Source: an uncultured Alphaproteobacteria bacterium | GTDB taxonomy: Bacteria; Pseudomonadota; Alphaproteobacteria; Methylaequorales; Methylaequoraceae | NCBI GenBank assembly: GCA_902536655.1 | Contig: CACAYF010000002.1 | Span: 76,123 to 140,122, forward strand | Direction of reading: 5' to 3' | Length of the DNA: 64,000 bases | In this document: in pieces, positions 1 to 64,000 of the stretch | How the letters are laid out: each line of letters begins with the position of its first letter | Numbering within the stretch: position 1 is the first letter of the stretch | Notes under the pieces: generated by a model | Seen by the model: the letters and a program-made list of their open reading frames with translations, nothing else | The model's database searches: none | What the model was told of the DNA's origin: nothing | Made by a program: the position numbers and the translations under genes

Positions 1-58
1 AATTAAATAAGGTTTTACCAAAAATCTCACTAGATAAATAATATATGGATTAAACCAA

Positions 59-1063
59 TTGGTTGATAAAACGTTTTATAAAAATGCTGGGCCATTCACT
101 TTAAGCAAAATATCAGAATTTCTTAATTCAAAATATTCAGGTAATAAAGAAAAAATAATCTTTGACATTGCACCCGTTGATAATGCACATCAAGATGAAA
201 TCTGCTTTGTCTCTGATAAATATAAAGATAACTTTAATAAATCAGAAGCTGGGGCTTTTATAATTAAAGATAGTGAAAAGCTTAAAACTGATAAAAATAT
301 TATTTTTTCTGAGAATCCTCATTTTGATATGGCAAAGGTTGCAACATTATTTTATCCGGAAGCAGATTACCCGAAATTTAGTTTTAGTAGGAAAGATCAT
401 ATCCAAGAGTTAGATAAATCAATAAAATTATCACCCAATGTTTTTATTCATAAGACTGCTAAGATAGGGGACAACACAGAAATCGGTTGTAATTCAATTA
501 TTGGGCCCGGCGTCAAGATAGGTGAAAACTGTTTAATAGGTGATAATGTATCAATTTATTTTTCAATAATTGGAGAAAACGTTAAAATTTATCAAGGTGT
601 AAAAATAGGTAGCGAAGGATTTGGATTCATTATGAAAGAAAATTCTTTTAAAAAAATCCCTCAGCTTGGTAGAGTAATTATCGGTAATAATGTTGAGATA
701 GGGGCTAATTCGACTATTGACAGAGGTTCAATTGGTGACACAGAAATAAACGATTTTTGTATGATTGATAACATTGTTCATTTAGGACACAATGTGAAGC
801 TAGGTCAAAAATGTATAATAGCTGCAATGACTGGAATTTCTGGGAGTACAACAATTGGAAATAATGTTATGATAGGTGGACAAGTTGGCATAAGTGGACA
901 TCTAAAAATTGGAAACAATGTAAAGATTGCTGCAAAAACCGGAATTATGAAAAATATTGATGATAATGATGTAATTGCTGGTTATCCATCTGAAAAAATA
1001 TTTGACTGGCATAGGAATACAATTATTTTAAAAAACTTAAGACAAAATGACAAAAAAAAATGA
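59..1063 (+). CDS. lpxD: UDP-3-O-(3-hydroxyacyl)glucosamine N-acyltransferase
   Basis: Hexapeptide repeats, GSEGFGF, KIPQLGRV, IDRG, IDNIVHLGHNV motifs; TTG start; precedes fabZ. Confidence 0.96.
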   Translation: MVDKTFYKNAGPFTLSKISEFLNSKYSGNKEKIIFDIAPVDNAHQDEICFVSDKYKDNFNKSEAGAFIIKDSEKLKTDKNIIFSENPHFDMAKVATLFYPEADYPKFSFSRKDHIQELDKSIKLSPNVFIHKTAKIGDNTEIGCNSIIGPGVKIGENCLIGDNVSIYFSIIGENVKIYQGVKIGSEGFGFIMKENSFKKIPQLGRVIIGNNVEIGANSTIDRGSIGDTEINDFCMIDNIVHLGHNVKLGQKCIIAAMTGISGSTTIGNNVMIGGQVGISGHLKIGNNVKIAAKTGIMKNIDDNDVIAGYPSEKIFDWHRNTIILKNLRQNDKKK

Positions 1064-1499
1064 ACTTAATATTGAGGAAATAAAAAAATTAATACCTCAT
1101 AGATATCCATTTCTTCTTATTGATAAACTAATAGATATAATTCCAAAAGAAAGTGCGGTAGGCGTCAAAAATGTAACTTTTAACGAAAATTTTTTTCAAG
1201 GTCATTTTGAATCAATGTCTGTTATGCCTGGTGCACTTATTATTGAATCTATGGCTCAATCTGCTGGCACACTTGTTATGCATAGTCTTAAAAAAAATCA
1301 AGAAAATATTTCAGTATATTTACTAACCGTTGATAAAGCTAAATTTAGAAAGCCCGTATGTCCAGGAGACACTCTATTTCACAGAGTGGTAAAAAAACAA
1401 AATGTCAAAAATATCTGGAAATTTAAATGTACATCTTTTGTCAATGAAAAATTAGTCGCAGAAGCCGAAGTTTCTGCAATTATCAACCCTGTAAATTAA
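1047..1499 (+). CDS. fabZ: 3-hydroxyacyl-ACP dehydratase
   Basis: IPHRYPFLLID, FFQGHF, MPGALIIESMAQ. Confidence 0.97.
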   Translation: MTKKNELNIEEIKKLIPHRYPFLLIDKLIDIIPKESAVGVKNVTFNENFFQGHFESMSVMPGALIIESMAQSAGTLVMHSLKKNQENISVYLLTVDKAKFRKPVCPGDTLFHRVVKKQNVKNIWKFKCTSFVNEKLVAEAEVSAIINPVN

Positions 1500-1564
1500 T
1501 TCCTTGTAATAATTTGTAATTATTTATTATTTGTGACATTCACCGTATTAATCTATAAAATATT

Positions 1565-2341
1565 ATGACTAGTAATTCTGTCATTCATAGAGATAGCCAA
1601 ATTGGAAAAAATGTAAAAATAGGTTCTTTTTGTACGATAGGAGCTAATGTGTCAATAGATGATAATTGCATTGTTCATAATAATGTTGTAATCGAGGGAA
1701 ATGTAAGAATCAAAAATAACGTTGAAATTTTTCCTTTTGTCTCAATTGGCTCTATTCCTCAAGACTTAAAATATAGAGGAGAAAAAACAAAAATATTTAT
1801 TGATGAAAATTGCAAAATTAGAGAATTTGTTACCATTAATCTGGGAACAAAAGGGGGTGGAGGAATAACAAAAATTGGTAAAAATTGTTTATTAATGGTC
1901 GGAACTCACATTGCCCACGATTGTATAGTTGGTAATGACATTATATTTGCAAATCATTCTACACTTGCTGGGCATGTTATTATTGAAAACAATGTTGTTG
2001 TAGGCGCTCTAAGTGCAATTCATCAATTTAGTCGGATTGGAGAAGGTGCTATGATTGGTGGAATGTCTGGTGTGACAGCTGATGTCATCCCTTTTTCGAC
2101 TGTTATGGGCAACAGGGCTAAACTCAGCGGTTTAAATCTTATTGGATTAAAAAGAAATAATTTTGATAAAAGCGAGATAACTGAATTAAGAAAAGTATTT
2201 AAATATATTTTTTTCAGCAAAAATAAAACGTTAAATGATAGAATTCTTGAGATAAAAAAAAAAAAACTAAATCTTTATACTGTTGATTCAATTCTAAACT
2301 TTCTTGAATCAAAATCCAAACGTTCGTTTACTATGCCATAA
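1565..2341 (+). CDS. lpxA: Acyl-ACP--UDP-GlcNAc O-acyltransferase
   Basis: PQDLKY, IREFVTI, HIAHDC, LAGHV, HQF motifs. Confidence 0.96.
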   Translation: MTSNSVIHRDSQIGKNVKIGSFCTIGANVSIDDNCIVHNNVVIEGNVRIKNNVEIFPFVSIGSIPQDLKYRGEKTKIFIDENCKIREFVTINLGTKGGGGITKIGKNCLLMVGTHIAHDCIVGNDIIFANHSTLAGHVIIENNVVVGALSAIHQFSRIGEGAMIGGMSGVTADVIPFSTVMGNRAKLSGLNLIGLKRNNFDKSEITELRKVFKYIFFSKNKTLNDRILEIKKKKLNLYTVDSILNFLESKSKRSFTMP

Positions 2342-2346
2342 GATAA

Positions 2347-3159
2347 ATGAAAAAAATTGTTTTGTTAACCGGAGGAGGGGATCTTCCTATAGAAGTCATA
2401 AGAAAATTGATAAACATGAAAATTACTTTTTTTTGTTTGATATTTGAGAAAAATCCTGTTTCTAAAATTATTTTAAAAAAAAATCATAAATTAATAAATT
2501 TTGGTAAAATAATATCAGAGTTATTGGAACTGAAAAGTTTGGGTTTCAATCATGTTGCTTTAGTTGGAAACTTAAAAAGACCAAGAATAAGCGACGTAAA
2601 GCCAGATTTAAACTCTGCTAAGATTATCCCAAAGTTTGTTAAGATTTTGTTAAAAGGTGGTGATAACAATCTTTTAGATTTTTGTATTAATTATTTAAAT
2701 AATATTGGGTTTAAGGTTTTAGATCTTCGAAAAATAATTCCTGAAAATTTCTTAAGTTCTGGAAATATTACTAAAATTAATTTATCAAAGATAATAATAG
2801 ATGATATTCAGAAAGGAAAAAAAATTCTTGATTGTATCTCTAAATTTGATATTGGACAATCACTCGTAATACAATCTGGAAATGTTATTGGAATTGAAGC
2901 TGCTCAGGGAACAGACAAGCTTATAAAAGATTCATATAATTATTTAAATAAAAATGAAAAATCAATTTTAGTAAAGCTTGCTAAAGTGAAACAAAATTTA
3001 AAGGCAGATTTACCAACAATTGGAGTTAAAACAATCAAGAATTGTTATAAATCTGGTATTTCAGGCATTGCTTATTCAGCAAATAAAACGTTGTTTATTA
3101 ATACACAGGAGATTGTGAAATATTGTAAACAAAATAATATTTTTTTATATGGTGTGTAA
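2347..3159 (+). CDS. lpxI: UDP-2,3-diacylglucosamine diphosphatase LpxI
   Basis: GGGDLP, GGDNNLL, DIGQS, IEAAQGTD, DLPTIG; between lpxA and lpxB as in alphaproteobacteria. Confidence 0.9.
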   Translation: MKKIVLLTGGGDLPIEVIRKLINMKITFFCLIFEKNPVSKIILKKNHKLINFGKIISELLELKSLGFNHVALVGNLKRPRISDVKPDLNSAKIIPKFVKILLKGGDNNLLDFCINYLNNIGFKVLDLRKIIPENFLSSGNITKINLSKIIIDDIQKGKKILDCISKFDIGQSLVIQSGNVIGIEAAQGTDKLIKDSYNYLNKNEKSILVKLAKVKQNLKADLPTIGVKTIKNCYKSGISGIAYSANKTLFINTQEIVKYCKQNNIFLYGV

Positions 3160-3162
3160 GGC

Positions 3163-4257
3163 GTGAGAATTATAATTTTGGCTACTGAGCCCTCAGGTGA
3201 TTTTTTAGGTGCTAAATTAATCAAAAATCTCGAAAAGCATAAAAAAGTAGTAATTTCAGGTGTTGGTGGAGAACAAATGAAAGTAGCAGGTTTACAATCG
3301 TGGGTTCAAATCAACGAGTTTAATGCAATTGGAATTTTTGAAGTATTAATAAGAATTTTCAAATTTTTAAAACTTTTCAAACTTATACAAAGAAAAATTT
3401 TAGATTTTAACCCTGATATTTTAATCACAATTGATTCACCAAGTTTTAGTTATAGGATTGTTAAGAGACTTCAAAGTTTGAGAAATAAAACTAAATTTAT
3501 TCATTACGTTGCCCCCACCGTCTGGGCCTGGAAATCTTATAGAGCTAGGATATTTTCCAAACTATATGACCAAATGTTTACATTATTTGATTTTGAACCA
3601 AAATATTTTAGGAAATTAGGGCTTCAAACTGATTTTGTGGGCCACCAAATTTTTTTCGATAAAAAAGTAATAAAAAAAAAAAAAAAATACATTTCTTTTT
3701 TTCCAGGCTCCAGGACGATTGAAATTAAAAATAATATGAAGAAACTTCAAGAGATAATTGCCGAGTCTGAGAAGATTTTTTCTGAATTTGATATATTTAT
3801 ATTAACTCTCAACGAACAAGCTAAATATATAAAAAAAATTATAAAATCAGAAAAAATTAAAATTATTTCTGATTATAAAAAAAAACATCAAATTATGAGG
3901 CAGACATATTTGGCGGTAGCTGCTTCTGGTTCTGTGACTTTGGAATTGATAAAGTATAAAGTACCAACAATTGTTTTTTATGAAACACATTGGTTGACAA
4001 AATTTATACTTAAATTATTTGTTAAAGTAAAATATGCTTCTTTGATAAATATTGTCTACAAAAAGGAAATTATACCTGAATTTTTATTTAACAAGTTTAA
4101 CTCACAAAATATAGTTGGTACTATGAAAGATTTCATTAAGAAAAAAGATCTTAGGTCAAATCAAATTAAACATTTTGATAATTTCCAAAAAAAAATGCTT
4201 TTTAATAATAGGAATCCATCTGCTTTGATTGTTAATAAGTTAAAAATTTATTTTTAA
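3163..4257 (+). CDS. lpxB: Lipid-A-disaccharide synthase
   Basis: [34 protein letters not shown]. Confidence 0.95.
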
Positions 4258-5585
4258 TCCACTTGTAAAGGGAACATTTTCTGGATATTTTTTCTGTCAT
4301 TAATTTTTACAAATTCTCTGTTGTCATTTCCGTTGTAAAGTTGCCGTGGTCTACTAATTCTGTTTTCGCTTTCAGTCATTTCCTTCCACTGCGAAATCCA
4401 CCCAACTGTTCTAGCAACTGCAAAAATAACAGTAAACATAGATTCTGGTAAACCCAAAGCTTTAAGAATAATTCCTGAGTAAAAGTCAACATTTGGATAA
4501 AGCTTTCTTTTAATAAAATATTCATCATTGAGCGCAATTTTTTCAAGTTTAGTAGCCAGTTTAAATAGAGATATATTGAAATTGTCTACTTCATTTAAGA
4601 GATTATGACAGTATTTTCTTAATACGGTTGCTCTTGGGTCATGATTTTTATAAACTCTATGCCCAAAGCCCATAAGTCTAAAGGGATCATTTATATCTTT
4701 AGCCTTTTTTATATATTTATCAATATTTCCTTCTTTACCAATTGTTTTTAACATTCTAATAACTGATTCATTCGCTCCACCATGGGCAGGTCCCCACAAA
4801 GATGCAACTCCTGCTGCTACGCAAGCGAAAGGGTTTGCTCCTGAGGATCCAGCAATTTTAACCGTGGATGTCGATGCATTTTGTTCATGGTCAGCATGCA
4901 AGATTAATAGTTTATCTAAAGCATCTACACTTGCTTTAGTGGGCTTGTATTCGCCACATGGTGTAGAAAAAAGCATGTGAAGAAAATTTTCACTGTAAGA
5001 TAACTCATTTTTAGGATATATAAAAGGCTGTCCTAATGAGTATTTATATGCCATTGCTGCCATTGTTGGAAGCTTCGCAAGAAGGCGGCTAACAGCAACC
5101 CATTTGCCCTTATTAGTCGAGAAGTCATATTTTTTTTCTGGATAAAACGAGGATAATGCTCCTACAATCCCTACCATGACGGCCATTGGGTGAGAATCCC
5201 GTCTAAATCCGCTGTAAAAACGCAATATCTGTTCATGTAACATTGTATGATGCGTTAAAATATTGATAAACTTCGTTTTATTTTCTTTACTTGGAAGATC
5301 ACCATTAAGTAAAAGATAGCAAACTTCTGGATAGTCTGAATTTTCAGCAAGATCCTCTATTTTATAACCCCTATGTAACAGAATTCCTTTTTCGCCGTCA
5401 ATAAATGTGATTTTTGACTCGCAACTAGCTGTAGACTTAAAGCCAGGATCATATACAAACATACCTGTTTTCTCGTAGAAAGATGAAAGATCTGCAACCG
5501 CGGGTCCACAAGATCCATCTTTCACATCAAACTCATAAACCTTTCCGTTTCTATTATCTTTAATTGTTAATGTTTTTTTTGTCAT
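4254..5585 (-). CDS. gltA: Citrate synthase (type II)
   Basis: [42 protein letters not shown]. Confidence 0.98.
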
Positions 5586-5594
5586 TATTAAAAA

Positions 5595-6950
5595 TTATCT
5601 ATTGATTCTTTTAATTGTTTTTTGTAATCCCAAGACTTTAATAATTTTCGATAAAGATGGACCAAATAAACTTCCTGTAATTAATAATCTTAGCGGTTGT
5701 CCTATCGACTTAAAATCTATTTGGTAATACTTAATCACTTCTTTTATTTCATTTTCTATATTTAACTCATTCCATTCAATAATGTTTGAAAACTTATCAC
5801 AAATTAATGACTTGTATTTTTCAAAATTTTCAAGAATAAGTTTTTCTTCATTTGTAAAATTTTTTTTCACAGAAGTCATTTGTAAAACATTGGAAGCGAT
5901 TTCATTTAAAGATGACGATCTATCTTTAAAAATACTAATAAGCTCAATTAACTCTTTTTGATTGAAAAAGTCAATATTTTTTAATTGTTCATCATTATTT
6001 TTAATATAATCAAATATCCCTTTATTTGACATTTTCTTAATATAAAAGTTATTAAGAAAATTTAATTTTTTTTCGTCATACCTTGCTGGTGATTTACCTA
6101 AACTATCTAATTCAAAATTTTTCTTCAAGAAATCAAAAGAGAAGGTCTCTTGGTTTCCATATGACCAACCCAGACGTGCTAAATAATTTATAATGGCTTC
6201 TGGAAGATATCCCTTCATTTTGTAATCAATTAATGAAGTTGAGTTATCCCTTTTAGACATTTTTTGATTATCTTTATTGTGAATTAACGAAATATGAGCA
6301 AAATTTGGTTTATAATTCAAAAAATCAAAGATAATTTTCTGTCTAAAGCTATTGGTCAAATGATCATCTCCTCTAATTATATCTGTTATTTTCATTTTGA
6401 AATCATCAGCAGCAGATGACAATAAAAAGGTTGGTGTTCCGTCACTTCTAATAATTATATAATCATCGATTTCATTTGCGCTTACTTTAACATTACCTTG
6501 TATCCTATCTTTGATAATATGATCACGGTTTAAAGGAGACTTAATTCTTATACAAAAATCTTTTTTTGTTGGTAGTAGATTTTGTTTATCTCTCCATTCA
6601 CTATAAAATTTTTGTTTTGAATTGCTGAATTGTTGAATGTATTCTTTATCGTGATAACATTTATAAGCTAACCCTTTTGACAATAATGATTCTGCTATTA
6701 AAGTGTGTTCAGTTTGATTATTACTCTGGTAAATTATATCGTCGTCCACTTCAAGACCTAACCATTCAAGACTTTTAGTTATAACCTTTGTGGACTCTTC
6801 AGAATTCCTATTTCTGTCAGTATCCTCAATTCTCAGTCTAAATTTTCCATTATTTCTTTTAGCATGAAGATAATTAAATAAAGCTGTTCTTGCTCCACCC
6901 AGATGCAGTGCACCTGTTGGAGAAGGGGCAAATCTAGTAATAACTGTCAT
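5595..6950 (-). CDS. gltX: Glutamate--tRNA ligase
   Basis: RFAPSPTG, HLGG (HIGH), RIEDTD, IRGDDH, KMSKR. Confidence 0.96.
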   Translation of the reverse strand: MTVITRFAPSPTGALHLGGARTALFNYLHAKRNNGKFRLRIEDTDRNRNSEESTKVITKSLEWLGLEVDDDIIYQSNNQTEHTLIAESLLSKGLAYKCYHDKEYIQQFSNSKQKFYSEWRDKQNLLPTKKDFCIRIKSPLNRDHIIKDRIQGNVKVSANEIDDYIIIRSDGTPTFLLSSAADDFKMKITDIIRGDDHLTNSFRQKIIFDFLNYKPNFAHISLIHNKDNQKMSKRDNSTSLIDYKMKGYLPEAIINYLARLGWSYGNQETFSFDFLKKNFELDSLGKSPARYDEKKLNFLNNFYIKKMSNKGIFDYIKNNDEQLKNIDFFNQKELIELISIFKDRSSSLNEIASNVLQMTSVKKNFTNEEKLILENFEKYKSLICDKFSNIIEWNELNIENEIKEVIKYYQIDFKSIGQPLRLLITGSLFGPSLSKIIKVLGLQKTIKRINR

Positions 6951-6973
6951 TTAAATTTATGAATTAAAATTTA

Positions 6974-7588
6974 CTAAAATTTTCTAATTAGTCCTACTAA
7001 TTTACCTTGTATTTTGACTCTACCTTCTCCAAAAATTCTTGTTTTAAAATTTTTATTGGATGGTTCGAGAGCTATAGAATTTTTAAAAGATCTAAATTTT
7101 TTTAATGTAACTTCGTTTTCATCAATTAACGCTACGACTATATCACCAGTCTGTGCAAAATTTGTTTTACATATTATAACAATATCACCATCGAAGATCC
7201 CTTCGTCTATCATGGAGTCTCCATTAACTTCTAGTGTATAATGCTCTTCTTTATTGTTAATTAGGTAGTTTGGTACTGAAATTTGTTCAAAACTTCCAGT
7301 AATTGCCTCTATGGGGTTACCTGCAGCTATTCTACCCAAAAAAGGTAATTTTGTTTTATCAGTTTGAATACTATTTTTTTTTAAATCATTTAATTTTAAT
7401 GCTCTTGCTTTGTGTGGTATTTTTTTTATGTAACCTTTATCTTCAAGGCTTGATAGTAACTTATATATTCCAGATTTGGACTTAATACTTAAATTATCCT
7501 TCATTTCTTCGAAAGTAGGAAATAAATCTTTAGCGTGATAATACGATTTAATATAGTCCAAAAGTTTTTTTTGTTTAATTGTCAGCAT
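6974..7588 (-). CDS. lexA: SOS repressor LexA
   Basis: N-terminal wHTH, IAAG cleavage site, GDSM Ser, TLKK Lys. Confidence 0.95.
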   Translation of the reverse strand: MLTIKQKKLLDYIKSYYHAKDLFPTFEEMKDNLSIKSKSGIYKLLSSLEDKGYIKKIPHKARALKLNDLKKNSIQTDKTKLPFLGRIAAGNPIEAITGSFEQISVPNYLINNKEEHYTLEVNGDSMIDEGIFDGDIVIICKTNFAQTGDIVVALIDENEVTLKKFRSFKNSIALEPSNKNFKTRIFGEGRVKIQGKLVGLIRKF

Positions 7589-7595
7589 AATAAAT

Positions 7596-7610
7596 GTTCT
7601 ACATGCGTTC
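7596..7610 (-). promoter_or_regulatory. Alphaproteobacterial LexA box (GAAC-N7-GAAC)
   Basis: Plus strand GTTC-TACATGC-GTTC, 7 bp upstream of the lexA ATG. Confidence 0.9.
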
Positions 7611-7624
7611 TACTAATATGTCAA
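7596..7624 (-). promoter_or_regulatory. sigma70-type lexA promoter
   Basis: Minus strand TTGACA (7624-7619), 17 bp, TAGAAC (7601-7596); the -10 overlaps the LexA box. Confidence 0.7.
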
Positions 7625-8812
7625 GGGTTTTTGATTATCTATTTCTTCAAAGACAAGGATTTTAATTTTTTCATTTGGTTTAACAGATTTAGAGTAAGGA
7701 GGTCTTATTAAAATACCATTTGAAACTTTCAACATATTGATTAAAGAGCTATCTTGATTTTTAATAATTTCAAATTTTTTGTTTTTGATGATCACTCTTT
7801 GAAATAATGTCAAATTTTTATTCTTCTCAATAAAAGATTTTGATAAGAATTCAATAAACTTCAAATTTACAAATTTTTTACCGTAAAAAGAATTAATGTA
7901 TATTGGAAGAAAATTTATTAAAGACATAAAACATGAAACTGGATTACCTGGTAATCCTAAAAAAAACTTATTTTTATCTAATCTTCCAAATGTTGTCGGC
8001 TTGCCTGGTTTAATTGCTACTCTCTCAAATAAAATTTTTAATCCAAATTCTTTTAATGATTCTTTGACTATATCGTACTTTCCTTTAGATATTCCACCAC
8101 TAGTAATCAATAAATCAAAATCCTTTAATGATTTAAATTTTTTTAGAAATTCAATTTTATTGTCTTTAGAAAATTGAATAGAAACAACTTCTCCTCCAAA
8201 TAGTTCAACAAAATGTTTGATAAAAATATTGTTAGTTGAGACAACTAAGCTTGATTTACTATTATCAATTATCAACTCGTCTCCGGTGCATATTACAAAA
8301 ACTCTGGGTTTCATTAGAACTTTTAAATAATTTAACCTCATAGATTTAGCCAAAGCTATTGATCTTATATTCATGACGTCATTGCTGAAAAGATATTTTT
8401 TATTTTTAGTTAAATCTGAGGACTTTCTCCTAATAAAAAATTCTTTTGAAAGTGAACTGATAATCAAATAATTATTTTTTATTTCAAAGTTTTCTTTCGG
8501 TATAACATGTTTATCGTCACCAAATATTGGAGCACCGGTGTAAACTAAATAACATTCTCCATTTTTAAAATTTTTACCTTTTTTATCTCCAGCTTTTGAC
8601 TCACCAATTATTTTCAGTTTTAATTTGTTTTCTTTCTTTAAAATTACTGCCCCATCCATTGCGGATAAATTAGTTTTAGGAAGGTTAATTTTAGAATAAT
8701 AATCTTTTCCAAGAATTCTGTTATTTGATTTTTCTGTGTGAATTGATTCAAGTTTTTTTGATCTAATAACATTTTGTGAAATTAATTTAAGCGCTTTTGT
8801 ATATTTTATCAT
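7613..8812 (-). CDS. moeA: Molybdopterin molybdotransferase
   Basis: SAMDG, TGAP, TGDEL, SGGISKG, IKPGKP, LPGNPVS; ATG at 8812 preferred over ORF start 8836. Confidence 0.92.
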   Translation of the reverse strand: MIKYTKALKLISQNVIRSKKLESIHTEKSNNRILGKDYYSKINLPKTNLSAMDGAVILKKENKLKLKIIGESKAGDKKGKNFKNGECYLVYTGAPIFGDDKHVIPKENFEIKNNYLIISSLSKEFFIRRKSSDLTKNKKYLFSNDVMNIRSIALAKSMRLNYLKVLMKPRVFVICTGDELIIDNSKSSLVVSTNNIFIKHFVELFGGEVVSIQFSKDNKIEFLKKFKSLKDFDLLITSGGISKGKYDIVKESLKEFGLKILFERVAIKPGKPTTFGRLDKNKFFLGLPGNPVSCFMSLINFLPIYINSFYGKKFVNLKFIEFLSKSFIEKNKNLTLFQRVIIKNKKFEIIKNQDSSLINMLKVSNGILIRPPYSKSVKPNEKIKILVFEEIDNQKPLTY

Positions 8813-9278
8813 TTTTATATTTGCCAGATTTTCCACCGCTTTTATATATCAACCTAACGTTATTTATAATAATTTCTTTATCAAAACTTTTGCACATATC
8901 ATAAATTGTTAAACATGCAATTGAACAAGAAGTTAGTGCTTCCATTTCAACTCCGGTCATGTAAGTACTTTTGACAATAGCAATAACTTCAACAGAGGAA
9001 TTTCTTTTGTCAATTTTAAAGTTTATGTTAACTGAGCCTAGGTTAATGTTATGACATAAAGGAATTAGTTCGTGTGTTTTTTTTGCAGCTAATGTTCCAG
9101 CTAAAATTGCAGTATTAAATATTGAGCCTTTAGGACTATCATCTGAAACAATTTTTTTGAAAGTTTTGGAACTAAACTTTACAATGGCAACGGCACGAGC
9201 TTCACGAGATGTTGATTTCTTTTTTGAAATGTCTACCATTTGAACTTCTTTCTTGTTTTTTAAATGACTAAAACTCAT
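8787..9278 (-). CDS. moaC: Cyclic pyranopterin monophosphate synthase
   Basis: MVDIS, LIPLCH, TGVEMEAL, IYDMCK, KSGGKSG. Confidence 0.96.
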   Translation of the reverse strand: MSFSHLKNKKEVQMVDISKKKSTSREARAVAIVKFSSKTFKKIVSDDSPKGSIFNTAILAGTLAAKKTHELIPLCHNINLGSVNINFKIDKRNSSVEVIAIVKSTYMTGVEMEALTSCSIACLTIYDMCKSFDKEIIINNVRLIYKSGGKSGKYKNDKIYKSA

Positions 9279-10048
9279 TTTTTTATTATCTCAATAGTTT
9301 TTTTCTTTAGGTTATTAGAAGCCATTAAATATTCTCCAATTAAAAAACCATCTGCTCCCATTTTTGTAAAATATCTCAATTGTTCATTCGATTTTAATCC
9401 ACTTTCGCATATTTTTATTATTCCTTTTGGAATTTTTTTTGATAGTCTTTCAAAAGTTTCTAGATCAATCTTAAGTGTTTTTAGGTTTCTGTTATTTATA
9501 CCGATACATTCAACATTTAAATTGATAGCTCTTTTAAGTTCAGTTTCGTCATGTACTTCTACGATTACGTCCAAATTAAGTTCCTTAGATATTTCATAGA
9601 ATCTTTTTGCCTCATTATCTTCTAAGATGGCTAATATAAGAAGAATACAATCTGCGCCATAAAAGTAGCTTTCATATATTTGCCATTCATCTAAAATAAA
9701 ATCTTTTCTTAAGATTGGTATATCAACAATTCTTTTTACTTGATTTATATAATTTATGTCACCTTGAAAATAATTTTTTTCCGTGAGAACTGATAAACAT
9801 GATGCTCCTGCTTTTTCATAATCTTGTGCAATTTGGTTTAAATTAAATATTCTACATATTTCTCCTTTGCTTGGAGAAGATTTTTTGATTTCCGCTATTA
9901 AATTAAATTTGTTGCAGTCTTCATTAGTAAGTTTCTTTAAAAAATTTCTTCTTTCAGATATTACAATTTTATTTTTGTAGTTAATATTAGTTTTTAACTT
10001 ATTTATTTCGTAAATTTTTTTTTGACAAATTTCTTGGAGAATATTCAT
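9275..10048 (-). CDS. trpC: Indole-3-glycerol phosphate synthase
   Basis: IAEIKKSSPSKG, SVLTE, LRKDF, GINNRNL, ESG. Confidence 0.96.
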   Translation of the reverse strand: MNILQEICQKKIYEINKLKTNINYKNKIVISERRNFLKKLTNEDCNKFNLIAEIKKSSPSKGEICRIFNLNQIAQDYEKAGASCLSVLTEKNYFQGDINYINQVKRIVDIPILRKDFILDEWQIYESYFYGADCILLILAILEDNEAKRFYEISKELNLDVIVEVHDETELKRAINLNVECIGINNRNLKTLKIDLETFERLSKKIPKGIIKICESGLKSNEQLRYFTKMGADGFLIGEYLMASNNLKKKTIEIIKK

Positions 10049-10049
10049 T

Positions 10050-11057
10050 TTAACTTTTTATCAATGTCTTAAGTTTATTTAATATTAATCCATTATTAAT
10101 TTTATCTTCAACAGTATTTATTCCTTGTTTAATTGTTTTTACTTTATCACTTATAAGTAAACCTGCTGCTGCATTCAAAATGATGTTATCTCTTATTGCC
10201 CCAGTTTCACCCTCAAATACTCTTTTCATTAAAAAAGAATTTTCTTGAGCTGATCCACCTTTTAATTCATGATCTTTTCTTATTTTAAATCCAATCTCAC
10301 TTGGATCTAATACTTTTTTCTTACCAACTTTTCCATTTTTGACTTCAATAAATAAATTTTTTGAAGTTGTAGTTAGTTCATCATAGCCATTAAGATTAAA
10401 TACCACCCATGCCTTTTTTAAATTAAGTTTTGAAATACATTTTGCATGTGTTTCTAAATTTTTTTCGTCGCTGACACCAAGTAGTTGATAGTCAAGTTTT
10501 ACCGGATTTAGTAAAGGCCCTAGAAGATTGAAAATTGTTCTAAATGGGAGAGATCTTCTTATTTCGGCAAAACTTTTTAATACGGAATGATAATGAGGTG
10601 CAAATAGAAAGCAGATGTTATTTTTTTTAAAATATTTTATAGTTTCATTTTTATTTAAATCTATTTTAATTCCTAATGATTCTAATAAATCAAAACTTCC
10701 AGACTTTGAAGTAACGGATCTATTTCCGTGTTTTGCAATCTTTACATCGCAAGCAGATAAAACAATCGATGTTGCTGTTGAAAAATTAAAACTATTTTTA
10801 TTGTCACCACCTGTACCGCATGTATCCATGATTGAACCAGTTAAGGAAATTTTATTCATTTTTTTTCTTAAAATTTTAATGAATGCAAAAATTTCTTCGT
10901 ATTTTTCACCATTTTGAAATAAAAATGATAAAAGGCTAACAATTTCATAATCGTTGATTTTTCTGTTAATGATATTTTCTGCTAACAAATTAGATTCAAA
11001 TTCGTTTAAAACTGATCCATTTATAATTTTGTCTGTTAAATTTTTATTGTTGCTCAT
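10050..11057 (-). CDS. trpD: Anthranilate phosphoribosyltransferase
   Basis: DTCGTGGD, KHGNRSVTSKSGS, FNLLGPLLNP, GYDE. Confidence 0.96.
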   Translation of the reverse strand: MSNNKNLTDKIINGSVLNEFESNLLAENIINRKINDYEIVSLLSFLFQNGEKYEEIFAFIKILRKKMNKISLTGSIMDTCGTGGDNKNSFNFSTATSIVLSACDVKIAKHGNRSVTSKSGSFDLLESLGIKIDLNKNETIKYFKKNNICFLFAPHYHSVLKSFAEIRRSLPFRTIFNLLGPLLNPVKLDYQLLGVSDEKNLETHAKCISKLNLKKAWVVFNLNGYDELTTTSKNLFIEVKNGKVGKKKVLDPSEIGFKIRKDHELKGGSAQENSFLMKRVFEGETGAIRDNIILNAAAGLLISDKVKTIKQGINTVEDKINNGLILNKLKTLIKS

Positions 11058-11080
11058 ATTTAAACTGTATATTAAAAAAA

Positions 11081-11662
11081 CTACGTTTTTGTATTTTTTA
11101 AAAAATTTTTTAGCAAAAGGTGACCGTGATCTGTTGCAATGCTTTCAGGATGAAATTGAACACCAAAAAATGGTAATCTTTTATGTTCAATAGCCATTAT
11201 AACATTATGTTCAGTTTTAGCTGTGATTAAAAGGTTAGATTTAACAGTTTTTTGATCAACAATCAGGGAATGATACCTTGTTGCATTAAACGGATTATCT
11301 ATACCCTTAAATAATTTTGATTTGTTATAGAAAATTTTGCTAACTTTACCATGAACCGGCTCCCCACTTTGAACTACCTTTGCATCAAAACATTCGGCTA
11401 TGACTTGATGTCCTAGACAGACACCTAATGTTGGGATAGGTTTTTTTCTAGTTGAGTTTAACTTTATTAGATCCATGCAAATTCCTGCGTTTGTTGGAGT
11501 ACTGGGACCAGGGGATATAACCAAAGATGTTGGATTTAATTTTAATACTTCGTCAGATGAAATTTCATCGTTTCTGAAAACTTTTACTTTTTCCCCAATT
11601 TCTTGAAAATAATGTACTAAATTATAAGTAAAGCTATCGTAATTATCTATTAATATTAACAT
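11081..11662 (-). CDS. trpG: Anthranilate synthase component II
   Basis: IDNYDSFTYN, SPGP, GVCLGHQ, RYHSL, QFHPES. Confidence 0.95.
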   Translation of the reverse strand: MLILIDNYDSFTYNLVHYFQEIGEKVKVFRNDEISSDEVLKLNPTSLVISPGPSTPTNAGICMDLIKLNSTRKKPIPTLGVCLGHQVIAECFDAKVVQSGEPVHGKVSKIFYNKSKLFKGIDNPFNATRYHSLIVDQKTVKSNLLITAKTEHNVIMAIEHKRLPFFGVQFHPESIATDHGHLLLKNFLKNTKT

Positions 11663-13161
11663 TATCTAAAATTTTTTGCTTGTTCACACGCGGTAAGAAG
11701 AGCAAGAGCCTTGTTTTCTGTTTCTTTAAACTCATTGATAGGCTTGCTATCTGCAACTATTCCAGCACCAGATTGGATATAAATATATTTATCTTTTATA
11801 ACTGCAGTTCTTAATGCAATGCAAGTATCAATGTTACCATCTGCTGAAATATACCCTACAGATCCAGCATAGACATTTCTTCTATTTTTTTCTAGTTCTT
11901 CTATAATTTGAATGGCTCTAATTTTCGGAGCTCCTGTAACGGTTCCAGCAGGAAATCCACTGAATAGAACATCTGTCTTCTTTTTGTTTTTATCTATTAT
12001 TCCTTCTATATTTGATACAATATGCATTACATGTGAAAAATATTCTATATACATCTTATCAGTAACATTTACTGAGCCTGGCTGTGTTACTCTACTTAAA
12101 TCATTTCTTCCTAAATCCAAAAGCATGAGGTGTTCTGATATTTCTTTTGGATCGTTAAGCAAGTCATTTTTTAAACTTTGGTCCTCTGTATCAGTTTTGC
12201 CGCGTTTTCTGGTTCCTGCTATTGGCCTTATAGTTACTTTTTTTTTGTCTAATTTTATCAAGATCTCTGGACTTGAACCAACTATGGAAAAGTTTTTGAA
12301 ATTCATATAAAATAAATATGGAGAAGGATTAAGATATCGAAGTGCTCTGTATACTGAAAGAGAATTTGTTTTAATTTTTTTCTTAAAGATTCTTGATATA
12401 ACAACTTGGAATATTTCACCTTCATATATGTATTTTTTAGCTTTATTAACCATGTTTTTAAACTCTTGATAGTTAGTATTCGATTTTACATTTTTAAAAA
12501 CATTAACGTTCTTTTTTGTATTCGATGAACTAAAACTTTCTTTCGATATCGGTCTGTTAATTTTTTTTATGACACTATAAATTTCTTTTTTTGCTTTTTC
12601 AAAAGAATCTTTTGCCTTTAATTTACTTTTACATACGAGTTTAGTTACGATTAGCTTATCATTTACGTTATCAAAAACTAAAGTGATGGATGGCCTAATA
12701 AAAATTGAATCTGGAAGATCAAGACTATTTAATTTTTTTAAATTTACGTTTTCAAAATATCTTATCATTTCATAACCCATGTAACCAAAAAAACCTGAAG
12801 ATATTGATGGTATTATATTTGGAAGTTTAAGATTATTACTATTAAATAAGTTTTTTAAACTATCTAATGGATCCGTTTTTAGAATTTTACTTTTAGAAGA
12901 AATATTTAAATCTTTGATTTTACAAATATTATTTTTACACTCCCATATTAGATCAGGCTTTAGCCCAATTACTGAATACCTACCTTTTTGGCTTCCCTTT
13001 TCAACTGATTCAAACAAAAATGTGTAATCCTCCTCCTTTAATTTAATTAGAGCAGAAACAGGAGTGTGAACGTCTGCAGCAAATGTATGGAATAAAAGTT
13101 GATTTTTACCTGCAATATAATTTTTTTTAAAAAGTTCTAACTCAGGCTGATTGATATCCAT
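11662..13161 (-). CDS. trpE: Anthranilate synthase component I
   Basis: FESVE..GRYS, NPSPY, SSPE, PIAGTRKRG, EHLMLLDLGRND, PAGTVTGAPK. Confidence 0.96.
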   Translation of the reverse strand: MDINQPELELFKKNYIAGKNQLLFHTFAADVHTPVSALIKLKEEDYTFLFESVEKGSQKGRYSVIGLKPDLIWECKNNICKIKDLNISSKSKILKTDPLDSLKNLFNSNNLKLPNIIPSISSGFFGYMGYEMIRYFENVNLKKLNSLDLPDSIFIRPSITLVFDNVNDKLIVTKLVCKSKLKAKDSFEKAKKEIYSVIKKINRPISKESFSSSNTKKNVNVFKNVKSNTNYQEFKNMVNKAKKYIYEGEIFQVVISRIFKKKIKTNSLSVYRALRYLNPSPYLFYMNFKNFSIVGSSPEILIKLDKKKVTIRPIAGTRKRGKTDTEDQSLKNDLLNDPKEISEHLMLLDLGRNDLSRVTQPGSVNVTDKMYIEYFSHVMHIVSNIEGIIDKNKKKTDVLFSGFPAGTVTGAPKIRAIQIIEELEKNRRNVYAGSVGYISADGNIDTCIALRTAVIKDKYIYIQSGAGIVADSKPINEFKETENKALALLTACEQAKNFR

Positions 13162-13162
13162 T

Positions 13163-15049
13163 TTAATTTAGTTGATCGATGACATCATCATTTATTGTAA
13201 TCTTATATTTTTTTCTTAATGCTTCAGAAAATTGAGCAAGTAAATCAATTGTAAGATCATCTTTTATTTTCTTTGTGAATTCTTTGATTTCTTTTTCATC
13301 ATTACTCAAATTATTTAAAATTTCCGCGTTTTTGGCTATTATAATTTCACTATTACCCCTTTTTTCGATATTTATATCACCAAGATTTGAATCAAATATC
13401 TTGCTGATTAAGGGTATTGGTAACTCACTACTATCAGGAAGAACTCTGGTAAATGGTTTGACTCCTTTAATTTCAAGTTTGTACTTATTTGCAACATCCT
13501 TAAAACTCTTACCATTAGAAATTTCATTTTTAATTTTCTCAGCTTTATCTTGCGCATTTTTTAATTTTAAATCAAAAATAAGTTTTTTTCTGACTAACTC
13601 TTTTGATTCATCAAGGGTTAACTGTCTCGGTTTTATTATATCAGTAACTAAACTGATTGCTAAACCTTCATCTTTGTCAATATCAATTATATTTCCCTCT
13701 TCATTTATTTTTTGATTGAAGATCGTTCTGAGAATTCTTTCGTCTTGAAACTCGTTATTTACTTGTTTATTTTGCTTAATACCTTCATTATCAATTTTGT
13801 TAGCAACAATCATTTTTACCTCTAAAATCTTTGATATTTCTGCAAAAGTATTTCCAGATGCCAATAAATCTTCAAGTTCATCTTGAAGATCAAATACAGC
13901 TTCTTTCCCTTTTTCAAGAAGTAGCTCATTTTCAAATTGCTTTTTTACTTCTTCGTATGAAACCTCTTTTCTTTCTTTGGAATCTATTATTTTTAAAATA
14001 TGCCAACCGAATGAACTCTCAATTGGTTTTGATATTTCACCTTTCTTTAAACTAAAAGTTGCTTCGATTATCTCGTCGGGTAGATCATTTTTTGTATTCC
14101 ATCCTAAATCAATATCATCTTCAGTAAGATTAGCCATTGTTTTTGCTGTAGAAGTAAAATTATTAAAATTTACTTTCTTTCTTATTGATTCTACATCAGA
14201 TTTTGAGTCTACAATGATTTGGTGTAGATATTTTTGTGCAGGCTCAACTAATAATTCTTTTCTTTCTTCATAAAGTAATTTAATTTCTTCATCAGTAACA
14301 GTTGATTTTTTTGCATATTCTTTGGCGTCTAATAAAAGTGTTTCAGCACTTCTAAACTCTTTAGACATAAAGTCTGATTTATTTTCTTCATAATATTTTC
14401 TAATTTTTTCATTTGAAGGTTTAGCAAACTCTTCTTCTTCAACCATGATAGTAAGATAATCTACCGTTCTCTCCTCTAAATTATATTTACTCAAGCTATT
14501 TTTCATAATATTTGGAATAATCAAGCTAGTACTGATTGTCTCCACCATCTGCTCTCTAGCAAGATCTTGGCGCGTTCCCTCAACATAGGAATCTTCGGTG
14601 TAACCGGATTCAGATATCAACTGTCTAAACACTAATTCGCTAAATTGTCCAAGATCGTCTTTAAATGCATCATCACGCAATATCTTATCTCTTACATTAA
14701 TATCACTGACGGATAATCCTAGTTGTAAGGCTTCATTATTAAACAATGCTCTATTAATTAATGAACTTAATGCTCTATCAACATATCCAAACTCTCTTGA
14801 TTTTTTAATATCCAATGAAGATCCAAGTAGTTTTCTTATTTCTTCAGTTTGTCTCGAGTACAATGAATAAAATTCCTGTGCAGAAACATCAATTTTCCCT
14901 ACAGTTGCAACAGTTGATTGTTTTTGTGTAACACCAACTAAATCTTCTGTTCCCCACATTCCAAAGCTAATAATTAAAATAGTTAATAAAGTACCAAATA
15001 TTATTTTTAGTATTGAGTTTTTTGAACTGTTTCTTAAAGTTGTAAGCAT
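13163..15049 (-). CDS. ppiD: PpiD/SurA-N-domain membrane-anchored periplasmic chaperone
   Basis: N-terminal TM (ISFGMWG), SurA-N-like region, rotamase-like DLGW..SKPIESSFGWHI; typical position between tpiA and trpE. Confidence 0.85.
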   Translation of the reverse strand: MLTTLRNSSKNSILKIIFGTLLTILIISFGMWGTEDLVGVTQKQSTVATVGKIDVSAQEFYSLYSRQTEEIRKLLGSSLDIKKSREFGYVDRALSSLINRALFNNEALQLGLSVSDINVRDKILRDDAFKDDLGQFSELVFRQLISESGYTEDSYVEGTRQDLAREQMVETISTSLIIPNIMKNSLSKYNLEERTVDYLTIMVEEEEFAKPSNEKIRKYYEENKSDFMSKEFRSAETLLLDAKEYAKKSTVTDEEIKLLYEERKELLVEPAQKYLHQIIVDSKSDVESIRKKVNFNNFTSTAKTMANLTEDDIDLGWNTKNDLPDEIIEATFSLKKGEISKPIESSFGWHILKIIDSKERKEVSYEEVKKQFENELLLEKGKEAVFDLQDELEDLLASGNTFAEISKILEVKMIVANKIDNEGIKQNKQVNNEFQDERILRTIFNQKINEEGNIIDIDKDEGLAISLVTDIIKPRQLTLDESKELVRKKLIFDLKLKNAQDKAEKIKNEISNGKSFKDVANKYKLEIKGVKPFTRVLPDSSELPIPLISKIFDSNLGDINIEKRGNSEIIIAKNAEILNNLSNDEKEIKEFTKKIKDDLTIDLLAQFSEALRKKYKITINDDVIDQLN

Positions 15050-15083
15050 AATTTAAAATAATTGTTAAATCTATATCATAATT

Positions 15084-15818
15084 ATGAGCCAAGTTAAATT
15101 AATTGTTTCAAATTGGAAGATGAATCTTAATATAAGTCAAGCACGAATTTTGACAAATAAGCTTAAGAAAATTAAGATTAAAAGAAATGTAATAAAAAAT
15201 ATAATTTGTCCACAATTTATTTTACTTCCAATAATTTCTAATATTGTTAAGAACAGTAATATACTATTGGGTGCCCAAGACTGTCATTATAAAAAGTTTG
15301 GAGCATACACAGGTGATACGAGTATAGAATTGATAAAAGAAATTGGATGTAAATATATCATTATTGGTCATTCTGAGAGAAGAGAGTATAAAGGTGAAAC
15401 AAACGATATTATCAGAGAGAAAGCTGAATTGGTAATATCAGAAAAATTAAAGCCAATAATTTGCATCGGTGAAACTTTAGAAGAAAGAAAAAAAAATAAA
15501 TACAAAAAAATCTTAGAAGAACAACTTAAAATCTGTATACCAAATAATGTAGATGAAATTATTATCGCATATGAACCAATCTGGTCAATTGGAACTGGTT
15601 TGGTTCCAACAGTAGATGAAATTAAGGAAATAAAAAATTTTACCTGCGATTTTGTTTCTCAATCAAAAGAAATATCAAAAATTTTTTTTCTTTATGGTGG
15701 CTCTGTAAATTCAAAGAACATTTTTGAAATATTTAAACTTTCAGATGTGAATGGAGCTTTGATTGGTGGATCAAGTTTAAAATTTGAAGAGATTAATAAA
15801 ATTCTCACATTTGGTTGA
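15084..15818 (+). CDS. tpiA: Triosephosphate isomerase
   Basis: NWKMN, GHSERR, AYEPIWSIGTG, YGGSV. Confidence 0.97.
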   Translation: MSQVKLIVSNWKMNLNISQARILTNKLKKIKIKRNVIKNIICPQFILLPIISNIVKNSNILLGAQDCHYKKFGAYTGDTSIELIKEIGCKYIIIGHSERREYKGETNDIIREKAELVISEKLKPIICIGETLEERKKNKYKKILEEQLKICIPNNVDEIIIAYEPIWSIGTGLVPTVDEIKEIKNFTCDFVSQSKEISKIFFLYGGSVNSKNIFEIFKLSDVNGALIGGSSLKFEEINKILTFG

Positions 15819-15848
15819 TTTTTTAATTTTTTAAATTATTGTAATGTT

Positions 15849-16202
15849 ATGTTTTCCGTAGTTCTTTCAGTTCATATATTAATATGTGTTTTTCTAGTTT
15901 TTTTTGTTCTACTTCAAAAATCTGAAGGCGGAGGCCTTGGAATTGGGCAATCAAATAGCGGTGGGTTGGGTGATTTTCTATCTACCAGAAGTACATCTAA
16001 TATATTAACAAAAACAACTTCATTTTTAGCATTTTGTTTTTTTCTAACAAGTATCTCTCTTGTAATTATTGCAAACAAAAACTATAAAAAAGAATCTATC
16101 ATTGATTCAGGTGAAGACTCAATTATTGATAGACTAGATTTGATACCAGAAGAATTTGACGTTGAAGATCAAAATAATGATGTGAGTGTCCCTGTTGAAT
16201 AA
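15849..16202 (+). CDS. secG: Preprotein translocase subunit SecG
   Basis: VLLQKSEGGGLG, two TMs, tpiA-secG-pyrG synteny. Confidence 0.93.
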   Translation: MFSVVLSVHILICVFLVFFVLLQKSEGGGLGIGQSNSGGLGDFLSTRSTSNILTKTTSFLAFCFFLTSISLVIIANKNYKKESIIDSGEDSIIDRLDLIPEEFDVEDQNNDVSVPVE

Positions 16203-16237
16203 GGAAGGTAAATCCTCTTACTCAAACCTTTCTATAA

Positions 16238-17863
16238 ATGACTAAATTTATCTTTATAACCGGAGGTGTAGTATCATCTCTGGGAAAAGGTATAGTATCA
16301 TCATCAATAGCTTCTTTACTCACACTTTGTAAATACAAGGTAAGAATAAGAAAATTAGATCCATATTTGAATATTGATCCTGGAACAATGAATCCTTCTC
16401 AACATGGTGAAGTTTTTGTTACTGATGATGGTGCTGAAACCGACATGGATTTGGGACATTATGAGAGATTTACAGGTATAATGTCTAAAAAAAGTGATAA
16501 TATAACAACTGGTAAAATCTATTCTGAAGTTTTAAAAAAAGAAAGAAGGGGCGATTACCTTGGATCGACTGTGCAAGTAATACCTCACGTAACTGATGAA
16601 ATTAAAAAGTTTATAAAAAAAGATTTAAATAATGAAGATTTTGTTATCTGTGAAATTGGAGGAACAGTAGGTGATATTGAAAGTCTTCCTTTTTTAGAAG
16701 CAATTCGTCAATTAAGAAACGACCTTGGGAAAAGTAAAACATTATTCATTCATTTAACTTTAGTTCCATTTTTATCGTCATCCAATGAATTCAAAACAAA
16801 GCCAACTCAGCATTCAGTGAAAGAACTTTTGGGTTTGGGTATCCAACCTGATTTACTATTATGTAGAACTGAAAGAAAATTTGACAAGAAAGCAAAGGAA
16901 AAGATTTCTTTATTTTGTAATACTTTATTGGATTCTGTAATTTTAGTTGAAAATGCAAAAACAATTTATGAAATTCCTTTAAAATTATACAAGCAGGGTA
17001 TATTAAAACAAGTTTTTACTCATCTTAATATAAATCAAAATAGAAATATTAATTTAAAGTTATGGGAGGATTTTCTAGATAAATTCTATAAATTAAAAAA
17101 TTTTGTATCTGTTGCCATTGTTGGAAAATATACTAATCTTTCTGAATCCTATAAATCTCTCAATGAAGCACTTTTTCACAGTGGAATATTCAATAATACA
17201 AGAGTAGAAATTAAATGGGTGGATTCAAAAAAAATTGAAAATATTTCTAAATGTGAACAAGTTTTAAATAACTGTGATGGGATACTTGTACCTGGTGGTT
17301 TTGGAAAAGATGGAACAGCTGGTAAGATTAATGCTATAAAGGTTTCAAAAAAATTAAAAATACCATACTTAGGTATATGCTTTGGAATGCAATTAGCAAT
17401 TTTGGAATCAATTAGTCATCTTAAGGGCTATGAAAACGCTTCATCAACCGAATTTGGAAAAACTTCTCTACCTGTAATATCAATGATTCATGAATGGATA
17501 AGAAATAAAAAAATAATTAAGCCTGATCTGAGAAATCTTGGAGGTAGTATGAGACTAGGGTCTTACACTTCAATTTTATTAAAAGGTTCCAGGATTTATT
17601 CCATTTATAGAAAAAACAAAATCAATGAAAGACATAGACATCGTTATGAAGTAAATTACAATTACAAAAAACAAATTGAGAGAAGCGGGGTTGTACTGTC
17701 TGGAATGTCACCTGATGGAAATTTAGTAGAGATTATGGAGAGAGATGATCATCCATGGTTTATTGGTGTTCAATTTCATCCAGAACTGAAATCAACCCCT
17801 TTTAAACCTCATCCTATTTTTAATTCATTTATCAAGGCATTGCTGCATAAACGGTTATTATGA
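16238..17863 (+). CDS. pyrG: CTP synthase
   Basis: GGVVSSLGKG, KTKPTQHSV, GICFGMQ, RHRHRYE, QFHPE. Confidence 0.98.
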   Translation: MTKFIFITGGVVSSLGKGIVSSSIASLLTLCKYKVRIRKLDPYLNIDPGTMNPSQHGEVFVTDDGAETDMDLGHYERFTGIMSKKSDNITTGKIYSEVLKKERRGDYLGSTVQVIPHVTDEIKKFIKKDLNNEDFVICEIGGTVGDIESLPFLEAIRQLRNDLGKSKTLFIHLTLVPFLSSSNEFKTKPTQHSVKELLGLGIQPDLLLCRTERKFDKKAKEKISLFCNTLLDSVILVENAKTIYEIPLKLYKQGILKQVFTHLNINQNRNINLKLWEDFLDKFYKLKNFVSVAIVGKYTNLSESYKSLNEALFHSGIFNNTRVEIKWVDSKKIENISKCEQVLNNCDGILVPGGFGKDGTAGKINAIKVSKKLKIPYLGICFGMQLAILESISHLKGYENASSTEFGKTSLPVISMIHEWIRNKKIIKPDLRNLGGSMRLGSYTSILLKGSRIYSIYRKNKINERHRHRYEVNYNYKKQIERSGVVLSGMSPDGNLVEIMERDDHPWFIGVQFHPELKSTPFKPHPIFNSFIKALLHKRLL

Positions 17864-18693
17864 AAAAAATAAAAATATTTGAGGACTTTTATTTCTCAAA
17901 CAATTCAGAAATTAAATTCATTCTTGGTCCATGCCAAATCGAAAGTAAGCAACACGCTTTTGATGTCTGTCATGAAATTGAAAGATTATCAAAAAAATTA
18001 AAATTTAAATACATTTTTAAGAGCTCTTTTGATAAAGCTAATAGAACTAGTCACAAGAGCAAACGAGGTATTGGAATAAAAAAAGGTCTAGATATTTTAA
18101 CTCAAATACGAGAAAAATTTGGGTGTCCAGTTATTTCAGACGTTCATGAATCGTCACAATGTAAGATTGTAAAAGAATCATTAGATGTTATTCAAATTCC
18201 TGCTTTTTTGTGCAGACAAACGGACATTTTAATAGCAGCCGGAAGAACAAAATTACCAATTAATATTAAAAAAGGTCAATTTCTATCGCCGTGGGATATC
18301 TCCAATGTCATTCAAAAAGTAGTTTCAACGGGAAATAAAAAATTGCTTCTTACTGAAAGAGGTACAATGTTTGGGTATAATAATCTCGTTTCAGATATGC
18401 GATCACTTCCAATAATGAAAAAAACTGGTTATCCAGTAATATTTGATGCAACACATTCCGTACAACTTCCTGGTTTAAAAGGTCATTCTTCAGGTGGTCA
18501 ATCTGAATTTGTATCAGTTTTATCAAAAGCTGCAGTAACAACTGGAATTTCTGGAATATTTATTGAAACCCACGACAATCCAAAAAAAGCTCCATCAGAC
18601 GGCTCAAATATGGTATCACTGAAGGAATTAGGTAATTTAATTCATTCAATAATTCTGTATGATAATCTATCCAAGAACGAGAGGCTAAATTAA
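17860..18693 (+). CDS. kdsA: KDO 8-phosphate synthase
   Basis: GPCQIES, DKANRTS, PAFLCRQTD, DATHSVQ. Confidence 0.97.
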   Translation: MKKIKIFEDFYFSNNSEIKFILGPCQIESKQHAFDVCHEIERLSKKLKFKYIFKSSFDKANRTSHKSKRGIGIKKGLDILTQIREKFGCPVISDVHESSQCKIVKESLDVIQIPAFLCRQTDILIAAGRTKLPINIKKGQFLSPWDISNVIQKVVSTGNKKLLLTERGTMFGYNNLVSDMRSLPIMKKTGYPVIFDATHSVQLPGLKGHSSGGQSEFVSVLSKAAVTTGISGIFIETHDNPKKAPSDGSNMVSLKELGNLIHSIILYDNLSKNERLN

Positions 18694-19970
18694 TGTCAAA
18701 AATCAAATCACTCTTTGCGAGAGAGATAATTGATAGCAGAGGAGTCCCAACTGTTGAAGTTGAAATAGAGTTAACATCTAATCATAGAAGTATTGCCTCT
18801 GTTCCCTCTGGAGCTTCAACAGGAACTTTTGAAGCTTATGAATTAAGAGATGGAGATAAAAATCGATTTTTTTCAAAAGGTGTCAAGAACGCGATTAATT
18901 TGATCAACTCTGAGGTCAAAGAAACAATTTTAGGGCTTGATGTAATGAATCAAAAAGAAATTGATACTATTTTAATAGAGCTGGATGGAACCAAAAACAA
19001 AAAAAGGCTTGGAGCAAATTCAATTTTGGCAGTATCACTTGCGTGTGCAAAAGCAGCTTCAACATTTTTAAACACACCTTTATACAAATATATTGGAGGA
19101 ATACAAAATACTATTCCAACACCAATGATGAATATTATCAACGGAGGATGCCATTCGAACAACGCATTAGATTTCCAAGAATTCATGATAATTCCTGCAC
19201 ATTTTAAATCATTTAAAGAATCGTTAAGAGCTGGTTGTGAGGTATTTTATTATTTAAAGCAATTACTAATTTCTAAAAATCTTTCAACATCAGTTGGAGA
19301 CGAGGGAGGGTTTGCACCAGATATTTCATCAAATAGAGAATGTCTTGATTTAATTATTAATGCAATAGATAAAGCAGGTTATAAACCTGGAAAAGAAATT
19401 TATATCGCACTAGATGTTGCAGCATCAGAATTTTTTAATAAACAAATGTATACGCTTTCTGGTGAATCACTGAAAGTAAATAGTGAAGGTCTTATAAGAT
19501 ACTATGATAATTTAATTAAAAACTACCCAATCATTTCAATTGAAGACGGACTTGACGAAAATGATTGGGATGGGTGGAGAGCACTTACCTCTGAAATAGG
19601 TGATAAATGTCAACTTGTTGGTGACGATCTATTTGTAACATCAACAGAAAGATTAAAAAAAGGGATTGATAGTGATTGCGGTAATTCCGTTTTAATAAAA
19701 CTTAATCAGATTGGCACAGTAACTGAAACTATTAATACAATAGTATTAGCTAAACAAAATAATTTTAATACAATAATTTCGCACAGATCAGGAGAAACAG
19801 AGGAAACTTTTATTTCAGATTTTTCAGTAGGAATGTCATCAGGTCAGATAAAAACCGGTTCTCTCTGTAGATCTGAGAGAATTTCTAAATATAATCAACT
19901 GTTAAGAATAGAAGATAGAGAGGAAAACTTGAAATTTTCTGGTGTTGATCCCTTCAATAAATATTTATGA
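18693..19970 (+). CDS. eno: Enolase
   Basis: DSRGVPTVE, VPSGASTG, GDEGGFAP, SHRSGET. Confidence 0.98.
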   Translation: MSKIKSLFAREIIDSRGVPTVEVEIELTSNHRSIASVPSGASTGTFEAYELRDGDKNRFFSKGVKNAINLINSEVKETILGLDVMNQKEIDTILIELDGTKNKKRLGANSILAVSLACAKAASTFLNTPLYKYIGGIQNTIPTPMMNIINGGCHSNNALDFQEFMIIPAHFKSFKESLRAGCEVFYYLKQLLISKNLSTSVGDEGGFAPDISSNRECLDLIINAIDKAGYKPGKEIYIALDVAASEFFNKQMYTLSGESLKVNSEGLIRYYDNLIKNYPIISIEDGLDENDWDGWRALTSEIGDKCQLVGDDLFVTSTERLKKGIDSDCGNSVLIKLNQIGTVTETINTIVLAKQNNFNTIISHRSGETEETFISDFSVGMSSGQIKTGSLCRSERISKYNQLLRIEDREENLKFSGVDPFNKYL

Positions 19971-20248
19971 GTGTGATTAAAACAAAATTTATAATTTTTA
20001 TAAATTTTTCAATTTCTTTCTTTTTATTATTTGAAATATTATTTAGTGAAAAAAATATATTCAAATTTCTTAATAATTTTGATTTGATAAACGAATATCA
20101 AACTACTTTAATAAATAAAAAAAAAAAGTTTGAGGCACTTGAAAATTTTTTAGATAATTTTAAGAGTTCAGATGAATTTAAAAAAATTGTCATAAAAGAC
20201 AAACTATTCTATAAAGAAAAGGATGAAAAAATCTTTTTATATGATTAA
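19967..20248 (+). CDS. ftsB: Septum formation initiator (FtsB/DivIC-like), divergent
   Basis: N-terminal TM plus coiled coil and C-terminal LFYKEKDEKIF; directly after eno. Confidence 0.6.
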   Translation: MSVIKTKFIIFINFSISFFLLFEILFSEKNIFKFLNNFDLINEYQTTLINKKKKFEALENFLDNFKSSDEFKKIVIKDKLFYKEKDEKIFLYD

Positions 20249-20730
20249 TTTTCAACAATATTTAGACAAATATTAATCATTTCTTTTACTGTTGAGTTGA
20301 TAATGGATTTACGATCCTTTAGATTAAAACACTTTTTAAAAGAAAAAGTCTTTTCCTTATAATTTACTCCGATGAAAACTGTTCCAATTGGGAAATTTTT
20401 ATTTAAAATCGCCGGTCCTGCTTGACCGGTACAAGAAATAGCAAGTGTTTTTCTGGAATTTGAAAATTTAATTACTTCGTTTACCATATACTTTGACATT
20501 TCTTTACTAACTACATTCGTTTTATCTATTTTTTTTTTAAGTCCTAAAATCTTTGATTTAGACTCGTTTGTGTATGTAACGAGACTATAGTTAAAAATTT
20601 TAGAAGCATCTTTATTTTTTATTATCTCAAATGCAAATCTTCCACCTGTTATGGATTCTGCGGCACAAAGTTTTATATTCTTTTTCCGTAAAATATGTAT
20701 TAATCTTTTTGTTTTACTCTCATATTTCAT
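20245..20730 (-). CDS. cinA: CinA C-terminal domain protein (PncC-like NMN deamidase)
   Basis: AESITGG, VTYTNESK, TGQAGP, PIGTVFIG; follows ispDF-pgpA. Confidence 0.85.
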   Translation of the reverse strand: MKYESKTKRLIHILRKKNIKLCAAESITGGRFAFEIIKNKDASKIFNYSLVTYTNESKSKILGLKKKIDKTNVVSKEMSKYMVNEVIKFSNSRKTLAISCTGQAGPAILNKNFPIGTVFIGVNYKEKTFSFKKCFNLKDRKSIINSTVKEMINICLNIVEN

Positions 20731-21169
20731 AATAAATGAAAAAAATAATTGCTACAATCAAACCAGCAATAACGTCATCAATAAGCACACTAGAAATGCT
20801 CTTTTGATTATCAAAATAACTTATTGGGAATGGTTTGCTGATATCAAGAATTCTAAAAAGGAAGAAAGCCAAAAAATAATCTATAATTTTTTCATTACAA
20901 AAAATCAAGGCTATGGTTTGTCCTATATATTCATCACAAACGACATATTTTGGATCTTTATCTTTATTATTTAATAGTAAGATTTTTAATAAAAGTAATG
21001 AAAAAAAATAATAAGTGGTGATACAAAGAATTAATATTTCTAATGTGACGTTTATTTTTACAAACCATACAACTGGTAGAACAATGAGAGATGCAATTGT
21101 TCCAGGAAAAAAAGGAAAAAATCCAACTCCAAACCCAGAACAAAAAAAAAGGGGAAAGTTTTTAATCAT
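20720..21169 (-). CDS. pgpA: Phosphatidylglycerophosphatase A
   Basis: PGTIASL, DPKYVVCDE, FRILDISKPFPI, IDDVIAG. Confidence 0.92.
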   Translation of the reverse strand: MIKNFPLFFCSGFGVGFFPFFPGTIASLIVLPVVWFVKINVTLEILILCITTYYFFSLLLLKILLLNNKDKDPKYVVCDEYIGQTIALIFCNEKIIDYFLAFFLFRILDISKPFPISYFDNQKSISSVLIDDVIAGLIVAIIFFIYYEI

Positions 21170-22322
21170 CTTTTGATAATGTTACTGAAACTTGACAAGC
21201 AATACCTTCCTCTCTGCCGAGAAACCCAAGTGTTTCTGTTGTTGTTCCTTTAATGTTAATTTTTTTAAAATCAATGTCGAGAGCTTTTGCAACACTTTTT
21301 GTGAATTTTTTTTGGTATTTTGAAACTTTTGGTTTCTCACAAATTAAAGTAACATCTAGATTATTTATTTTAAACTTTTCACTTTGAAGTAATTTTTTTG
21401 CATATTTCATAAAAAAAATTGATTGTCTATTTTTCCACTTCTTTTCAGTTGGGGGGAAGTGATTTCCTATATCACCTAGGCACAAACCTCCTAAAATAGC
21501 GTCAACAATTGAATGAAAACCAACGTCTGCGTCTGAATGTCCATCTAAACTTTTATCAAATGGAATCGTGATTCCAAATATTGTAAGTTTATTCCCCTTT
21601 TTAAATTTATGTACATCAAAGCCAGTTCCCACTCTTATGTCGTTCATATCATTATTTCTATTTTTAACTATCAATTTACCTATTTTATAGTCTTCTTTGG
21701 TAGTTATTTTAAAGTTTATTTTTTCCCCTTTAATTAACTTAATTTTATTTCTTAATTCATATAAAATCATAGAATCGTCAGTATGAATAGATTCTTTATT
21801 TTTTTTGTGAGCTTCATAAATTGAATTAAAACAGTAACCTTGTGGTGTTTGTATTAGTTTTAAGTTATCCCTTGGTATATTTGTGTATTTCTTATTTTTA
21901 AAATATCTAGCTGAATCATAAACTTTTATAGATGGTATAACGCTTATTTCGTTCTCAAGTTTTTTTAATACTTTTTTTAATAAACTCACGCTAAAGAAAG
22001 GTCTCACTGCATCATGAATTACTACATATTTAGGGTTCAAAGATTTTGCTGCGTTCAAACCATTAAAAACTGACTTTTGCCTGTTATCCCCACCAAGAAC
22101 TACTTTAATATATTTATTGTTAAATAATTTTTTAGTCGATTTAAAAAAATCTTTATGACTAACAACTATAATGTAACTAAATAAATTTGAACTAATAAAT
22201 TTTTCAACGCTAGTTTCTATAATTGTTTTTTTATTTAATTTATAAAACTGTTTTGGTTTAGATATATCAAATCTTTTGCCAGTTCCTCCACTAAGTATTA
22301 TTGCTAGATTATTTTTTTGCAT
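21162..22322 (-). CDS. ispDF: Bifunctional IspD/IspF
   Basis: IspD half: GGTGKRF..PKQF, HDAVRP, QTPQ; IspF half: GFDVH, GHSDADV, GDIG, TTTE. Confidence 0.95.
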   Translation of the reverse strand: MQKNNLAIILSGGTGKRFDISKPKQFYKLNKKTIIETSVEKFISSNLFSYIIVVSHKDFFKSTKKLFNNKYIKVVLGGDNRQKSVFNGLNAAKSLNPKYVVIHDAVRPFFSVSLLKKVLKKLENEISVIPSIKVYDSARYFKNKKYTNIPRDNLKLIQTPQGYCFNSIYEAHKKNKESIHTDDSMILYELRNKIKLIKGEKINFKITTKEDYKIGKLIVKNRNNDMNDIRVGTGFDVHKFKKGNKLTIFGITIPFDKSLDGHSDADVGFHSIVDAILGGLCLGDIGNHFPPTEKKWKNRQSIFFMKYAKKLLQSEKFKINNLDVTLICEKPKVSKYQKKFTKSVAKALDIDFKKINIKGTTTETLGFLGREEGIACQVSVTLSKDD

Positions 22323-22346
22323 TAAATATTATAGTATAAATATTAT

Positions 22347-23153
22347 ATGAATGTTTACACGTCAATTGAAGCCATCTCTATCTTAAGCTTTATTCTATTT
22401 TCTCTGTTATGTTTTACAAGGATAGAAAATAATACAGATATAAATAAAATTTCTTACTTATTCTCTTTATTTTTTCAAGCGTTTGTAGGGATTATTTATT
22501 ATTTTTTTGTTTTGAACTTTCTTTCAAATAAGCTTGCACTTGTTGCCTCTCTTTTAATTGTGATATTCTTTTCAATTTTTTTTATCTTATCTATATTTTC
22601 GTTTCAATTTATCAGATTACGCGTTCTCTTTATTCCTTTCTTTTTAGTAATAATTATTTTTAGGTTTCTTATTTGTATATCATCACTCGGTGAAACTAAT
22701 AATGTACAACTATTTGAAAGTCAATATTTAGTTCTTCATATTATTACATCATTGTTATCATATTCACTAATAACAATAAGCCTTGTGACATCTTTTTGTA
22801 TTTTTATTCAAGATTCTAATATTAAAAAAATGAAGTATAATAGAATTATAAATAATTTCCTTCCTTCTATGTATGAAAGTGAAATCCTAGCGATTAGGTT
22901 TTTATACTTAACAATTATTTTTTTAATTATTTCTTTGGTATCTGGACTGTATTATTTTATTGAAACTGGGAATAAATTAATTTATTTTTTTAACGAAAAA
23001 GTTATTTTTAGTTTAATTTCATTATCGCTTACTTTAACAATAATTATCGTAAGAATATTTAGAGGTATATCAGGGAATATGGTTTTTAAGATGGTTTTAC
23101 TGAGTTATCTATTAATTAGTTTTTCTTATTTCGGAGTTAGATTGTTAAACTAA
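22347..23153 (+). CDS. CcsA/YpjD-like (cytochrome c assembly family) inner membrane protein
   Basis: About 8 TMs; LHIITSLLSY, LPS..E, SG, EKVIFSL, SYFG pattern typical of YpjD-like proteins. Confidence 0.6.
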   Translation: MNVYTSIEAISILSFILFSLLCFTRIENNTDINKISYLFSLFFQAFVGIIYYFFVLNFLSNKLALVASLLIVIFFSIFFILSIFSFQFIRLRVLFIPFFLVIIIFRFLICISSLGETNNVQLFESQYLVLHIITSLLSYSLITISLVTSFCIFIQDSNIKKMKYNRIINNFLPSMYESEILAIRFLYLTIIFLIISLVSGLYYFIETGNKLIYFFNEKVIFSLISLSLTLTIIIVRIFRGISGNMVFKMVLLSYLLISFSYFGVRLLN

Positions 23154-24094
23154 TGTTAAATGTTGGTGGATTACAAATAAATTCTAATTTTCTGCTAGCA
23201 CCAATGTCAGGTGTAACTGACTATCCATTCAGAGAAATAGTAAAAAAATTTAAACCAGGATTGGTATTTTCAGAGATGATTGCCAGTAGAGCACTACTTG
23301 CTAAAAATTCCAAAACAATGAAAATGATTAAAAAAACTGATAATTATCTTTCAGCAGTTCAAATTGCAGGTTGTGATCCAGAAGTTATGGCAGAAGCTTC
23401 AAAAATTTGCGAAGATAATGGAGCAGACATAATAGATATCAACATGGGTTGTCCTGTGAAAAAAGTGGTTAATGGCTACGCAGGTTCTGCATTAATGAAA
23501 GATGAAATATTAGCAACTAAAATATTAGAATCTGTTTCTAACTCTGTAAAAGTTCCAGTTACATTGAAAATGCGTAAAGGTTGGGATGATAATTCTTTAA
23601 ATGCGCCTAAGATTGCAAAGATTGCCGAGGACTGTGGTATTAAGATGATTACCATTCATGGCAGAACAAGATGTCAAATGTATAAAGGTAAGTCAGATTG
23701 GAAGTTCGTTAAAAATGTGAAAAGTAACGTTAAAATACCGGTTCTTGTAAATGGAGATATAACAAATAATAAAAATTTAAAACAAGCATTAAAAGAATCT
23801 CAAGCTGATGGTGTAATGATTGGAAGAGGTTCTTATGGAAAACCTTGGATATTCGAAGAGTTCAGTTCAAATAAAAATAACTTTAAAATAGATGATGAAT
23901 TAAAAAAGCAAATTATTCTTAATCATCTCCAACTCAGTTTAGATCATTATGGAAAAGATGTTGGCTTAAAATCATTTAGAAAACATCTAGGTTGGTATTC
24001 AAAGTCAATAAATAACTCTAATGAATTTAGATTCAAAATAAACCAATGTACAGACGAAATTATTTTAAAAAATTTAATTAATGATTTCTTTTAA
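23153..24094 (+). CDS. dusB: tRNA-dihydrouridine synthase B (NifR3)
   Basis: LAPMSGVTD, DINMGCP, HGRTR, NGDI, RKHLGWY; upstream of ntrBC. Confidence 0.95.
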   Translation: MLNVGGLQINSNFLLAPMSGVTDYPFREIVKKFKPGLVFSEMIASRALLAKNSKTMKMIKKTDNYLSAVQIAGCDPEVMAEASKICEDNGADIIDINMGCPVKKVVNGYAGSALMKDEILATKILESVSNSVKVPVTLKMRKGWDDNSLNAPKIAKIAEDCGIKMITIHGRTRCQMYKGKSDWKFVKNVKSNVKIPVLVNGDITNNKNLKQALKESQADGVMIGRGSYGKPWIFEEFSSNKNNFKIDDELKKQIILNHLQLSLDHYGKDVGLKSFRKHLGWYSKSINNSNEFRFKINQCTDEIILKNLINDFF

Positions 24095-24102
24095 AACATT
24101 TT

Positions 24103-25149
24103 ATGTCTGAAAACCCTTCTTTATTTTTATTTAAAACAATATTTGAGCTTTTTCCTCAACCAATCTTTCTTTTAAACAAGAAAAACTTAAGAATTGAATA
24201 TTGTAACTTTGAAACACAAAATTTATTAGGAAAAAGTAATGAATCTTTAAAAGGTGTCTTACTTAAAGATATATTCGCAGATGATCTAATTTTAATTGCT
24301 CATATTTTGGAAATAAAAAAAAAAAATGGAGTTTTTCTCATAAAAGATAAAATTAGATTTAAAGATTCATTCTTTGAAATTAACTGTATCATCTCTGAAG
24401 AACTTAATAATTTTTTTTTTATTATTTTAAATAAAGTTATTCAAGAAAACAGGTCTTCAGTCGAAATGAACTATCTTGATGAAATATTTTCTGTTTTGTC
24501 GCATGAAGTTAACAACCCAATTTCATCAATTAAACTTGCTATTGATTTAATAAAAAAAAATTATTCACATGTTGATGATGAACTTATAAAAATTATCAAA
24601 TCAGAATCATCAAGAATAACTAGACTTTTTCAAAATATTAATTTTAGAGATTCAAGAAGTATTTCATTAAAAACTAATGAGAATATTCATGAATTAATCA
24701 GACTAAGTTTATTTAAAATAAAACAAATGCCTAATAAATTAAATATTACTGAAGAATTTGATCCATCTCTTCCTTTAATCAAAATTAATAGAGATTTGAT
24801 GATGCAAGTTCTTGACAATATTTTAATTAATGCATACGAATCTTCCTTATTTAATAAAAATTCCTATTTAAAGATTCAAACGAGATTTGTTGTTGGAGAG
24901 AGTATATCAATACCAAACCTAAAAAATTCCATAAAAAAGAATTCTTTAAAAATTAGTATTTGTGACAACGGGAAAGGAATTCCAAAAGAATCAATAGAAA
25001 AGATATTTCTACCATTTTATTCAACAAAAAAAAGAGGTTCAGGAATAGGATTATTTTTGGTAAAAAGAATTATTGATGATCATGAAGGCACCGTAGCTAT
25101 AGAATCACAAGAAGGAGTTACAATAGCACAAATTATTCTACCATTTTAA
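24103..25149 (+). CDS. ntrB: Nitrogen regulation sensor kinase NtrB
   Basis: PAS-like N-terminus, HEVNNP H-box, EEFDPSLP, DNGKGI, GSGIGL; synteny. Confidence 0.88.
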   Translation: MSENPSLFLFKTIFELFPQPIFLLNKKNLRIEYCNFETQNLLGKSNESLKGVLLKDIFADDLILIAHILEIKKKNGVFLIKDKIRFKDSFFEINCIISEELNNFFFIILNKVIQENRSSVEMNYLDEIFSVLSHEVNNPISSIKLAIDLIKKNYSHVDDELIKIIKSESSRITRLFQNINFRDSRSISLKTNENIHELIRLSLFKIKQMPNKLNITEEFDPSLPLIKINRDLMMQVLDNILINAYESSLFNKNSYLKIQTRFVVGESISIPNLKNSIKKNSLKISICDNGKGIPKESIEKIFLPFYSTKKRGSGIGLFLVKRIIDDHEGTVAIESQEGVTIAQIILPF

Positions 25150-25159
25150 GTTTTACAAC

Positions 25160-26596
25160 ATGCAAAAAAAAATTCTTATTATTGACGACGATTACTCATT
25201 GAGAACAGTGATGCTAAAAGCATTACGAACCTCAAAAATTGCTATTAAAACTGCGTCAACTATTTCTGAAGGTTGGTATTTACTTGAAAAAGAAGATTTT
25301 GATTTAGTGATTTGTGACGTTATTCTTCCAGATGGTGATGGGCTTGAGTTAGTAAAAAAGCTTAAGAAAAAATTCGATCATTTGGAATTTATTATTATAA
25401 GTGCTCAGAATAATATTTTAACTGCAATAAAGGCAGATCAACTAGATGTTTTTGAATATATACCAAAACCAATTGATTTAAATGATTTGATAATATCTGT
25501 GGATAGATCTTTAAAAAAAAATTCAGAAAAAAACAAAGAAATTAAATTCGAAGAAAATCTTCCAATGATAGGTACGTCATCAGTTATGCAAGTTGTTTAT
25601 AAAAATATTGCCAAAATTACTAAAACAAATTTCTCAGTTTTTATAAATGGTGAGTCAGGTACAGGAAAGGAACTTGTTGCGAAAACTATTCATAATTTTA
25701 GTGATAGATCAGACAAACCTTACACTGCAATAAATATGGCTTCATTACCAAAAAATTTAATTGAAAGTGAATTATTTGGATATGAAAAGGGTGCATTTAC
25801 TGGTGCTGATCGGAAAACCTCAGGTTTTTTTGAAAAATCGTCTGGTGGAACACTTTTTTTAGATGAAATTGGTGATATGCCATATGATATTCAATCTAGG
25901 TTACTTAGGGTTCTTCAATTTGGAGAATTTACAAGAGTAGGTGGAAGGGAGGTTATCAAAACTGATGTTAGAATAATTTCAGCAACAAATAAAAATATTA
26001 AATCTTTAATTGAGGAGGGAGAGTTTAGAGAAGATTTATTTTACAGATTAAATGTTATAAATATTTTCCTTCCACCTCTTCGAGAAAGGGAAAATGATAT
26101 CATTTCACTAGGAAGACACTATCTTAATCTTTATTCTGATGGAAAAAAACAATTTGATAGCTCTGCTATTAATTTCTTAAAATCTCACTTGTGGCCAGGA
26201 AATGTCAGGGAGTTAGAAAACTTATTGAAGAGAGTATCTGTATTAACATCTGATACGATTATTAGTTCTTCAATTCTTCAGGATTATATAGATTATGATA
26301 AATTTGAACCATTACAAAAAAAAGAAATTACAAATGTGCGTAATGAAAAAGAAAATCTTCGTTCTTATCTTGAAAATTTTTTAAAAAACTTTTTTGATAG
26401 TTTAGATAGGAATGATCAAAAGATGGAATTACATGAAAAATTTATGGATGAATTTGAAAGACCATTAATATTAAAATCACTAGAGTTCTGTAAGGGTAAT
26501 CAAATTAAAACCTCACAAATATTAGGTATAAATAGAAACACTTTGAGATCAAAATTAAAAAAACTAAATATATCCTCGAAATATGGAAAAAAATGA
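25160..26596 (+). CDS. ntrC: Nitrogen regulation response regulator NtrC (sigma54 activator)
   Basis: Receiver domain, GESGTGKE, ELFGYEKGAFTGA, LFLDEIGD, WPGNVRELEN, Fis HTH LGINRNTLR. Confidence 0.93.
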   Translation: MQKKILIIDDDYSLRTVMLKALRTSKIAIKTASTISEGWYLLEKEDFDLVICDVILPDGDGLELVKKLKKKFDHLEFIIISAQNNILTAIKADQLDVFEYIPKPIDLNDLIISVDRSLKKNSEKNKEIKFEENLPMIGTSSVMQVVYKNIAKITKTNFSVFINGESGTGKELVAKTIHNFSDRSDKPYTAINMASLPKNLIESELFGYEKGAFTGADRKTSGFFEKSSGGTLFLDEIGDMPYDIQSRLLRVLQFGEFTRVGGREVIKTDVRIISATNKNIKSLIEEGEFREDLFYRLNVINIFLPPLRERENDIISLGRHYLNLYSDGKKQFDSSAINFLKSHLWPGNVRELENLLKRVSVLTSDTIISSSILQDYIDYDKFEPLQKKEITNVRNEKENLRSYLENFLKNFFDSLDRNDQKMELHEKFMDEFERPLILKSLEFCKGNQIKTSQILGINRNTLRSKLKKLNISSKYGKK

Positions 26597-28716
26597 TTAG
26601 AGAAAGACTATTTGAGTTTGTTGAAAAAAATGATTCAACAAATATAACTTTCTTAATACTGTTTTCGTTGTCTTTCATTCTAAGTTTATTAATTTTTCTA
26701 ACATTGACAGGTAACCTTTCTAATCTTGAAGAAATTGATAAGGTTTCAAGTTTAATTTCCATAAATTTTGCTATTATTGTTATTCTTATTTTAATTTCTG
26801 TTGGAAAAATAAAGGAGAACATTGATCAAAAAAAGTTTAGATCTAAATTTAAAGTTCATTTCACATTGTTATTCATTTTTATTTCTTTAATACCCTCAAC
26901 TTTAATTACTATATTTTCTTTAATTTTTTTTGATCAAGGTATAAAAATTTGGTTTAACGACAAAATTAAACAAGTAATTAATGGTTCCAAAAATATCTCT
27001 GAGTCCTATTTTAGTGAGCATATAAGTAACATTAAAAATGATGTTTTATTTTTACAAAGTGAAATAAATAATGAAAAAATTGTTTTTTTTACTGACAGGG
27101 AGAGACTTACAGAATTTTTAAGTTATTTCGCAGAAATAAAAGATCTTGAAGAAGCCATAATTTTTGAAGGCACTGGACAGTTGCTTGCAAAAGTTGGTAG
27201 TTTTTTGATCGAGTCTGAAACTGCACCTCCATTATGGTCTTTTTTAATTGCTGATGACGGTGATATTGCTGTTTTTCCAAATAGCGAAAAAACAAAAGTT
27301 AGAGCATTAATCCGGATACAAAGAGCAATTCCTACATATCTATTTATTGGAAAAGATGTAGATTCAAACGTTTTGAGTAGGGTGGAGTCAGTTGATAATG
27401 CTGCAAGTGAATATTTAAATATTACAAAGAAATTAGACAACTTTCAATCCCAATTTGTTCAGCTTTTTATTGCAATTAATTTTTTAATGATTCTTCTATC
27501 AATATGGTTTGGTCTTAGATTTTCAAATAGAATTATAGAGCCAATTATGCAAATAATTCTTGATTCAGAAAAAATAATAAAAGAGGATTTTTCGACGAGA
27601 ATCAGAGTATTTAAAGGCAATAATGAATTTAATATTTTATCAAATGTTTTAAATAAAATGCTTGATATTTTAAACAATCAAAAAAATAAGCTTTTAAAAG
27701 CTAAAGAAATAATAAATCTAAGAAGAAAATTTACAGAAAATATTATAAATAATATCAATACAGGAATAATTTATGTTGACTTGAATGGCAAAGTGCTTTT
27801 AAGTAATAAAAATTCCCAAGAGATATTCGATAAAAAAGTTACTAGAGATTTTTTGGAAAATCATAGTAACATTCAAGATATAATCAAAAAATTTAAACTT
27901 GGAAAAATAAAAAATAACGAAATTCAAATAAAGTACCTGGCAAATTATAAATTAAAATTCTTAAACATTAAAATTTCAGAAATCATTGAAAAAAACTCGA
28001 TTAAAGGCTTTATTTTAAGTATTGATGATGTTTCTGAACTAGTATCAGCTCAAAAACATGCTGCTTGGTCAAATGTTGCGAGATATATGGCTCATGAAAT
28101 AAGAAATCCTTTAACTCCAATTAAGTTGTCTGCTCAAAGGTTGGAGAAAACATTCTTAGAAAATAAAGTCTATAAGAAGTCTTTTCTTGATTATACTGAT
28201 ACGATAAAAAGACAAGTAAACAATATTCAGACATTAGTTTCAGACTTTTCAAACTTTGCAAGAATGCCAGAAAGTATTTTTAAGGAAGTAAAATTAAGCA
28301 AAATAATAGAGACTCAAATTAAAACAATCAAAATTTTAGACAGTAAAATTAAATTTAATTACAACAATACTTTTAAAGAATTAAAAATTAATTGTGATGA
28401 AAATCAAATTGGAAGAGTATTTCTTAATATTTTAAAAAATTCATATGAGTCGTCACAAAAAAAGAAAAAAGTAATTTCTGTCAAAATTAATAAAGAAAAA
28501 AAATTAGTTCTAATAGATATCGAAGATAATGGTATTGGTTTTCCTGAAAATAGAGATAAATTATTTGAACCCTATATAACAAATAAAGTTAATGGTACAG
28601 GTTTAGGACTTGCAATATGTAAAAAAATTATTGAAGATCATGGAGGAGAGATTAACCTGCTTGATAGCAGCAAATTTGGAGGAGCTTGTGTGAGGTTAAA
28701 ATTAATAAGAGTTTAA
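26593..28716 (+). CDS. ntrY: Sensor histidine kinase NtrY
   Basis: Multi-TM N-terminus, HAMP/PAS, AWSNVARYMAHEIRNPLTPI. Confidence 0.92.
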   Translation: MIRERLFEFVEKNDSTNITFLILFSLSFILSLLIFLTLTGNLSNLEEIDKVSSLISINFAIIVILILISVGKIKENIDQKKFRSKFKVHFTLLFIFISLIPSTLITIFSLIFFDQGIKIWFNDKIKQVINGSKNISESYFSEHISNIKNDVLFLQSEINNEKIVFFTDRERLTEFLSYFAEIKDLEEAIIFEGTGQLLAKVGSFLIESETAPPLWSFLIADDGDIAVFPNSEKTKVRALIRIQRAIPTYLFIGKDVDSNVLSRVESVDNAASEYLNITKKLDNFQSQFVQLFIAINFLMILLSIWFGLRFSNRIIEPIMQIILDSEKIIKEDFSTRIRVFKGNNEFNILSNVLNKMLDILNNQKNKLLKAKEIINLRRKFTENIINNINTGIIYVDLNGKVLLSNKNSQEIFDKKVTRDFLENHSNIQDIIKKFKLGKIKNNEIQIKYLANYKLKFLNIKISEIIEKNSIKGFILSIDDVSELVSAQKHAAWSNVARYMAHEIRNPLTPIKLSAQRLEKTFLENKVYKKSFLDYTDTIKRQVNNIQTLVSDFSNFARMPESIFKEVKLSKIIETQIKTIKILDSKIKFNYNNTFKELKINCDENQIGRVFLNILKNSYESSQKKKKVISVKINKEKKLVLIDIEDNGIGFPENRDKLFEPYITNKVNGTGLGLAICKKIIEDHGGEINLLDSSKFGGACVRLKLIRV

Positions 28717-28731
28717 TTTTTTTGTAAGGGT

Positions 28732-30093
28732 ATGAATTTTAAAGATAGCAAAATATTAATCATTGATGATGAACCAGATATTTGCAACCAACTTTGTGAG
28801 CTTTTAAATGATATTGGGTATTCATGTGATAAAGCAAATACCTCAGAAAAAGGTTTGGAAATTTTTAAACAAAAATCATTTTCTCTTGTTCTTCTGGATA
28901 TTTGGTTGAACAACTCAAAATTCGATGGTTTTCAAGCTTTGGAAAAGCTCCAAGGAATTGATCAAAGTATTCCAGTTATTATGATTAGTGGTCATGGTAA
29001 TATTGAAACTGCAGTAAATTCAATTAAAAAAGGAGCATACGATTTTGTAGAGAAACCGTTTGATAGTGAATTACTTGTTTTTAAAATTAAGAAAGCAATA
29101 GAGAATTATATTTTAAAAAAGAAAATTGAAAAATTTTCAAGGAAAGATTTAGATTCAGAAATTGTTGCAATTTCAAAGTCTTCTAAACTCCTTGAAAAAA
29201 AGATTAAAGAGGTCAGTAAAACCGACTCTAATATTGTTCTTATTGGTGATGAGGGAAGTGGGAAAGAATTCGTTGCTTCAAAAATACATGACAGTTCTCA
29301 TAGAGCAAAAAAGAATTTTAAGTCAATAGATTGTAAATTAGATAAAAATAAATTTGAGGAACAATTATTTGGATCTGAAGATAATCAAGTAATCAAAGAA
29401 TTAGGTATATTAGACGAAGTAAATAGAGGAACCATATATTTAAAGAATATCACATCGTTAGCAGATAAATTGCAAGGAAAAATATTACGAATTCTTGATG
29501 AAAAAAAATATTATAGAATTGATGCATTAAACCCTAATGTTTTGGATTTAAGAGTTGTTGCTTCGTCAAATAAACATTTAATAGGAAATCTAAGAAAAGA
29601 CCTGTTAAAAAAATTAAATTTTACAATTATAGAAATACCAAATCTATCCAATAGAAAAAGTGACGTAGGATCATTAATAGAAATTTTTTCATCTGAAATA
29701 TTTATTGAAAAAGGTCTAAGAAAAAAAAAATTTTCTTCTGAAGTTATTTCATACTTAATTGATTTAGATTATTTTAGAAATATTTTTCAGCTTAAAAAGT
29801 TTGTAGAATGGATTATTGTTATGTTGAATAACATAGATAATGATGAAATAAATTTAAATGATGTTATTGGTTTGGGTATAAATCTCGTCGAAAAAAAAAA
29901 TGTTCTATCTGATGATTCGATGAATATGAATATTAAAAGCGCAAGAGAAGATTTTGAAAAAAAATATCTCCTATTTAATTTAGAAAAATATAAATATAAT
30001 GTATCTAAAATGGCCCATGAAATAGGAATGGAACGAACCGCGATATACAGAAAGCTTAAACTTCTAAATATCAAGATGGATTTAGAAAAATGA
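28732..30093 (+). CDS. ntrX: Response regulator NtrX
   Basis: LLDIWL, MISGHGNIETAV, GAYDFVEKPF, AAA-like domain, GMERTAIYRKLK. Confidence 0.92.
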   Translation: MNFKDSKILIIDDEPDICNQLCELLNDIGYSCDKANTSEKGLEIFKQKSFSLVLLDIWLNNSKFDGFQALEKLQGIDQSIPVIMISGHGNIETAVNSIKKGAYDFVEKPFDSELLVFKIKKAIENYILKKKIEKFSRKDLDSEIVAISKSSKLLEKKIKEVSKTDSNIVLIGDEGSGKEFVASKIHDSSHRAKKNFKSIDCKLDKNKFEEQLFGSEDNQVIKELGILDEVNRGTIYLKNITSLADKLQGKILRILDEKKYYRIDALNPNVLDLRVVASSNKHLIGNLRKDLLKKLNFTIIEIPNLSNRKSDVGSLIEIFSSEIFIEKGLRKKKFSSEVISYLIDLDYFRNIFQLKKFVEWIIVMLNNIDNDEINLNDVIGLGINLVEKKNVLSDDSMNMNIKSAREDFEKKYLLFNLEKYKYNVSKMAHEIGMERTAIYRKLKLLNIKMDLEK

Positions 30094-31472
30094 AAATTAT
30101 TGTTTGCGGCGCAGGTGAAATTGGTTCTAATATAGCTAAACAACTTGTTTATGAAGACAATGATGTAACAATTATAGACAAATCAGAGTCACGTTTAAGG
30201 ATGTTAAATAAATCTGTGGATTTGAAAAGTGTCTGTGGAAAAACAACTCACCCAGAAATTCTTGAAAAAGCAGGTGCCGATGAAGCTGACATGATTATAG
30301 CAGTAACAGAAAGTGACGAACTTAATATTATTTCTTGTGAACTTGCAAATCATCTATTTAAAATACCGTTAAAAGTAGCAAGAATTAAAGAATCTGAATA
30401 TTTAAATTCAAACTATGCAAATAAAATTTTCTCTCCAGGAAAAATTGACGTGGATGCAATAATTTCACCAGAATTAGAGGTTGCAAAAGATATTATAAGA
30501 AAATTAAACACTCCAGGTGCTTTCGACTCATTTTATTTAGGAGATAAAATAGCAAGAATAATTGGTATATCGATAAATGATAAGTGCCCAATTATAAATA
30601 CGCCATTAAGAATGCTTCCAGGAATTTTTTCAGGTTTGGAAGTAAAGATTTTATCAATTTTTAGAAAAGATGAGATAATAATTCCTACTGGAAAAGTAGA
30701 GCTTTATCCAGGTGATGATATCTATATCTGTATCAAAAATGATGATATCTTAAGAGCGTTGAGGGTCTTTGGAATAAAACCTCAGGAAAATAGAAAATTA
30801 ATTGTTGTCGGAGCTGGTAACATCGGTTTGAATATTTTGAAAATTTTAGAGAAAGATTATCCCGATATCAATTGTAAAATTATTGATAATGATTTAGAAA
30901 GAACTAAAAATATTTCTTCCCAGCTATCAAAGCAGAGTACTATCTTATGTGGAGATGCTATTGATTCCGATCTATTGAGAGATGCTGGTGCATCTGACTC
31001 TGAAGCAATAATAACTGTGACTGATGACGATGAGACTAATATTTTTTCTTCTCTATTGGCTAAAGATCTAGGATGCAAAAGAACAATGGCAATTGTTAAC
31101 AACACAAATTATAGAAATTTGTCAAAGAAACTTGACTTAGATGTTCTTATCAATCCAGGTAATATTACTACTTCAGCAATTCTGCAGTATGTAAGAAGAG
31201 GAAAAGTAAAAGAGGTTCACGATTTTGGCAATGATAGAGGTGAAATTATGGAAATAGAGATTCTACCAACTACAAAATTTACAGATAAAAAAATAATAGA
31301 TTTAGATATGCCAGAAGGAGTGGTGATTGGTGGAATTGTTAGAAATAAGAAATTGATTTTTCCAGATGAGAACACAACTATATATGCAGATGATAAATTA
31401 ATAATTTTTTCAAAACCATCATCTATCAAAGAAATAGAAAAATATTCAGAGGTAAATATAGAGTTTTTTTAA
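30090..31472 (+). CDS. trkA: Trk potassium uptake regulatory subunit
   Basis: Two RCK_N (GAGEIG, GAGNIG) plus RCK_C pairs. Confidence 0.95.
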   Translation: MKIIVCGAGEIGSNIAKQLVYEDNDVTIIDKSESRLRMLNKSVDLKSVCGKTTHPEILEKAGADEADMIIAVTESDELNIISCELANHLFKIPLKVARIKESEYLNSNYANKIFSPGKIDVDAIISPELEVAKDIIRKLNTPGAFDSFYLGDKIARIIGISINDKCPIINTPLRMLPGIFSGLEVKILSIFRKDEIIIPTGKVELYPGDDIYICIKNDDILRALRVFGIKPQENRKLIVVGAGNIGLNILKILEKDYPDINCKIIDNDLERTKNISSQLSKQSTILCGDAIDSDLLRDAGASDSEAIITVTDDDETNIFSSLLAKDLGCKRTMAIVNNTNYRNLSKKLDLDVLINPGNITTSAILQYVRRGKVKEVHDFGNDRGEIMEIEILPTTKFTDKKIIDLDMPEGVVIGGIVRNKKLIFPDENTTIYADDKLIIFSKPSSIKEIEKYSEVNIEFF

Positions 31473-32326
31473 TGTCAATTTGTTATGTAAACGGTTCATA
31501 TGAAGAAAAAACTTCAGCAGTGATATCAATTCAAGATAGAGGTTTTAACTTTTCTGACGGTGTATATGAGGTTATGCCTTTCTTTGGGAATCATGTTGTC
31601 AATTTTGACAAACATTTAAAAAGACTATCAAAGTCACTGGACAGTCTAAGAATAAAAAAACCATTGTCCAATTATAAAAGTCTAGAATTAATATTAAAGA
31701 AACTGATAAAGGAAAATAAATTAGATAAAGGTTTTATATATCTTCAAATTACAAGAGGAAGTTGCTCTAGAAATCATCTTTTTCCAAAATTATCTAAGCC
31801 TAATATAGTCATTTTCACTTTTACCGCAAAATTAGATAAAAAATTTATCCTGAGTGGAGTAAAAGTTCGGTTAACTGAAGATCTTAGATGGAAGAGATGT
31901 GACATTAAGTCCATTTCTTTATTACCAAATGTTTTAGAAAAACAAAATGCTTTTGAAGAGGGCATGTACGAATCATGGCAAAAAAGAAATAACTTAATTA
32001 CAGAGGGATCTACATCAAATGCCTTCATAATAAATAGAAATGGTTTTATTCAAACACATCCAGCTAATAATTTTATTTTAGGTGGAGTGACACGTGATAC
32101 ACTTATTGAGATTGCAAAAAAAAATAAGATAAAAGTTATCGAAAAGGCGTTTTCTTCGAGTGATTTATTTTCAAGTAAAGAAGCTTTCTTAACAAGTACA
32201 ACTGCAAAAATTCTTCCAGTTGTAAAAATTAATGAAAAAACTATAGGTAATGGAAAGCCAGGAGAAATGACTCAAGTATTAATTAAAAAGTACAATGAAC
32301 ACGTAAAATGTCAAATTCATGAATAA
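31472..32326 (+). CDS. dat: D-amino acid aminotransferase (class IV PLP)
   Basis: DRGFNFSDGVYE, YLQITRG, RCDIKS, EGSTSN, ILGGVTR. Confidence 0.85.
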   Translation: MSICYVNGSYEEKTSAVISIQDRGFNFSDGVYEVMPFFGNHVVNFDKHLKRLSKSLDSLRIKKPLSNYKSLELILKKLIKENKLDKGFIYLQITRGSCSRNHLFPKLSKPNIVIFTFTAKLDKKFILSGVKVRLTEDLRWKRCDIKSISLLPNVLEKQNAFEEGMYESWQKRNNLITEGSTSNAFIINRNGFIQTHPANNFILGGVTRDTLIEIAKKNKIKVIEKAFSSSDLFSSKEAFLTSTTAKILPVVKINEKTIGNGKPGEMTQVLIKKYNEHVKCQIHE

Positions 32327-33440
32327 CACACAAACAATAGTAATACATCCTTATATTAAAAGATCACGAGTCTCAAAAGAAACTCTTCTAGAAGAAGCAA
32401 TAAAATTGGTTCAAGCAATAAATTTAAATTGTATTGATTCGTCGCTTGTTGGAATAGACAGTATAAATCCAAAAACTTATCTTCAATCCGGTTATGTTGT
32501 TTTTTTGAAACAAAAAGTAATTGATCTTAATGCTGAATTGATATTTTTAAATACAAATCTGTCTCCTATACAACAAAGAAACTTAGAAAAAGCAACAAAC
32601 TGTAAAATTATAGATAGAACTGGGTTAATTATAGAAATATTTGGTTCTCGAGCCAAATCAAATGAGGGGAAACTTAGCGTATTATTAGCTAGTTTAAAAT
32701 TCCAAAAGAGTAGACTTGTAAGATCCTGGACTCATCTAGAAAGACAAAGAGGTGGAGCTGGATTTATGGGAGGTCCAGGTGAAAAACAAATTGAATCAGA
32801 TAGACGTCAATTAACGGAGAGGATAAACAGACTAAAAATTAAAATCAATAAAATTGATAAAATTAGAAATATTCAAAGATATAGAAGAATAAAAAATAAA
32901 ATACCTATTATTTCATTGGTAGGTTATACAAACTCTGGGAAATCAACGTTATTTAATCTAATTACAAAATCTAAAGTATTATCAAAAAACATGCTATTTG
33001 CATCTTTGGATTCAACTATTAGAAATGGTTACATCAATGGTTTTAATTTAAATTTTATTGACACAGTAGGTTTTATTAGAGATTTGCCAACAACCTTAAT
33101 CGATTCGTTTAAATCAACACTTAATGAAATTATAAACTCTGATTTGATACTTCATGTCAGAGATATTTCTGATTCCGAGTATCTTGATCAAAAAAATGAG
33201 GTTTTAAGAATACTTGAAGAAATTGGGGTCGAAAAAGATGATGAAAGAATAATAGAAGTAATAAATAAAACTGATTTGGTGAAAGATAAAATAAATCACC
33301 ACAATTCGATGAGTGAGAAATCTGTAATGATTTCTGCAGTTAACGGAAGTGGTATTAGTGAATTAAAAAACGTTATTATTAAAAATTTAAGCAAGTACAA
33401 TTTAATGAAATTTTTACATCAACAGTCTTATCAAGTTTGA
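32319..33440 (+). CDS. hflX: GTPase HflX (short form)
   Basis: WTHLERQRGG..GGPGEKQIESDRR, GYTNSGKS, DTVGF, NKTD. Confidence 0.95.
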   Translation: MNNTQTIVIHPYIKRSRVSKETLLEEAIKLVQAINLNCIDSSLVGIDSINPKTYLQSGYVVFLKQKVIDLNAELIFLNTNLSPIQQRNLEKATNCKIIDRTGLIIEIFGSRAKSNEGKLSVLLASLKFQKSRLVRSWTHLERQRGGAGFMGGPGEKQIESDRRQLTERINRLKIKINKIDKIRNIQRYRRIKNKIPIISLVGYTNSGKSTLFNLITKSKVLSKNMLFASLDSTIRNGYINGFNLNFIDTVGFIRDLPTTLIDSFKSTLNEIINSDLILHVRDISDSEYLDQKNEVLRILEEIGVEKDDERIIEVINKTDLVKDKINHHNSMSEKSVMISAVNGSGISELKNVIIKNLSKYNLMKFLHQQSYQV

Positions 33441-34292
33441 AGTATCTTCTTTTTCAAAACCAAGTTTAATAAGTTTTTGATAATTGTTTTTAATTATCTT
33501 TGTTACTGGAAGTCTAATATCAGATTGATTTATTTCCTTGATAATGATGTCGAGGTCTTTCAGCATCAATTTATTCATAAATCCAAAGTCGAACTCCGAT
33601 TTCCACATTGTTTTTGCCCTGTTCTCTAATTGCCATGATTGACCTGCTCCATTTTTTAACACTTTAATAAGGCTATCAATGTTTAGTTTTTTTTTTTTAG
33701 CAAAATTTAAACCCTCAGCTAACCCTTGAATAATAGTTGCAACACATATTTGGTTAACCATTTTAGTAAGTTGTCCGGAACCAGATAAACCCATATAAAT
33801 TAATGACTTAGAGTACAAATCTAAAATTTCCTTTAAATCTTTGAATTTTGACTTTTTTCCTCCAACCATTATTGACAATGTTCCACTTATTGCACCAACT
33901 TCTCCACCACTAATTGGAGCATCAAAAAAATAGCATTTCTTACCTAAAATTTTCTCATACAATAACTTTGATATATCGTATGACGCAGTGGTATGGTCAA
34001 CGATCAATGTTTTTGGACGTAAACCTTTCAATATTCCATTTTTTGATAGGTATACATCTTTCAAATCTAAATCTTTGCCAACACAGGATATTATAAAATC
34101 ACATTGATTTGATAAGTCGTCGTATTGATCATATGTAAAAAGTCGTCTTGAGTTTCTAAATTTTTTTATAAATTTATATGTATTTGCTGAACTTCTATTA
34201 ATTATATGAATGTTTCTCTTAGCATTAATTATATGAAGTGCAATATTGTACCCCATTACGCCAAGACCAATAAATCCAACGTTTTTAATCAT
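33414..34292 (-). CDS. NAD(P)-dependent beta-hydroxyacid dehydrogenase (3-hydroxyisobutyrate DH / tartronate semialdehyde reductase family)
   Basis: GFIGLGVMG, DAPISGG, GSGQLTKMVNQ, KDL. Confidence 0.88.
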   Translation of the reverse strand: MIKNVGFIGLGVMGYNIALHIINAKRNIHIINRSSANTYKFIKKFRNSRRLFTYDQYDDLSNQCDFIISCVGKDLDLKDVYLSKNGILKGLRPKTLIVDHTTASYDISKLLYEKILGKKCYFFDAPISGGEVGAISGTLSIMVGGKKSKFKDLKEILDLYSKSLIYMGLSGSGQLTKMVNQICVATIIQGLAEGLNFAKKKKLNIDSLIKVLKNGAGQSWQLENRAKTMWKSEFDFGFMNKLMLKDLDIIIKEINQSDIRLPVTKIIKNNYQKLIKLGFEKEDTSNLIRLLM

Positions 34293-36867
34293 AATCTATA
34301 ATTAATTCATTATTTTCATTTATAGTTACACTAACTTGTGAACCTTCCTTAATATTATTACTTAAAATGAGATGTGCCATTTTATCTATAATCTCTTTTT
34401 GTATAAGTCTTTTTAATGGTCTTGCTCCATATAAGTTAGAAAACCCTTCACTTACAATCCAATTCTTTGATTTTTCATCAAATTTTGCTGAAATTTTTTT
34501 AGGTTTCAAAATTTCTTTTAGAAAATCCAACTGAATATCAACGATTTTTTTTATTTCTTTTTTTGTAAGCCTATTAAATATTATAGATTCATCAATTCTA
34601 TTTAAAAATTCAGGTTTAAAATGCTTTCTAACTTTTTCCATTATTTTTTCTTTTGTAAAAATCTCCACCTGATTCTTTTGATCGTCAGAAAACTCTATTA
34701 ATTCAGCACCTAAATTTGAAGTCATAATAATAATTGTATTTTTAAAGTTTACAAATCTGCCTTTGGAGTCGGTTAACCTTCCATCATCAAAGACTTGTAA
34801 TAATAAATTATAAACATCTGGATGAGCCTTTTCAATCTCGTCAAGCAGAACTAGTTGATATGGTTTTCTTCTAATAGATTCTGTTAAAATGCCGCCTTCC
34901 TCGAACCCAATGTAACCTGGTGGCGAACCAATTAATTTTGAAACTGAATGTTTTTCCATAAATTCAGACATGTCCAATCTAAATAATGATTTTTTATCAT
35001 TAAAAAGAAATTCTGAAAGAATTTTTGTCAATTCCGTTTTTCCTACACCTGTAGGCCCTAGGAATAAAAAAATACCTATTGGTCTGTTAGGGTCTTGAAT
35101 TCCTGCTCTTGCTCTTAGTACGCATCTAGATATTTTTTGAATTGCTTCACTTTGTCCAATGACTTTTTTTTGAAGTTCATTCTCCATGTTGATTATTTTT
35201 TCTTTTTCTCCCTCTAGCATTCTCTCTACTGGGACCCCGGTTGATTTAGATATTACTTCTGCAATTTCATCTGGAGATACGAACTTTCTCAAAATTTTCT
35301 GTTCTTTCTTGGATTCTAGCATTTTAAGTTTATTTTCTAATTCGGGAATCTCACTGTAAGCCAATTCCCCTGCTTTTGACAATTCTCCCTCTCTTTGTAG
35401 TATGTTTAACTTATTTCTACTGAATTCAATTGTAGATTTGAGTTTTTGGATATCGTTAATTACATTCTTTTCTCTATTCCAATTATTATTAAAATCTTCA
35501 AATTCTTTCTCTAATTTTTTAATTTCTTCTTTAAGGTCATTTGTCCTGTCTACAGACTTTTTATCGTTTTCTTTTTTTAAGCTTTCATATTCAATTTTAT
35601 TTTGTAAAAGTTTTCTCTCAATTTTATCTAGCTTTTCCGGTTTTGAATCAATTTGTAATCTTATACGTGATGCTGCTTCATCCATAAGATCAATTGCTTT
35701 ATCGGGTAAAAATCTGTCATTAATATATCTTTGAGATAACTCAACTGCAGAGACTATTGCTGAATCTAAAATTTTTACTCCATGATGAACTTCATATTTT
35801 TCTTTTAATCCTCTTAAAATAGATATTGAGTCATCCAAGCTTGGTTCCTCGACCAATATTTGCTGAAATCTTCGAGCTAGAGCGGCGTCTTTTTCAATAT
35901 GTTCTCTATATTCATTTAGTGTAGTTGCTCCAATACAATGAAGTTCTCCCCTAGCTAAGGCTGGCTTTAATAAGTTTGATGCGTCCATTGCTCCATCAGT
36001 TTTACCAGCACCTACCAAAGTATGTATTTCATCTATAAATAAAATAGTTGAATGTTTATTATTTTCGATGTTCTTAAGAATTTTTTTTAATCTCTCTTCA
36101 AAATCTCCGCGAAATTTGGCTCCTGCAACTAATGAACCTAAATCTAGAGAAATAACTTTCTTTTTTTTTAATGAGTCTGGAATATCATTATTAATAATTC
36201 TTAATGCTAATCCTTCAACAATAGCCGTTTTACCTACACCAGGTTCCCCTATCAGTACTGGATTATTTTTTGTTCTTCTTGATAGAACCTGAATACTTCT
36301 TCTTATTTCCTCTTCTCTTCCAATTACTGGATCTAATTTTCCTAATTTTGCCAATTCTGTAAGATCTACAGAATACTTTGATAGTTCATCAGAACTAGAA
36401 TTTGAATTTTTTTCGTTAATAGTTTGGCCTTTCCGTAGTTTTAAAATGACTGATTTAAGTGTATTCTTATTTAATTTATTGGTATTCAGTAATTGTGTAA
36501 TCTTTAGATCTTCTAAACATAAAATAGTATACAATAAAATTTCAGGAGAAATAAACGAATCATTAAATTCATCTTTTGTTGTTTTTGATAATTCTAAAAC
36601 CTTAACTAGTTCATCTGAAAGAAAAACATTAATATTCCTTCCAAGAACTTTAGGTATATTAGCAATTTCTCTTTCAACTAAATTTGTAAGATTCGATTTT
36701 TCTAATTGGTAATTTTCAATTATGTCCTCGATAAACCTATCAGAATCATTAAAAATACTAAAAACTAAATGTTCAACTAAGATTTGTTGATTGTTTAGTG
36801 ATACCGCTTTATTTTGTGCTTGATTAATTAATAATTTACTTTTATCGTTGAATTGATCAAAATTCAT
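34285..36867 (-). CDS. clpB: Chaperone ClpB
   Basis: Two AAA+ domains (GEPGVGKT, GPTGVGKT), middle coiled coil, GARPLKR. Confidence 0.97.
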   Translation of the reverse strand: MNFDQFNDKSKLLINQAQNKAVSLNNQQILVEHLVFSIFNDSDRFIEDIIENYQLEKSNLTNLVEREIANIPKVLGRNINVFLSDELVKVLELSKTTKDEFNDSFISPEILLYTILCLEDLKITQLLNTNKLNKNTLKSVILKLRKGQTINEKNSNSSSDELSKYSVDLTELAKLGKLDPVIGREEEIRRSIQVLSRRTKNNPVLIGEPGVGKTAIVEGLALRIINNDIPDSLKKKKVISLDLGSLVAGAKFRGDFEERLKKILKNIENNKHSTILFIDEIHTLVGAGKTDGAMDASNLLKPALARGELHCIGATTLNEYREHIEKDAALARRFQQILVEEPSLDDSISILRGLKEKYEVHHGVKILDSAIVSAVELSQRYINDRFLPDKAIDLMDEAASRIRLQIDSKPEKLDKIERKLLQNKIEYESLKKENDKKSVDRTNDLKEEIKKLEKEFEDFNNNWNREKNVINDIQKLKSTIEFSRNKLNILQREGELSKAGELAYSEIPELENKLKMLESKKEQKILRKFVSPDEIAEVISKSTGVPVERMLEGEKEKIINMENELQKKVIGQSEAIQKISRCVLRARAGIQDPNRPIGIFLFLGPTGVGKTELTKILSEFLFNDKKSLFRLDMSEFMEKHSVSKLIGSPPGYIGFEEGGILTESIRRKPYQLVLLDEIEKAHPDVYNLLLQVFDDGRLTDSKGRFVNFKNTIIIMTSNLGAELIEFSDDQKNQVEIFTKEKIMEKVRKHFKPEFLNRIDESIIFNRLTKKEIKKIVDIQLDFLKEILKPKKISAKFDEKSKNWIVSEGFSNLYGARPLKRLIQKEIIDKMAHLILSNNIKEGSQVSVTINENNELIIDYD

Positions 36868-36909
36868 GATTTATTTTGATGATATTAAATCAAAATCTCA
36901 AGAACTTTA

Positions 36910-38061
36910 TTGGAAAAAAAAAAAAATAACTTACCCTTAGATGGAATATTAGTATTGGACTTAACAAATGTTTTATCAGGTCCGTTTGCTACCTTAATAT
37001 TGTCTGATTTGGGAGCTAAGGTAATCAAAATAGAAAAACCTGGTGGGGACGATTCAAGAGGTTATGGCCCTTTTGCAAATGGAAAATCTGGATACTTTAT
37101 TTCGTTAAACAGAGGGAAAAAAAGTATTTGTTTAGATTTAAAAAAAAAAAAGGAAAAACAAATTTTTGAGAAAATTCTATCTAAATCAGATGTTCTCATA
37201 GATAACTTTAAGCCTGAAACTCTTAAAAAACTTGGTTTTTCTTGGAAATATTTGTCCAAGAAATATCCAAGATTAATTTACAGTAAAATTTCTGGATTTG
37301 GAGAAACGGGCCCACTTAAAGACCTTCCAGCTTATGATATAATTGTTCAAGCCATGGGAGGGTTAATGAGTATTACTGGCAAGGATGAAGAAAATTTAGT
37401 AAGAGTTGGGACTTCTATCGGTGATATTACTGCTAGTTTATTTGCAGTTATTGGAATATTAAGTCAATTAATTAGACGAAATAAAACAAATTCTGGCTCT
37501 AAATTAGATTTAAGTATGTTAGATTGTCAGGTTTCAATTTTAGAAAATGCAGTTGCAAGATATTCAATCGAAGGTAGAAATCCTAAACCATTAGGAACTG
37601 ATCACCCATCAATTTCACCATTTGGTGCTTTTAAAACAAAAGATGGACTATTAGTTCTAGCAATTGGAAATGATAGATTATTTGAAAAATTTTGTAATGT
37701 TTTAAAAAATAAAAAATTGGCTGAGAAATATTCTACTAATAAAAAAAGAAATGATAATCTTAATAATTTTAAAAAGGAATTAGAGTTAATTTTTAAGAAA
37801 AATAAAACGTCATTTTGGATCAAGAAATTAACAATCAATAAAATACCATGTGCAAAAATTAATTCAGTCAGCGAGATAACGCGTAATAAACAAATACTTC
37901 ATAGAAAAATGATTTCTGACTACCCCGAGAAACTCGGGAAATTAAAGGTTACTCGCACTCCATTCAATTTTGATTTTGTTAAAAATAAGCCACAAATAAA
38001 GTTAGCACCAAATTTAGATGAGCATAGAAACGAAATTTTAAAATTCTTTGGAATAAATTAA
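36910..38061 (+). CDS. CaiB/BaiF family (class III) CoA-transferase
   Basis: VLDLT..LSGP, DLGA.VIKIE.P.GD..R, NRGKKS, PAYD, AP.LDEH; TTG start uncertain. Confidence 0.92.
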   Translation: MEKKKNNLPLDGILVLDLTNVLSGPFATLILSDLGAKVIKIEKPGGDDSRGYGPFANGKSGYFISLNRGKKSICLDLKKKKEKQIFEKILSKSDVLIDNFKPETLKKLGFSWKYLSKKYPRLIYSKISGFGETGPLKDLPAYDIIVQAMGGLMSITGKDEENLVRVGTSIGDITASLFAVIGILSQLIRRNKTNSGSKLDLSMLDCQVSILENAVARYSIEGRNPKPLGTDHPSISPFGAFKTKDGLLVLAIGNDRLFEKFCNVLKNKKLAEKYSTNKKRNDNLNNFKKELELIFKKNKTSFWIKKLTINKIPCAKINSVSEITRNKQILHRKMISDYPEKLGKLKVTRTPFNFDFVKNKPQIKLAPNLDEHRNEILKFFGIN

Positions 38062-38753
38062 TCCCAAGGTCCTCTTTTTAAAAAAACTGATTTTCCTTTT
38101 TTAGTGATAGTTTTTTTAATTTTATTATTGAAAATATATGAATAAAGCAATCCAAATACAAAACCACCAATATGAGCAACCCATGCAACATTGGATTCTT
38201 GATTACCAAGATTAAGAAATTGAAATAAAAACCAAAAAATCAAAAGTATAAAAGCTGGGACTCTAATCGTAAAAAAAATAAAAAAAGGGATTAAAACAAG
38301 AACCTTTGCTTTTGGAAATAAATGAAGATAAGCACCGAGAACTCCAGCGATTGCTCCGGAAGCTCCTATTAATGGAATATTCGAGGTTATGTCCAATAAT
38401 CCATGACTTATAGAAGCAACAACACCGGACAAGATATAAAACAATATAAATTTTTTGGAACCCATTTTATCTTCAACATTATCTGCAAAAATCCAAAGAT
38501 AGAGCATATTACCTAAAAAATGCATCCAACTACCATGCATAAAAATAGAGGTAATTAGGGTAAATGTAGGTAAAAGAAAAGGTAAATCTGAACCTAAAAA
38601 GAAAGATTTTGGCTTAAAACCAAAATAATAGGTAAAATAATTTGAATTCTCTAAAGACAATTGAATAAAAAATACAATTGAACATAAAATTAATATTAGA
38701 GACCTTATGTGTGTTTTATTTTTTGTTGGATTGTCGTCTTTTAAAGGTATCAC
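38058..38753 (-). CDS. Rhomboid family intramembrane serine protease
   Basis: MIPLKD.NP, HFLGNM, GASGA, AHIGG. Confidence 0.93.
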   Translation of the reverse strand: MIPLKDDNPTKNKTHIRSLILILCSIVFFIQLSLENSNYFTYYFGFKPKSFFLGSDLPFLLPTFTLITSIFMHGSWMHFLGNMLYLWIFADNVEDKMGSKKFILFYILSGVVASISHGLLDITSNIPLIGASGAIAGVLGAYLHLFPKAKVLVLIPFFIFFTIRVPAFILLIFWFLFQFLNLGNQESNVAWVAHIGGFVFGLLYSYIFNNKIKKTITKKGKSVFLKRGPWD

Positions 38754-39433
38754 TATATAACTTTCTGTTGTGCTATTTTGGTTTTACCGAGTATTATTAA
38801 AAAGGTATTTTTATCGATAATATCAGAAAAAACTTTCGATTTAACATCTATTCCTCCAGTGAAATGACCGAAAGAGGGTAGAATACAAAAATCTCTTGAA
38901 ACTACAAAACACTTGTATGAATATGAAGAGTTGTTAATTTTTATAATTGTTTTGGGATGAAAATGTCCAGAAAATTCAAAAAAATCCTTTGAATTATTTT
39001 TGCTTTTAATGTGCTTAAAACTTAAATCATTGTCCTGAAAACTATTAAAAAATTTACCTCCAATCTTGTCTTTATTAAAAAGTTTTTTATCGTGATTTCC
39101 TGTAACCCATTTAAAATCAACTGTTTCAGTAATTTTGTTTAACTCTATTATTTCTTGGTTATTCATATTTAAAATTGAAAATTTATCATGAAAATTATCG
39201 CCCAAAGTTATAATTCTGCTTGGTTTATAAATTTCAATAACTTTCTTTAATTTATACAAAGTCTCTTTAATATCATATGGTGGAATTTGGAACCCGCTTA
39301 TATTAAAAGATTTAGCTTTACCAAAATGAAGATCAGCTAAAACTATCGTTTTAGTTTGCTCGATAAATAGAACACCTGTTTTGTCAAAATAAATATCATA
39401 ATTTAAAATTTTTTTTTTTAAATTATTTTGCAT
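38753..39433 (-). CDS. pdeM: Ligase-associated DNA damage response metallophosphoesterase/endonuclease (PdeM/MPE)
   Basis: ADLHFGK, LGDNFH, GNHD, GHFHP, PSFG; adjacent to the Lhr-core helicase. Confidence 0.88.
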   Translation of the reverse strand: MQNNLKKKILNYDIYFDKTGVLFIEQTKTIVLADLHFGKAKSFNISGFQIPPYDIKETLYKLKKVIEIYKPSRIITLGDNFHDKFSILNMNNQEIIELNKITETVDFKWVTGNHDKKLFNKDKIGGKFFNSFQDNDLSFKHIKSKNNSKDFFEFSGHFHPKTIIKINNSSYSYKCFVVSRDFCILPSFGHFTGGIDVKSKVFSDIIDKNTFLIILGKTKIAQQKVI

Positions 39434-41754
39434 TATAAAATTTCATTCGCTTTGGTTTTTTCTTTTTCCATTATTAATGATTTTGAAAATTCAGACACTT
39501 CAGAGAGATTTTTAAAAAAGAATTTTAAATTTTTAATCTTATAAATCTGACTTGATTGTATAAAATAATTATTAATTTCCTCAGCTGTTATTTTTAGAAT
39601 TATGTGATTTGGTTCATATTTCATCAAAGTATCAAATATCAAATCACAATTGATGAAGTTTTTTCTTGTTTTGGTATAAATATTATTTTTCAGCACTAAA
39701 CCGCTAATCAAAGCAATTTCTTTAAAAATTCTTTTAGCTAATGCAGTGTTTAAAAAATTAACATTATTAAATTCTTTTTTAAAAAAAAAAATTAAATCTT
39801 CTTTTTGAATATTTATTTTTTCTTTAAAAAACAAACCAAAGGAATAATCATTTAATATATAATTAATTGTAAAAATTTTTTTTTCATTCAAGTAATCTAT
39901 TAAAAAGTTTGTTAAAGTTTGGTTTGTTTCTCTCCCTAAAAATGTATGGAAGAAAATATATTCTCCAGATTGATAAGGAAATTTTTCAATCAAAATTTTA
40001 TTTTTTGTTGGAATTTCAGACATTTTTTTTTGTTTTAGTAAAAACTTTCTGATTTCATGGGGAAATTTAGAGAATTGTTTATCTTGAAGAATTCTTAAAA
40101 TTTCTTCAGACAAATTTGATTTTAATGGCATGCTTCCCCCCCAGTAAACAGGGACTTTTTTCGATTTTTTTGTTTTTGAAATAACTATTATCTCATCATT
40201 TTTAATTTTTAAACACACCAAAGTTAAACCTGCAAAAATAAAAGTATCCTTTTCTTTAATCGAATTTAAAAATGATTCCTCGACTGTCCCAAGGACTTTG
40301 CCTTTTAATGTTTTTATTTTTATGTTGCTGGAATCAATAATTGTTCCTGCATTCATAAGAATATTTCTCTTACTATGCTCGTCCTTAATTACAAATTTAC
40401 CATTATTTAGTTTCTTTAGTTTTTTAATATCTTTGCAATTTTGAAGAGCGTAGCCACCATGATGAACAAATGACAAAATTTCATTAAAATTCTTTTTAGA
40501 TAAATTTTTATAAGGAAATGTGCTCTTAACTATTTCAAAAATTTTATCCTCTGAAAAACTTGAATGACAAGATATTAGGAGTAGGTGTTGACATAGAACA
40601 TCCTTTGCTCCGTTTTTCTCTAAGATACGGTCATATTTCTTGGAAAAAATTAATTGTTTTAGTGCCACACACTCTAAATATTCAAATTTGTTAGTTGGAA
40701 TTAATAATGACTCAGAAATTGAGTTATATTGGTGATTTGATCTCCCTGTTCTTTGTATTATTTTATTAACGCTTTTTGGTGCACCGATATTTATTATTTT
40801 ATCTATATTTTTCCAATCTATGCCCATTTCTAATGATGAAGTACTAACAACACAGTTAATATCACTAACTTTAAATTTCTTTTCGGTTTCCATTCTTATA
40901 TTTTTAGAAAGTGAACCATGATAAATTCCTATTTTTAAATCTGGATAAGCTAAGAAAAGATTTTTATAAAGTATTTCGCATTGAGCTCTTGTATTTACGA
41001 AAATTATTGTTTTTTTATTTTTTATAATATCGTAAATTTCACCTAAGGCATGATCCACAGAATGTCCATAGTCTGGCATATTCTTTAAAACAAGAATATC
41101 TACTTTTATTTTCTTTAAGAATTTATTGGTAATAATCTTTGTTTTTTTTTTAAATGAAACCCAATTCGATAGGTATTTAAAATTTTGAATATTTGTTGAG
41201 GACGCAAAAATTCTTATTTTTTTATTGACATTGATTATTTGAGAAATAGCTAAAGCAAGTTGATCTCCACGCTTAGTATTTATTATTTCGTTTAATTCGT
41301 CTATTGCAAGGTATGTCGTGTTTTGAAAAATTTGATCAACCTCTTTTCTTGTAAGCATTAATGCAAGTGATTCAGGTGTTGTAAGAAGAATTTCCTCAGG
41401 TTTTTCAATTTGTTTTTTTTTGTAAATATAAGAATCATCCCCAGTTCGTTTACCAACTCTTATTTCAATGTTCAGATCTGAGACAATTTTGTTTAAATTT
41501 TCAAACAAATCTGAAATTATTGACTTAAGTGGAGAAATATAAATTATTCTGGATTTTTTTTTTTTGAGTTGATCAATTAGTAAAGGAAGAAATAATGTAA
41601 TTGTTTTTCCGGTCCCTGTATCAGAAGATATAAGATATCTTTTAAAAACATTATTTTGAACTTCTTCTATAAAATCTTTTTGATAATTAAATAAAGTCCA
41701 ACCTCTTTTTTTTAAAAAGAAATTAAACTTATCTGGTAAATTAATTTTATTCAT
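39433..41754 (-). CDS. Ligase-associated Lhr-core SF2 helicase
   Basis: TGTGKT, YISPLKS, RTGD, TTPESL, FVNTR, YHGSL, SSLEMGID, QRTGRSNH, G.VEE.F. Confidence 0.9.
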   Translation of the reverse strand: MNKINLPDKFNFFLKKRGWTLFNYQKDFIEEVQNNVFKRYLISSDTGTGKTITLFLPLLIDQLKKKKSRIIYISPLKSIISDLFENLNKIVSDLNIEIRVGKRTGDDSYIYKKKQIEKPEEILLTTPESLALMLTRKEVDQIFQNTTYLAIDELNEIINTKRGDQLALAISQIINVNKKIRIFASSTNIQNFKYLSNWVSFKKKTKIITNKFLKKIKVDILVLKNMPDYGHSVDHALGEIYDIIKNKKTIIFVNTRAQCEILYKNLFLAYPDLKIGIYHGSLSKNIRMETEKKFKVSDINCVVSTSSLEMGIDWKNIDKIINIGAPKSVNKIIQRTGRSNHQYNSISESLLIPTNKFEYLECVALKQLIFSKKYDRILEKNGAKDVLCQHLLLISCHSSFSEDKIFEIVKSTFPYKNLSKKNFNEILSFVHHGGYALQNCKDIKKLKKLNNGKFVIKDEHSKRNILMNAGTIIDSSNIKIKTLKGKVLGTVEESFLNSIKEKDTFIFAGLTLVCLKIKNDEIIVISKTKKSKKVPVYWGGSMPLKSNLSEEILRILQDKQFSKFPHEIRKFLLKQKKMSEIPTKNKILIEKFPYQSGEYIFFHTFLGRETNQTLTNFLIDYLNEKKIFTINYILNDYSFGLFFKEKINIQKEDLIFFFKKEFNNVNFLNTALAKRIFKEIALISGLVLKNNIYTKTRKNFINCDLIFDTLMKYEPNHIILKITAEEINNYFIQSSQIYKIKNLKFFFKNLSEVSEFSKSLIMEKEKTKANEIL

Positions 41755-41781
41755 TTAATAAAGTAATAACTATAATATGGT

Positions 41782-42792
41782 ATGAGAAAAACAAATATTA
41801 ATTGGTTAAAAAAAAAAAGAGAAGGCCTTTATTGTGTTCCGGGAAACTTTTTCATTGATCCTGTTTTTCCTGTTGAGAAAGCATTAATTACTCATGCTCA
41901 TACAGACCACGCAAGACCAAATAATAAATCCATTTTTTCCTCTAAGGAAACTATAGAATTAATGCATTTAAGGTATGGAGAAAGTTATTGTTCAGACTTT
42001 CAAATTGCAAGTTTTGATGAGAAAATTAAAATTAACGATGTAACTGTTCAAATTCTTCCAGCTGGTCATATTCTTGGTAGTATTCAGTTTTTAATAAATT
42101 ATAAAGGTTATAGACTTTTGATTAGCGGAGATTATAAAAGGACAAAAGATAAAACTTGTTTAAGCTATGAACCTGTAGAATGTGATACATTTATTACCGA
42201 AGCGACTTTTGGACTTCCAATTTTTAATCATCCAAATGATGAAAGTGAAGTTAAAAAATTAATTAAATCAATTAAAGCTAACGTAAATAAAACTCATCTA
42301 ATTGGAGTATATGCTCTAGGTAAATGCCAAAGACTAATAACTTTATTGAGGAATCTTGGTTACGATGAGACAATTTATTTACATGGTGCTTTAACTAAAA
42401 TATCAGACTTTTATTCAAAGAATAATATTAAATTAGGGAAAATTTCTAATATCTCTGATTGTTCAAGATCTGAATACGCCAATAAGTTAGTTCTTTGTCC
42501 TCCTTCTTCATTAAACGATAAATGGTCGCAAAAATTTAAAAATGTTGTAAAAGGTTATGCTTCTGGATGGATGAGAATACGACAAAGAGTTAAGCAAAAA
42601 AATATAGAACTTCCATTAATATTATCTGATCATGCTGATTGGGGTGAAATCTTAAAAACAGTAAATGACGTTAATCCCAATGAAGTATTAGTGACTCATG
42701 GAAGAGAAGAAGCTTTAGTTCATTATTTAACAAAAAAAAATTTTAAAAGTAGTGCTTTAAATTTAATTGGATTCGAAGACGAGAATGAATGA
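41782..42792 (+). CDS. Ligase-associated DNA damage response exonuclease (MBL/beta-CASP fold)
   Basis: THAHTDHA, PAGHILGS, SGDYKR, TEATFGLP, YALGKCQR, SDHADW, VTHG. Confidence 0.92.
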   Translation: MRKTNINWLKKKREGLYCVPGNFFIDPVFPVEKALITHAHTDHARPNNKSIFSSKETIELMHLRYGESYCSDFQIASFDEKIKINDVTVQILPAGHILGSIQFLINYKGYRLLISGDYKRTKDKTCLSYEPVECDTFITEATFGLPIFNHPNDESEVKKLIKSIKANVNKTHLIGVYALGKCQRLITLLRNLGYDETIYLHGALTKISDFYSKNNIKLGKISNISDCSRSEYANKLVLCPPSSLNDKWSQKFKNVVKGYASGWMRIRQRVKQKNIELPLILSDHADWGEILKTVNDVNPNEVLVTHGREEALVHYLTKKNFKSSALNLIGFEDENE

Positions 42793-44359
42793 CTTTGTGG
42801 AATTATTGAATGACTTAATCTTGAGTCCATCTAGAAAAAAAAAAATAGACTTGTTAAAAATTTTTTTTTGCAAGTCAAATCTTAAAGACAAAGGTTGGGC
42901 TTTTTGCATTTTAACAAATCGAATGGACAGAAAATTTGTAAGTGTTAAAGAATTAAAAGAATTGATCATTGAAAATTATGATGAAGATTTATTTAGATTT
43001 TCCTATGACTATGTGGGTGATCTTGCTGAAACGATCTCCTTGCTTTGGGAAAGTAACAATGAAAAGAATACAAAAATAAATCTTCATGAATTCATGGAAA
43101 TTTTTTCAAATTTTGATCACAAAAATAAGTTTAAGACTAAACTTAAATATTTTCTAGATCGGTCATCTGAAAATCAAAGATATACCATTATTAAAATTTT
43201 AACCGGAGGTTTAAGAGTAGGTGTTTCAAATGGATTGATTAAAGAAGCGTTAAAATTGTCTGGTGTTAGAAAGAAATCTGAAATAGAAGAGTTCTGGCAC
43301 GGTTTTAAATTACCATGTACTGACTTATTTGAATGGTTAGACGGAAAAAAACTTCCAAAATACATCAATAGAAAAAAATTATTTAATTCTTTTATGTTAG
43401 CAAATAATTACAATTCTAATGAATTTAAAAGTTGTAAAACAGATGACTATATTGCAGAGTTTAAATGGGACGGTATTCGAGCCCAAATAATATTTTCAGA
43501 AGATGGGAAAATTTTCTCAAGGAATGGAGAAGACATTACTAATTCATTCTGCGATATTAACACATTTATTAAAGGTTATTTTGTTGTTGATGGAGAAATA
43601 GTTGTAAAAAAAAATAACAAAGTTTTATCTTTCAATCATCTTCAAAAAAGAATTGGTAGGAAAAATCCTTCTAAAAAACTTATTGAAGATTATCCAATAC
43701 ATTTCATTGCATATGATATACTATTTTATACTAGTGTTGATTGTAGAGCGTTAGATTTAATTGAAAGAAAAAAATATCTCAATAGATTTATTAATATTTG
43801 TAAATTTAGCAATATTTCGACATCATCCTTAATTAAATTTTCAAGTTGGGATCAATTACAAAATATCAAAGAAACTTCCCTTAATAACCATATTGAAGGT
43901 GTGATAATTAAAAAAAAGACTAGCCTATATAAAAAAGGTAGAGTTGTTGACGGTTGGTATAAATGGAAAAGAAATCCTTTTTCTGTTGATTTTATTATTA
44001 TGTATGCACAGCGTGGTCACGGTAAAAGATCTTCATTTTACTCAGACTTTACTTTTGGTTGCTGGGTTGACGAACAATTTACCAAACTTGTTCCAGTTGG
44101 AAAAGCATATTCAGGGTATACAAATGATGAGCTCAAAAGTTTAGATCGTTGGGTTAGAAACAACACAGTTGAAAGATTTGGTCCTGTTAGATCCTTAAAG
44201 CCTGGATTAGTAGTTGAAGTATCCTTTGACAATATTAATTATTCATCAAGACACAAATCAGGGGTGGCTTTGAGGTTTCCTAGATTTTCAAGAATTCGTT
44301 GGGATAAACCAATATCTCAGGTTTGTTCATTAAAATACATAAAAGACTTAATTAATTAA
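42785..44359 (+). CDS. ATP-dependent DNA ligase (damage-response type)
   Basis: EFKWDGIR motif I, DGEIV, EGVIIK, YAQRGHGKRSS.YSD.TF, SGVALRFPR; ATG 42785 preferred over TTG 42767. Confidence 0.93.
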   Translation: MNDFVELLNDLILSPSRKKKIDLLKIFFCKSNLKDKGWAFCILTNRMDRKFVSVKELKELIIENYDEDLFRFSYDYVGDLAETISLLWESNNEKNTKINLHEFMEIFSNFDHKNKFKTKLKYFLDRSSENQRYTIIKILTGGLRVGVSNGLIKEALKLSGVRKKSEIEEFWHGFKLPCTDLFEWLDGKKLPKYINRKKLFNSFMLANNYNSNEFKSCKTDDYIAEFKWDGIRAQIIFSEDGKIFSRNGEDITNSFCDINTFIKGYFVVDGEIVVKKNNKVLSFNHLQKRIGRKNPSKKLIEDYPIHFIAYDILFYTSVDCRALDLIERKKYLNRFINICKFSNISTSSLIKFSSWDQLQNIKETSLNNHIEGVIIKKKTSLYKKGRVVDGWYKWKRNPFSVDFIIMYAQRGHGKRSSFYSDFTFGCWVDEQFTKLVPVGKAYSGYTNDELKSLDRWVRNNTVERFGPVRSLKPGLVVEVSFDNINYSSRHKSGVALRFPRFSRIRWDKPISQVCSLKYIKDLIN

Positions 44360-44360
44360 C

Positions 44361-44388
44361 TTGAAAGTTCTACTTTTGTTCTTATAAT
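44361..44388 (+). promoter_or_regulatory. umuD promoter with a LexA box in the spacer
   Basis: TTGAAA (44361-66), 16 bp, TATAAT (44383-88); GTTC-TACTTTT-GTTC at 44367-44381. Confidence 0.88.
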
Positions 44389-44393
44389 GAAAT

Positions 44394-44798
44394 ATGAGGA
44401 AAAATTTAGTGAAAAACAAAGTAAAATTGATTAGTGCGTCAGCAGGTTTTCCTTCGCCCGCAGAAAATTATGTTGAGGAAAAATTAAATTTAAATAGTTA
44501 TTTAATTAAAAACAAAGAATCTTCTTTCTTTGTAAGAGTATCTGGTGACTCTATGATTAATGTAGGTATCTTTGATAATGACATATTGATTGTAGATAGA
44601 TCACTAGACCCCAAAAGACAATCAATAGTTATAGTGTCGATAGATGGAGAGTTAGTAATAAAAAAGCTGATGAAAGATCAATCAAAAAACTATTACTTAA
44701 AATCTGAAAATAGTAATTATCCAAATATAAAGTTAAATTCAAACAGAGATACTATTATATGGGGCGTCGTTACCTATGTGATACACAGTTTAAGTTAA
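44394..44798 (+). CDS. umuD: DNA polymerase V subunit UmuD
   Basis: SAGFPSPA cleavage site, GDSM, VIKKL; no HTH; alternative GTG start at 44409 after AGGA. Confidence 0.92.
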   Translation: MRKNLVKNKVKLISASAGFPSPAENYVEEKLNLNSYLIKNKESSFFVRVSGDSMINVGIFDNDILIVDRSLDPKRQSIVIVSIDGELVIKKLMKDQSKNYYLKSENSNYPNIKLNSNRDTIIWGVVTYVIHSLS

Positions 44799-44802
44799 AA
44801 TT

Positions 44803-46125
44803 GTGATAGCTCTATTAGATTGCAATAACTTCTATGTGTCTTGTGAAAGACTATTTAATCCAAGATTAATTGGAAAGCCTGTTGTGGTTCTTTCAAATAA
44901 TGATGGTTGTATTATTTCTCGCTCTGATGAAGCTAAAGAAATTGGAATAAAAATGGGAGAACCATTTTTTAAAATTAGAAGTATCTTATTAAATAATAGA
45001 GTAACAGTACGATCTTCCAATTATTCATTCTATGGAGATATTTCAAATAGAATTATGAATATTTTAAAAGAAGATCTCTCGGAGGTTGAAGTTTATTCAA
45101 TAGACGAGGCATTCTTTAATTTGAAAAAAATCCAAAATAGAGAAGATAAGTGTATTGATCTTGCTAATAAAATATTAAAATGGACTGGAATTCCAGTCAG
45201 TATCGGAATAGCTGAAACAAAAACCCTAGCAAAAATAACTAATAGAGTAATTAAAAAAAAGAAGCGATATAAGAACATAAGTTTTAATTATAGTAATGTC
45301 TTAGAGGTAAATAAAAGTAATGATTTATTGTATATATTAAAAAATACAGAAGTTGAGGATGTCTGGGGAGTTGGTAAAAAATTATCAATATTTTTAAAGA
45401 AAAATAATATTAATAATGCCCATGACTTAAAAGAGTGCGATGAGAATTTTATTAGAAAACAGAAAGGTGTTGTACTACAAAGAACTGTTCTCGAGTTGAG
45501 AGGTACAAAATGTAATTATATTCAAATCACTGTACCTATTAAAAAATCGATTTGTGTTTCGAGGTCATTCGGCAATAAATTGATTAGTTACGATTCCATA
45601 AGAAGCGCATTGATCGTTTATACACAAAAAGCGGCCTCTAAAGTAAGAGTAAATAATTTATTTTGCAGAGTTATAACTGTATTCTTAAAAACCTCTAGGT
45701 ATCAAAAAAATTTTTATGCAAATAGCAAAACATACACTTTAATTGAACCGACAATTGATTTAAGAGTTATTTGGAAAACTGCAGAAAATTTATTAAAAAG
45801 CATATACAAAAACGGTCATTTATATAGCAAGGTTGGAATTATACTATCTGAATTTCATGATGCAAAATCTATACAACAATCGTTGATAAAAAGTAAATAT
45901 AATCTAGAAGTGAAGAACAATGAAACAGTACTAATGGAATTAATTGACAATGTTAATAATAGGTTTGGATATGGTAAATTAAGATTATCATCAGATTGTA
46001 ATAAGAATTTTTTTTCCAAAGAAAACAACAGAAAAGATCAAAATTCAGCTTGGCAGATGAAATCCAATTATCGTTCACCTTGCTATACTACAAGTTGGTG
46101 TGATATACCAATAGTGAAAGTTTAA
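44803..46125 (+). CDS. umuC: Y-family DNA polymerase V subunit UmuC
   Basis: LLDCNNFYVSCE, VLSNNDGC, YSIDEAF, VWGVG, C-terminal WQMK...SP.YTT.W. Confidence 0.94.
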   Translation: MIALLDCNNFYVSCERLFNPRLIGKPVVVLSNNDGCIISRSDEAKEIGIKMGEPFFKIRSILLNNRVTVRSSNYSFYGDISNRIMNILKEDLSEVEVYSIDEAFFNLKKIQNREDKCIDLANKILKWTGIPVSIGIAETKTLAKITNRVIKKKKRYKNISFNYSNVLEVNKSNDLLYILKNTEVEDVWGVGKKLSIFLKKNNINNAHDLKECDENFIRKQKGVVLQRTVLELRGTKCNYIQITVPIKKSICVSRSFGNKLISYDSIRSALIVYTQKAASKVRVNNLFCRVITVFLKTSRYQKNFYANSKTYTLIEPTIDLRVIWKTAENLLKSIYKNGHLYSKVGIILSEFHDAKSIQQSLIKSKYNLEVKNNETVLMELIDNVNNRFGYGKLRLSSDCNKNFFSKENNRKDQNSAWQMKSNYRSPCYTTSWCDIPIVKV

Positions 46126-46127
46126 AA

Positions 46128-46352
46128 ATGGATCAAAAAGACCAAAAAAAACTTGCTTCAGCAATTGTGTTGAAAGCAAGAGAAGAATGCAGAGCAAAGA
46201 GAATAGACCCTTATATTGCAGTAGGTGCCTTTATCGACGAAACAATAAGAGAGTTATCACAAGTAAATTCAGACGAAAAAGTTTCTGAGTTTCTAATTAG
46301 TATAGCTGAAAAAGTCAAATTAGGTATGTACAGGAAAAAAAAATCAATTTGA
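46128..46352 (+). CDS. Small hypothetical protein
   Basis: 74-aa helical-looking ORF starting 2 bp after the umuC stop. Confidence 0.65.
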   Translation: MDQKDQKKLASAIVLKAREECRAKRIDPYIAVGAFIDETIRELSQVNSDEKVSEFLISIAEKVKLGMYRKKKSI

Positions 46353-46733
46353 TTTAATTTTTTCAATTAGTTTATCAATTTCTTGATACCTAGGTCTATC
46401 ATCCCTAATTTCTTTTAAAAGTTTTTTTGCATTTCTAGATAATTTCTTTCCAACATCAAACTCATTAGATTGACAAAGAACTCCTTTTTTATTTTTTTTA
46501 TAATGATCAGATAATTTGTAAAAAGTTTTCATTGAGCGCTGGGAAACATTTTTTAAAACGTTCATTTTAAGATTTTTTGGATAGGCAGTATCTAAACTGT
46601 TTGGTTGAGATAAACCATTTACAACGTATTTTTTTAGCAAATTGTATGCTTCAAATGATATAACTCTTTTTTCACTAAAATATGTTTTGTTAATATGATT
46701 TTTTGCTTTATTATATATATTAAAGATACCCAT
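46344..46733 (-). CDS. Hypothetical basic protein
   Basis: 129-aa ATG ORF filling the gap; no recognised motif. Confidence 0.6.
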   Translation of the reverse strand: MGIFNIYNKAKNHINKTYFSEKRVISFEAYNLLKKYVVNGLSQPNSLDTAYPKNLKMNVLKNVSQRSMKTFYKLSDHYKKNKKGVLCQSNEFDVGKKLSRNAKKLLKEIRDDRPRYQEIDKLIEKIKSN

Positions 46734-46787
46734 TATTACAATATAATGTATAATTTGGGCGAAGTAAATACTATATATTGATTATTT

Positions 46788-47162
46788 ATGGATAATATAA
46801 CAGACACATTTAATTTAGAAATACTTTATAATCTTTTACCATATATCGGTGATACCAAATATTTGGTAATTATTTTTTGCGCTATTTTTTTAGTTATTTT
46901 TATATTAATCACTATTTTTGCAAAGAAAAATGCAATTAAGAAAAATAAAGATGTTACAAGAAAACAACCAAATTTAGACGACATTATTGATAAAAGAGAT
47001 ATTAAAGTTTCTGATGATAACGAATTTGTAGATGTTCTTGTTGCTATAGAGGAAGAAATGACAGCTATCAGAGAGTTGTATGTCGGGGGATATATAAGTA
47101 AAGGAGTTTATATTTCAGAAACGGATAGACTATATGAAAAGGCAAAAATATTTGGTGTTTAA
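46788..47162 (+). CDS. Hypothetical single-TM membrane protein
   Basis: One hydrophobic segment, then a short C-terminal helical domain (ELYVGGYISKGVY). Confidence 0.65.
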   Translation: MDNITDTFNLEILYNLLPYIGDTKYLVIIFCAIFLVIFILITIFAKKNAIKKNKDVTRKQPNLDDIIDKRDIKVSDDNEFVDVLVAIEEEMTAIRELYVGGYISKGVYISETDRLYEKAKIFGV

Positions 47163-47221
47163 TTGAAATATTAGATAATAACTTTATTAAAGTATTGTAA
47201 AAATAATTGAGTTTACAAATA

Positions 47222-47887
47222 ATGACTAAATTTACAGATCATATTCATAGTGAAATTCTAAATATTGCTGAAAAAAATCTGAATTCAGATCAAGAGATCT
47301 CTCACCATAATTTTGATAATATTTTAACAGATATTTCCGTTTGTATGGAAAAGTTAGGAATTAAAGCAAATATCATTGATGAAGTTACATCATCTTTATC
47401 AACAAAATTTAATTCACTTGTCCAAAGCGGTTTGACTCCAGAAAATTCTATTAAAGAAACATTTGAATCTTTGTCTGACATCATAAATTCAAATTTATCA
47501 ACTGATGCTTCAGTTGAAAAATTAACTACTGAAAACAGTGGTTATGATTTAAGTTTTGCAAGCTCGATGTCTAATGAAATGTCCATTCTCATTGATGAAG
47601 CAATATCTAAGGGCATGTCAACTGAGGAGGCTATTAAGTTTGCAAATAATAAAATAAATCAATCTGCAGAGGAACTTTACGGACCACCCAATGTTGCAGA
47701 TTATAAAAACGTTGATAATGCAAATGATATTATTATTTCTGAAGATGAAAAAAATTTAGACAAAATGGAAGCCGACATGGGAGATCAATCAAATAAAATA
47801 GAAAGAGCCCCTTTAAACGAAAATACTTCTTTAAGTAATACAGTTATTAATACTGATAATATTTCTGATCCAGATGAGGTTACTTAA
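47222..47887 (+). CDS. Hypothetical acidic protein with an internal repeat
   Basis: Long ORF; ATG 47222 preferred over TTG 47207; two G-[LM]-[ST]-x-E-x-[SA]-I-K segments. Confidence 0.7.
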   Translation: MTKFTDHIHSEILNIAEKNLNSDQEISHHNFDNILTDISVCMEKLGIKANIIDEVTSSLSTKFNSLVQSGLTPENSIKETFESLSDIINSNLSTDASVEKLTTENSGYDLSFASSMSNEMSILIDEAISKGMSTEEAIKFANNKINQSAEELYGPPNVADYKNVDNANDIIISEDEKNLDKMEADMGDQSNKIERAPLNENTSLSNTVINTDNISDPDEVT

Positions 47888-48178
47888 ATATAATAAATTA
47901 TCTCGTCCAAAAATTTTTATTCATGTGTATTATTATAATTGTTCAAATTGGTTTTCTTTAAGTCAAAATGAAAGTAAATACAAAATTTTACTAACGAATT
48001 TATTGAATTTAAAAATAAAATTAATCTGAATGGTGATATTTTAAAGTTAGAATTTTAATTTTAGAAGAAAGTATCAGATATAACCTTTATAACAAAAAAT
48101 AGAATTTTATTAATATTAAATTCAGCTTTAATAAATAGTATAATTTTGTTGAAATTTTTATTTTTTTTAGCATATTTA

Positions 48179-48229
48179 AATTGTGGAGAATAGAGATGGT
48201 ACAAAGTTGGTTGCACCTTTCCACTAATT
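48179..48229 (+). other. Predicted stem-loop in the katG 5' leader
   Basis: GTGGAGA pairs with TTTCCAC; inner GGTACAA/TTGCACC has one mismatch; locally GC-rich within an AT-rich spacer. Confidence 0.5.
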
Positions 48230-48241
48230 AAATTTTTTTAG

Positions 48242-50392
<2,151 letters not shown>

Positions 50393-50403
50393 TTTGTAAT
50401 ATT

Positions 50404-50431
50404 AAGAGTGTTTGCAATTGTAAACACTCTT
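50404..50431. terminator. Probable bidirectional intrinsic terminator
   Basis: AAGAGTGTTT-GCAATTGT-AAACACTCTT, a perfect 10-bp stem between convergent genes. Confidence 0.8.
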
Positions 50432-50751
50432 TACAAAACTACGCTAAATCCCTCGAACTCAGGGTGCCCAATATATATTTCTTTGCTTTGTCCGGCGTTT
50501 TTGTGGGCCTCTCGAAATGATTCCGATTTAGTCCAATTGATAAAGTCTACTTCGGATGACCATGTACTATGTGAAGCGTAAATTGTGAATTCATCGTTTT
50601 CTTTTCCTTTTATTAAATTAAAATTTATAAATCCTTTGACTTCACTTAGTTTTGAATCTCTATTTTTCCAGATTTTTTCAAAGATGTCCTCTTTGCCTCT
50701 GACGATTTTAAATCTATTCATTGCAACGTAAGTTTTAGTTTTCATAAGCAT
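50431..50751 (-). CDS. ABM-family monooxygenase, IsdG/HmuQ-like heme-degrading type
   Basis: AMNRF (Asn), FINWTKS (Trp), FREAH (His) triad, HPEFEGF. Confidence 0.8.
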   Translation of the reverse strand: MLMKTKTYVAMNRFKIVRGKEDIFEKIWKNRDSKLSEVKGFINFNLIKGKENDEFTIYASHSTWSSEVDFINWTKSESFREAHKNAGQSKEIYIGHPEFEGFSVVL

Positions 50752-50896
50752 AAATTTATTATTTTAAATATATTATTCAATTCTTTTATATAAAACCTTA
50801 ATACTGATATTATTTTTATGAATAAAGTCTGTTTTTAAAATAAATTTTACAAATACATAATAATAACTTTTAATAGGCTAAAAAATAAGGAGAAAT

Positions 50897-51148
50897 ATGA
50901 AAAAAACTTTGATAACCATTTTAACCACCAGCTTTATATCATCTCAACTAGCATCAAATGAAATTTATAAAACTAATAATGAATCTGTTTATTTAAATTT
51001 ATTATCTAGATTTAAATGCGTGATAGGTCCTAACATAAACAAACCCAGTTGGGTATGTAATGAAAAAGCCCCAAAAGGGTGGGGTAAATTTTATGGTGAG
51101 AAATTAAAGAAACAAAAAAACAAACGTAAGAGATTTGCAAAAAATTAA
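50897..51148 (+). CDS. Small putatively secreted hypothetical protein
   Basis: AAGGAGA SD, MKK plus signal-like N-terminus, two Cys, basic C-terminus. Confidence 0.65.
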   Translation: MKKTLITILTTSFISSQLASNEIYKTNNESVYLNLLSRFKCVIGPNINKPSWVCNEKAPKGWGKFYGEKLKKQKNKRKRFAKN

Positions 51149-51178
51149 TTTATAATATGAGATTTAAAAATAAATTTT

Positions 51179-53314
51179 TTATATTTTTATTACTTCAACT
51201 AGATTATCTGAGAAAGTTGGAGCGTTTCCCATATCTGCTAAATTAGCTGAGCTTATACTGTTAACTGTTCCATCGTTAAGTTGCCTCCAATATCCGAGCG
51301 TTGAAACGACAATACCTGACGAAACATCAGATGTTATTTTAGCAACACCTTTATAGGAACCTCTGTCATTAAATACTTTGACATTATCACCATCTTTAAT
51401 ATTTCTTTGTTTTGAATCAATTTCGCTTATAAGAACAAATTGGTCTCCTTGAACCCTCTGCTTGTCCGTCATGTTTGCATAACACGAATTTAAAAATGCA
51501 TGACTTTTTGGAGTTATTACGTTTAAAGGATATTTTTTGGCAAGTTGCGGGTTAGTTTGTTTTGACTCAAGTTGAGGAACATAATCCGGAAGAGGAGGGA
51601 GGTCTTGACCTGGTTGATAATCCTCGTACATTTGTCTGAACGGACCGGCAACAAAATTTTTCACATCTTTTAGAATAAACTCACATTTACCTGATTCTGT
51701 AGGGAACTTACCATCTTTGTGGGGTGCTCGTGTATCTTTGCAACCAACATTTAATCTTGCAAAGCCTTTTTCCTTCAATTTTTCAGGAGTGATTCCTTCA
51801 CATGCAGGTGCTGACCAATCCACATAGTTTTCTAAACATTTTTCATCACTCCAACTGAATTGATCTTGCTTTAAATCCATCTTTTTTGCTAACCTCCTGA
51901 ATATTTCGTAGTTTGGTAAAGCTTCTCCAGGAGCATCAACACATTTCTCATTGTATGTAAGGTATAAGTGACCCCAAGATAATATCATATCTTCATGTTC
52001 TGCACCCATTGTGGCGGGTAGAAGAATGTCTGCGTAAGATGCTGTGTCAGAAATAAAATGTTCAGCAGAAACTAAGAATAAATCTTCTCTCTTTAAACCT
52101 TTAATTATTTTCTCCGTTTCGGCTGCTTGAGTAACAGGGTTAGCGTTCCAGCACATCATGGACATAATTGGTTTGTCCTTTTCTATATTTTCCCCTAGTA
52201 AGGCTCTTCCAATCTGAAGAGCGTTTACAACTCTTGTACCTTTAGGGATCAAATCTGGTCTGCATATAACATCAAATTTGTACGGATGTTCCCACACTGG
52301 AAATTGAGTGATTCCTCCACCAACATATTTCCATGCACCAGTTAATGCTGGTATACAGGTAACAGCTCTTATTGTCTGCCCACCTCCATAATGTCTCTCG
52401 AGTGCAACTCCAATTCTTATTCCAACTGGTTGAACTGTAGCAATTTCTTGGGCCAATTTTTTAATATCTTCTTCACTAATTCCAGTTATTTTAGACGCCC
52501 ATTTAGGATCTTTATCTTTAACATGCTCTTTTAACTCTTCAAATCCATTTGTGTGATTATTTATATAATCCATGTCTGTTAGATCGTTATAAATAATATG
52601 ATTTATCATGGCTACTGCCAAGGCTCCGTCTGAACCAGGGATAGGTTCGATATGCCAATCAGCTTGTTTAGCAGTTCTAGATTTATATGAATCAATTACT
52701 ACAACTTTGGCTCCTCTTTTTTTAGCTTCTTGAATAATTGTCCAATGATGAAGATTGGTACTTACACTGTTACAAGCCCAAATAACAATGTATTTACTAT
52801 GAATGTAACTCTCAGGATCTAATCCAGCTGTTGGACCTATAGTGGTTAACCAAGCTGTACATGAACCTTCCCCGCAAAAAGTTCTCTCACAAACAGTCGC
52901 GCCAAGGGCATTAAAGAAAGAATCACCTCCATTTAAACCATGAACTAAACCTTGATTTCCCAAATAACTATAGGGAATAATTGATTCAGGCCCATACTCA
53001 TTAATTAGAGACCTCCATTTTGATGTGATTGTTTCTAGTGCTTCATCCCAAGTGATTCTTTCAAATTCTTTTTTTCCTTTTTTTCCAACACGTTTATGAG
53101 GATATAATAAACGATCTGGATGATAGTGTCTTTTTTCGTAGTCTTTGAGCTTGACACAAAGTACACCATCAGTCATAGGGTGATCAGGGTTACCTTTAAC
53201 GCTAAGAAGTTTGTTGTCTGCAACTTCATAAATCATTGCACACGTATCGGGGCAGTCGTGAGGGCAACCACCAAAATGTTTTTTTATGGAATAATCATCC
53301 ATACAAATCTCCAC
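51179..53314 (-). CDS. Molybdopterin (Mo-bisPGD) oxidoreductase family protein, cytoplasmic
   Basis: CPHDCPDTC...GVLCVK Fe-S motif, ITWDEAL, PGSDGALA, TASYADILLPA, C-terminal molydop-binding domain; no Tat signal. Confidence 0.9.
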   Translation of the reverse strand: MEICMDDYSIKKHFGGCPHDCPDTCAMIYEVADNKLLSVKGNPDHPMTDGVLCVKLKDYEKRHYHPDRLLYPHKRVGKKGKKEFERITWDEALETITSKWRSLINEYGPESIIPYSYLGNQGLVHGLNGGDSFFNALGATVCERTFCGEGSCTAWLTTIGPTAGLDPESYIHSKYIVIWACNSVSTNLHHWTIIQEAKKRGAKVVVIDSYKSRTAKQADWHIEPIPGSDGALAVAMINHIIYNDLTDMDYINNHTNGFEELKEHVKDKDPKWASKITGISEEDIKKLAQEIATVQPVGIRIGVALERHYGGGQTIRAVTCIPALTGAWKYVGGGITQFPVWEHPYKFDVICRPDLIPKGTRVVNALQIGRALLGENIEKDKPIMSMMCWNANPVTQAAETEKIIKGLKREDLFLVSAEHFISDTASYADILLPATMGAEHEDMILSWGHLYLTYNEKCVDAPGEALPNYEIFRRLAKKMDLKQDQFSWSDEKCLENYVDWSAPACEGITPEKLKEKGFARLNVGCKDTRAPHKDGKFPTESGKCEFILKDVKNFVAGPFRQMYEDYQPGQDLPPLPDYVPQLESKQTNPQLAKKYPLNVITPKSHAFLNSCYANMTDKQRVQGDQFVLISEIDSKQRNIKDGDNVKVFNDRGSYKGVAKITSDVSSGIVVSTLGYWRQLNDGTVNSISSANLADMGNAPTFSDNLVEVIKI

Positions 53315-53390
53315 ATAATTTTAGCTTACACTATTTTATTAAAAAACAAAATTATTTTTCAATTTCTTAAATTACAATGGAGAATTTTCG

Positions 53391-54890
53391 TTATTTTTTT
53401 TCTTTTAAGTATCTGTCTGTAATGTGTTTTTCGAAGTATTTTAAATTCAGCTTTTCACCTGTCACATTTAATAAAAGTTCGTCAATTTTATAATAATTAC
53501 CGTGGCTATGAATATTTTTTTTCAACCAATTGATGATTGGTAAAAAATTTCCTTTTTTTAAATCGCTTTCTAATTTAGGATTTTGTTTTTTTATACAATC
53601 AAAAATCTGAGCTGCAATGAATGCCCCAATACTATAAGTAGGAAAATAACCAAAATCTCCACCAAACCAATGAATATCTTGCAAACAACCGTTTTGGTCA
53701 CTATCAACTTTTATATTGAATATATTATAAAATTCTTGATTCCACAGTTCCGGAAGAAACATTACATCAAAGTCTTCTTCAATAATCTTTTTTTCAATTT
53801 TGAACCTATGCATTATATGAAGAGGATAATGGACTTCGTCTGCATCTACTCTTATGTAATTCTTTTTTACCTGCTTTCTGTTTCTATAAATATTTTCTTG
53901 ATTCCAAGCAGGATTTTTCTTCCCAAAATTTTTCTTGATTATTTTTTCGATTAAATGACTTACTTGAAGTGATTTAATAATTTGCATTTCAATAAAAAGT
54001 GATTGGCTTTCATGAAGTGACATTCCTCCAGATGAACCTAATGGCTGATGCAACCATTTTTTAGGTAGTCCTTGTTCATAAATAGCGTGACCTGTCTCGT
54101 GCATTAGAGCATCAAAGCATGAGAATGAGTCTGAATCATTATATCTTGTAGTAATTCTAATATCTTCAGAACTCCCACCGCAAAAAGGATGTGAACTTTT
54201 GTCAATTCTCCCGCGAGAAAAATCAAAGCCAAGTTTTTTCATAAAATCTTTTGATAGTTCAAATTGTTCTGACTCAGAAAGATTTTCGGTAAAAGAAATT
54301 GATTTATAGCTTCTTTGTTTTTCTAAAATTAATGGGATATTCTTTTTTAAAAACGATTCTATCCTAGAAAAGATTTTTGTAATGCTTGAAGAGGTCAATG
54401 ATCTGTCGTATTTAGATAATAAACAATCGTATTTTGTTTTATCCTTTTTTTGAGATAGTATTTCAGACTCAATCTTTATTACATCAACAAGCTTTTTAAA
54501 TGATTTTTTAACTAAATTAAAATTTGATTTTAGTTTAGCTTTTCTCCATTCACCCTCACACAAAATTGCAAGTGAAGTTTTTTTTTTTATATATTCATAT
54601 GGAACGATATCAAAGTATTCAAACTTATCTCTCATTAAATTAAGGTTTAATTTATCTTCCGGACTCAGGCTGGAATCATTGATCTTTTTAAATAATTCAT
54701 TTTTTTTAATTAGGTCAAAAATGCTTTTTTTGTAATCAAGAATTTTTTGTATTTGTCTAACACGCTGATTTCTTGAATTTTGAGGCATATATGTGGCCAT
54801 ATCCCAATTTAAGATACCATTAATATCATTTAGTAGACTTTGTTCTTCAAAAAGATTTTTAAGTTTTACATAAGCCATTGTTTTACTCAC
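53391..54890 (-). CDS. Carboxypeptidase, M32 family
   Basis: HPF, DIRITTRY, HETGH, HESQS, IRVDADE, GCLQDIHW, GYFPTY. Confidence 0.95.
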   Translation of the reverse strand: MSKTMAYVKLKNLFEEQSLLNDINGILNWDMATYMPQNSRNQRVRQIQKILDYKKSIFDLIKKNELFKKINDSSLSPEDKLNLNLMRDKFEYFDIVPYEYIKKKTSLAILCEGEWRKAKLKSNFNLVKKSFKKLVDVIKIESEILSQKKDKTKYDCLLSKYDRSLTSSSITKIFSRIESFLKKNIPLILEKQRSYKSISFTENLSESEQFELSKDFMKKLGFDFSRGRIDKSSHPFCGGSSEDIRITTRYNDSDSFSCFDALMHETGHAIYEQGLPKKWLHQPLGSSGGMSLHESQSLFIEMQIIKSLQVSHLIEKIIKKNFGKKNPAWNQENIYRNRKQVKKNYIRVDADEVHYPLHIMHRFKIEKKIIEEDFDVMFLPELWNQEFYNIFNIKVDSDQNGCLQDIHWFGGDFGYFPTYSIGAFIAAQIFDCIKKQNPKLESDLKKGNFLPIINWLKKNIHSHGNYYKIDELLLNVTGEKLNLKYFEKHITDRYLKEKK

Positions 54891-55300
54891 ATACAGACAT
54901 TTAAAAACCTTACATTACAATTTAAATTTAATGGGTTGCCTAGACCAATATAATTGTAATCGTTTCTAAAAGTATTCATTTTATTTAACATTTTTTGTTT
55001 ATCATTTTCAAAACTATTGATGATGTTTAGGTATCTAAAAAAAGCTTCATCCTCTGAAATTTCCTTTTTTGTTACCATCAGGTTTAATTGTTCAATAATA
55101 TTAACAAATCTATCTTTTGATAAATGACAATCGTTTGTGTTTATGCAAGATTCATTAACTTTATTTAGTCCACATTTTGAAATTGCGGAAAATGTGTTGT
55201 TTAATTCTTCACATTCGGAGAAATATTCATGCGAAAGCTTATTAGTAGAGCAGGAAACTACGAAAATTGTAAAGACAAAAGTTAATAATTTTTTAATCAT
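54887..55300 (-). CDS. Hypothetical Cys-rich lipoprotein
   Basis: MIKK, hydrophobic stretch and VVSC lipobox; six further Cys; stop overlaps the M32 peptidase start. Confidence 0.7.
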   Translation of the reverse strand: MIKKLLTFVFTIFVVSCSTNKLSHEYFSECEELNNTFSAISKCGLNKVNESCINTNDCHLSKDRFVNIIEQLNLMVTKKEISEDEAFFRYLNIINSFENDKQKMLNKMNTFRNDYNYIGLGNPLNLNCNVRFLNVCM

Positions 55301-55433
55301 ATTGATTATTTGGTAATTATTAGAAATAAATAAAGAACTTATGATTTTATCATAATGTATTATAAGATTATTTTAAAAATTATATTATAAACAGTGTTTT
55401 TTTAAAAAATAAATTTTAATAAATATTAACTTA

Positions 55434-57284
55434 ATGAAAGAGATTTTTTTTCCCATTTTAGCTTTTTCTCCAATCTTCTTAGCTGGAATTCTTTTGATTG
55501 TTTTTAGAATTGCAGCTAAAATTGCAATGCCACTAGTTTTTATATTTACCAGCATTATTTCTTATTTTATTTGGGGAATGAGTGAAGCCAGGATTTTAGC
55601 CTCAACTCTTCAGGGTCTAATTATTAGTATAAGTATTTTATGGATTATTTTCGGAGCTATTTTGTTATTAAATACACTAAAATATTCAGGTGCAATAAAC
55701 ACTATAAGATCTGGATTTTCTGACATAAGTAAAGATAGAAGAGTTCAAGTTATTATAATCGCGTGGTTGTTTGGGTGTTTTATTGAAGGAGCTTCAGGTT
55801 TTGGTACTCCTGCTGCAGTAGCTGCACCATTGATGGTTGCTGTTGGTTTTCCTCCAATTGCTGCAGTAGTTTTTGGTATGATGATACAATCCACACCTGT
55901 TTCTTTTGGTGCAGTGGGAACGCCTTTATTGGTCGGTGTTCAGGGTGGATTAGACAAAATAAGCATTTCAAATAAGTTATTGGAAAATGGATTGGAATGG
56001 AATTCATTCTTTGATTCTATTGTCATTAAAGTTGCAATAATTCACTCAATTTGTGGACTACTTATGCCAATTTTACTAGTAGTCATCATGACTAGATTTT
56101 TTGGTAAAAAAAAATCTTGGTTTGAAGGTTTATCAATATTTCCTTTTGCAATCTTTGCATCATTGAGCTTCACAATACCATATTTATTAACAGGTATCTT
56201 TCTTGGCCCAGAATTTCCATCTATAATAGGGGGATTAACTGGATTATTTATAGTTACAATTGCTACAAAAAGAAAATTTCTTATTCCAAAAGATGAATGG
56301 GACTTTCAACCTTCAAAAAATTGGCCATTAAACTGGATTTGTAACCCTCAAAATAAAGAAGTTATAGAAAATAAAAGAAATATAGGAAGTTTAATGGCGT
56401 GGCTTCCTTATTTATTACTCGCTCTGCTACTTGTATTTTCAAGAACTTTTGAACCGTTAAAAAAATTCCTTCAATCTGTAAATATTAAGTTTGAAAATAT
56501 TTTTAATGAAGAAAATATAAGTGCAAGTTTTCAATTATTATATCTTCCTGGAGGAATTTTAATTTTTATTTGTTTTATCACTTTTTTTCTACATAGAATG
56601 ACTTCTAAGGAAATTAGCTCGTCAATAATTGATTCCTCAAAGACTATTTTAAGTGCAGGCTTTGTTTTGATATTTACAGTTCCGCTGGTAAGAATAATGA
56701 TTAACTCTGGTGTTAATTATAATGATATTGCTAGTATGCCAATTTCTATGGCTCAAGGTGTATCGAATCTGATGGGACAAATATATCCTTTATTTGCACC
56801 AACTGTCGGTGCTATTGGAGCATTTCTAGCTGGCTCTAATACTGTTAGTAACCTGATGCTTAGTCAATTTCAATATGAAACTGCAAATCTTTTGAACATT
56901 TCAGGGGTGTTGATGGTTGCTGCACAAAGTGTTGGAGCAGCAGCTGGAAATATGATAGCTATACATAATGTTGTAGCAGCTTCAGCTACAGTTGGTTTAT
57001 TTGGAAGAGAGGGTAATGTTTTAAGGATTACTTTAATTCCAACTATTTACTATCTTAGCTTATCAGGAATTATCACTTATTGCTTTCTTCACTTTAAAAA
57101 AGATGATTCAAGTAAAATGAAAATAACAGATGAAAAAACATTTTCGGGTCCAATGGGCATGGGGTTGATAAAATCATATAAATCTGGAAATAAGACATAC
57201 TGCATTTACAATACAATTGACGGACAACAAAAAATAATACTAGAGAGCCAAAAATTAGAATGCGAAGCTAGCAAATCAGAGTAA
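55434..57284 (+). CDS. lldP: L-lactate permease family transporter with a C-terminal extension
   Basis: [44 protein letters not shown]. Confidence 0.9.
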
Positions 57285-57289
57285 AATTT

Positions 57290-58333
57290 ATGGATCCATG
57301 TACTCAAGGTTTAGTTGGAGCAACTTTTTCTTCACTGTTTTCTAATAAAAAAGATATTCGAAAAGCTTCTTTGTGTGGGGCAATTGGAGGATTAGCGCCA
57401 GATTTAGATATTTTTATAAGATCCGAAAATGACCAACTTCTTTTTATTGAATACCATAGACATTTTACACATTCTTTGTTTTTTGCTCCAATTGGAAGTA
57501 TATTTGTTTCTTTGATAATTTTTACTTGCTTCTACAAGTTAAGAATGTCATTAAGTTTTATATACTTGTTTACTTTGATTGGATTTTTGAGTCATGGTTT
57601 ACTTGATTCTCTTACAAGTTACGGAACATCTCTTTTTTGGCCCCTAAGTCAATCTAGAGTTTCTTTGAATCTAATATCGATTGTAGATCCTATATTTACT
57701 TTTACTTTAGTTTTATTGTTAATTTTTTCCTTGCTTAAAAAATCAACTTCTTTAATAAGATCAAGTATTTTGTTTAGTTTTTTTTATATTTTCCTTTGTT
57801 ATCAAAAACATCTACAAGTAAAAGATTTTATTTTTGAAATATCTGAGAGAAGAGGGCACAACATAGAAAGGTTAATTATTAAACCAACAATTGGAAATAT
57901 AATTCTGTGGAGAAGTGTTTATAGAACAAACAACAAATATTATGTTGATGCTGTATATGTACCCTTTTTTGATGAACCAAAATTTAAATCGGGAGCTATT
58001 TTAAAAGCTATTGATAAAGAATCAGTTTTCCCAGAGTTAAAGTCAAATTCAATTCAAAGAGAGGATATTCGGAGATTCTCTTTTTTTTCAGATGATTTTA
58101 TATACATTCATCCATTAAATAGATTTTTAATTAGTGATCTTAGATATGGATTTTTGCCTTATGATGATAAATCTTTATGGGGAATTGAAATAAATACTAA
58201 TACACCTGAAATTCATGTTGATTTTAAGAATTTAAGAGATTTTAATGAAAAATTTTATAGAGAATATTGGAACATGTTATCTGGGAACTATCAATATCAA
58301 ATCTTAGAAAATTATAAATATGAACATCGTTGA
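57290..58333 (+). CDS. Membrane-bound metal-dependent hydrolase (YdjM-like family)
   Basis: MDPCTQ, PDLD, HRHFTHS, SHGLLDSLTSYG, IVDP. Confidence 0.85.
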   Translation: MDPCTQGLVGATFSSLFSNKKDIRKASLCGAIGGLAPDLDIFIRSENDQLLFIEYHRHFTHSLFFAPIGSIFVSLIIFTCFYKLRMSLSFIYLFTLIGFLSHGLLDSLTSYGTSLFWPLSQSRVSLNLISIVDPIFTFTLVLLLIFSLLKKSTSLIRSSILFSFFYIFLCYQKHLQVKDFIFEISERRGHNIERLIIKPTIGNIILWRSVYRTNNKYYVDAVYVPFFDEPKFKSGAILKAIDKESVFPELKSNSIQREDIRRFSFFSDDFIYIHPLNRFLISDLRYGFLPYDDKSLWGIEINTNTPEIHVDFKNLRDFNEKFYREYWNMLSGNYQYQILENYKYEHR

Positions 58334-58395
58334 TCAACTTTAAAGAATTATTTACTAGATATGGCAAATTAATTTCGAATGATTATCTTAATAAC

Positions 58396-58995
58396 ATGCA
58401 CAAAAAAAAATTTATTTTATTAATTTTACCTCTCCTTTTTCTTTCATCAAAGATTTCTGCTCTTCCTGCTTGCGATGGAAACTTTGTAAGACATTGTTAT
58501 GGAACAATCTTTCACCAAAATGGTGAAAAATATGTCGGAGAGATCAAGGATAACAAGTATAATGGTAAAGGATCATACTTATTTATCAACGGAAATGTAT
58601 ATATTGGTGAGTTTAAAGATGGATTACAAAATGGTCAAGGAACCTTCACATTTGCAAATGGCGATAAATACGAAGGAGGATTTAAAAATGGTTATTACCA
58701 TGGAAAAGGTTCTTCAACTTTTTCAGACGGAGAGAATTACACAGGAGATTTCGTAGACGACCTTCCTCACGGTGAAGGAACTCATACATTTTCCGATGGA
58801 TCAATTTATGTTGGACAATTTGTAGATGGTATGAGATCCGGAGAGGGGACAATAACTTATTCGAATGGAGATAAATACACTGGTAGCTTTAAAAAAAACT
58901 TATTTGACGGTTATGGAACGTTAACGTTACAAGACGGATCAACAAAAAAAGGAATGTTCAAAGCTAATAAATTTATTGGTAATTCAAAGCAATAG
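58396..58995 (+). CDS. Secreted MORN-repeat protein
   Basis: About 6 tandem 23-aa Y.G.F.DG...G.G..T...G repeats; signal peptide from ATG 58396 (ORF TTG 58330 probably too long). Confidence 0.9.
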   Translation: MHKKKFILLILPLLFLSSKISALPACDGNFVRHCYGTIFHQNGEKYVGEIKDNKYNGKGSYLFINGNVYIGEFKDGLQNGQGTFTFANGDKYEGGFKNGYYHGKGSSTFSDGENYTGDFVDDLPHGEGTHTFSDGSIYVGQFVDGMRSGEGTITYSNGDKYTGSFKKNLFDGYGTLTLQDGSTKKGMFKANKFIGNSKQ

Positions 58996-59062
58996 ATCCT
59001 CAGTTTTAAAAAATCGTTGTAAAACTATTTACTTTATTTAACCAGGAACTTTTTACAAATAT

Positions 59063-59704
59063 TTAATTAACAGTGTTTATTTTTTCTATTTGCTCTAAAA
59101 AAGTAGAATCATCAAGCCTCATTAAAATTGAAGATCTATCATTTAATGCTGATTCTGGAGTTCGATGTAAAATTCCATGTTTTCCACCACGAAAAATTGC
59201 AACATCCCATTTATTTAAATATCTTATCGCTGATCTGTCTTTAATTATATTTTCATTTGGTTTTCCACTAATAAAAGCATTCCTGTCTGCAGCATTATCA
59301 GGGAGTAATTCTGTACCTTGTCCGGAATAAGTTACTAAACATCTATAAGGGACCATATCAACATGAAAACGTTTACAACCTCTCTCAGATCCCAACCAAA
59401 AACTTATTTTGTCTTTTTCTTGAAATAAACAAAACATTTTACAAATTTCACTCATATCATTTAACCAATTGTTAAAAAATATGTTTTTCCTAATTTTTGA
59501 TGGAATTTTTTCTTCTGTAAGTTTGATAATGTCATTTAAACTATTCTCCAATGAAACATAACCAGAAGTTGAAAAAGGAGTTAAGTTTAATCCACTAAAG
59601 AAAAGATTGAAATCCTCAGAAACTTGACGATTCAAAATCGCTAATTGATGGTTATTGTGTTTGAAATCCATTAAGGATTTTACATTTTCACAATTAAAAA
59701 TCAT
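59063..59704 (-). CDS. DUF1826 family protein
   Basis: CKRFHVD.VP.R.LVTY.G.GTE and ILHRTP motifs. Confidence 0.85.
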   Translation of the reverse strand: MIFNCENVKSLMDFKHNNHQLAILNRQVSEDFNLFFSGLNLTPFSTSGYVSLENSLNDIIKLTEEKIPSKIRKNIFFNNWLNDMSEICKMFCLFQEKDKISFWLGSERGCKRFHVDMVPYRCLVTYSGQGTELLPDNAADRNAFISGKPNENIIKDRSAIRYLNKWDVAIFRGGKHGILHRTPESALNDRSSILMRLDDSTFLEQIEKINTVN

Positions 59705-59707
59705 GAA

Positions 59708-60073
59708 TCAGAAGATAACTTCAGATAAAAAAATTGAACTATTTAGAGTATAAAGAATACTTGCGAGAATAAGATTGGTCTTAATTTTTTTATTAGTCGT
59801 ACTGCATTCTTGTTCAGTGCAACATTCATCATCTTGGCACTTTATTTTTTTATTATAAATTTCAAAAGAAATGATTAATAAAAATATAAGCGTTGTAATT
59901 GCAAAAAGATATGGTTCAGCTGCTTCTAATAACTCAGAATTTAAAAGGAGTGAGTCGATAATTAATGCATTTGAAGATAATGAAGCAAATGATAACGTTA
60001 AAGGCAAGCCACAGCATAACAGATGTGTTAGACCTATCCATAATAATGAGTATGAAGAGTAATACTTAAACAT
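59708..60073 (-). CDS. MerC-like small membrane protein
   Basis: THLLCCGLP in TM1, about 3 TMs, Cys-rich loop CQDDECCTEQEC. Confidence 0.65.
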   Translation of the reverse strand: MFKYYSSYSLLWIGLTHLLCCGLPLTLSFASLSSNALIIDSLLLNSELLEAAEPYLFAITTLIFLLIISFEIYNKKIKCQDDECCTEQECSTTNKKIKTNLILASILYTLNSSIFLSEVIF

Positions 60074-60079
60074 ATTTAA

Positions 60080-62044
60080 TTAATAGAATAGCTTTAAATT
60101 AAAATTAAAACTTCTACCAGGTAATTGAACTTGACCCTTCTTTGCCTCAAGATGATCACGACCAACTGTATTTAGAAGATTGGTTACACTAAACATTGCA
60201 TGGCCAGATAAATCTGAGTACATGAAATCTTTTGTAAGATCAAAATCTAATCTTGAATGACCACCTGTTCTTGTATAAAAAGGACCTGTGAATTCTTTAT
60301 CAAAATAATGATAATATTTAATATTAGTATCCCATTCCTCATTAATAAGTTGTAAACCAACATTTACTTTTGATTGTGGAATTCTAGTTATAGCCTTGTC
60401 ATTGGATGTTCTGTAACCCTTCAAGAATTCTCCTACAAAGTTAGCAAGGAAATCAAAATCATCGAATTTCGTTATGCCATACTGACCAGTTAATTCTACT
60501 CCAGTAAATAATGCATTATATTGATCGTGAATAACAACATTAAAATCTTCACCTTCAACAGTTTGTGTATTACCGTTTCTATCTGCAGCAATAAAATCAT
60601 TGATGTAATTATAATAAGCTTCAATTTTTAATTTATTTAGATTTTCATCATAATGATATCCAAGTGATACATTGTAAGAACTCTCTTTATCTAAGTTTGC
60701 GTTACCTGTCTCAACATTTTCAAGAGCATGATGAGGACCGTCTGCGAATAGTTCGACAGCATTCGGTGCTCTTTGCGTAAAATCAAAACCTAAAAATACA
60801 CTATTGTTTGGAATGATTTCTCTTTTGGCAGTGGAAGAAAATGCAACAGGGAAAAAACCTTTCTCATACTGTGTTGTTTTCAAATTTACGGATTCAATTC
60901 GACCACCAAGATCTAAATCAAATAAATCAAATTTTAACTTTTCGAGAGCAAATAAAGCAAAACTATTGGTCTTCGTTGGAGTTAAATGACCTTCCTCTGC
61001 TCCTGTTGCACCTTGATTTTTATTCATAAAATGAAAACCTATTAATCCTTCTTCATTTTGATTGAATAGAGATTTGTGATTCAGTGATGTTTTTATTTCA
61101 TATATGTCATTGAAAAATGTTATATTATGATTGTTACCATCGCCTGTTCTTTCAGCATGATTATATTCGGAGACAGTGCCTTCTAAGTTAAACTTTTCAA
61201 AGATTAAATAATTTAATGCCAGTGATGAATCAAAATTTATTGTATTTCTTGTAGGGTTAAGCGATGTCATATTTTCTTCACCTTCAGGACCAGGATTTTG
61301 ATACACAGCTTCAAGTTTGTCCAAAGAAACTCCAAAATGATTCTGACCATCATTGTATGTTATTCCAACGCCACCAGATGTCATGAACTTTGATGAATTT
61401 GCTTGCTTAGTTGAAACATTTGCTAAATCGTAAGGGCCCGCACTTACAAAACTTCCAGAACCTCTAACAGTAAAATTGTCCACAGATTTACCAAATTTTA
61501 ATGCGGTTCCCAACTCTCCACCTGAGGTCTTGTATCCAAAACCTAATTGGACGTTTTCGTCAGAAAGAGGCTTATCTACTGTAATTAAAGGGTTTATAAT
61601 GTTTACAACTCCAGCAAACCCATTGTTTCCATAAAGTAACGTACCGGGCCCTTTAATAATTTCTATTTTATCAATTAATAATGGATCATATCCAACAATA
61701 TGATCTTCACCAAATTCGGAAACATCACCTAGTGAAGAACTGTTTTGTAAAATTTTAACTCGCGAATTACCAAGACCCCTGATTATTGGACGTGATGCGT
61801 TACCCAGACCTTGTGAAGCAATTCCTGGTAAATCTTTGAGCATCTGACCAATAGAGTATTGTCTGCTTTTTTCTAGTTCATGAGAATCATATAAAATATT
61901 ACCCCTATCACTTTCATATTCGGTACTCGGCTTAATTTTAGATGTTATAAATACATCGGGTGCAACAAATATAGATTCTAATTTTTCAGCATTTACATTA
62001 GCTACTAACAATGCGGTCAAGACGAAGGTAACTATTTTATACAT
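60080..62044 (-). CDS. TonB-dependent receptor, ZnuD-like
   Basis: Signal peptide, plug (LPGI..RPIIRG, IEIIKGPGTLLYG), EDH, ELFADGPHHA, PGRSF..., aromatic C-terminus. Confidence 0.9.
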   Translation of the reverse strand: MYKIVTFVLTALLVANVNAEKLESIFVAPDVFITSKIKPSTEYESDRGNILYDSHELEKSRQYSIGQMLKDLPGIASQGLGNASRPIIRGLGNSRVKILQNSSSLGDVSEFGEDHIVGYDPLLIDKIEIIKGPGTLLYGNNGFAGVVNIINPLITVDKPLSDENVQLGFGYKTSGGELGTALKFGKSVDNFTVRGSGSFVSAGPYDLANVSTKQANSSKFMTSGGVGITYNDGQNHFGVSLDKLEAVYQNPGPEGEENMTSLNPTRNTINFDSSLALNYLIFEKFNLEGTVSEYNHAERTGDGNNHNITFFNDIYEIKTSLNHKSLFNQNEEGLIGFHFMNKNQGATGAEEGHLTPTKTNSFALFALEKLKFDLFDLDLGGRIESVNLKTTQYEKGFFPVAFSSTAKREIIPNNSVFLGFDFTQRAPNAVELFADGPHHALENVETGNANLDKESSYNVSLGYHYDENLNKLKIEAYYNYINDFIAADRNGNTQTVEGEDFNVVIHDQYNALFTGVELTGQYGITKFDDFDFLANFVGEFLKGYRTSNDKAITRIPQSKVNVGLQLINEEWDTNIKYYHYFDKEFTGPFYTRTGGHSRLDFDLTKDFMYSDLSGHAMFSVTNLLNTVGRDHLEAKKGQVQLPGRSFNFNLKLFY

Positions 62045-62081
62045 TGATTTTCCATTAAATAAGATGTTGATATTATTTTTA

Positions 62082-62096
62082 TGTTATATTATAACA
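62082..62096. promoter_or_regulatory. Zur box
   Basis: Perfect 7-1-7 palindrome TGTTATA-T-TATAACA matching the proteobacterial Zur consensus core; 37 bp upstream of the receptor; overlaps a candidate minus-strand promoter TTGACA (62112-07), N18, TATAAC. Confidence 0.82.
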
Positions 62097-62165
62097 CTTT
62101 CTATTGTGTCAACCCCAATCAAATAAAATCATTGATTTTTTTAAAACTTTTAATAATTTGTAAGC

Positions 62166-62501
62166 ATGAGATGTGTAAAATTTTTTGTTTTAAGTGTTTT
62201 AATACTTAGTCTGTCTAGTTTGACGATCTCAGCTAAAGTTATTTCGTATTGTTTAGATAAAAAATATTCTCAACTTAATGAAACAAATCATGTTCACTCA
62301 AACAAATCTTGTCATTCTCAATCAAATGATGTTGAAGACATATGCTTTAATTGTGAGTGTTATTATACTCAAATAAATACATACCAAGTTGACGATATTT
62401 TAGATGCTCATATCAACAATTCTTCATTTAATAACTTAAAGTTTACATTTGATTCCCTAAACCCTTTACTTAGACCACCCCCGCCAAAACTTTTTGCCTG
62501 A
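62166..62501 (+). CDS. Putative CutF/CruR(DUF2946)-like metal-sensing leader protein
   Basis: Signal peptide, HxH..CH, CxxCxC (C60, C63, C65), C-terminal LRPPPP four codons before the stop. Confidence 0.7.
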   Translation: MRCVKFFVLSVLILSLSSLTISAKVISYCLDKKYSQLNETNHVHSNKSCHSQSNDVEDICFNCECYYTQINTYQVDDILDAHINNSSFNNLKFTFDSLNPLLRPPPPKLFA

Positions 62502-62564
62502 TTTTATTTCAAAGTTTTGAGACAAATTTTGTCTTGAATTTATTTCTTATTATTAGGAGAAAAG
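62490..62564 (+). promoter_or_regulatory. Predicted anti-SD/SD RNA helix with a nested hairpin
   Basis: CTTTTTGCCTGAT (62490-62502) pairs with ATTAGGAGAAAAG (62552-62564); nested AGACAA-ATT-TTGTCT hairpin near 62516-62539. Confidence 0.6.
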
Positions 62565-63212
62565 ATGAAGATATTTTTATGCAAAATAGTTCTAGTGTGT
62601 ACTTTTATAGCCATAAAAGATATTAATGCTAGACCGATTTCATATCCTGGAGGCTGGACATTAATGCAGGCAAATGATTTTATTAAACATAGTTTTCATT
62701 TGCATTATAGTCCATCAATTGATTATTCAATAGGTTATAGAGCAGCATATTGGAGAGAAAAAGAATGGCAATTTCATGGACTTCAATTAAATTATCTCAT
62801 AAAAAGACTAAATAAACCTAAGTCGCAAACAAATTTTTATTTAAGGAACGGAATAGGTTTAGCAACTAGTAATTATGAAGCTTTTGAAAATAAATTTGAA
62901 CCATCCCTTTTCACAGGCATTTTATTTGATTGGGAAGATAGAAGGTTTTTTACAAGTTATCAGAATCAAGCTAATCATGCATCTTCGATAGATAAATTTT
63001 TTTCACAACAATTTAGAATCGGAGTGGCTCCTTATTTGGCTGAATATGGATATTTACATACTTGGATAATGCTTCAAGCCAACCATATGCCTGGAAGTAG
63101 TAAAAACTTGACATTTACTCCAATGTTAAGAGTTTTTAAAGGGGATTATTTGGCAGAGTTAGGTCTTAATAACTACAAAGACTTTATGTTTAACTTCATT
63201 AAAAGATTTTAG
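62565..63212 (+). CDS. Hypothetical exported protein, probable small outer-membrane beta-barrel
   Basis: AGGAGA SD, signal peptide ending INA, aromatic-rich alternating strands, C-terminal Phe (FNFIKRF). Confidence 0.7.
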   Translation: MKIFLCKIVLVCTFIAIKDINARPISYPGGWTLMQANDFIKHSFHLHYSPSIDYSIGYRAAYWREKEWQFHGLQLNYLIKRLNKPKSQTNFYLRNGIGLATSNYEAFENKFEPSLFTGILFDWEDRRFFTSYQNQANHASSIDKFFSQQFRIGVAPYLAEYGYLHTWIMLQANHMPGSSKNLTFTPMLRVFKGDYLAELGLNNYKDFMFNFIKRF

Positions 63213-63222
63213 AGGAAAAGAA

Positions 63223-63534
63223 ATGAAAAAAACTATTATCTATTTGTTTATTTTACAATTTGTATTTTTTAACAGCAGTAAAATTCTTTCGGATGAACAA
63301 TACAATGGTGATATTTTGCACGTATATGTTAATGGACTTGTATGTGATTTTTGTGCTCGTTCAATTGAAAAAATATTTTCAAAACAAAAATCAGTTGCAG
63401 CTATAACAGTGAATTTAAAAAATATGTTGATTACTATTAATTTTAAAGAAAATCAAAAATTAAGTTATGAAAAAATCACTGAAATGATTAAGGATTCGGG
63501 TTATGACGTCAGAGAAATAAAAAATGTTAAGTAA
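63223..63534 (+). CDS. Exported heavy-metal-associated (HMA) domain protein, MerP/CopZ-like
   Basis: Signal-like N-terminus, VNGLVCDFCARSIEK, C-terminal DSGY; GAGGA SD. Confidence 0.88.
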   Translation: MKKTIIYLFILQFVFFNSSKILSDEQYNGDILHVYVNGLVCDFCARSIEKIFSKQKSVAAITVNLKNMLITINFKENQKLSYEKITEMIKDSGYDVREIKNVK

Positions 63535-63907
63535 TTTCTATAAAGAATTGTTTGCACCAATATTAAGTTTATTTACAAGTTTAAGTACGCTAGTTTGTTG
63601 TGCATTACCAGCTCTGCTTGTGACTGTTGGATTAGGTACAACTTTAGTTAGTATTGTATCAATATTTCCGTGGATTGTTGTTCTATCAAAATATAAATTA
63701 TACATCTTTTTATTTGCAGGTTTTATGTTGGCTTTATCATGTTATATGGCATGGAGAAGAAATAATTCTTCATGTCCAGCAAACCCAACAGAAGCTAAAA
63801 TATGTTTGAAATTAAGGTCAACTAATTACGTTATATTAACTTTTTCGTTTGTAGTTTATATCACAGGTTTTTTCTTTGCTTTTTTAGCTGACTTAATTTT
63901 TTACTAA
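63524..63907 (+). CDS. MerT-like metal transport membrane protein
   Basis: STLVCCALP in TM1, about 3 TMs, loop CP......IC; overlaps the HMA gene. Confidence 0.75.
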   Translation: MLSNFYKELFAPILSLFTSLSTLVCCALPALLVTVGLGTTLVSIVSIFPWIVVLSKYKLYIFLFAGFMLALSCYMAWRRNNSSCPANPTEAKICLKLRSTNYVILTFSFVVYITGFFFAFLADLIFY

Positions 63908-64000
63908 ATAGTCTTCTTTTAAAAATATAATAAAAAGTTAATTTATTAAAATTTAGGCTAAAAAGTTTTAATATAAAAAAGTATCTAGTTATGCTTGATT

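What the first reader, a model, noticed from the sequence alone, without database searches (positions are those of the whole stretch)
62166..62501. Candidate metal-sensing ribosome-arrest leader protein (CutF/CruR-like) heading an uncharacterised operon
Seen: 111 aa with a Sec-type signal, HVH..CH, C60-x2-C63-x-C65, about 38 residues of spacer, then R103-PPPP and a stop four codons later; four Pro codons stand out in such AT-rich DNA. Known: Bordetella CruR (DUF2946; CxxC plus RAPP) and Rhodobacter CutF (Cys motif plus Pro-rich C-terminus) are exported upstream ORFs that control the downstream copper gene through ribosome stalling. The spacer is roughly one exit-tunnel length, so the Cys motif would be emerging as the ribosome reaches the prolines. 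Inference: a divergent member controlling a target type (beta-barrel/HMA/MerT-like) that I do not know to be described for this mechanism. The metal and direction of control are unknown.
Basis: partly seen in the sequence, partly recalled or inferred. Interest (0 to 1): 0.85.

Follow-up and report, generated by a model that had tools for sequence, protein, structure and literature searches.

The report
Proline-tailed metal-sensor leader gene with RBS-masking helix
A small exported cysteine-rich protein gene that ends in a proline run heads a widespread four-gene metal-transport cassette, and its last codons pair with and hide the next gene's ribosome-binding site, so it most likely acts as a translation-pause switch like the known copper sensors CutF and CopL.

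Summary
ORF 62166-62501 encodes 111 aa with a signal-like N-terminus, H42/H44, C49-H50, C60xxC63xC65, R103-PPPP and four more codons.

It is a real, conserved gene. A homologous ORF (signal, Cys, PCH, CxxCxC, 36-46 variable residues, PP, mostly 4 residues, stop) lies directly upstream of the 215-aa gene in 72 of 80 related loci from several phyla. It heads a cassette of leader, 12-stranded outer-membrane barrel, periplasmic HMA protein and MerT-like protein.

The leader's last codons plus stop codon pair with the barrel gene's Shine-Dalgarno in 63 of 69 distinct loci, with covariation. Modelling 51 loci, the site opens when the ribosome's P site reaches the PP motif.

It matches neither Pfam DUF2946 nor NCBIfam CopL above cut-off. 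The family is profile-related to CopL (probability 96.9%) and meets three of the four published operational 'CutF-like' criteria; the signal peptide was judged only by eye.

Stalling, the metal and the direction of control are untested. A Zur-type box suggests zinc here, but only in this lineage (8 of 72 loci). Earlier notes of this scan found the same cassette on other genomes.

Verdict: new member of a known kind, with good comparative support.

The parts
62166..62501 (+). Leader ORF, 111 aa including the stop: an exported Cys/His-rich protein with a PPPP tail
   Evidence: homologues. An HMM built without the window's clade finds it as the only hit among 5790 genome ORFs (E 3e-14; E 6.6e-8 without all AT-rich relatives).
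62166..62234 (+). Signal-peptide-like N-terminus (residues 1-23, I-S-A before K24)
   Evidence: Read from the sequence. AxA consensus in family alignment A5. AF2 helix with pLDDT about 90 for residues 1-20. No SignalP run.
62310..62315 (+). C49-H50, the family's (M)PCH motif; C49 is invariant in 53 of 53 sequences
   Evidence: A5; A2
62343..62360 (+). Cys cluster C60-F-N-C63-E-C65 (family CxxCxC, often followed by xHC)
   Evidence: The distance from the last Cys to the terminal PP is 36-46 residues in 67 of 69 leaders, median 38.
62475..62486 (+). P104-P107 (CCA CCC CCG CCA), the proposed pause site; the last two Pro are invariant in the family
   Evidence: The third codon positions of the PP codons vary among loci, so selection acts on the amino acid. 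Rare-codon figures.
62490..62502 (+). 5' arm of the SD-masking helix: codons L109-F110-A111, the stop TGA and one further base (the anti-SD)
   Evidence: MFE and centroid folds (window:62484-62575, -19.2 kcal/mol, z -2.9). Covariation.
62516..62538 (+). Internal hairpin (10 bp) in the loop between the two arms
   Evidence: Its core AGACAA/TTGTCT is kept in 8 of 8 same-genus loci. It was not scored as a terminator (0 found).
62552..62564 (+). 3' arm of the helix. It contains the SD AGGAG (62555-62559) of the 215-aa gene and abuts its ATG at 62565.
62565..63212 (+). 215-aa gene: signal peptide plus a 12-stranded outer-membrane beta-barrel, no Pfam or NCBIfam family
   Evidence: AF2 pLDDT 88.6, 12 strands; Foldseek finds only generic 12-stranded and other outer-membrane barrels, TM about 0.4-0.5; 263 homologues.
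63223..63534 (+). Periplasmic HMA (MerP/CopZ-like) protein, 103 aa, with C41-x-x-C44
   Evidence: Pfam HMA E 3.8e-10; NCBIfam CopZ/MerP models below their cut-offs; present in 79 of 80 related loci.
63524..63907 (+). MerT-like inner-membrane protein, 127 aa, with a CC pair in the first helix; overlaps the HMA gene by 11 nt
   Evidence: Weak MerT/MerTP matches (E 0.02-0.03); present in 75 of 80 related loci.
62082..62096 (.). Zur-box-like palindrome TGTTATATTATAACA between the divergent ZnuD-like receptor gene and the leader
   Evidence: Only 2 GTTATnnnATAAC sites occur in the genome, and this is the only one with the extended TGTTATAWTATAACA core. The consensus GAAATGTTATA-N-TATAACATTTC is quoted in PMC4219657 (passages read). 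Found upstream of the leader in only 8 of 72 loci.

Best explanation
The ORF is the cis-acting leader gene of a self-contained four-gene metal-relay cassette: leader, 12-stranded outer-membrane barrel, periplasmic HMA protein, MerT-like inner-membrane protein.

Shown by comparison: the gene is real and conserved. Its last sense codons plus its stop codon form the 5' arm of a helix whose 3' arm is the SD of the barrel gene. The invariant PP lies a fixed four codons before the stop. The Cys cluster lies a fixed 38 or so residues before the PP.

Inferred: with no ribosome at the leader's end, the barrel gene's SD is hidden. A ribosome with the second Pro (or the next codon) in its P site holds the anti-SD in its mRNA entry channel, so the SD is free for as long as that ribosome dwells there. 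The PPPP run, which uses the two rarest Pro codons, prolongs that dwell.

Further inferred, by analogy with CutF, CruR and CopL: a thiophilic metal bound by the nascent chain's Cys/His groups lengthens or shortens the pause and so sets translation of the barrel, HMA and MerT-like genes. At the pause, C60-C65 would be about 40 residues from the peptidyl-transferase centre, near the tunnel exit. C29 and C49-H50 would be further out.

In this lineage, transcription is probably also under Zur, through the shared divergent promoter region. The metal (Zn, Cu or another soft metal) and the sign of control are not known.
For: (1) Real gene and family. 36 homologues were found, 33 of them 111 aa, plus four distant ones. 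HMMs built without the window's clade recover the ORF as the only hit among 5790 genome ORFs (E 3e-14 and 6.6e-8).

(2) Position. A leader-like ORF lies directly upstream of the barrel gene in 72 of 80 loci. One of the 8 misses is cut by a contig end. The intergenic gap is 32-139 nt. HMA follows in 79 of 80 loci and the MerT-like gene in 75 of 80.

(3) Fixed rulers. The tail after the last PP is 4 residues in 55 of 72. The distance from the last Cys to PP is 36-46 in 67 of 69 and exactly 38 in 31 of 69, although the spacer sequence is not conserved.

(4) SD-masking helix.
- In MFE folds the SD window pairs with the leader's 3' end in 67 of 73 loci, which is 63 of 69 distinct sequences. Shuffling the 5' arm gives a mean of 30.4 and a maximum of 40 over 40 shuffles.
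- The median duplex energy is -11.8 kcal/mol (z -3.06). In 52 of 69 loci no more than 5% of shuffles do as well. A control window 60 nt upstream gives 2 of 69 and z 0.11.
- The stop codon covaries with the triplet before GGAG: UAA with UUA 18 against UCA 1, and UGA with UCA 19 against UUA 2.
- The count of structure pairs on 47 sequences gives 82.6% paired, against 73.3% for shuffles (0 of 500 reach it) and 45-54% for slid partners. The pair at the second stop-codon base is AU 23 and GC 11.

(5) Geometry. In 51 loci with the 4-codon tail, the modelled unpaired probability of the SD is 0.05 without a ribosome and 0.02-0.04 with the P site upstream of PP. It rises to 0.33-0.45 at the first and second Pro (15-nt offset) or 0.17-0.44 at the second Pro and the next codon (11-nt offset).

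(6) The leader evolves faster than its neighbours: 62-89% identity against 86-97% for the barrel, HMA and MerT-like genes in 7 same-genus loci. AF2 gives no confident fold for the mature part (pLDDT 61.5).

(7) The genes flanking the cassette are unrelated in the 19 flanks examined, 10 upstream and 9 downstream of the cassette; a single LysR-type gene lay upstream of one locus, and no regulator recurred.

(8) Relatives with experiments. The family is profile-related to CopL (probability 96.9%, E 1.4e-10, 107 columns). PMC9973294 (passages read) reports that copL acts in cis on copA, that CutF needs its signal, Cys motif and proline tail, and that a stem-loop shields the cutO SD. The preprint 10.1101/2025.02.05.636593 (passages) reports stalling at the CutF PPP.

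(9) EF-P is encoded in the genome.

(10) Contigs from marine RNA libraries of 3 studies bridge the leader's 3' end and the downstream genes.
Against: No experiment or ribosome-profiling data shows a pause here. Any ribosome that simply reads to the stop codon would also open the helix, so plain translational coupling explains the RNA evidence without regulated arrest.

In the window itself the thermodynamic model does not predict opening. SD unpaired probability goes from about 0.2 to about 0.05, because a local hairpin (62544-62561, -4.2 kcal/mol) can recapture the SD once the long-range helix (-10.3 kcal/mol) is removed. The window's allele (GCC TGA instead of TCC TAA) also gives the weakest long-range duplex among the 7 same-genus loci compared (-11.5 to -14.6 in the others; the more distant L046 and L049 are weaker still).

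Shuffled 5' arms still reach the lax pairing criterion in about 30 of 69 loci. Many covarying loci are close kin: most UGA/UCA cases come from one group of MAGs. The tested helix was derived from one of the sequences, which favours it over the slid controls.

PP followed by K or R is not, to my recollection, among the strongest EF-P-dependent stall motifs, and most family members have PP, not PPP. 7 of 79 testable loci work without a leader. No metal-binding evidence exists. Low AF2 confidence is common for small Cys-rich metal proteins, so it does not exclude a folded periplasmic protein.
Confidence: 0.6

Rival explanations
1. Plain translational coupling plus a genuine periplasmic protein. 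The 111-aa product is a mature exported metal-binding protein (chaperone or relay partner of the barrel, HMA and MerT-like proteins). The helix only ties the barrel gene's translation to the leader's, with no regulated pause. The PP tail would be structural or a processing signal.
For: Cys/His positions, a signal peptide and an AxA site are conserved, as in true periplasmic metal proteins. Any terminating ribosome would open the helix (geometry: the SD stays open from the PP through to the stop). NCBIfam calls the related CopL family 'metal-binding regulatory protein'. CzcI-type relatives lack the proline motif (PMC9973294, passage).
Against: The Cys-to-PP distance is fixed (36-46 residues) while the sequence between is unconserved. 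PP is invariant at a fixed 4 codons from the stop, and the PP codons vary synonymously. The gene evolves faster than its neighbours. There is no confident fold. 7 of 79 loci do without the leader. CutF and CruR are reported to be barely detectable or degraded after export.
Confidence: 0.22
2. CruR-type transcriptional attenuation. The ribosome paused at the prolines blocks Rho (or an intrinsic terminator in the 63-nt spacer), and metal-dependent release lets transcription stop before the barrel gene.
For: CruR works this way in Bordetella (PMC9426467, abstract and passages). A conserved hairpin at 62516-62538 is followed by a U-rich stretch.
Against: The spacer is only 63 nt and AT-rich, with no C-rich tract. 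The terminator scan found 0 sites. The hairpins in the loop are not followed by U-tracts in other lineages (alignment). The covarying feature is the SD-masking helix, which points to control of initiation. RNA-library contigs run across the junction (weak evidence, as contigs cannot show a single transcript).
Confidence: 0.07
3. There is no cis-regulatory role at all. The helix is a by-product of a CU-rich gene end meeting a GA-rich SD, and the ORF is an ordinary small secreted protein.
For: Shuffled 5' arms of the same composition still pair with the SD window in about 30 of 69 loci under the lax criterion. In the window the fold's z-score over a longer stretch is only -0.9 to -1.5.
Against: There is stop-codon/SD-flank covariation. 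The duplex z-score is -3.06, against 0.11 for a control window. Slid-partner controls give 45-54% against 82.6%. The terminal Leu-Ser codons (CUC UCC) read as an anti-SD in most lineages.
Confidence: 0.05

Closest known systems
CopL of Xanthomonas / Stenotrophomonas (NCBIfam NF033807, CopL family metal-binding regulatory protein; leader of copAB)
   Same: It is the only family with detectable sequence relationship. 16 of 53 leader-family members match NF033807 at E 0.01 or better, the best examined at 32.1 bits against the 40-bit cut-off, and the profile-profile probability is 96.9% over 107 columns. The layout is the same: signal, Cys/His, Cys cluster, about 40 variable residues, then PP close to the stop (RPPI plus 1-2 residues). 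It sits first in a metal operon that includes an outer-membrane barrel (CopB). It is reported to act only in cis (PMC9973294 passage). In one CopL locus (L120) the stop-codon region also pairs with the next gene's SD.
   Different: The window ORF itself has no NF033807 hit at E up to 1. The tail is PP[KR]xxS (4 residues), not RPPI[AG]. The downstream genes are a 215-aa barrel, an HMA protein and a MerT-like protein, not a multicopper oxidase and CopB. The metal here is unknown, and a Zur-type box lies upstream.
CutF of Rhodobacter capsulatus (cutFOG; 'CutF-like' proteins of Ozturk et al. 2021 and 2023)
   Same: Both are small exported proteins with a Cys motif and a C-terminal PPP (CutF ends GPPPRL). 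A stem-loop hides the next gene's SD and is proposed to be melted by the stalled ribosome. [quoted passage not shown] The signal peptide was judged only by eye.
   Different: No sequence similarity was tested directly, as no CutF sequence was available to me. The Cys motif is CxxCxC plus an upstream PCH, rather than CxxxC. Here the 5' arm of the helix lies inside the leader's last codons and stop codon, with a fixed 4-codon distance from PP. The target is a Mer-like relay instead of a multicopper oxidase.
CruR of Bordetella pertussis (DUF2946, PF11162)
   Same: Signal peptide, CxxC, a fixed spacer between the Cys motif and a C-terminal proline motif, and a few residues before the stop. It lies upstream of a metal-uptake gene, and its neighbour is a TonB-dependent receptor.
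   Different: There is no PF11162 match and the profile-profile probability is 0.15-4%. The motif is RAPP rather than RPPPP or PP[KR]. The spacer is 44-46 in 13 of the first 17 DUF2946 sequences measured, against 37-39 here. CruR acts through Rho across a 162-nt G+C-rich spacer. Here the receptor gene is divergent, not downstream.
MerT/MerP mercury uptake relay of mer operons (for the cassette the leader controls)
   Same: A periplasmic HMA protein with CxxC, plus a small inner-membrane protein with a CC pair in its first helix.
   Different: Matches to MerT and MerP models are far below their cut-offs. No MerA or MerR is linked. There is an added 12-stranded outer-membrane barrel, and a leader gene in place of a transcription factor.

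Membership tests
DUF2946 (Pfam PF11162; CruR) | Match to the PF11162 profile above 23.7 bits | tested here: not met
   No hit at E up to 1 for the window ORF. No hit in the whole genome at E up to 10. 0 of 10 diverse leader-family members hit it, 1 of the 5 leader-family members tested had a 13.9-bit sub-threshold hit.
DUF2946 (Pfam PF11162; CruR) | Conserved CXXC motif | tested here: met
   C60-F-N-C63. C60 and C63 are nearly invariant in A5.
DUF2946 (Pfam PF11162; CruR) | C-terminal RAPP motif about three residues before the end | tested here: not met
   The window has R-P-P-P-P-K-L-F-A. The family consensus is xPP[KR]xxS. The 30 DUF2946 sequences collected end in RAPP or RA[SG]P plus 2-10 residues.
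DUF2946 (Pfam PF11162; CruR) | About 45 residues between CXXC and the proline motif | tested here: not met
   There are 39 residues between C63 and R103. The family's last-Cys-to-PP distance has a median of 38. DUF2946 gives 44-46 in 13 of the first 17 sequences measured before the script stopped.
CutF-like proteins (operational definition of PMC9973294) | [quoted passage not shown] | tested here: met
   111 aa, with PPPP at residues 104-107.
CutF-like proteins (operational definition of PMC9973294) | SignalP-predicted Sec (SPI) signal peptide | tested here: inconclusive
   The n-region, h-region and I-S-A site were judged by eye, and the family has an AxA consensus. No predictor was available.
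CutF-like proteins (operational definition of PMC9973294) | [quoted passage not shown] | tested here: met
   The gap is 63 nt, 62502-62564.
CutF-like proteins (operational definition of PMC9973294) | Reached by the authors' jackhmmer search, or a member of one of their 29 clusters | not testable with these tools
The main text names no HMA or MerT neighbours (0 occurrences).
CopL family (NCBIfam NF033807) | Match above the 40-bit cut-off | tested here: not met
   The window ORF has no hit at E up to 1. 16 of 53 family members hit at E 0.01 or better; the best examined scored 32.1 bits, below the cut-off.
CopL family (NCBIfam NF033807) | Profile-level homology to CopL sequences | tested here: met
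   hhalign of 42 leaders against 9 CopL-model hits (7 above the NF033807 cut-off, 2 below): probability 96.9%, E 1.4e-10, 107 columns. With all 53 leaders: 95.1%, 43 columns.
Regulatory ribosome-arrest peptides (SecM, MifM, VemP, CutF type) | Demonstrated elongation arrest at a defined codon | not testable with these tools
   Needs toeprinting, Ribo-seq or pulse labelling. Only the geometry could be modelled.
Regulatory ribosome-arrest peptides (SecM, MifM, VemP, CutF type) | An mRNA structure that masks the downstream SD and lies within reach of the arrested ribosome | tested here: met
   For the window itself, with the caveat that a weak alternative hairpin exists.

The most novel reading that the evidence does not exclude
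The leader, barrel, HMA and MerT-like cassette is a regulator-free mobile module found in several phyla. Its only sensor is the nascent leader chain, built as a double ruler: Cys cluster, about 38 residues, PP, 4 codons, then the anti-SD and stop codon. In the window's marine lineage it sits under a Zur box beside a ZnuD-like receptor and would respond to zinc (or another non-copper soft metal). That would make it the first zinc-responsive arrest leader and the control element of an undescribed Mer-like uptake route in abundant streamlined marine bacteria.
Probability: 0.15. Interest if true: 0.8.

Novelty: new member of a known kind. Interest (0 to 1): 0.55.

Why it matters
CutF, CruR and CopL are the only studied examples of metal sensing by a nascent exported peptide, and their rules are still debated. 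It is unclear where the metal is sensed, what EF-P does, and whether the metal induces or relieves stalling.

This subfamily offers a natural data set of about 70 diverged loci. In them the three functional distances are visibly fixed and the SD-masking helix covaries, even with the identity of the stop codon. That gives precise predictions that can be tested by mutagenesis.

It also attaches this type of control to an undescribed but widespread four-gene envelope metal relay that in most cases has no linked transcription factor, including in genome-streamlined marine bacteria. If the mechanism holds, leaders of this type could be found systematically by searching for 'PP, a few codons, anti-SD and stop, paired to the next SD', rather than by weak protein similarity.

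Tried and rejected
DUF2946 membership was rejected:
- Pfam scans found nothing and a whole-genome search found nothing.
- hhalign against 30 DUF2946 sequences taken from 30 genomes gave probability 0.15% with 23 close family sequences and 4% with 53.

The search for related loci with the distant-homologue alignment A2 failed for lack of a conserved stretch. I used the barrel protein alignment A3 instead.

The terminator scan of 61950-62650 found 0 sites. The promoter scan found 2 matches against 5.3 expected from shuffles, so no promoter can be claimed.

AF2 of the leader with 53 sequences gave pLDDT 61.5 and pTM 0.28, so there is no usable fold and no fold search was made. Foldseek of the barrel model returned only generic outer-membrane barrels (best E 7.5e-4, TM about 0.4-0.5), so no specific relative emerged.

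The ribosome-position model applied to the window alone did not show SD opening. This is explained by a weak local hairpin and is listed as evidence against.

Pfam scans of 10 upstream and 9 downstream neighbours of the cassette, plus the RND gene upstream of L108, found no recurring gene or regulator. The Zur-like box is absent upstream of the leader in 64 of 72 loci.

Marine RNA-library contigs leave 62000-62131 uncovered in the 4 runs laid. This cannot be read as a transcript start.

Literature:
- Searches for CopL mechanism gave nothing beyond the CutF, CruR and CopL papers.
- A search for MerT-like/MerP-like cassettes gave nothing on this cassette.

The look-up of earlier notes near this window returned nothing.

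Complex prediction, the protein atlas and the third homologue search were not used.
Full report
**Observation.** The ORF is exactly as described: ATG 62166, TGA 62499-62501, 111 aa. It has a positively charged start, a hydrophobic stretch and I-S-A at 21-23. Then come H42, H44, C49-H50 and C60-F-N-C63-E-C65, 37 residues, R103, P104-P107 (CCA CCC CCG CCA), K-L-F-A and the stop. Only three codons are open upstream of the ATG.

The genome has 30% G+C. PPPP occurs in 10 of 1412 ORFs of 100 aa or more, and PPP within the last ten residues in 2. CCC and CCG are the rarest Pro codons, at 9.5% and 7.3%.

**Conservation.** A word-indexed search found 36 homologues at 59-91% identity, 33 of them exactly 111 aa and unnamed. 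An exhaustive HMMER search added four proteins of 111-114 aa at 28-33% identity (22-28% in the MAFFT alignment A2). Across these, C29, C49, H50, C60, C65 and P105-P107 are invariant, and the tail after PPP is always four residues.

Within the window's order the gene was found in 8 of 42 genomes, counting the window's own, all in one genus. In the 7 same-genus loci the leader is 62-89% identical. The barrel, HMA and MerT-like genes beside it are 86-97% identical, so the leader evolves faster.

**The cassette.**
- The next gene (62565-63212) has no Pfam or NCBIfam family but has 263 homologues. AF2 models it as a 12-stranded barrel behind a signal peptide (pLDDT 88.6). Foldseek finds only generic outer-membrane barrels.
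- It is followed by a signal-bearing HMA protein (Pfam E 3.8e-10) and a MerT-like membrane protein with weak matches.
- A scan of species-representative genomes with the barrel alignment gave 199 confirmed loci, of which 80 were returned. They come from MAGs and single-cell genomes labelled Alphaproteobacteria, Rickettsiales, Micavibrio, Thermodesulfobacteriota, Dadabacteria, Gammaproteobacteria, Bdellovibrionales and Spirochaetia.
- HMA follows the barrel in 79 of 80 and the MerT-like gene in 75 of 80. The ZnuD-like receptor, the second MerT-like gene and DUF1826 of the window accompany it in only 8-9 of 80.
- Genes flanking the cassette are unrelated from lineage to lineage. They include a protease, a luciferase-like oxidoreductase, an MmeI-type restriction enzyme, a relaxase, a LysR regulator and an RND pump.

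**The leader family.** In 72 of the 80 loci an ORF of about 110-130 aa lies 32-139 nt upstream of the barrel gene on the same strand. One of the 8 misses is cut by a contig end.

Its layout is: signal peptide with AxA, a Cys just after it, (M)PCH, CxxCxC (often followed by xHC), a variable stretch, then xPP[KR]xxS and the stop.
- The tail after the last PP has 4 residues in 55 of 72.
- The distance from the last Cys to that PP is 36-46 residues in 67 of 69, and exactly 38 in 31, although the intervening sequence is not conserved.
- The third positions of the Pro codons vary freely.

HMMs built from these leaders without the window's clade, and without all its AT-rich relatives, find the window ORF as the only hit among 5790 ORFs of its genome (E 3e-14 and 6.6e-8). 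The window ORF is therefore a true member.

**The RNA helix.** In the window, 62490-62502 (codons 109-111, the stop and one base) pairs with 62552-62564. That 3' arm holds the SD AGGAG and abuts the ATG. A conserved 10-bp hairpin sits in the loop (-19.2 kcal/mol, z -2.9 for 62484-62575).

The same arrangement recurs across the loci:
- The SD window pairs with the leader's end in 67 of 73 MFE folds. This is 63 of 69 distinct sequences, against a mean of 30.4 and a maximum of 40 when the 5' arm is shuffled.
- Duplex energy between the two 22-nt arms has a median of -11.8 kcal/mol and z -3.06. In 52 of 69 loci at most 5% of shuffles do as well. A control window 60 nt upstream in the same ORF gives z 0.11 and 2 of 69.
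- The final codons are typically CUC UCC (Leu-Ser), which is an anti-SD. This explains the conserved terminal Ser.
- The stop codon itself is paired and covaries: UAA faces UUA (18, against 1 UCA) and UGA faces UCA (19, against 2 UUA) when anchored on the SD (MFE partners).
- On a MAFFT alignment of 47 sequences, 82.6% of cells in the 10-pair helix are paired. Column shuffles give 73.3% (0 of 500 reach the observed value) and slid partners give 45-54%. 8 of the 10 pairs change on both sides.

Caveats: many loci are close kin, and the helix was defined on one of the sequences.

**Geometry.** I removed the RNA held by a ribosome, up to 11 or 15 nt beyond the first base of the P-site codon. These offsets are recalled from the ribosome-footprint and helicase literature, not taken from a call. 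I then computed how often the SD core is unpaired in 51 loci with the 4-codon tail.
- Without a ribosome the value is 0.05.
- With the P site anywhere upstream of PP it is 0.02-0.04.
- It jumps to 0.33 and 0.45 at the first and second Pro (15-nt offset), or to 0.17 and 0.44 at the second Pro and the following codon (11-nt offset). It then stays there.

The invariant PP therefore marks the first ribosome position that frees the SD.

The window itself does not show this in the model (about 0.2 falling to about 0.05). A local hairpin, 62544-62561 at -4.2 kcal/mol, can recapture the SD once the -10.3 kcal/mol long-range duplex is lost. Close relatives have stronger long-range duplexes (-11.5 to -14.6) and weaker local hairpins (-0.6 to -2.1).

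**Family relations.**
- Pfam DUF2946 does not match the window ORF, its genome, or 10 diverse leaders. hhalign against 30 DUF2946 sequences gives 0.15-4% probability.
- NCBIfam CopL_fam matches 16 of 53 leaders at E 0.01 or better, the best examined at 32.1 bits against the 40-bit cut-off, but not the window ORF.
- hhalign of 42 leaders against 9 CopL-model hits (7 above the cut-off) gives 96.9% probability over 107 columns. CopL proteins have the same layout and end in RPPI plus one or two residues.
- The leader HMM also picks up other proteins with a signal, Cys/His residues and a PP tail. It hits 20 of 301 sampled genomes of the phylum, only 2 of which carry the barrel cassette. One of those ORFs (in G101) also passes the DUF2946 cut-off. 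These families therefore form a continuum.
- Ozturk et al. [quoted passage not shown] Their definition uses size, a C-terminal PP, a signal peptide and a same-strand downstream gene. The window ORF meets the three of these that I could test; the signal peptide was judged only by eye. Their main text lists efflux-pump, TonB-like, PCuAC, HupE/UreJ and Nos neighbours, but no HMA or MerT.

**Mechanism.** The comparative results above are shown. The rest is inference by analogy with three studied cases:
- CutF: stalling at PPP, a stem-loop over the cutO SD, and a requirement for the signal and the Cys motif.
- CruR: spacing between CXXC and RAPP matters, and copper relieves arrest.
- CopL: acts only in cis.

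I propose that dwell time at PPPP-K sets the window for 30S binding at the barrel gene's SD, and that metal binding by the nascent Cys/His groups tunes that dwell. EF-P is encoded in the genome.

The metal and the sign of control are open. A perfect Zur-type core, TGTTATATTATAACA (62082-62096), lies between the divergent ZnuD-like receptor gene and the leader, and it is the only such site in the genome. The consensus is quoted in PMC4219657. Three Fur-family genes are present. However, this box accompanies the leader in only 8 of 72 loci. CopL relatives respond to copper.

**Expression.** Contigs from four marine RNA libraries (four studies), 90-99% alike, cover the cassette. One spans 62418-63950, one spans 62435-63395 and one spans 62189-62539. 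This fits co-transcription but cannot prove a single transcript, a start or a pause.

**Novelty.** Earlier notes of this scan (e1-3583179, e1-1067080, e1-3340810, e1-1431501) describe the same four-gene cassette on other genomes and also read its first gene as a sensor leader. These are AI notes. I reached the reading through my own tests and add the covariation, ruler and geometry results.

In the literature I searched this cassette and this subfamily are not described in the main texts. The kind of element is known.

Noticed in passing
window 59063-62044 (- strand): The divergent operon holds a ZnuD-like TonB-dependent receptor (NF038289 E 2.6e-66, below its cut-off), a second MerT-like 121-aa membrane protein with a CC pair, and a DUF1826 protein. 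It accompanies the cassette in only 8-9 of 80 loci.
   Followed up: partly
L047:3670-4003: A relative whose receptor is 87% identical keeps the Zur-type box but has no leader ORF between the receptor and the barrel gene, and the barrel gene's SD there is weak. This looks like natural loss of the leader.
   Followed up: partly
L108:835-4633: Here the barrel, HMA and MerT-like genes follow an RND (AcrB/CusA-type) pump gene directly, without a leader. This hints at an efflux or detoxification context in some lineages.
   Followed up: no
L120 (CopL locus of G192), 18 nt before the copL stop to the next gene's ATG: The copL stop-codon region (CUAAGCGUC) pairs with GACGCUUGG, which overlaps the SD-like GGAG of the downstream multicopper-oxidase-like gene. 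This is the same design as in the window's family. The other six CopL loci could not be judged because the gene starts are uncertain.
   Followed up: partly
G101:C1:1322546-1322914 (L141): One ORF passes the DUF2946 cut-off (32.7 bits) and also matches the leader-family model A5 (25 bits, E 3.2e-5). It links the families.
   Followed up: no
window 62496 and 62500: The window has GCC TGA (Ala, UGA). Same-genus loci and the RNA-library contigs have TCC TAA (Ser, UAA). Both differences weaken the SD-masking helix, giving a G-A mismatch and a G-U wobble.
   Followed up: partly
window 62555-62559 and genome-wide: By a crude count, only 106 of 944 long ORFs in this genome have an SD-like motif upstream. 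The strong AGGAG of the barrel gene is therefore unusual here, and the leader itself has no SD.
   Followed up: no
L105:1919-3520 and L076:646-3444: In two lineages the cassette lies next to a relaxase gene or an MmeI-type restriction-modification gene. This fits horizontal mobility of the module.
   Followed up: no

Follow-up and report, generated by a model that had tools for sequence, protein, structure and literature searches.

A leader peptide of an unannotated family whose coding end probably masks the Shine-Dalgarno sequence of a predicted outer-membrane barrel gene

To our knowledge, only two leader peptides that sense metals outside the cytoplasm have been studied. In the accessible parts of the work on both, leaders of this kind are predicted to be widespread (PMC9973294, PMC9426467). 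In the CutF-cutO system of Rhodobacter capsulatus, as far as the accessible text describes it, a ribosome paused at the Pro motif is proposed to melt a stem-loop, the pause being metal-dependent, EF-P-sensitive and such as to raise translation of the downstream gene (Ozturk et al., mBio 2023, PMC9973294; bioRxiv 10.1101/2025.02.05.636593), and the distance of 45 residues in CutF is argued to bring its motif to the periplasmic mouth of SecY while the ribosome stands at the Pro motif (PMC9973294). The other system, CruR (Bp2923), is a DUF2946 leader of Bordetella pertussis that acts through Rho, and in the accessible part of that study both its export signal and EF-P are dispensable (PMC9426467). 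DUF2946 proteins are described there as conserving a 45-residue spacing between CXXC and RAPP, and the addition of five residues led to the loss of copper control (Roy et al., mBio 2022, PMC9426467).

Here we describe a leader of comparable design from an uncultured Alphaproteobacteria bacterium with a genome of 1.42 Mb and 30% G+C. The window, that is, the whole stretch of DNA that was analysed, comprises 64,000 nucleotides (GCA_902536655.1, CACAYF010000002.1:76123-140122). An initial annotation of this window had proposed that a leader like that of cutF-cutO controls access to the next gene's Shine-Dalgarno (SD) sequence. The general idea stood when 75 clusters of homologous loci were compared, with a conserved leader, a PP motif, a Cys motif and a helix at the SD; the exact geometry that had been proposed was half right. 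Our analysis indicates that the end of the leader probably masks the SD of the next gene, and that the locus would be a translational switch of the known CutF type operated by an unannotated leader family.

The leader and its genomic setting

The leader ORF (62166..62501, plus strand, 111 aa; stop codon 62499-62501) is separated by a gap of 63 nt from the gene that it would regulate, a 215-aa ORF on the same strand (62565..63212). Judged by eye, the leader N-terminus contains basic residues, a hydrophobic stretch and an ISA-K site, and hence a putative signal peptide that is signal-peptide-like only. It is followed by two groups of putative metal-binding residues, C49-H50 (62310-62315, plus strand) and the cluster C60-x-x-C63-x-C65 (62343-62360, plus strand), both invariant or near-invariant in alignments A1 and A3. 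The protein ends in RPPPPKLFA, read in the frame AGA CCA CCC CCG CCA AAA CUU UUU GCC UGA, and its four Pro codons (P104-P107, 62475..62486, plus strand) are the presumed pause site. Among the eight diverse members of alignment A1 the residues C29, C49, H50, C60, C63, C65 and S97 are invariant, as is PPP, and distant leaders located ahead of distant barrel genes retain the C-H motif, a C-x-x-x-C-x-C cluster and the RPP ending. Homologues of the leader were found in 14 of 41 related genomes, many of which are incomplete, across five genera and in 13 of the 24 genomes of its own family; in all 14 matches the order leader, gap, barrel gene is kept. A search of protein databases returned 36 relatives, none of them named and none with a Pfam domain. 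Judged by this conservation, the leader is a conserved protein-coding gene.

Scans of the leader against Pfam and NCBIfam profiles gave nothing usable. Membership of DUF2946 (PF11162) is ruled out as far as profile and hhalign searches can tell: the profile did not match eight leaders at E <= 10, nor three more distant ones at E <= 1, and hhalign comparison of the leader alignment with 10 DUF2946 proteins returned a probability of 0.15%, that is, no relation. The same profile has 0 matches in this genome, yet is positive in 15 of 61 genomes of the class. RAPP is absent from the leader family, whose endings are RPPPP, DPPP, RPP, YPP and similar, and R-A/G-P-P is present in all 10 aligned proteins of the DUF2946 comparison set. 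The 39 residues that separate C63 of the leader CXXC from R103 are of a similar scale to the ~45 of DUF2946, the value not being the same. On its sequence, with the signal peptide judged by eye and without a DUF2946 match, the leader fits the rule-based definition of CutF-like proteins (PMC9973294): its length is below 150 aa, it has a Pro-motif ending in which PPP is invariant in A1, and its gap to the next gene is short.

Pfam and NCBIfam scans of the product of the downstream gene found no match, and in the Atlas it falls in unnamed clusters. Its N-terminus is signal-peptide-like, and an AlphaFold2 model built from an 11-row alignment shows 12 strands at a mean pLDDT of 83.5. A Foldseek search with this model returned only outer-membrane barrels of the 12-strand type (FapF, LpxR, KdgM, NanC and autotransporter domains), at TM 0.4-0.58. 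From the model, we predict that the gene encodes a 12-strand outer-membrane beta-barrel of an unnamed family.

Next in the operon, on the plus strand, comes a gene for an exported heavy-metal-associated protein resembling CopZ/MerP (63223..63534; Pfam HMA, 3.8e-10), which also matches the NCBIfam CopZ and MerP-type models, both below their cut-offs, and which is kept downstream in relatives. It is followed by a small membrane protein with a CC motif (63524..63907, plus strand), whose weak likeness to MerT (NCBIfam MerT/MerTP, E 0.02-0.03, far below the cut-off) is a lead only. The divergently transcribed neighbour (60080-62044) is a TonB-dependent receptor for which the best model is ZnuD, far below its cut-off, and the divergent side also holds a second weakly MerT-like protein and a DUF1826 protein. 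By its gene content, the neighbourhood is a metal transport setting that indicates no particular metal. A promoter-like site upstream of the leader (TTTCCA, 16 nt, TATTAT, with TG; 62049..62076, plus strand) is weak evidence, as the consensus scan found fewer hits in this region than expected from shuffles (8 against 13.8). RNA-library contigs from three studies extend from the leader through the gap into the barrel gene; these fit co-transcription and cannot prove a single transcript, RNA libraries can contain DNA, and the depth of the contigs cannot rank the leader against the downstream gene, uncovered parts being uninformative. Elsewhere in the genome we noted a rho gene (684 bits) and an EF-P-like gene (172.5 bits, below the cut-off of 185.8).

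Compared with the accessible description of CutF-cutO, this locus shares a small leader with several Cys, exported (here by prediction), that carries PPP a few codons before the stop and a Cys motif ~45 residues before the Pro motif, and a short gap in which a stem-loop (again predicted here) covers the SD of the following gene, part of a metal-homeostasis operon. On the other hand, sequence similarity between the two leaders is undetectable, the anti-SD here lies in the last codons and stop of the leader and not wholly in the gap, four codons follow the last Pro where CutF ends in PPPRL, and the target is an unnamed 12-strand barrel with MerP/MerT-like genes instead of a multicopper oxidase. 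The resemblance to CruR, as accessible in PMC9426467, consists of an upstream ORF with CXXC and a C-terminal arrest motif, located in CruR three residues before the end, and of the company of metal-transport genes: CruR heads operons that include TonB-dependent receptors, and in the window such a receptor is the divergent neighbour. The two differ in that CruR works by Rho-dependent termination over a long gap and carries RAPP, whereas the window has a polyproline motif and a 63-nt gap in which predicted masking of the SD is the chief trait.

Pairing between the leader end and the Shine-Dalgarno sequence

The sequence itself bears out the helix described in the initial annotation, in which 12 of 13 positions are paired, with two G-U pairs and one G/A mismatch. 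The 5' arm of this helix (62490..62502, plus strand) consists of the Leu-Phe-Ala codons, the stop and one further base, and its 3' arm (62552..62564, plus strand) of the SD AGGAG (62555-62559) and the spacer; both are supported by RNAfold and covariation. As had been claimed, the helix covers the whole AGGAG and ends at the base before the AUG (62565). The outer pairs are C62490-G62564, U62491-A62563, U62492-A62562, U62493-A62561, U62494-A62560 and the G-U pair U62495-G62559; they are followed by the mismatch G62496/A62558 and by the inner pairs C62497-G62557, C62498-G62556, U62499-A62555, G62500-U62554 (G-U), A62501-U62553 and U62502-A62552. The anti-SD core (62495-62499, plus strand) thereby lies at +11 to +15 from 62484, the first base of the last Pro codon.

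When 62460-62580 was folded with RNAfold, this helix, together with a nested hairpin of 10 pairs and a 3-nt loop (62516-62525 x 62529-62538, plus strand), formed both the minimum-energy and the centroid structure, at -19.2 kcal/mol. The fold is thus favoured and its loop shortened by the hairpin, both as anticipated. Shuffles of the same stretch gave a mean of -12.5 +/- 2.3 (z = -2.90), 2 of 200 folding as well, and folding a shorter stretch gave the same helix. As a genome control we used 170 pairs of genes that lie on the same strand 25-120 nt apart, a crude set based on simple home-made ORF calls, in which the duplex energy found here (-10.3) falls at about the 1st percentile (-10.09). Although 12 paired bases are also reached in 5 of these 170 pairs, the leader-barrel pair alone has both an SD motif and, among the 16 bases that precede its start, 12 or more that pair with the upstream ORF end. 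Rfam gave 0 matches at E <= 1 over 61900-62800, and a terminator scan found none at the locus.

One expectation of the initial annotation failed in the model. With 62470-62500 forced unpaired the SD is not freed; instead, AGGAG re-pairs with a second, local anti-SD, UUUCUUA (62543..62549, plus strand), which in constrained folds takes UAGGAGA (62554-62560) as its partner once the long-range arm is no longer available, and the probability that AGGAG is unpaired drops from 0.25 to 0.05. In the nine closest relatives 62496 is U and 62500 is A, which gives a perfect 13-bp helix; by comparison, the arm of the window is weakened by its G/A mismatch at 62496 and its G-U pair at 62500. Relatives also carry G at 62548, which makes the local UUUCUUA hairpin weaker. 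In the model, then, the window looks like a weak example of the switch, with a local hairpin that masks the SD again.

Homologous loci were gathered through the barrel protein, which is better conserved than the leader. The 80 metagenome loci comprised 52 with a PP-ended leader (51 analysed), 24 without and 4 unreadable, and the 80 named-genome loci 61 with a leader, 8 without and 11 unreadable; the 4 and 11 loci in which the barrel-gene start could not be recognised were dropped, as was leader L060, cut by a contig end. We added 18 loci from related genomes and clustered the region at 80% identity, which gave 75 clusters. A PP or PPP motif was the selection rule for the leaders kept and is hence present in all of them, and one leader that resembles a frame artefact (L094) was retained in the counts. 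The closest named records are uncultured marine Alphaproteobacteria, some of them labelled Rickettsiales; Gamma- and Betaproteobacteria, Micavibrio, Thermodesulfobacteriota and Dadabacteria occur as labels as well among the named-genome records.

In 65 of the 75 clusters an upstream partner of the SD core is found at P >= 0.5; the other 10 have none. When the partner was restricted to the leader's final 24 nt plus 3 nt, the first 42 clusters gave P >= 0.5 in 31, P >= 0.8 in 18 and P < 0.2 in 7. Covariation in homologues, which the initial annotation had named as a check, is found as well, with the reservation that the clusters are mutually related and that shuffle counts therefore overstate significance: in alignment A5 (MAFFT, 43 rows, 13 pairs) 64.1% of cells are paired against 59.3 +/- 1.3 in shuffles (0/500 reach this value), the covariation score is 0.257 against 0.189 when shuffled (0/500) and 0.10-0.15 in slid controls, and exchange of arms among 42 clusters lowers the gapless helix score from 18.4 to 14.9, with 0/20000 permutations reaching the native value. 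At the second stop-codon base the A5 pair is A-U in 19 rows, G-C in 7, G-U in 3 and another combination in 13, UAA going with U and UGA with C. Most rows of A5 retain the core pairs (columns 14-19), and the three outermost are unpaired in 21-29 of 43; the extension of the helix to the base before the AUG is therefore specific to the lineage of the window.

Furthermore, the pairing has a counterpart in codon usage. The C-terminal residue is Ser in 50 of the 75 clusters, encoded by UCC in 39, UCU in 10, UCA in 1 and AGY in 0, so that UCC and UCU account for 49 of the 50; UCC makes up 6.4% of the Ser codons of this genome. This bias appears to reflect selection on the RNA, with the C-terminus shaped by the pairing (…UCC UAA against UUAGGA…). 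Resampling of synonymous codons in the first 18 loci gave a modest result (p 0.009-0.09 in the lineage of the window, 0.0175 for L012 and 0.07-0.79 for the others), in a test whose null is inflated because Pro codons in the resampled tails can form anti-SD words. Between the arms, 62 of 75 clusters form an inner structure at least as stable as -4 kcal/mol, the sequences of which are unrelated; it is terminator-like in 11 of 75 only. The helix itself is kept in lineages whose gap G+C goes from 0.14 to 0.64 and whose arm sequences differ.

Two spacings and the register of the pause

Measured from the first base of the last Pro codon, the partner of the SD has its centre at +10 to +15 nt in 56 of the 75 clusters. 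The tail from Pro to stop measures 15 nt (four codons between the last Pro and the stop) in 53 clusters, and within these the +10 to +15 position is indistinguishable from the last two codons plus the first stop base, where the anti-SD is found in 45. The 22 clusters with other tails (9, 12, 18, 21 nt or longer) separate the two anchors: among the 16 of them that are paired, 11 have the partner +10 to +15 from Pro, and a single one has it -5 to +1 from the stop. Indeed, the partner lies after the stop codon with 9-nt tails and well before it with tails of 18 or 21 nt. Since the partner tracks Pro when the tail length differs, the helix is placed relative to the Pro motif and not to termination, which favours a pause-dependent switch over plain coupling.

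A second spacing separates the last Cys from the last Pro. Its median in the family is 42 residues (interquartile range 41-46), it is 42 in the leader of the window, and its spread within subfamilies is 1-2 residues; it resembles the 45 residues given for DUF2946 (PMC9426467) and for CutF (PMC9973294). Both spacings are obeyed by a second, unrelated-looking leader of the same genome. In canonical DUF2946 loci (n=11, with crude start calls and gaps of 42-243 nt), we observed a partner near +8 to +13 in 3.

To relate the first spacing to ribosome position, the cost of opening the ribosome-binding site was modelled over -17 to +3 around the start codon. For 42 clusters the median cost is 10.0 kcal/mol in free mRNA, 7.8-8.0 kcal/mol with the last Pro in the A site, 5.1-5.4 kcal/mol with the last Pro in the P site and 4.6-4.9 kcal/mol with the ribosome at the stop, the lowest of these states. 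The A site is the register solved for RAPP-type arrests. In the window, a ribosome in this register (P site at 62481) would reach ~62492-62496 and leave the anti-SD core outside, and across the 42 clusters the register yields a gain of at least 3 kcal/mol in 14 only. If instead the P site is occupied by the last Pro (62484), the core would come within the mRNA channel. The earlier claim that a ribosome paused on the Pro codons covers the 5' arm thus stands for the P site and does not for the A site, where only the outer half would be covered. According to work cited in the accessible part of bioRxiv 10.1101/2025.02.05.636593, the helicase site of the ribosome is at about +11. On this modelling we lean towards a pause in which the last Pro occupies the P site; such a pause would keep the anti-SD within the mRNA channel and unmask the barrel gene.

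The window again behaves as a weak member of the family. Its modelled opening cost goes from 9.2 to 7.5-8.3 (A site), 6.3-8.2 (P site) and 5.8-7.5 (stop), a relief of 1-3.4 kcal/mol compared with ~5 at the family median, and its modelled dynamic range is ~3.4 kcal/mol compared with 8.3 in the relative L002. Leaderless loci of the same gene family, often without SD and probably from other taxa, have an open site (median 4.3 kcal/mol, n=18, versus 10.2, n=42; Mann-Whitney p 5e-6).

A related layout is that of SecM-secA in Escherichia coli, where the leader senses secretion activity and not metal. At the K-12 locus, an exported arrest peptide has its arrest Pro five codons before the stop, the gap is ~61 nt and the anti-SD lies within the leader ORF. 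There, however, the 5' arm begins at the arrest codon (~P+2 to P+12) and is fully inside the stalled ribosome, whereas the arm described here starts 6 nt past the last Pro codon, a design shifted ~6-9 nt downstream. As a fold control, the known secM helix was seen with 90 nt of upstream context and not with 36 or 60, and it was used for geometry only, not for calibrating energies.

Explanations and significance

The reading that we favour, at a probability of roughly 0.6, is a switch of the CutF type: how long the ribosome dwells at the prolines near the C-terminus of an exported, Cys-rich nascent chain would determine whether an anti-SD located 10-15 nt ahead can mask the SD. The 111-aa ORF would be a cis-acting sensor leader of the CutF/CruR kind, exported during its own translation. 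Its Cys/His motif (C49-H50, C60xxC63xC65), ~42 residues before PPPP, would just have emerged from the membrane channel by the time the ribosome arrives at the prolines, and the metal-bound or metal-free state of this motif would set the dwell time there. On free mRNA, 62490-62502 would pair with 62552-62564 with the help of the nested hairpin, and initiation on the barrel gene would be blocked. A ribosome with the last Pro in its P site would hold the anti-SD core (+11 to +15) inside the mRNA entry channel and leave the SD single-stranded, and a second ribosome could then start on the barrel gene and on the MerP/MerT-like genes that follow; after termination and departure of the leader ribosome, the helix would re-form. 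In this model export, metal binding, pausing, the sign of the response and the metal concerned are elements that we infer. EF-P normally relieves polyproline pauses, and the presence of an EF-P-like gene counts against the pause.

The main competitor, to which we give a clearly smaller though appreciable weight, is plain translational coupling, whereby each ribosome that finishes the leader melts the helix and barrel translation is proportional to leader translation; the prolines and cysteines would then serve the leader as a small periplasmic metal-binding protein, or merely modulate ribosome flux. Coupling draws support from the model, in which the ribosome at the stop has the lowest opening cost, and accounts just as well for the 53 clusters whose tails measure 15 nt, the anti-SD of 45 of them sitting exactly where a terminating ribosome sits. 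It does not account for the clusters with tails of other lengths, in which the anti-SD stays with Pro and leaves the stop, nor for those with 9-nt tails, in which it follows the stop; by itself it also leaves unexplained the invariant PP motif and the fixed spacing from Cys to Pro. Termination coupling may nonetheless act together with the pause-dependent switch.

Two further explanations appear less likely than either the CutF-type switch or plain coupling. Control could be exerted on transcription, the position of the leader ribosome deciding on Rho-dependent attenuation as in CruR or on the use of the nested hairpin as an intrinsic terminator. The genome has rho, the DUF2946 leader CruR works through it in the accessible account (PMC9426467), the inner hairpin is conserved as a structure, and a U-rich stretch follows it in 11 of 75 clusters; nevertheless, the gap is just 63 nt, structured and C-poor, against 162 nt for the cruR gap in the accessible part of PMC9973294, the terminator scan was negative and 64 of the 75 inner hairpins have no terminator-like tail. 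RNA-library contigs moreover span the gap, although contigs are no proof of a single transcript, and attenuation does not explain why the SD itself is paired, all of which makes this reading improbable. We regard as marginally more improbable still that the helix acts in the stability or processing of the mRNA, or that it simply results from base composition and regulates nothing. U-rich and A-rich runs do pair readily in a genome of 30% G+C, some control gene pairs reach as many paired bases, and in the CutF work removal of the stem-loop region also affects mRNA stability (accessible part of PMC9973294). Against this, the helix persists across the whole range of gap G+C with varied arm sequences, shows compensatory changes and always targets the SD.

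In the CutF and CruR literature accessible to us we found no description of this leader family, of an anti-SD within the last codons or of a fixed distance from Pro to anti-SD; the supplementary lists of PMC9973294 may contain these proteins. A bolder claim, which we put forward tentatively and hold to be doubtful, is that a family unrelated to DUF2946 by sequence uses the same device with two rulers, one of 42-47 residues between the Cys cluster and PP, and one of 10-15 nt between the last Pro and an anti-SD that would lie in the entry channel when this Pro is in the P site. If the families are unrelated, nascent-chain metal sensing across a membrane would have evolved at least twice. If the claim is true, the sequence alone would reveal, through the fixed nucleotide ruler, that the pause occurs with the last Pro in the P site, and the device would control a new envelope metal route formed by a 12-strand barrel, a MerP-like and a MerT-like protein.

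The leaders described here make up a large unannotated family, outside all profile libraries, that is found in marine Alphaproteobacteria and in records labelled as other groups. The RNA half of the switch can be read from the sequence, and its precise spacing rule predicts the pause register, explains an odd conservation, namely that the C-terminal Ser is nearly always encoded by UCC, and offers a simple way to find further switches. For the biology of these organisms, the locus flags an uncharacterised outer-membrane barrel and its MerP/MerT-like partners as what may be a metal-regulated system of abundant, streamlined ocean bacteria.

Window-specific changes in the masking helices

In the long-range helix, the end of the Cys-rich leader ORF plus one base (62490-62502) pairs with the SD and spacer (62552-62564) of the downstream gene for a predicted outer-membrane barrel. 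To compare the window at positions 62496, 62500 and 62548, we used its nine closest relatives together with contigs from RNA libraries. At 62496 the window has G where these have U, a change that replaces Ser with Ala and results in the G/A mismatch, and at 62500 it has G in place of A, so that UGA replaces UAA and a G-U pair results. At 62548 the window has U where the others have G, which makes the local SD-masking hairpin stronger. Compared with its relatives, the window has a weaker long-range helix and a stronger local SD-masking hairpin.

When the long-range arm is blocked in the model, a small A/U hairpin (62560-62578; AAAAGAU...AUAUUUUU) is predicted to span the start codon of the barrel gene and to retain part of the opening cost.

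Among the 75 clusters of leader-bearing loci, grouped at 80% identity, 11 (represented by L097, L101, L086, L170 and seven others) carry an inner hairpin in the gap with at least three G-C pairs followed by a U-rich run, resembling an intrinsic terminator. Attenuation may be added to SD masking in some lineages.

Another leader-like ORF of this genome

The genome encodes a second leader-like ORF of 101 aa, on the minus strand of contig C4 (13752-14057, that is, L129:2753-3058). Its N-terminus is hydrophobic and is followed by a C...C-x-x-x-C-x-C cluster and by SPPII directly before the stop, the last Pro lying 42 residues after the last Cys. Comparison with the alignment of the leader family (hhalign) gave a match over the Cys region with a probability of 31% and an E-value of 5e-4. 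After a 41-nt gap comes the gene for a 343-aa protein with weak likeness to the Phenol_MetA_deg outer-membrane family, whose SD region and spacer pair with the last codons of this ORF, its stop and the bases beyond.

Gene neighbourhood and candidate metal

The divergent unit (59063-62044, minus strand) encodes a TonB-dependent receptor, a membrane protein of 121 aa that carries a CC motif and weakly resembles MerT, and a DUF1826 protein. The best NCBIfam model for the receptor is ZnuD, whose score of 225 bits falls short of the cut-off of 950. Zinc, rather than copper, could be the regulated metal.

In some relatives (L031, L034 and L035), a membrane protein of ~200 aa, resembling the cation-diffusion-facilitator type as judged by eye only, is encoded immediately 5′ of the barrel gene; in L035 it occupies the place of the leader, 25 nt from the barrel gene.

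Barrel-gene homologues without a leader

The start regions of leaderless homologues (L102, L105, L109, L111, L116, L125 and others) are mostly A-rich and without an SD word, suggesting an origin of these loci in lineages whose initiation is not SD-led. The SD-masking helix and the leader occur together.
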